From an uncultured virus (IMG/VR IMGVR_UViG_3300036760_000336) (taxonomy: Duplodnaviria > Heunggongvirae > Uroviricota > Caudoviricetes): a stretch of 20,000 nucleotides of DNA. Where the stretch lies: IMG/VR virus record IMGVR_UViG_3300036760_000336, positions 56,166 to 76,165 of that record, one strand, 5' to 3'. The position numbers and the translations under genes are program-made. Of the stretch, positions 1 through 20,000 are shown in pieces. How positions within the stretch are numbered: the first letter of the stretch is position 1; each line of letters starts with the position of its first letter. The notes beneath the pieces are model-generated. The model saw only the letters and a program-made list of their open reading frames with translations, was not told the origin of the DNA and made no database searches.

Positions 1-734
1 TGAAACCAGAGACATTTAGACAACTTATCCGAAGAGTCCTCAACGAGGAAGTTGAAAAAACCAGCGTTACCGGCAAGACTACATTTAACCGTGTGCCAGA
101 AATTGTACATGGTGAGGATTACAAAGAGATCATGCCTAATAAGCGTGCTGATATGAGCAAGGATAATTTACTCGCTGATATGGACAAAGTAGTTAAGGCA
201 ATTGATCCCGAGTACATAGTTGTATGGGACGATCACGATGATATTTCAATTTCTGCAAGAGATTTATTCCGTATTCGAATCATTCCTAAATGGGAAGGTA
301 ATTTTTGCATTGAAGCAATGACACGCAATGAAGATCGCATTTATATCACTGGCCAGACATGGGAACAAGTTAAACAGTTTGTAAAAGTTAATCTAAAAGA
401 CTCTAAAACCAAGGTTGATGTGGCTTATGATAAATCAAAGAAGAATGTAACGGCTGATGAAACTTCGGCTCCAGACAAAGGGATGCCTCAGAAGGATAAG
501 CCAAATATTTTGCCACTTACTAATGAACCTCCGAAAGAAACCAAAAACAAAGAGAGAGATTACACCGAAAAACAAGTTAAGAAGGAGAAAGATTTACCAG
601 AAAAACCAATGAAAGAGGTTGAAGATTTCGAGAGACAAAAAGAACATAGAGTAATGAGTCCGCTTAAAATTCGTAGAGAAAGAACCAAATATCCGGTCAA
701 AAAGCCGAATACTACTTTAACAGTTAAGTTGTAA
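1..734 (+). CDS. Hypothetical charged phage protein, possibly an internal head protein (5' end at the window edge)
   Basis: The frame of the 93..734 ORF is open back to base 3 (KPETFRQLIRRVLNEEVEK...). The window starts with 'tg', consistent with an ATG beginning one base before the window. The C-terminal half is K/E/P-rich and low complexity. Confidence 0.6.
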   Translation, partial: KPETFRQLIRRVLNEEVEKTSVTGKTTFNRVPEIVHGEDYKEIMPNKRADMSKDNLLADMDKVVKAIDPEYIVVWDDHDDISISARDLFRIRIIPKWEGNFCIEAMTRNEDRIYITGQTWEQVKQFVKVNLKDSKTKVDVAYDKSKKNVTADETSAPDKGMPQKDKPNILPLTNEPPKETKNKERDYTEKQVKKEKDLPEKPMKEVEDFERQKEHRVMSPLKIRRERTKYPVKKPNTTLTVKL

Positions 735-758
735 TTTGTTTGTTCGATGATTAGGGGA

Positions 759-789
759 AGGGAGGGAGCAAGTCGCTTGCTCCCTTCTT
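759..789 (+). terminator. GC-rich stem-loop, probable terminator or processing hairpin
   Basis: Perfect 10-bp stem AGGGAGCAAG (763-772) / CTTGCTCCCT (776-785) with a TCG loop, extendable by G-U pairs. It sits between the stop at 734 and the promoter at 819. The U-tract is weak. Confidence 0.6.
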
Positions 790-818
790 CATGTACCGAG
801 ATAAAACACCCTTTTTTC

Positions 819-846
819 TTGACATCTAACCGGAATATGATATACT
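819..846 (+). promoter_or_regulatory. Sigma70-like promoter with extended -10
   Basis: TTGACA (819-824), 16-nt spacer, TG-n-TATACT (-10 at 841-846). The ATG at 854 is 7 nt downstream and has no SD. Confidence 0.75.
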
Positions 847-853
847 ACCATCA

Positions 854-1786
854 ATGAATGAGGTAGAAATTGAGGATGTTCTGCGTACTTGTGTTGCGCT
901 TAAACCCAAGGAATTAATAATCAGTGACTTAAAATGGAAGTACCTTGTACGTGCAGTTTTGCGTGCAAAAAATATTATGATTATCGGCCCCTCTGGATGC
1001 GCTAAAACAATGGCGGCAAGGTGTGTTGCTACGGCTTTAAAGCGTCCGTTTGAAAAATTCAATATTGGAAGCACTCAGGATGCTCGTGCAACTCTTATTG
1101 GAAATACCACCTACAAAAAAGAAACGGGTACTATATTTCACAAGTCGGCTTTTGTTAAGGCAATAAGCACTCCTAAAACAGTCGTTCTTTTAGATGAATT
1201 CACCCGTGGCACTCACGATGCCTGGAATATTTTAATGACCGTGACAGATCCTACTCAACGATGCTTGCGGTTAGATGAGGATGAGGAAAGTTCTGTTATC
1301 AATGTGGCCGAAGATGTTAGTTTTATTGCCACAGCGAATATTGGAAATGAATATACAGCCACCAAAGTTCTTGACAAAGCAAGTGCAAGACGTTTTCCCA
1401 TAAAACTGGAAATGTCTCCTCTCAAGGGGAAAGAATTGAGGCATTTATTTAGCATTTTGTTTCCAAAACGAACTGTTGCCCAAGAAGAATTGATGAAAAC
1501 TCTCACGAAGATTTCTGATGATTTGATTGCCCAATGTAAAATCGAGGATGCCTCAATTTCTACTTTTATTGCTCCCGCAAATATGGTAGAGATGGGAGAA
1601 TTAGTTATGGATGGATTTGGCCTTGAAGAAATTGCCGAAGCTGCTATTTATCCGGAATACCCCGATGATGGTGGGGCCGATTCTGAACGGACATTTACTA
1701 AAAGTGTGCTTCAAAAGTACTTCCCAAGTGACGCCAAGAGTCCAATCAACGATCCTCTGGCGGGGAAGCGAGTCGAAGAGTTCTAA
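854..1786 (+). CDS. MoxR/CbbQ/CobS-like AAA+ ATPase
   Basis: Walker A GPSGCAKT, Walker B VVLLDE, sensor-1 FIATAN and arginine-finger region LDKASARRF. A VWA partner lies downstream. Confidence 0.9.
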   Translation: MNEVEIEDVLRTCVALKPKELIISDLKWKYLVRAVLRAKNIMIIGPSGCAKTMAARCVATALKRPFEKFNIGSTQDARATLIGNTTYKKETGTIFHKSAFVKAISTPKTVVLLDEFTRGTHDAWNILMTVTDPTQRCLRLDEDEESSVINVAEDVSFIATANIGNEYTATKVLDKASARRFPIKLEMSPLKGKELRHLFSILFPKRTVAQEELMKTLTKISDDLIAQCKIEDASISTFIAPANMVEMGELVMDGFGLEEIAEAAIYPEYPDDGGADSERTFTKSVLQKYFPSDAKSPINDPLAGKRVEEF

Positions 1787-2100
1787 TGAAAAAAGTTATA
1801 GTAAAATGTTTGGGTAAAACGGATGAGTTTAAAATTGATCCGAAGGTTTTCGATGACATTTATTATGAAGCTGCTATTCGCTTTCTTAAAAAAGGAAAGG
1901 ATCAAGCGTCATTTAGAGTTTCTGCTGTAATAGAGTGTTTTGATAAAAATTTTTTGAAAATTGACAGAAAACATTTTTATTATAACACATATCACGTACT
2001 AATTGGTGCTGGAATGTGTGGAAAAGCTGAAATGCTTCGTAGTAAATTTCTCAAGGAATTTGGAATCGATCTTCAAAAAGAAAAATTGAGAGATAAATAA
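1786..2100 (+). CDS. Hypothetical protein
   Basis: 104-aa ORF coupled by TAATG overlaps at both ends. Confidence 0.7.
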   Translation: MKKVIVKCLGKTDEFKIDPKVFDDIYYEAAIRFLKKGKDQASFRVSAVIECFDKNFLKIDRKHFYYNTYHVLIGAGMCGKAEMLRSKFLKEFGIDLQKEKLRDK

Positions 2101-2771
2101 TGTTTTCATACTACGGAAGGAAGTCTAAGGTTGTTAGGTATTATCCCAGTTCGTTGTATAATACTATAATAGAACCATTTGCTGGCACCGCTGTTTATAG
2201 TTTATTTCGTGACAACTGGAAGAAAAATGTAGTATTGATTGACAAATATAATGTGGTAGTAAGAATATGGAAATATCTACAATCTGCTACACCCGATGAT
2301 ATTCTAAAACTTCCAGATGTTAATAATGGGGAAGAACTTGTAAAAGTAAACGGCTTTAGCCAACTATTACAGGAAGAGAAGTGGTTAATAGGATTTTCGG
2401 TTAATAACGGAAGTGGAATGCCGAAAAATGTTGCGGGCAGAATGAATTTCAATTCATGGTTTCGGGATAAAAAAAGAATTGCCAGAGATTTGTATAAGAT
2501 AAAACATTGGCAAATAAAATGTGATGATTATACGAATGTGGAAAATGTAATAGCAACCTGGTTTATAGATCCGCCATATCAGTTTGGTGGGGAATATTAT
2601 AAGCATAGAGATATTGATTATAACACTTTATCAGAATGGTGTAAATCAAGAAAAGGACAAGTAATAGTTTGTGAAAATTCCAAGGCAAATTGGTTGCCGT
2701 TTGTTCCACTAAAAAAGATGAGTGGACAGTTGCATATAACGACCGAAGCAATGTACTATCAGGAAACTTAA
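2100..2771 (+). CDS. DNA adenine N6-methyltransferase, D12/Dam-like class (orphan)
   Basis: N-terminal FSYYGRK, SAM-binding IEPFAGTA and catalytic FIDPPY, in alpha-class motif order. Confidence 0.85.
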   Translation: MFSYYGRKSKVVRYYPSSLYNTIIEPFAGTAVYSLFRDNWKKNVVLIDKYNVVVRIWKYLQSATPDDILKLPDVNNGEELVKVNGFSQLLQEEKWLIGFSVNNGSGMPKNVAGRMNFNSWFRDKKRIARDLYKIKHWQIKCDDYTNVENVIATWFIDPPYQFGGEYYKHRDIDYNTLSEWCKSRKGQVIVCENSKANWLPFVPLKKMSGQLHITTEAMYYQET

Positions 2772-2772
2772 A

Positions 2773-3075
2773 ATGTATAGAAGTAGAAGAGTGGAAAATT
2801 TTCCTCATAATTCCTTTTATATGGAAATAGAAGAGGGTGTTAGGCAATGGGTATATTTATTGAGAAATGTGGGAATAAATACTGAGTGTTCCTGTCATCA
2901 CAAAGGTTATATTCAATGTCAAACATTAGATCCAACAACCGAAATTTTTAGAATAAAAAGTGTACTTTTGGAAAATGGAATAGAAGATTTTGATATATCT
3001 ATTATTCATAAAGGAACTAAGTGTAGTTCTTTGGAAATTCATTCTCCATCTTTTGTGAAAAATTGTAATGTATAG
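2773..3075 (+). CDS. Hypothetical protein with a GIxTxxSC-H motif
   Basis: 100-aa ORF filling the operon gap, with motif LRNVGINTECSCHH. Confidence 0.65.
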   Translation: MYRSRRVENFPHNSFYMEIEEGVRQWVYLLRNVGINTECSCHHKGYIQCQTLDPTTEIFRIKSVLLENGIEDFDISIIHKGTKCSSLEIHSPSFVKNCNV

Positions 3076-5377
3076 AGGAAAAGTTATATCACCTGCCGAA
3101 GTTGATTTCTGGCTGGATTTTGATAAGTATGTAAATTACTTTTCAAGCACTTCGGGAAATGTAAATGATGTCGGTATTTTCACTATTGACATGGTACGTC
3201 TATCCTCTATCCGGAAAGCGGTTTCCAATTTTGTTCGTATTTTAACTCGCAGCCCCATTCCTGTCTATTTTAATGATGTCGAGGCTAATTTCAATCTCGG
3301 AGGTAAAGTCATTTATATTTCTGCGACAATTAACTCCAAGCAGGATTTTGATGTCGCCGTGGGTCAAGCTCTTCATGAAGGCGCACACACGGTTAAGACT
3401 AACTTTGATGTTGTTAAAAATGCCTGGGCAAATATCCCATCTAAAATTCTCAAATTATCTGACTCAAAAAATATTCGCCGGGCATCTTTGGAAAAGTTTA
3501 TTCATAATATATGGAATGTCATTGAAGATAGATATATTGATAATTACGTATTCAATGAAGCCCCGGGTTATCGTGGATATTATGTTGCTTTGTACAATAG
3601 GTTTTGGAATAATCCCGAAGTTGATGAACTATTGCTCAGTGATAAATTTCGATATCCAAGCCTGGATTCTTACAGTTTTCGTATCACCAACTTTACTAAT
3701 GTGAATACAGATCTTCTTGCTTTGCCTCGTCTTTCGGATATTGCTTATACTATTGACATTTCTCATATTGACCGTTTGAAGAAAACCAAGGATAGAATTG
3801 AAAAAGCATTTGAAGTAACGGAAATTGCATTGGATTGTTTAGATGGGACTCCTCAATGTTTTGGTCTTAGTTTATTAGGTAAAAAAGTAGTAATAAAACA
3901 ATCAAAAGATAATCTTGCCGATCCCAGAGATTATTTCGATTTTGATGACGAATCTGACAAAAAATCAAAAGGCGAAGATAAAAAGGATAAGGAAAAAAAG
4001 AATAGTGATAGCGAAAAAGAAGATGTTGATGTCGGAAAAAAGATGGTTGATGAAATTTCTGATGTTTTGACTGGGAAGGATCAAGAACCCGAGAAACTGA
4101 AAGAAAATAGTGATGTGGTAAATAGGATTTCCGAGGAAGATAATATTGAGAGAGAAGTTAAAAAGAAGATTAAGGATGTTGTCGAGTCTCAGCGTCAATT
4201 CCTGGCAGGAGAAATTCCTAAGACTATTGTGACAGAACAACAGAAATCTCTACTTGATTTGGTAGAAAAGCATGGTATTGTCATTGTACAAGTTGATGTT
4301 CCCAATATTTTATCGGGCGATGATAAAAATCTTAAGGTAGATTGTATTGTGGTTCAGAAAATGACCAAAGAACTTGTTTTTTCGGGTCGGGAAGTATTCC
4401 CGCTATCAAGTGTTATGAAGATCGGGGATCAAATTCCCAAACCAGAGAAAGAAATGGTGGAAGCGGTAAGAAAAGGAGTACAACTTGGCATTAAACTTGG
4501 TCGAAAATTGCAAATTCGTGCCGAGGTTCATCCTATCAAAATAGTCCGCAAGAAATGGGGGAAAATTAACAAGCGTCAAATACACGAAGCAGCGTTTGAT
4601 GCTGAGGATTTATTCTATAAAATTAAAATTGACGATCATCATCGTGCCAATTTGCATATTACCGTGGATGCTAGTAGCTCTATGACCGGAAACAAGTGGC
4701 TAAGAACAATGACAGCCGTTGTCGCCATTTGTAAAGCTGCTTCGATGATCGATAATGTTCACATCACAGTGTCATTCAGATCCACACAAGCATCGGGAAT
4801 AATGGCATTGCCTTATATCGTGTTTGCTTACGACTCAAAAAAGGATAAATTCTCTAAAATTCGTACTCTATTTCCATATCTATTGCCGAATGGGTGTACT
4901 CCAGAAGGATTAGCATTCGGTGCAATTATGAATTTGTTTGAAGGAATCACACCAGACGAAGAAGATCGCTACTTTCTCAATTTATCGGATGGAGAACCGT
5001 ATTATTTATTGAGCGTTCCCAACTCTGGTCTTGCTCTTTCATATTCAGGAGAAGTAGGGGCAACCCATACAAAGGCACAAGTAGATAAGATCCGTCGCCA
5101 CGGAGTTGAAATATTGAGTTATTTTATTGAAGAGGACTATAGCTGGCGATTTCAGACAGCAGCGGGGCAAAATCTAAAAAAGAAGCCCGAAGAAATGACT
5201 AAAGAAGAACTTGAGGAAGAGAAACGATTACAGCTAGAGAAAGAACAAAGTCCTCTTCGTAAAAACTTCCGAAGGATGTATGGACCTTCGGCAAAATTTA
5301 TTGAAGTTAATGATATCGTTCCTTTAGCAAAAACAATGAATGATTTATTTTTGAGTAAAAACAGAAATTGTTCTTGA
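3068..5377 (+). CDS. HExxH metallopeptidase-like domain plus C-terminal VWA domain (CobT-like architecture)
   Basis: ALHEGAH followed by WNVIEDRYID, then a D/E/K-rich linker, then MIDAS residues DASSS, GCTP and LSDGEP. Confidence 0.88.
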   Translation: MYRGKVISPAEVDFWLDFDKYVNYFSSTSGNVNDVGIFTIDMVRLSSIRKAVSNFVRILTRSPIPVYFNDVEANFNLGGKVIYISATINSKQDFDVAVGQALHEGAHTVKTNFDVVKNAWANIPSKILKLSDSKNIRRASLEKFIHNIWNVIEDRYIDNYVFNEAPGYRGYYVALYNRFWNNPEVDELLLSDKFRYPSLDSYSFRITNFTNVNTDLLALPRLSDIAYTIDISHIDRLKKTKDRIEKAFEVTEIALDCLDGTPQCFGLSLLGKKVVIKQSKDNLADPRDYFDFDDESDKKSKGEDKKDKEKKNSDSEKEDVDVGKKMVDEISDVLTGKDQEPEKLKENSDVVNRISEEDNIEREVKKKIKDVVESQRQFLAGEIPKTIVTEQQKSLLDLVEKHGIVIVQVDVPNILSGDDKNLKVDCIVVQKMTKELVFSGREVFPLSSVMKIGDQIPKPEKEMVEAVRKGVQLGIKLGRKLQIRAEVHPIKIVRKKWGKINKRQIHEAAFDAEDLFYKIKIDDHHRANLHITVDASSSMTGNKWLRTMTAVVAICKAASMIDNVHITVSFRSTQASGIMALPYIVFAYDSKKDKFSKIRTLFPYLLPNGCTPEGLAFGAIMNLFEGITPDEEDRYFLNLSDGEPYYLLSVPNSGLALSYSGEVGATHTKAQVDKIRRHGVEILSYFIEEDYSWRFQTAAGQNLKKKPEEMTKEELEEEKRLQLEKEQSPLRKNFRRMYGPSAKFIEVNDIVPLAKTMNDLFLSKNRNCS

Positions 5378-5418
5378 CATTTCATACATTTTCGGGTATG
5401 ATAAAACGCCATTAAGGA
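5370..5418 (+). repeat. Promoter+RBS repeat, copy 1 (TTGACA-17-TATGAT ... TAAGGA)
   Basis: -35 at 5374-5379, -10 at 5397-5402, SD-like TAAGGA at 5413-5418. 39/49 identical to 5618-5666 without gaps. Confidence 0.85.
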
Positions 5419-5424
5419 ATAAAT

Positions 5425-5625
5425 ATGAGAATAGATGTAGTTTCAGAATACAATGATCACTATGTTCGAGCAATATTCAAATTTGAGAAGACCATCGTTG
5501 ATAGTGGATTATTAAATGAGAAAGATTGTTTAGTATTAGCAGAACATCTTAGAATGGGTGCTGATAGTCTTGAACATTATTCAAGAGTTATTGCTGATAC
5601 TAAAAAACAAAAAGAAAGTTCTTGA
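5425..5625 (+). CDS. Small hypothetical protein
   Basis: 66-aa ORF with TAAGGA 6 nt upstream, lying exactly between the two repeat copies. Confidence 0.75.
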   Translation: MRIDVVSEYNDHYVRAIFKFEKTIVDSGLLNEKDCLVLAEHLRMGADSLEHYSRVIADTKKQKESS

Positions 5626-5666
5626 CATTTTATACATTTTGAGGTATTATAATGTCCTACTAAGGA
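5618..5666 (+). repeat. Promoter+RBS repeat, copy 2 (TTGACA-17-TATTAT ... TAAGGA)
   Basis: -35 at 5622-5627, -10 at 5645-5650 (overlapping TATAAT at 5648-5653), TAAGGA at 5661-5666. Confidence 0.85.
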
Positions 5667-5699
5667 GTGTGTAAGCAAACACTGATCTAGTTAAATTTT

Positions 5700-6077
5700 A
5701 TGAAGAAAAATACACGAAAAAACAAAACAAATCAAACATTAAATATGCCCAAGAAGGCATATTATACATTGAAAGAGTTATTTGCCATTAACAAACATTT
5801 CAATGCAGAAATCACAGTTAGGGTTCGACATACCAATGTTATTGAAGATGGCAGGGTTGCCGAAATTGGCGCAGTTCCTGGAGGAAAAGGTCGCCCTCAG
5901 AAGGTATATGCCTTGACTCCCGTTACCAAAACTTTGCTTGAAAAGGTCAGAGCAGACGGTATTAGTCTTGTTGATAATGCTGAAAAACTAATCAATATTA
6001 TTAACGTGGCTCCAAATACATCACCAACAACTCCGGTTGTTTCACTCGTAGGATCAAAATCAGTTGCAACGAGTTAA
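5700..6077 (+). CDS. Putative winged-helix DNA-binding protein
   Basis: TLKELF helix, recognition-helix-like EITVRVR and wing motif GKGRPQKVY, with a basic N-terminus. Confidence 0.6.
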   Translation: MKKNTRKNKTNQTLNMPKKAYYTLKELFAINKHFNAEITVRVRHTNVIEDGRVAEIGAVPGGKGRPQKVYALTPVTKTLLEKVRADGISLVDNAEKLINIINVAPNTSPTTPVVSLVGSKSVATS

Positions 6078-6104
6078 TAGAACGAATGCTGTATATCCGA
6101 TTAT

Positions 6105-6290
6105 ATGACCAAAGATAAAAGGATGGTAAAGGTCAAGCCGAAAAGATATCGGATATATGGCATTTTTAATTTTAAGACGAGAAAACTGGTATATGTTAGC
6201 CTGAGTCTGGATTTAGTAGAATTCGAATTTGGGCTTGGTGAATATGGGGAAAATTGTGGTACAGTTTCGACTGACATTATCTTATATTAG
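6105..6290 (+). CDS. Small hypothetical protein
   Basis: 61-aa ORF whose stop overlaps the convergent ORF stop. Confidence 0.55.
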   Translation: MTKDKRMVKVKPKRYRIYGIFNFKTRKLVYVSLSLDLVEFEFGLGEYGENCGTVSTDIILY

Positions 6291-6595
6291 TAACGTCTAA
6301 TATATTTTCCGATGGTTTCTATTGGTCCATGATAAATGTCAATTCTACGATAACCTTCGGAGGTCATAATGTACGAATAAATCCAGACTTTGGAATTCGG
6401 TTTGACGTTCATTTCTCTGTCAATACCCTTGAGTGTGGTCATAACGACGTTTTTAGAACCAAAAATTATGGGTTCGATAAAGTCATTATCGAATAAAAAA
6501 GAGGTATTAAGGTCGGGATAAAATAAATGAAATACATTGCCTATTATTTTATTTCTTTTATTTGGATTTACAACATTTTTCGGTATCATATCCAT
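6287..6595 (-). CDS. Hypothetical protein (start re-called to MDMIPK)
   Basis: The ATG at 6595 avoids overlap with the divergent gene at 6652 and its promoter; 102 aa. Confidence 0.6.
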   Translation of the reverse strand: MDMIPKNVVNPNKRNKIIGNVFHLFYPDLNTSFLFDNDFIEPIIFGSKNVVMTTLKGIDREMNVKPNSKVWIYSYIMTSEGYRRIDIYHGPIETIGKYIRRY

Positions 6596-6613
6596 AAATA
6601 GCGTTAAAATAAC

Positions 6614-6642
6614 TTGAATGCTCTCTGGAAATATGGTATTCT
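6614..6642 (+). promoter_or_regulatory. Sigma70-like promoter with extended -10
   Basis: TTGAAT (6614-6619), 17-nt spacer, TG-n-TATTCT (6637-6642). The ATG at 6652 is 9 nt downstream. Confidence 0.6.
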
Positions 6643-6651
6643 CTGAAAAAT

Positions 6652-6957
6652 ATGAAAGAAATAGTTTATTTGAATCATACGTGTGCTCGTCTTCCGGAAG
6701 GAAAAGAAAAAGGCCGATGGAATTTTTCTGATATAGTAGCGTCACCACTTCCAATTAAATGTAAAGTTACAATAAATAAAAATATAGTAATAGATAATGT
6801 TTACGTTTACCATAAAGATAATGGCCCATATATTCTCTATAAAGATTATGAAATATATCCGGTGAGAATGGATTATGATTCATATTATCAACTTATTGGA
6901 AAAGAAATGGTACTAGAGTTCAAGTCTGACGATTTTGTAATACAATCATGTGAATAG
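6652..6957 (+). CDS. Hypothetical protein
   Basis: 101-aa ORF directly behind a promoter. Confidence 0.65.
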   Translation: MKEIVYLNHTCARLPEGKEKGRWNFSDIVASPLPIKCKVTINKNIVIDNVYVYHKDNGPYILYKDYEIYPVRMDYDSYYQLIGKEMVLEFKSDDFVIQSCE

Positions 6958-6965
6958 ATATTGAT

Positions 6966-7130
6966 ATGGGTAAAACATATAGAAAAGATAACAAATTCCG
7001 ATTAAAGAAAAATGGTCGTGTATTTGTAAAAGATCAACCGTGGAAGAAAAATAAACATAAAAATAATTCGCCTCCGGAAGAGAAACCTCTTCCAGAACCG
7101 GCGGATTATCTCAACCAATTTCTTAACTGA
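6966..7130 (+). CDS. Small basic hypothetical protein (absent from the ORF track)
   Basis: Manual translation gives MGKTYRKDNKFRLKKNGRVFVKDQPWKKNKHKNNSPPEEKPLPEPADYLNQFLN* (54 aa). It fills the gap between 6957 and 7133. Confidence 0.65.
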   Translation: MGKTYRKDNKFRLKKNGRVFVKDQPWKKNKHKNNSPPEEKPLPEPADYLNQFLN

Positions 7131-7132
7131 CT

Positions 7133-7351
7133 ATGACAACATTTTTCATGCTAATAGCGTACATCCTATTGATAGGATTGGGAATGTTATTTTACTTATT
7201 GCATAACCGAGTGGAAAATTTGGCAACAAAACTTAACCAGTCGGTGCAATGGCAGATTATTCTAAGAGACAATCAAGACGTTCTCCAAAATGATTTCAAG
7301 AGACTTTTCAATGAGTTCCAAAATATCAAAAAAGAAGTCAATCAAAAATGA
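7133..7351 (+). CDS. Small single-pass membrane protein with coiled-coil tail
   Basis: N-terminal hydrophobic stretch FFMLIAYILLIGLGMLFYLL followed by a heptad-like Q/N/L region. Confidence 0.65.
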   Translation: MTTFFMLIAYILLIGLGMLFYLLHNRVENLATKLNQSVQWQIILRDNQDVLQNDFKRLFNEFQNIKKEVNQK

Positions 7352-7421
7352 GGAGCCGAAAAGATGTCAGAGAAAAATAGTTTTCCGAAGGAAAAATTAC
7401 TTAAACAAAAAAAGGAATTAT

Positions 7422-7760
7422 ATGGAAGCGGGTGAAATGGATTGTAAAATAGCAGAAGCAATTGGTTGGACACTTATACAACGATGTGAAGAACTAGATG
7501 ATCTCTATGCCCTTATATATGGATTGCCGCCTGGAGTAATAATACAATCAGAAAAAGAATATGACTCCAAATGTCAAATAGTACCCCGCTTTGTCCGCTT
7601 TCCACCAGATATAAAAGCAAGGTGTGATGCTAAACAAACACTTACACAAGAAGAATTAAAACGTTATGACGTAGAATTGGAAAATATGTCCTCAAAATTA
7701 AAACAAAGATATCAATGTGGTGAAACTTTCTTACGTATAAAAAATCTGTGGAAAGAATAA
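7422..7760 (+). CDS. Hypothetical phage protein, possibly ABA-sandwich-like (start re-called)
   Basis: AAGGAA lies upstream of ATG 7422. The pattern DxxIAEAIGW...VPxF is reminiscent of phage ABA-sandwich proteins. Confidence 0.5.
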   Translation: MEAGEMDCKIAEAIGWTLIQRCEELDDLYALIYGLPPGVIIQSEKEYDSKCQIVPRFVRFPPDIKARCDAKQTLTQEELKRYDVELENMSSKLKQRYQCGETFLRIKNLWKE

Positions 7761-7793
7761 TTTGAAATAAAAAAGCAAACTACAGGAGACGAG

Positions 7794-8279
7794 ATGAAAA
7801 GGATTAATGACAATCTTCCAAAGAAGAAGTCATTATTTGATCACGTAAAGCATATTCGGCAAGTTCAAGACCCGAATTATTACATTAATCTTTCCGAAGA
7901 TGATCGGAAAAGTTTTAATCACTTCATGATTCTTCGAGCATTGGCAATGGATGAAAGTCTTGTTGAGGATATATCTCAATTATTTCAAATATTTGACAAA
8001 ATACCTTCTCCACAGTTTTACCAATTTCTCATCGCTTTAGTTCCTAGAAACAATAGGTTCTGTCCGTGGGTAAAGTCAAAAGTAATGAAACACAAACCGG
8101 CCTTGCTTGGTTATGTTGCTAAACGATTCCAAGTTTCCAAATATCAGGCTAATGACTATGTAAATCTTTTGTTGCGAACTGAAAAGGGACAGGAAGAACT
8201 TGTGGCTATTTGTAAAACTTTTGGCCTTGAGGATAAGGAAGTTGAGGATTTGTTTGAAGAGAGAAAGTATGATGAATGA
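7794..8279 (+). CDS. Sliding-clamp loader small subunit, T4 gp62-like
   Basis: Pattern LFDH...FNHFMILRALAM...QFYQFL..LVPR..RF.PWVK...VAKRFQVS..QA..Y..LL, with an AGGAG SD. Confidence 0.75.
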   Translation: MKRINDNLPKKKSLFDHVKHIRQVQDPNYYINLSEDDRKSFNHFMILRALAMDESLVEDISQLFQIFDKIPSPQFYQFLIALVPRNNRFCPWVKSKVMKHKPALLGYVAKRFQVSKYQANDYVNLLLRTEKGQEELVAICKTFGLEDKEVEDLFEERKYDE

Positions 8280-8280
8280 T

Positions 8281-8451
8281 ATGAAAACAAAACCGACATT
8301 TGAAGATGTAAGAAAAGTGGAAACCGAACTACTACATTGCCGACCGAGGCAACGCCTGCCCAGGATGAACGTGGAAATAGAACTTACGATGCAGGATAAA
8401 CATTATGGCAAACAAAAAACTATCAGATCTTCCCCGAGTAACTGCCGATGA
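8281..8451 (+). CDS. Possible small hypothetical protein
   Basis: The ATG follows the gp62-like stop immediately. It overlaps the next ORF by 47 nt. Confidence 0.35.
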   Translation: MKTKPTFEDVRKVETELLHCRPRQRLPRMNVEIELTMQDKHYGKQKTIRSSPSNCR

Positions 8452-8749
8452 TCTTATTAAGGCGGGGATGGACAATGATACATTGGTATTTATATCAATC
8501 CCTAACGAATCATCATACGCAATAAAAGTTTCTGAATTGCGGAAATTGACATCGTTATGGAGACATTGGTTAAAATTCAGGAGGATATTTATAAATGAAA
8601 GTAGTCGGAATAGCAGGATATGCGAGATGCGGGAAGGATACATTCGTGGGGATAGCGAAGAACATTTTAATGAAGAACGGCTATCTCCCCTTCCGTGTGG
8701 CATTTGCGGACCAGTTGAAGAAAGAAGCTCAATCAATGCTGGAGGCTAA
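8405..8749 (+). CDS. Hypothetical protein with a MANKKLSDLP N-terminus
   Basis: AGGA SD upstream. The N-terminal KKxSxLP motif resembles the starts of phage fibre/structural proteins. The last 155 nt overlap the kinase gene. Confidence 0.5.
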   Translation: MANKKLSDLPRVTADDLIKAGMDNDTLVFISIPNESSYAIKVSELRKLTSLWRHWLKFRRIFINESSRNSRICEMREGYIRGDSEEHFNEERLSPLPCGICGPVEERSSINAGG

Positions 8750-9293
8750 TGCCTTTAAGGCATCGGTTTATACCGATGTCAGTGAAGAAAAAACCTTGAT
8801 CCGTCCTCTTCTCGTATGGTGGGGATGTCAGCGAAGATATGAAAGCCCCGAGGGGTTATATTGGGTAAATATTGCCGATGAAATAATCCACAATTACATG
8901 GCGATGACCCATCATACTATGGATACTGATGAAAATAAGCTTATAACTTTTGTATCTGACGTTCGATTTCCGAATGAAGCCAAATGGATTCATGAAAAGT
9001 GGGACGGAACAGTTATTCATTTGAAACGATATAGTATGAACTGGCGAAAGGGAGGTCAAGATGGAAGCGACCTATATCATGTGAAAGAGTACGACCCCGC
9101 TCCAAACGAGGAAGAAGAGAAACAAGATCCTATCGTTCAGAAAATGGCGGATCACTGTATCGAGTGGCAAAACAAGAAAAAAATGACAAGTGCCGAAGCG
9201 ATAGAAGATTTAGAACTTCAAAAAATAGTTTTGGAAGCCCTCAACTCAACGAAATTTTTCAAACATCCAACTATCGGGATATTATCCCAATAA
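8595..9293 (+). CDS. Deoxynucleoside monophosphate kinase, T4 gp1-like
   Basis: P-loop GIAGYARCGKDT, AFADQLK, RPLLxxWG and SDVRFPNEA, with an AGGAGG SD. Confidence 0.85.
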   Translation: MKVVGIAGYARCGKDTFVGIAKNILMKNGYLPFRVAFADQLKKEAQSMLEANAFKASVYTDVSEEKTLIRPLLVWWGCQRRYESPEGLYWVNIADEIIHNYMAMTHHTMDTDENKLITFVSDVRFPNEAKWIHEKWDGTVIHLKRYSMNWRKGGQDGSDLYHVKEYDPAPNEEEEKQDPIVQKMADHCIEWQNKKKMTSAEAIEDLELQKIVLEALNSTKFFKHPTIGILSQ

Positions 9294-9564
9294 GTTGTCC
9301 GTTGTCGTTATAGAAAGAAATTTGTCGTTCCGAAATTTTTGAGAGGAACTCGTGCTTTAATCTTGGAATTACGTTTCGTACTGCATTATGATAAACACCA
9401 TTACACATATTATAGATCTTCACCTTGTCCTCCCGCTTATAGCAACTACATGCTGCTGTGTAATTTTGAATACATTGTATCACTTGTAAAAAAGATGAAT
9501 CCATCCTTGTTATACCATTTCCTTCGAGAAAGTTAACGAACTGTGTAACATTTCGTATATCCAT
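9271..9564 (-). CDS. Hypothetical protein
   Basis: 97-aa ORF with several Cys (CSC), last gene of the minus-strand run. Confidence 0.65.
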   Translation of the reverse strand: MDIRNVTQFVNFLEGNGITRMDSSFLQVIQCIQNYTAACSCYKREDKVKIYNMCNGVYHNAVRNVIPRLKHEFLSKISERQISFYNDNGQLIGIISR

Positions 9565-9570
9565 AGGGTC

Positions 9571-9909
9571 TTATCCAAGTAGTTTATCAATGACGGTGAA
9601 TAGTAATAACCCACCAACGATGTAACCCGGAGTTAACCACATTGCAGTAATTACTCCGAAGAATATTCCCATCCATACTGCAAGGCAAACCGGACAAGTA
9701 ATCAATCTTATTACAAAGCAGTTGTGGTATAATCTAAGATAATGTAAATATTCTAATGATACATCTTCCTTGTGTTTAGTATCAAAGTCCTTATAGAACG
9801 ATAAGAAGTTTAACCGAAAAAGACGAGTATATTCAAGCCAGGCATCGGTACGAAACCATATCAAAAGATTCAAGGCGATAAGACATGTGAAAACGAATAG
9901 TGATGTCAT
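9571..9909 (-). CDS. DUF1360-like membrane protein
   Basis: Hydrophobic N- and C-terminal helices around LITCPVCLAVW. Confidence 0.65.
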   Translation of the reverse strand: MTSLFVFTCLIALNLLIWFRTDAWLEYTRLFRLNFLSFYKDFDTKHKEDVSLEYLHYLRLYHNCFVIRLITCPVCLAVWMGIFFGVITAMWLTPGYIVGGLLLFTVIDKLLG

Positions 9910-9914
9910 TATGC

Positions 9915-11207
9915 TTATAAATATATCAACTCTACATTATCAAGAGAAGGATTTTTGACTGCTACATTTTCCTGTATTCGGTTCGGTATTGGAAAAGTAT
10001 TTATTGTGAGATAGCCCTTTCCCCATTGGTATGTTCCAGGACCATCTTGATTACTTTGTTGGTGTAAAATATCGTTAAGATTGAGAAGTACATTATCTGA
10101 GAACACATTCATACTTTGATAGTCTATATCCATGATAACATCTTCGGTTTCCAAGGGCTTATTTACAAAAATATCTTTTCCTTCCCATGTTCGATAGTAC
10201 TTTTTGTATATCTCCCATAATGGTGGTGTAATGTCAAGAAGATTATTGGCAGGAATATGCAATTTGTCATATTCTTTAATTAAGTTGTTTCTCACCACTT
10301 CATTGTCAATGTATATCTTGTCAAATCTATAATAGTTTTGGAATATGACAACTCCATCAAGAGGAGTAACATTCTTGAAATTGATACTAGCGTGATATTT
10401 GTATTCTTTTAGAGGATCAAAAGTCGTTGTATGCTTAAATGTTGGCCATTTGCGAAGAAATCTTTGCATTTCAATTATATCGGCTATAGATTGGAGCCGG
10501 GTTCTTGCTTGGAATTTTTCAGTCCACCATTCAATTCCTCGGGACGAAATGCAGGTGAAATGATATACTAAAGCATTCCAAATTTGCTTAATTTTCAATC
10601 CTTTCATCGAAAAACGATATAATAAGTCAGAATCTTCCCGAGAACGACGAAAAAGGGTATCATGTCCTCCAATTTCAACCCAATTTTTCTTATAAAGAGT
10701 GAAGGGAGCGAACCAGAAGTCGGTCTGATGAAGGCTTTTATTTGCCTCGGCAAATGTTGTGAAATCATCCAGAATAAATGTTTTGGGGTCTAACCCAAAG
10801 TCATAGGTAATTTTTTCCGGAGATGGTGGGTGAAGTGGTGGCTCGATTCTGGTAGCTGATATGATAGTATCGGGAGTTAGATATTTCAATATTTCATCAT
10901 CATAATCTTTACAGATGATCATATCGCTCTGTAAGTAACTTACAACATCAGTTTGAGCCATTTCAAACATTAAGTTTATATTTCTAGAATATCCCAAAGG
11001 TATTGGTAATGGATTTTTTATAATTCTGAGATTGGGGAAGTGTTGTTTTTGAGTTACGAGGAAGCTCGTGGTGTCCTGATTATCATTTTCCACATAAACG
11101 AGAATGTCGTGGTCTTTGCGGGAAAGATTTTTGGCAAGAGAACGGAAAAGTAACTCAAGATGCTGTCGCTCGTTTTTAGCAGTATTGATGCAGAAAGTTA
11201 TTTTCAT
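9915..11207 (-). CDS. Glycosyltransferase family 2 (GT-A) with C-terminal extension
   Basis: MKITFCIN start coupled by an ATGA overlap; VYVEND, YLQSDM, IGGHD, REDSD and VYHF motifs. Confidence 0.85.
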   Translation of the reverse strand: MKITFCINTAKNERQHLELLFRSLAKNLSRKDHDILVYVENDNQDTTSFLVTQKQHFPNLRIIKNPLPIPLGYSRNINLMFEMAQTDVVSYLQSDMIICKDYDDEILKYLTPDTIISATRIEPPLHPPSPEKITYDFGLDPKTFILDDFTTFAEANKSLHQTDFWFAPFTLYKKNWVEIGGHDTLFRRSREDSDLLYRFSMKGLKIKQIWNALVYHFTCISSRGIEWWTEKFQARTRLQSIADIIEMQRFLRKWPTFKHTTTFDPLKEYKYHASINFKNVTPLDGVVIFQNYYRFDKIYIDNEVVRNNLIKEYDKLHIPANNLLDITPPLWEIYKKYYRTWEGKDIFVNKPLETEDVIMDIDYQSMNVFSDNVLLNLNDILHQQSNQDGPGTYQWGKGYLTINTFPIPNRIQENVAVKNPSLDNVELIYL

Positions 11208-12058
11208 AGAACTTTTTCTATAGTACGACACAATCCTTCATCAAATCCAATCAATTTATCGACTATAGGCAATTCATAAAGATTTTTATAATCACCTGTA
11301 TAACTTCCATACCCAAATGGTTCTATTTCTTTGATTGCAGGTCCATGTATTTTGGTATGTTTATGTATAAGATTTGCTATTTTCAACAAATCCATTTTTT
11401 TGTCATAAACTAGGTTGAGATTTCGTTGCCAAGTTGGATTATGGAAAATATAATCCATCACTATGAAAATGTCATCCATGTAAAAAAAATCCATCTCCAT
11501 ATTCCGATGGATTTCTATTGGCAATCCTTTTTTAAGATTGAGAATAGAACGTTTTATAAAGCGGGTATCCTCTTCATTATAATTGAAACATCCAAAAATG
11601 CGAAGCACCCACATATTCTCGAAATCCGAAAGTGCTCTTCGTGCAATAATATTTTTTGATAAGCCATAAGGATCGGTGGGCCACCTGGAGAAAAGGTACT
11701 CTTCACGACATAATTGTATTGGATATCTTCTATCAAACTCTGCTCCCGAACCTATAAGAATTGTTGGAGGAAAATCATGATAGTTTTGAAGTATAGCACG
11801 ATATAGATTTTCAAACATTCTGATATTTGGAATATATACTTCATCAAATGTATCCTTTTTGGTGCGTTTCCCTCCCTTTGTAGCAGCATGGATAATAGCA
11901 TCTGGATGATTTTGTTTTAGATATTCAACCAAAGATTCAAAATTGAAAAGATCCAGTTCTGTTCGTGAAGGAGCAAGAACATCATACCCCGCCCGTTCAA
12001 ATAGAGGTTTGAGATTTCTTGCTATATAGCCGCTTCCACCTGTGATTAGGAGTTTCAT
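11204..12058 (-). CDS. NAD-dependent epimerase/reductase (extended SDR)
   Basis: LITGGSGYIA, GSGAEF and catalytic YGLSK. Confidence 0.9.
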   Translation of the reverse strand: MKLLITGGSGYIARNLKPLFERAGYDVLAPSRTELDLFNFESLVEYLKQNHPDAIIHAATKGGKRTKKDTFDEVYIPNIRMFENLYRAILQNYHDFPPTILIGSGAEFDRRYPIQLCREEYLFSRWPTDPYGLSKNIIARRALSDFENMWVLRIFGCFNYNEEDTRFIKRSILNLKKGLPIEIHRNMEMDFFYMDDIFIVMDYIFHNPTWQRNLNLVYDKKMDLLKIANLIHKHTKIHGPAIKEIEPFGYGSYTGDYKNLYELPIVDKLIGFDEGLCRTIEKVL

Positions 12059-12537
12059 TTAATTAGATTTATGTAATGAGGTTTTTCATCATGTAAAAAA
12101 AGTAGAAATTCGTTTGTTAGATCTAATACCGTTGGCGGTTTTGATGAAATGATGCTTTTGAATTGTTTCATAATTGCCATATCTTCTTCGGCCCAGTGCG
12201 TAAAACCTAAATATCCATAATCTTTATCTCTTCCTCCACCAACCAGTTTTATAGGAAGTTTTTCATATTCCATAAAATTTCTTATGAACTCGAATGGACG
12301 ATAAAGCAGAAAAGATGTAATGGAATAGCAGATAGGGGTCTTTCCTTCCATTGCTAAACCAGCGGCAACTCCAATCATAAATTGTTCAGCCGAACCCACA
12401 TTGAAAAATCTATCAAAAAATTCTTTACGAATATCGTCCCATAGACCATATCCCATATCAGCGGTTATAAGGATGATGTTTTTTCCACGATCCTTACGCA
12501 TTTCTGTTAAAAGCATTTTGGCAAAATCTCGTCTCAT
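12055..12537 (-). CDS. Transketolase-like subunit, pyrimidine-binding domain only
   Basis: ITADMG, RFFNVGSAEQFMIGVAAGLA, RPFEFIR and GFTH motifs; ATGA-coupled start; 160 aa. Confidence 0.88.
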   Translation of the reverse strand: MRRDFAKMLLTEMRKDRGKNIILITADMGYGLWDDIRKEFFDRFFNVGSAEQFMIGVAAGLAMEGKTPICYSITSFLLYRPFEFIRNFMEYEKLPIKLVGGGRDKDYGYLGFTHWAEEDMAIMKQFKSIISSKPPTVLDLTNEFLLFLHDEKPHYINLIK

Positions 12538-13169
12538 TTGCATATCTCCATTGCTATATCATAATCTTCTTTGGACATTATTTTATAATGGGCGTTCAAA
12601 TCATGAAGGAAGGGGAAGTGTTCGGAAGTGCAGTTTATAATTGAAACTTGAGCTTTTTGAGTAAATCCCGATATTTGACGATATAATTTATATGGTGGAA
12701 TTGGATCATAAGCACCATAGCCATTAGACATAATATACACTTGAATGTTGGGAACATCATTCATGTCTAAAAATCGTAATGCTTCCCAAAATACACCCTC
12801 GGCTGTTTCTCCATCACTAACCATTACGTGAATTCGACGATTTTTATTAGTCAATGCTCGGCCAACGGCGGCAGCTATTCCCATTCCTAAACTGCCAGTA
12901 GAGCAGTAAATGTGATTTTCCTCGTCTAAGTGAGGATGTCCACCATGCTTTTTGAAAAGTTCCTCGGCATCATGACCATAGTATTTTTCAAGTACAACAT
13001 ATAAAGCGAGGGCAGCATGTCCATTAGAAAGAATGAAAATGTCATCGAGTTTCTTTTTCTTAAAAATCCAATCAATCGTATCTACACATGAAAAATAGCT
13101 TCCCAGATGAGCAAGTTTATGTTTATAAGCAATCTCAATTATTCGTTTCTTCAAGTCTTTATTTACCAT
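12534..13169 (-). CDS. Transketolase-like subunit, ThDP-binding N-terminal domain
   Basis: AHLGS, ILSNGHA, GHP, STGSLGMG and SDGETAEG...N motifs. Confidence 0.9.
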   Translation of the reverse strand: MVNKDLKKRIIEIAYKHKLAHLGSYFSCVDTIDWIFKKKKLDDIFILSNGHAALALYVVLEKYYGHDAEELFKKHGGHPHLDEENHIYCSTGSLGMGIAAAVGRALTNKNRRIHVMVSDGETAEGVFWEALRFLDMNDVPNIQVYIMSNGYGAYDPIPPYKLYRQISGFTQKAQVSIINCTSEHFPFLHDLNAHYKIMSKEDYDIAMEICK

Positions 13170-14134
13170 ATAAAATTGTCCTGGTAATATTTTACCACAG
13201 CCGGCAATTCTTTGTCAAATTCACAGAGATTTTTCCACCCGAGTTTTCGTAATTTACTATCATCAAGACTATAGCGTAAATCTTGACCATCACGAGAATA
13301 TGAAAAATCACAATAATCTTTTGCTTTTCCAGTTAAATTCACATCTGAACTCATAATAAGTTTAGTTATTTTTTTGACTACCTCTATATTAGAAAGTTCA
13401 CAATCTCCCGAGATGTTATATATCTCATTGAGTGGCGCTCCTTCATCATTGGCATAGATTATAGTTACAACGGCATATGCTGTGTCTTTAGCATGTAACC
13501 ATACTCGTTTTGGAAGCCCAAAATTATGAAGAGGAATTTTTTTCCCGAGTTGAATAAATTTGCATGTCTTGGGAATGAGTTTTTCTACGTACTGTCCAAT
13601 CCCATAGTTATTCGTAGGTCTAACAATAATGTATGGAACCTTGAACGTTCTTCCCCAAGCTGTGATAAGCATATCTGCCGCTGCTTTAGTTGCTGAATAT
13701 GGATTGCTTGGTTTGAGTAAATCTTTTTCCGTATATGAACCTTCTTTGATGTTTCCATATACTTCGTCGGTGCTAAAATGTAAAAATATTGGCATCTTGT
13801 ACCTATCCTTTTGACGAATGAGTTCCAATAGATGTTTTACTCCTTTGATATTAGAATGAATGAACTCATCACTATTTACGATAGAATTGTCCACATGTGT
13901 TTCAGCAGCAATATTGATTACATAATCGCAATCGTATAATGAAGTCAGATCATTTATATCGGCGTGGATAAACTTGAATTCTTTCCATTGAAGAAACTCT
14001 TTCAATGCCTCTGGTTGAGCGGCATAGGTCATTTTATCTACTCCGATGACATACCATCCTTCATCTAAACATTCTCTGGTAACATATGCTCCAATAAATC
14101 CAAGGCAACCTGTAATATATACTATTTTTTTCAT
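13163..14134 (-). CDS. rmlB: dTDP-glucose 4,6-dehydratase
   Basis: TGCLGFIG, DKMTYA, AAETHVD, STDEVYG, PYSATKA, NNYGxxQxxEKLIP and RDGQDLRY motifs; ATGA-coupled start. Confidence 0.9.
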   Translation of the reverse strand: MKKIVYITGCLGFIGAYVTRECLDEGWYVIGVDKMTYAAQPEALKEFLQWKEFKFIHADINDLTSLYDCDYVINIAAETHVDNSIVNSDEFIHSNIKGVKHLLELIRQKDRYKMPIFLHFSTDEVYGNIKEGSYTEKDLLKPSNPYSATKAAADMLITAWGRTFKVPYIIVRPTNNYGIGQYVEKLIPKTCKFIQLGKKIPLHNFGLPKRVWLHAKDTAYAVVTIIYANDEGAPLNEIYNISGDCELSNIEVVKKITKLIMSSDVNLTGKAKDYCDFSYSRDGQDLRYSLDDSKLRKLGWKNLCEFDKELPAVVKYYQDNFIW

Positions 14135-14829
14135 AACATTTTCTTGAATTGAAAGTAAAAATTCCAACTCTGTATTAGTTCATCCGGCATTGTTTCCTCA
14201 CTATTCAGTTTTGGGTAATGCGGAGTTTGTAGCGGTGACGGATAGACCGCAACAGACTCAAGTTTATGTATGTACATAAAATACAAAAAATTGTCGTAAT
14301 CCCATAATCCTCTATATAAAAACTGGTGGGCCATTCTCCAATTTGGAATGCTTATCATTAAAATAGAGTTCTTGTGCATCAAACTGTATATTTTTTTCAT
14401 TACATTTGACGGAGCTATCAAGTGTTCGAGGGTATCATTACAAATAATAAGATCATAGACAGGAAAAAGTCCACTTACATCCATATCCATAGAAATATCT
14501 TTCACAAAAAAGGTTCCTTTGAACTTTTTATTATCAAAATATTTTTTGGCAAATGGTTTATCTACTAAATGATAATTCACTGGATACGAAAGTTTGGTTT
14601 GTATTTTTTGACTTAGAATACCCGGGCCAGACCCAACTTCCAGTATGGTCTTGACCTGAATTGAAGAGACAATTTCAACAGTAAGAGATGCTTCGTATTC
14701 ATATCGGTTATCCCACCCGTTTTCGTCTAATCGTCCGACAGTATCCCATTCATTTGGATCGAGAGTATCTACTTTGTTGGCAGTAAAACTTCGTTCAAAA
14801 TCGTTATGTGTAACTCGGAACATTGCCAT
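14131..14829 (-). CDS. Class I SAM-dependent methyltransferase
   Basis: ILEVGSGPG, YDLIICNDTLEHL and ISIPN motifs. Confidence 0.85.
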   Translation of the reverse strand: MAMFRVTHNDFERSFTANKVDTLDPNEWDTVGRLDENGWDNRYEYEASLTVEIVSSIQVKTILEVGSGPGILSQKIQTKLSYPVNYHLVDKPFAKKYFDNKKFKGTFFVKDISMDMDVSGLFPVYDLIICNDTLEHLIAPSNVMKKIYSLMHKNSILMISIPNWRMAHQFLYRGLWDYDNFLYFMYIHKLESVAVYPSPLQTPHYPKLNSEETMPDELIQSWNFYFQFKKML

Positions 14830-14830
14830 A

Positions 14831-15493
14831 TTAGGTAATTTGTTTCATTTGAAGATTGGTCAGGTCATATTTATATTTTATGGACGATTTTTTCAAAAAT
14901 ACTTGCCAGGCGTGGTCAAGCATTTGAAAATTTCCCTGATAAGCATTTAAAAAGGCATCAATTCCTAGTTTTGGTTTTTGTTTTTCGTCAGTGGTATGAA
15001 TACCCCATCCATAATTGTTGAAAATAAGAATTCCTCCATCTTTGAGGAGATTCCATGACAGAACAGCATCACTTAATACATCAATTGCCAAATTAGAACC
15101 ATCAACATAAACATAATCCACAGTTTCAGATATGAATACACTTGGATCACGAAGTATGTCATACGATTTTCCTTTCATAAACCGAATGTTTTTGTAAGGA
15201 ACAATGTTATTTGTGAGATATTCAGTCTCGGTGATGTCAATAGTGTAATGGAGACTATTTTCTCCATTTGTAATTCTATCGGCGCAGAACACAGCGCAAT
15301 CTCCATTATACGCTCCTATTTCTATCCCAAGTACATTTGGTTTATTTGAAAAATGCCCTAAATAAGTTTGCCATTTTGGAATCCACTTCTCAAAAAAATT
15401 TGATCCCATAAATCCTTCGGGTCTTTTCATGTGAAATGGATAAGTGTAGGTTGTAATATCTTTTGTTAATGTATATTCCGCTTTATCACTCAT
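14831..15493 (-). CDS. Class I SAM-dependent methyltransferase, Methyltransf_24-like
   Basis: IEIGAYNG, DYVYVDGS and LLKDGGILIF motifs. Confidence 0.78.
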   Translation of the reverse strand: MSDKAEYTLTKDITTYTYPFHMKRPEGFMGSNFFEKWIPKWQTYLGHFSNKPNVLGIEIGAYNGDCAVFCADRITNGENSLHYTIDITETEYLTNNIVPYKNIRFMKGKSYDILRDPSVFISETVDYVYVDGSNLAIDVLSDAVLSWNLLKDGGILIFNNYGWGIHTTDEKQKPKLGIDAFLNAYQGNFQMLDHAWQVFLKKSSIKYKYDLTNLQMKQIT

Positions 15494-16848
15494 ATGTTTT
15501 TAAAAAATTCCTTTACTATTTGTTCTACATAATCCAGTTGTGGTGATGTAATTACTGGACTGGTTCCTAAAAAGAAAGTGTTGGTTGTTACTAAAGTTGC
15601 CACCGGAAAAAGTTTTCTCGCCCACTCAGCGTTCATTCCTATTGCTTGTCGTAATATTCCATAATCATTATGCCACCACCCTATGTCTGCATATGCAGGT
15701 TGAAGAAGAAGATTGCCGCCGAAATAATTTCGGGTTTGAATCTTGTATTCTTCCAAATAACTTGTAAGTTTAGATCGTGTAAATGGGCCACATTGTTTTA
15801 CTGTAAGAGGAAATGCAAACCAAGAAGGATCTGAATTCGGCGTAGCTTCATGAATATATAGAAATTCTTCATAGGGTTTGAATATATCATATAACCGCTT
15901 ATAGTTTGCCTTCCGTATTTCGTGGATTTTTGGTAATTTTTTCATCTGAGCAAGTCCAATAGAACATTGAAGTTCTATGGGTTTCAGATTATACCCGATA
16001 TTATCATATACATATTTGTGATCAAATATTTCTTCTGGAAGCGAAGGCAACCAGTTTTTGAATCGGCATCCACAGGTGCCCTTGGGTGAAAGATTTGCCT
16101 TCTTTCCAACACAATAGCATCCACGTCCCCACTCTCTAAAGCTACGGGCGATTTTCTTTTGTTCTTCATTTTCACAAGCAAGAAATCCACCTTCGCCCAT
16201 TGTCATATGATGAGCGGGGTAAAATGAGCATGTAGATAATTTTCCATAACTTCCCAGAGGCTTGTTTCTGTAAGTTGAGCCGAGGGCATCACAACAATCT
16301 TCCAAAAATATCATGCCATATCTATCCATAATGTCGATCAATTCATCCATATTGGGAGGATTGCCTAACACATGAGCAAATATAATAACTGCGGCACCAT
16401 TTTTGGCAGCTATTTTTACTTGATACAAATCCGGACCAAGATTCCACGGATCAATATCAATAAATACAGGTTCAAATCCGGCTTGAATGATTGGATTGAC
16501 TGTCGTTGGAAATCCTGCTACAGGAACAATGACCTTGGTTCTGTTTTTGAGTTTGAAGTACTTCTTGGCAGTGACCATCATTAAAAGATTGGCACTGGAA
16601 CCACTATTGGTGATTATGCCATAGTATTTTCCAAGCAGGGATGGAAACGTCTTTTCAAATTCCACCGCATCTTGTCCAAGAATAAGCCATTCATCGAGCA
16701 ATGTGTTTATCGCTTTGGAATACTCCTCACCATCAAAGTAAGGACCAGAATATTGAACCCAATCTTTACCTGGAGTCCATATTTTGGCCGCTTGTTTTTC
16801 GGCCATATATTCTTCGATGAGGTTTAATATTTCTTGTTTTGTAACCAT
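15490..16848 (-). CDS. rfbH: NDP-4-keto-6-deoxyglucose 3-dehydrase (E1, RfbH/DdhC type)
   Basis: NSGSSANL, AGFPTTVNP, HVLGNP, EDCCDALG, SFYPAHHMTMGEGG (His in place of the PLP Lys), Cys cluster WGRGCYC...TCGCRF, DHKYVY and TRxxFGGNL. Confidence 0.92.
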   Translation of the reverse strand: MVTKQEILNLIEEYMAEKQAAKIWTPGKDWVQYSGPYFDGEEYSKAINTLLDEWLILGQDAVEFEKTFPSLLGKYYGIITNSGSSANLLMMVTAKKYFKLKNRTKVIVPVAGFPTTVNPIIQAGFEPVFIDIDPWNLGPDLYQVKIAAKNGAAVIIFAHVLGNPPNMDELIDIMDRYGMIFLEDCCDALGSTYRNKPLGSYGKLSTCSFYPAHHMTMGEGGFLACENEEQKKIARSFREWGRGCYCVGKKANLSPKGTCGCRFKNWLPSLPEEIFDHKYVYDNIGYNLKPIELQCSIGLAQMKKLPKIHEIRKANYKRLYDIFKPYEEFLYIHEATPNSDPSWFAFPLTVKQCGPFTRSKLTSYLEEYKIQTRNYFGGNLLLQPAYADIGWWHNDYGILRQAIGMNAEWARKLFPVATLVTTNTFFLGTSPVITSPQLDYVEQIVKEFFKNI

Positions 16849-16856
16849 ATTTTTGT

Positions 16857-16885
16857 AGTATATCACCTTTGTTACTACCTGGCAA
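16857..16885 (-). promoter_or_regulatory. Sigma70-like promoter with extended -10, internal to the glycan cluster
   Basis: On the minus strand: TTGCCA (16885-16880), 17-nt spacer, TG-n-TATACT (16862-16857). The ATG at 16848 is 8 nt downstream. Confidence 0.7.
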
Positions 16886-16899
16886 CTTATTTTATGTTC

Positions 16900-17829
16900 T
16901 TAACCAGTATATATATCTTTTAGATGATCAAATATTTCAAATTGGAGATTTGGATTGAATGTAAGAATTCCAAATGTAACATTGCTCGGTGATCCAATAA
17001 AATAATGACATCGTGACAGGTTTATTGTATCAGTAAGAACATAAACATATTCATCCAAAAGAGATTCGGTTTTAATCCAACCTTTTCTAAATCCTCCATC
17101 TGTAATTGAAGATATACTACTTCCATCCAAATATGATGAGGTTTTTCGTGTCCAATCTTCGAGACCAAAAGTTCTTTGATGGTTGACATAAATTAACTTA
17201 TCCTGAAACTTGATTTTGCAAAGTTCCAAAAACCCATGTTGATCACAACCTAAATATATCTGTTCAAATCCCCCACTTTCAAATGTTCGTTCTATTTGGT
17301 TAAGACACATTTCATGATATTGTTCATTCGAAAGTCGGGCAGAAAGCGGTAAGTTTAATTCGGAGTTCTGGAAATAATGAAGAATAAATCTATACTGAAC
17401 CCCAAGAGTTTTCTTTGAGAAATCGGCAAAGGATATTATATTCGGTTTAAGAGTTAAATACTTCGCATAAGCATTGTAAAGAACGGCTCTCAATTTTCCA
17501 AACTTGGGGTTTAAATATATTTTTCCACCGCAATAGAACCATCCCTTATATTCGTCATACATGTCTCCAACAATTTGTTGTCTCAACTGGTCAACTCTAT
17601 TTATCCTAAATGATGAACCTTGATAATATCCATCATTGTTTTTGTCAGAAGGTTCAAATTTGTATTTTTGATTAAATAACTCCTCAAATATGTTTATACC
17701 ATCTCTGTCCCATCCGTTCCACAGAATATAAATCGGTTCTCCGCTGAGTTCGGAATACCAGCACCAATCAATAACAGCGTTGAAATTACTGAAAAATCCT
17801 GCCAGAGGTCTGTTTTTGATGATAATCAT
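16900..17829 (-). CDS. NodZ/O-fucosyltransferase-like GT-B glycosyltransferase
   Basis: AGFFSNF, LGVQYR (cf. GVHxR), IYLGCD (cf. IFLATD) and DTINLSRCHYFIGSPSNV; ATGA-coupled start. Confidence 0.7.
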   Translation of the reverse strand: MIIIKNRPLAGFFSNFNAVIDWCWYSELSGEPIYILWNGWDRDGINIFEELFNQKYKFEPSDKNNDGYYQGSSFRINRVDQLRQQIVGDMYDEYKGWFYCGGKIYLNPKFGKLRAVLYNAYAKYLTLKPNIISFADFSKKTLGVQYRFILHYFQNSELNLPLSARLSNEQYHEMCLNQIERTFESGGFEQIYLGCDQHGFLELCKIKFQDKLIYVNHQRTFGLEDWTRKTSSYLDGSSISSITDGGFRKGWIKTESLLDEYVYVLTDTINLSRCHYFIGSPSNVTFGILTFNPNLQFEIFDHLKDIYTG

Positions 17830-18635
17830 ACTTTTATTGAAATCCAGTCTGAGGGGAACCACGATCCATTTATAAAGTCAAATTCTCCTGGCCCAACATA
17901 CTGATATGGACATACTACTATTTTGTCAGGATTAGGATTGAGATATGCTCCCCACCAGCCGAATGTACTATTTGCTATGATATTATGATTACACATGGAC
18001 ATTATACACATGTCAACATAGTTAGAGTTATTTTCACTATAAACAACATTATCTCCTGTTATGTTTTCTTTACACCACGGGATGTCATCCGAGAAAACTA
18101 TAATAGTAAATTGTGGAACCTTCGTTTGAATAATGTTAAATGCATCTTGATAATAATTCAAATCAAGATTGAGAGAAGATACTTGTAAATAATCTGTGCG
18201 TCTGAAATGCATAGATACGAATGGAGGCTTGATGGATTGTAAAAAAGAGGAGGCTTTCTCTACTATTTCTTTTTTGAACCGATATTCTTTACATATGTCT
18301 GATCTATATTCATCCCAATATTTGTACACATGGAAACACCCCATAATATCCCAGTTGAGAGACGGATCTATGGAATAAACATCTAAATCTACTACTTGAT
18401 TTTTCAAATAATATCTGCAAAACTGGACTCCTTGTAGTTCTGACAAGGATACCAACTTTCCGGTTAAGTTAAATGGCTCGAATATTTTTATCCCACGATG
18501 GACATTCATCAATTCTCGAAAAAACACGATATCATGCCCCATTTTTTTGGATAATGCATAGAGACCGGCATATTGACTCATTTGCGAACCCATTTGTGGT
18601 CCCATAGACAAATCAGTTTTGGTTAGAAAGCTCAT
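17826..18635 (-). CDS. GT11 alpha-1,2-fucosyltransferase-like protein
   Basis: MGSQMSQYA, MHFRRTDY, FSDDIPWC and MSMCNHNIIANSTFGWWGAYL motifs. Confidence 0.9.
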   Translation of the reverse strand: MSFLTKTDLSMGPQMGSQMSQYAGLYALSKKMGHDIVFFRELMNVHRGIKIFEPFNLTGKLVSLSELQGVQFCRYYLKNQVVDLDVYSIDPSLNWDIMGCFHVYKYWDEYRSDICKEYRFKKEIVEKASSFLQSIKPPFVSMHFRRTDYLQVSSLNLDLNYYQDAFNIIQTKVPQFTIIVFSDDIPWCKENITGDNVVYSENNSNYVDMCIMSMCNHNIIANSTFGWWGAYLNPNPDKIVVCPYQYVGPGEFDFINGSWFPSDWISIKV

Positions 18636-18636
18636 C

Positions 18637-18807
18637 TTATTTCCACTTGTTTAAATAATCTACCGCTTTTAGAATTGTAGAAATATTTTCTCCAAATAAA
18701 CCAATCGCTTGATTACATTTTTGGCATAATAACTGTTTTACTTTTCTTGTCGTATGGTTGTGATCATCCATATATCTTTTTTGTTGTTCTTTATCTTTGT
18801 ATGCCAT
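18637..18807 (-). pseudogene. Internally deleted endonuclease VII-type (HNH-like) nuclease remnant (absent from the ORF track)
   Basis: Manual translation gives MAYKDKEQQKRYMDDHNHTTRKVKQLLCQKCNQAIGLFGENISTILKAVDYLNKWK* (56 aa). It matches the EndoVII C-terminal pattern DHxHxTGxVRGLLCxxCNxxxG...AxxYL but lacks the first CxxC. Confidence 0.75.
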
Positions 18808-18813
18808 ATTATT

Positions 18814-20000
18814 TTATAAAAGATCTTCCAAATAGCGACTGAAAAACTTGTCGTTATCCATCCATAAATCGTCAGCAAGTTTGTAGTTTTTTTCGATGAC
18901 TCCAATTCTTTTAGTATAATCATCGGGAGTAAGTGTAGTAACAATATTTAGTAACTCTTCTGGAGTATTGAATGTGATGATTCCATCCATATCAAAGAAA
19001 TCAGAAATATTCGGGCATCCCCAATAAATCGGAATGGTTCCCGTCAAAAAGCAGTCAAGGATTTTTTCACTATAGTAATTCGGATATATTCCATTTTCCA
19101 TTGAAACTGAAAATCGGTATTCTTTCAATGCTTCAATTTTTCCTGCTATCTCACGAATACCAACCCCAAACAAATCTATGTGAGCGCCTTTGGAGAGGAG
19201 ATATTCCACACATTTTAGACGAAATTGGTGTCCTTCCGAGAAAGTTTTGGCAGAAGTGATGAAAGATATGTTCTTCGATTTAGGATACACCTTCATCAAA
19301 GAGTTATCTTGTAAAATAGGATATGTTTGCTTGTGGATATTCTTGTTTAGAACCACTTCGTAAGCACTATTACGATGTACAGCATTTGGTAGATGTAATA
19401 AATCTTTGCTGCAAGTTATTATCCTATCAAATTTGTCGGCGGAAGTTAGTACTCTTTGATATACTTTACTCTGTTCGAAGAGATAAGGAGGTTCATGAAC
19501 ATCTGCTACAATTTTTCCGTGTGGAATCTTGTAAGTTCCGTCTAAATACTTCAAAATTTCATCGTCTTGAAACAATGTAATATCGAATTCTCCCCAGGTT
19601 CTCTTATAAACGAAAGAAAATTTGGTGGGAATGCTATTTCTTTCTTTATAATCCCCGAACATATTGATTTGAGGCAATTTTACACCACGTTCCAATTCTT
19701 CACGACTCTTTACTCGAATATAGATTTTTTTGACACGAATTTCTTCTTCATAGATTGTATTTTTGCTATCTTCACGTTCCCTGGTTCGAAGATTGTTCTG
19801 TTTGGAATTATTATAGACATATGTTGGAAAAGTTATCACTCCAATTTTTTCTATGGGAGTCATTTCCAGCATAGGATACATCAATGATAAATCGTGGGCA
19901 TGCCAATACAATTTTTTGTCTATGTTAGAAATTAAATCTACCGGATCTATCTTGTCATACAAAAACTTGCGGAAAGTTCTCATGTGGGATGCTCTCCACA
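18814..20000 (-). CDS. Fusion glycosyltransferase: GT2-like part (truncated by the window) plus C-terminal GT10 fucosyltransferase-like domain
   Basis: The frame is open to the window edge (WRASHMRTF). SHxRTF...DxxxxxPMLEM...YVYN resembles a GT2 C-terminal part, and YRFSVSMEN...YYSEKILDCFLTGTIPIYWG is the GT10 signature. Confidence 0.8.
   Translation of the reverse strand, partial: WRASHMRTFRKFLYDKIDPVDLISNIDKKLYWHAHDLSLMYPMLEMTPIEKIGVITFPTYVYNNSKQNNLRTREREDSKNTIYEEEIRVKKIYIRVKSREELERGVKLPQINMFGDYKERNSIPTKFSFVYKRTWGEFDITLFQDDEILKYLDGTYKIPHGKIVADVHEPPYLFEQSKVYQRVLTSADKFDRIITCSKDLLHLPNAVHRNSAYEVVLNKNIHKQTYPILQDNSLMKVYPKSKNISFITSAKTFSEGHQFRLKCVEYLLSKGAHIDLFGVGIREIAGKIEALKEYRFSVSMENGIYPNYYSEKILDCFLTGTIPIYWGCPNISDFFDMDGIITFNTPEELLNIVTTLTPDDYTKRIGVIEKNYKLADDLWMDNDKFFSRYLEDLL

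Follow-up and report, generated by a model that had tools for sequence, protein, structure and literature searches.

Why does a phage operon with genes for deoxysugar synthesis contain a split, transketolase-like ThDP enzyme? The window, by which we mean the whole stretch of 20,000 nucleotides analysed here, covers the final 20 kb of a virus record of 76,165 bp. Genes for tail tube, baseplate hub, UvsX, a gp32-like SSB, a DnaB-like helicase, clamp loader and RNR lie in the remainder of this record, and the contig is part of the genome of a large T4-like phage. The operon is located on the minus strand, as are all genes described below, and spans the window from position 9271 onwards; it is wider than the region 11204..16848 assigned to it in a preliminary description. 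The genes overlap by 4–37 nt or are separated by a 1-nt gap and therefore form one translationally coupled operon; the coupling and the viral origin claimed earlier were both confirmed. ORF and profile searches recovered every gene named in that description at the same coordinates, except that the E1 gene starts at 16866 rather than at 16848, which is the first ATG within the E1 ORF. In an identical IMG/VR copy (L005) the operon goes on upstream via a 549-aa GT2-GT10 fusion gene, two unknown genes and FkbM-type methyltransferases.

Two enzymes of the operon are predicted to produce a keto sugar. The first is an NDP-glucose 4,6-dehydratase of the RmlB (dTDP-glucose) family (13163..14167), which scores 291.7 bits with TIGR01181, under the cut-off of 365, and just 73.9 bits with the CDP-type model; it matches PDB 2hun with 5e-65. 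The second is an E1/RfbH-type, PMP- and [2Fe-2S]-dependent NDP-4-keto-6-deoxyhexose 3-dehydratase (15490..16866), identified with NCBIfam NF011936 (432.8 bits, cut-off 423) and with the Yersinia E1 structure PDB 3bcx (E 2.3e-95). Its FYPAHHMT motif aligns with FYPAHHIT of 3bcx and its EDCCDALG, CYC and TC cysteines are aligned too, so that the active-site His and the Cys cluster are retained. Judged from family membership, the RmlB-like enzyme would convert a host-made NDP-glucose, probably dTDP-glucose, to NDP-4-keto-6-deoxyglucose, and the E1 homologue would strip the 3-OH to give NDP-4-keto-3,6-dideoxyhexose, with electrons presumably coming from a host donor.

The ThDP enzyme is encoded by two short genes. 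TKN (12534..13169, 211 aa) represents the ThDP/PP-domain half and matches Pfam Transketolase_N with 38.7 bits (cut-off 22) and PDB 6yak_A with 2.3e-12. Its predicted model (pLDDT 88) has a TMq of 0.85 to 6yak_A, and TMq values are 0.78–0.85 for transketolase vs 0.44–0.53 for BCKDH E1 alpha. H21, H51, H78, D119, N149 and H194 are invariant, and the ThDP/Mg motif SDG...N149 is retained. TKC (12055..12543, 162 aa) represents the Pyr-domain half and matches Pfam Transket_pyr (51.7 bits, cut-off 27), PDB 6yaj (5.1e-17) and DXS (7.7e-11); its model (pLDDT 91) has a TMq of 0.82–0.86 to DXS, split transketolase and human transketolase. E53, the cofactor-activating Glu, and H116 are invariant. TKC carries no transketolase C-terminal domain (PF02780), and in alignments it has GYLG where transketolase has GEDG. 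The replaced pocket positions are Gly, Tyr, Leu and Asn at what we take to be His461, Glu468, Asp469 and Arg520 of the E. coli enzyme. The closest longer relatives of the pair (39–48% identity) are non-canonical beta chains of 303–325 aa, most of which likewise have Leu at the Asp469 position. By its sequence, the pair is a stripped-down transketolase that retains the residues for ThDP, Mg and catalysis but has several substitutions in the substrate pocket. It shares its fold, ThDP/Mg motif, activating Glu and active-site histidines with the Carboxydothermus split transketolase (6YAK/6YAJ), human transketolase and DXS. Unlike canonical and split transketolases, the phage pair lacks PF02780 and has replacements at acceptor and phosphate positions, and its chains are far shorter (211 + 162 aa vs 309 + 341 aa in the split transketolase).

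Because the C-terminal domain is missing and the pocket is remodelled, the pair is no housekeeping transketolase. A role as auxiliary metabolic transketolase in the pentose-phosphate or Calvin cycle of the host, which the Pfam and NCBIfam names, both reading 'transketolase', would imply, is very improbable: the NCBIfam score is far under the equivalog cut-offs (72.3 vs 488 bits), the positions that we number His461, Asp469 and Arg520 are among those replaced, and in nearly all relatives the pair is embedded in, and coupled within, a deoxysugar operon. In extracts from virome papers, viral 'tkt' is taken as a host-metabolism transketolase (PMC4053976, PMC12615777).

These relatives were confirmed on 231 viral contigs; gene content was examined in the best 80, to which all counts of loci given here and below refer. 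The TKN/TKC family is strongly conserved and mostly viral. TKN and TKC are present in 80/80 loci and the SDR gene in 77; 75 loci carry the 4,6-dehydratase and 67 a DegT-family dehydratase. TKN, TKC and SDR are contiguous in 74 loci, and the co-occurrence in relatives that the preliminary description had made its test was thereby borne out. The RmlB gene is located directly upstream of TKN-TKC-SDR in 62 loci; in 11 it follows E1, a short way downstream. Three DegT-family representatives were aligned to E1 or ColD structures, and all 73 of 73 DegT-family partners from related loci have His in the E1 His220/Lys column. Clustering assigned a His-type PMP 3-dehydratase to 65 loci, of which 44 have the 4-Cys motif, 18 an E1-like enzyme without this motif and three a ColD-like enzyme only. 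Thirteen loci show no 3-dehydratase, and six of these have at least 3.7 kb on both flanks; the ThDP enzyme therefore does not always require 3-deoxygenation, which counts against the branching reading.

Since the ThDP pair is placed between a reductase and the enzymes predicted to form a 3,6-dideoxy-4-keto sugar, the product is probably an unusual carbon-branched sugar. On chemical grounds, a 3-deoxygenated keto sugar has no cleavable alpha-hydroxyl and should therefore be an acceptor, not a transketolase donor. We see about even chances that the operon is a nucleotide-sugar and glycosylation cluster of the phage and that its core follows a yersiniose-like route, whose chemistry we infer, to a 3,6-dideoxyhexose with a carbon branch at C4. 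The alpha/beta mini-transketolase-like enzyme would form a C2 carbanion and join it to the C4 ketone, giving a tertiary alcohol, and the SDR may then reduce the branch ketone.

The extended SDR reductase (11204..12058) was assigned by Pfam Epimerase (1e-21) and RmlD_sub_bind (1.1e-10) and contains GGSGYIA and YGLSK (YxxxK). Its only PDB sequence matches are to the N-termini of RmlD and GDP-fucose synthase, and 9gpi (3.1e-05) covers residues 3–60 only. It could equally be a branch-ketone reductase or a C4 ketoreductase. In the latter case RmlB, E1 and this one SDR are a complete pathway for an ordinary 3,6-dideoxyhexose, which counts against branching; RmlB, E1 and a single reductase suffice for abequose- and paratose-type sugars. 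An unbranched sugar of this kind, with the ThDP pair doing another job on a sugar or glycan, e.g., a non-branching rearrangement, is nevertheless unlikely. The N-terminal similarity of the SDR to RmlD and GDP-fucose synthase fits such a pathway, but it leaves the invariant coupled ThDP enzyme between dehydratase and SDR in 74 loci unexplained. Furthermore, a Pfam search of the window revealed no second reductase, and we know of no other ThDP-dependent reaction on NDP-ketosugars. The yersiniose-like reading proposed earlier is partly supported, by gene content, coupling, synteny and methyltransferase-TKN fusions.

The branching reading has a known counterpart in the CDP-yersiniose A pathway of Yersinia pseudotuberculosis, where, according to extracts from the source, a 4,6-dehydratase and a PMP/[2Fe-2S] E1 likewise precede a ThDP enzyme and a reductase, and YerE and YerF act on 4-keto-3,6-dideoxyhexose, the acceptor proposed here (PMC9306805). 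In contrast to YerE, a single-chain flavoprotein of the decarboxylase superfamily, the phage ThDP enzyme has a two-chain transketolase fold with 373 aa in total. The phage dehydratase is RmlB-type, not CDP-type, and the genes are phage-encoded. Searches of the 76-kb fragment revealed no E3-type reductase, no ferredoxin and no nucleotidyltransferase, which counts against the proposed route. In a relative with a completeness rating of 100%, NTP_transferase and Fer2 domains were searched for and not found.

A transketolase in the role of YerE is not a wholly new idea, because the hydroxyacetyl branches of miharamycin and amipurimycin have been ascribed, as a proposal, to split-gene transketolases, of which there are 13 further Streptomyces candidates; in the parts of the source concerned, the function of these enzymes is proposed from gene context only, and transketolase-type sugar branching in general is still a proposal (PMC12247030). 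Like the phage pair, these split ThDP enzymes are encoded beside keto-sugar-forming enzymes; they belong to Streptomyces secondary metabolism (PMC12247030). Compared with them by description, the phage pair differs in its mostly viral distribution and in having no C-terminal domain. The alpha-KADH2 (E1 alpha/beta) enzymes of aldgamycin, kibdelomycin (KbDH) and paulomycin (Pau11/12) are also ThDP enzymes of two subunits, one chain with the PP half and the other with the Pyr half; extracts from the sources describe them as putting a pyruvate-derived acetyl branch on deoxy-keto sugars, at C3 or C4 (PMC12247030, PMC4753412). The phage pair differs from them in an E1_dh score below the Pfam cut-off (20 bits vs 22) and in a structural similarity to BCKDH E1 alpha that is much weaker than to transketolase. 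We came across no publication on ThDP sugar branching by phage enzymes.

The branch could be an acetyl group if the donor is pyruvate, or a hydroxyacetyl group if it is hydroxypyruvate or a ketose. DXS is a pyruvate-using decarboxylating carboligase. Because the Pyr half resembles DXS as closely as transketolase, the 'glycolaldehyde-type' C2 unit suggested previously is not preferred over a pyruvate-derived acetyl unit. The same similarity, together with weak similarities to E1_dh and TPP_enzyme_C, would suit a 2-keto-acid decarboxylase or carboligase that supplies a small aldehyde or acyl block for a glycan substituent, with the NDP-sugar itself not attacked. We consider this improbable, slightly more so than an unbranched sugar: the pair is tightly linked to keto-sugar-forming enzymes, and no partner of the acyl carrier, E2/lipoyl, CoA-ligase or PEP-mutase type was found among 38 annotated neighbour gene clusters, taken from the 45 most frequent in the 80 loci.

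Two class I SAM methyltransferases, Methyltransf_24 (14831..15493, Pfam E 1e-10) and Methyltransf_23 (14131..14829, Pfam E 3e-12), are encoded between E1 and RmlB, and one or both may modify the branched sugar. A Methyltransf_23 homologue is present in 15 loci, often between RmlB and TKN. TKN-Methyltransf_24 fusions occur in four relatives and a Methyltransf_23-TKN fusion in one (P0143), which ties the methyltransferases to the ThDP enzyme.

A soluble GT2 and fucosyltransferase-like glycosyltransferases might finally put the sugar into a glycan, probably on a cytoplasmic acceptor. The 438-aa GT2-family protein (9915..11231; Pfam Glycos_transf_2, 26.2 bits, cut-off 23.3) showed no hydrophobic segment in a hydropathy scan, and its homologue is found in 37 loci, mostly right after SDR. 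A GT11-family, alpha-1,2-fucosyltransferase-like enzyme is encoded at 17826..18635 (Pfam Glyco_transf_11, E 9.8e-31). The GT10 (fucosyltransferase-like) part of the GT2-GT10 fusion (18814..20000; Pfam Glyco_transf_10, E 6.5e-08) belongs to the C-terminal 394 aa, the 5′ end of the gene being lost at the contig end; the full ORF in L005 combines Glycos_transf_2 (1.2e-25) with Glyco_transf_10. The 320-aa protein encoded at 16900..17862 has no family in Pfam, NCBIfam or PHROG and a counterpart in one locus. Atlas feature matches of 0.95–0.96 connect it to mainly viral clusters in which 11–24% of members carry NodZ, FUT8_N_cat or O-FucT, a lead that it is possibly a NodZ/FUT8/O-FucT-like glycosyltransferase. 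Two small genes complete the operon. The final one (9271..9564) encodes a 97-aa protein without a family at threshold in Pfam, NCBIfam and PHROG searches, and the preceding one (9571..9909) a 112-aa protein with hydrophobic segments at 1–22 and 63–107. The 112-aa gene is present in 12 loci, and both genes are found together in 12.

The window forms the final 20 kb of a virus record of 76,165 bp. The virus record has a GC content of 0.37 and is estimated to be ~24% complete (CheckV), which makes it one piece of a phage genome of some 300 kb. Its remainder codes for a tail tube, a baseplate hub, two tail-assembly paralogues, UvsX, a gp32-like SSB, a DnaB-like helicase and RNR as well as for endonuclease VII and a tRNA nucleotidyltransferase. 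Within the window, the plus-strand half encodes a CobS-like AAA protein, a Dam-like methyltransferase, a clamp-loader subunit (7794-8279) and a dNMP-kinase-like protein (8595-9293). This structural and replication gene content makes the viral origin secure. The clamp-loader gene is located just upstream of the kinase-like gene, which is convergent with the final gene of the minus-strand operon (9271-9564) and overlaps it by 23 nt; among the related viral loci the clamp loader recurs in 21 and the kinase-like gene in 13. A 769-aa ORF amid the replication and nucleotide-metabolism genes (3068-5377, plus strand) has no match in Pfam or PHROGs.

The minus-strand operon is a single run from 20000 down to 9271, in which adjacent genes either share 4-37 nt or are separated by 1 nt. 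In the order of transcription, it starts with a GT2-GT10 fusion (18814-20000, Pfam) that has its 5′ end cut by the contig end; the full ORF is present in L005, an identical IMG/VR copy. Next are a GT11 gene (17826-18635, Pfam) and a gene for a 320-aa protein without family (16900-17862), which is blank in Pfam, NCBIfam and PHROG and was placed with Atlas clusters. They are followed by the E1/RfbH-type 3-dehydratase (15490-16866; Pfam, NCBIfam and PDB alignment), a Methyltransf_24 (14831-15493) and a Methyltransf_23 methyltransferase (14131-14829; both Pfam) and an RmlB-family 4,6-dehydratase (13163-14167; Pfam, NCBIfam and PDB). The two halves of a miniature split transketolase-like pair come next, TKN with 211 aa (12534-13169) and TKC with 162 aa (12055-12543), and then an SDR reductase (11204-12058; all three Pfam and PDB). 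The operon ends with a soluble GT2 (9915-11231; Pfam and hydropathy) and two small proteins (9571-9909 and 9271-9564; family search and hydropathy). The preliminary description had listed the enzymes from E1 to the SDR as one coupled operon followed by the GT2, and the gene run, the family scores and the alignments bear this out. In L005 the operon continues upstream with a complete 549-aa GT2-GT10 protein and then further genes, which brings the glycan cluster to at least 17 genes. Past the window end, L005:1-2710 contains two FkbM-type methyltransferase ORFs and two family-less proteins of 332 and 273 aa. The 320-aa protein is near mostly viral Atlas clusters, in which a minority of members have NodZ, FUT8 or O-FucT domains; together with GT10 and GT11 this candidate would give three fucosyltransferase-like glycosyltransferases in one operon.

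Each half of the pair corresponds to one chain of the Carboxydothermus split transketolase: TKN matches 6yak_A (2.3e-12) and TKC matches 6yaj (5.1e-17); TKC also matches DXS (7.7e-11). Pfam assigns Transketolase_N and Transket_pyr to the separate chains. Structure models built from the family alignments reached pLDDT values of 88 (TKN) and 91 (TKC). The TKN model gave a TMq of 0.85 with the split-transketolase alpha chain, 0.78-0.83 with human transketolase and 0.44-0.53 with BCKDH E1 alpha, and the TKC model matched DXS, the split-transketolase beta chain and human transketolase equally well (0.82-0.86). The ThDP/Mg motif S118-D119-G120 ... N149 and His21, His51 and His78 are invariant in the TKN family and aligned with 6yak; Glu53 and His116 are invariant in the TKC family and aligned with 6yaj. 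Thus, the predicted residues for ThDP catalysis are kept by the phage family. The invariant His194 of TKN may be the counterpart of the transketolase second-shell histidine (E. coli His261).

Both phage chains are short compared to the split transketolase (TKN 211 versus 309 aa, TKC 162 versus 341 aa), and the C-terminal domain PF02780 is absent, since TKC stops at residue 162, the end of the Pyr domain. TKC has GGGRDKDYGYLGFTH where 6yaj has ATHAGLTVGEDGASH, so that positions 461, 468 and 469 (E. coli numbering) are occupied by Gly, Tyr and Leu; the transketolase pattern ...H-x7-GEDG-x2-H reads ...G-x5-GYLG-x2-H in the phage family. YINL in TKC replaces YLRL, with Asn at the Arg position. The replaced sites presumably are, in E. 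coli numbering, His461 to Gly, Glu468 to Tyr, Asp469 to Leu and Arg520 to Asn, positions that we take to bind the sugar phosphate and the acceptor 2-OH in the E. coli enzyme. All replaced pocket residues are invariant or nearly so across the phage family. The nearest longer proteins are beta chains of 303-325 aa with 39-48% identity that carry PF02780, and most of the 12 longer relatives aligned have Leu at the Asp469 position. As most of these longer split-transketolase relatives already have this Leu, the phage pair looks like a miniaturised offshoot of a non-canonical group.

Three established classes were tried for the pair and rejected. A canonical transketolase does not fit, because PF02780 is missing, the acceptor and phosphate residues are replaced and the scores are far under the equivalog cut-off (best NCBIfam transketolase model: TKN 72.3 and TKC 45.4 bits versus 488). 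A YerE-like enzyme does not fit the two chains, which lack the single-chain TPP_enzyme_N/M/C architecture; in Pfam, TPP_enzyme_N and TPP_enzyme_M are absent from the window proteins. For an alpha-KADH2 E1 alpha/beta enzyme, the E1_dh match is sub-threshold (20 bits, cut-off 22) and the TMq with BCKDH E1 alpha is far lower than the 0.78-0.85 with transketolases. In a 2025 review, three ThDP superfamilies are distinguished for sugar branching: YerE-like decarboxylases, which are the LPS branching group, the E1 alpha/beta type 'alpha-KADH2' of actinomycete antibiotics, with acetyl branches only, and split-gene transketolases, which are proposed only, none being characterised (miharamycin, amipurimycin and 13 Streptomyces candidates) (PMC12247030). 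Of these, the first two types are the only ones for which C-branching of sugars by a ThDP enzyme is established, and the transketolase-type route is so far a proposal. Compared by description, the proposed split-gene transketolases are closest in concept to the phage pair, which is smaller and viral. A full-text literature search, mostly outside subscription journals, retrieved nothing on ThDP-dependent sugar branching by phage enzymes.

The E1 protein has the DegT/AAT fold (PF01041, E 9.6e-70), scores above the RfbH equivalog cut-off (NF011936, 432.8 versus 423 bits) and aligns end to end with the Yersinia E1 (3bcx, E 2.3e-95). A His replaces the PLP-binding Lys, as does His220 of the Yersinia E1: the motif is FYPAHHMT, compared to FYPAHHIT in 3bcx and FYPAKHIT in the H220K entry 3bb8. 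The cysteines of DCCDALG, CYC and TC, which we take to be the [2Fe-2S] ligands, also line up with the Yersinia enzyme. Neither a Fer2 nor a NAD_binding_1 domain of a dedicated E3 reductase partner was found in the 76-kb record (~24% complete), and a nucleotidyltransferase was likewise not found within this fragment; a relative with a completeness rating of 100% lacks both Fer2 and NTP_transferase. Since E1 needs electrons and neither a Fer2/FNR-like domain nor a nucleotidyltransferase is seen, host redox proteins and host NDP-glucose are presumed to be used. The 4,6-dehydratase is clearly predicted to be of the RmlB family, with matches to PDB RmlB entries at E 5e-65 to 1e-40; it scores 291.7 bits with TIGR01181, below the cut-off of 365.1, compared to 73.9 with the CDP and 47.9 with the GDP model. 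The SDR contains the GxxGxxG and YxxxK motifs, and its match to known reductases (RmlD, GDP-fucose synthase) is confined to its N-terminus.

The best reading of the operon product is a yersiniose-like route. By family membership, the 4,6-dehydratase would act on NDP-glucose and E1 would then remove the 3-OH. Synteny, the remodelled pocket and the chemistry suggest that the ThDP enzyme would put a C2 unit on the C4 ketone, that the SDR would reduce the branch ketone and that methylation and transfer by a glycosyltransferase would follow. With no free alpha-hydroxyl that could be cleaved, a 3-deoxy-4-keto sugar cannot serve as a transketolase donor. The 4-keto-3,6-dideoxy sugar is described as the exact acceptor of YerE (PMC9306805). 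The branch would be hydroxyacetyl with transketolase-like chemistry and acetyl with DXS-like chemistry. The preliminary description had proposed a C-branched 3,6-dideoxy sugar made with a transketolase in place of YerE; this proposal is partly supported, being plausible and having survived the comparison of relatives, but its glycolaldehyde-type donor is not favoured over acetyl, as the sequences and models speak for neither branch.

Co-occurrence in relatives, to which the preliminary description had tied this proposal, was analysed by tblastn of 13 window proteins against the best 80 of 231 related IMG/VR loci, which contain 61 distinct TKN sequences. Matches to TKN and TKC were found in 80 of the 80 loci each, to the SDR in 77, to RmlB in 75 and to the E1 family in 67, which upholds the association. 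The other proteins are less widespread: GT2 matched in 37 of the 80 loci, GT10 in 36, Methyltransf_23 in 15, each small protein in 12, GT11 in 10, Methyltransf_24 in four and the 320-aa protein in one. TKN, TKC and SDR are contiguous in 74/80 loci. Directly upstream of these three genes lies RmlB in 59 of the 74; the order TKN-TKC-SDR-E1-RmlB is present in 10/74, and in four of the 74 RmlB is missing and the gene directly upstream is E1-like. The neighbours of the DegT family comprise 73 proteins from 65 loci, all with His at the E1 His220 column (MAFFT column call). An E1 with the four aligned cysteines is encoded in 44 loci, an E1-like protein of ~380 aa that keeps the His and lacks the Cys cluster motif in 18/80, and only a ColD-like protein in three (for instance in L019, matching ColD/WbdK at 1.7e-58). 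The best PDB match of the Cys-less protein L045:7915-9054 is the Yersinia E1 (3bcx, 2.5e-55) and not ColD, with FYASHV in place of FYPAHH. The loci given for the Cys-less E1-like enzyme are L028-L033, L043, L045-L049, L062 and L069-L080. This dehydratase synteny suggests that the ThDP pair travels with the makers of a 4-keto-6-deoxy, usually a 4-keto-3,6-dideoxy, sugar. As counter-evidence, a 3-dehydratase was not seen in 13/80 loci, six of which have at least 3.7 kb on both sides. Four TKN-Methyltransf_24 fusions (P0140, P0141, P0142 and P0286) and one Methyltransf_23-TKN fusion (P0143) among the TKN-related proteins connect the ThDP enzyme with both kinds of methyltransferase encoded in the window, although they are possibly metagenome ORF artefacts.

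All glycosyltransferases of the operon are predicted to be soluble, the GT2 being without membrane segment, and neither a flippase nor a polymerase was seen in the window by Pfam and hydropathy. From this we speculate that the acceptor may be cytoplasmic, for example virion proteins. Gtr-like serotype conversion was set aside on account of the GT2 without membrane segment and because genes resembling GtrA, Wzx or Wzy were not seen. The operon could also serve to glycosylate DNA, a role considered because the dNMP-kinase-like and clamp-loader genes adjoin it, but the fragment contains no homologue of a thymidylate synthase or hydroxymethylase.

TKN has 3,898 homologues at E ≤1e-5 among 3,987 candidates; the top 120 span 202-252 aa and show 57-76% identity. 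When 1.84 billion representatives were searched with a profile, 177 clusters reached E ≤1e-30, with nearly all of the best 150 at ~200-235 aa; counting only members of known taxon, the nearest Atlas clusters are 73-100% viral. In IMG/VR a relative is encoded in 231 of 257 pattern matches. Among deposited phage records, a set that may leave out the window's own record and its near copies, megablast of the operon gave no close relatives and tblastn of TKN gave 11 weak matches, which show 29-37% identity and all cover less than 80% of the query. None of 401 Verrucomicrobiota genomes, a single phylum searched without a positive-control genome, matched the TKN profile at E 1e-30. A genome-contig scan with patterns specific to the window protein, which says little about bacteria, yielded one weak match to an ordinary transketolase.

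Taken as a whole, the following reading is tentative and we give it a low probability. The 211 + 162 aa pair would define a new class of miniature ThDP carboligases with a transketolase fold, essentially confined to phages, that C2-branch NDP-ketosugars in more than 200 uncultivated large phages. Many viral 'transketolase' genes would then be glycan-tailoring genes and not pentose-phosphate or Calvin-cycle auxiliary genes, and soluble phage glycosyltransferases would assemble the glycan with its branched, methylated deoxysugar in the cytoplasm, on a phage component (e.g., virion proteins) and not on host LPS. In virome papers, viral 'tkt' is interpreted as a pentose-phosphate or Calvin-cycle gene (PMC4053976, PMC12615777); 'viral transketolase' matches may be misread as central-carbon auxiliary metabolic genes. 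Judging from the operon, large aquatic phages may have a route of their own to rare branched, methylated deoxysugars, encoded together with many glycosyltransferases, which raises the question of what such phages glycosylate. Being small, highly conserved, soluble and abundant, the phage family lends itself well to a test of transketolase-type branching and could provide a biocatalyst for tertiary alcohols.

The gene content of the relatives indicates that the glycans predicted around the common ThDP core are considerably diverse. Some related clusters additionally contain a B12-binding radical-SAM enzyme, a cytidylyltransferase-cupin fusion or a mannose-6-P isomerase/NTP-transferase protein (e.g., L044:14219-15937). 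In three further TKN-related proteins (P0201, P0203 and P0218), HNH (and NUMOD4) homing-endonuclease domains immediately precede TKN in the same reading frame, which suggests that these 'fusions' are homing endonuclease insertions upstream of TKN.
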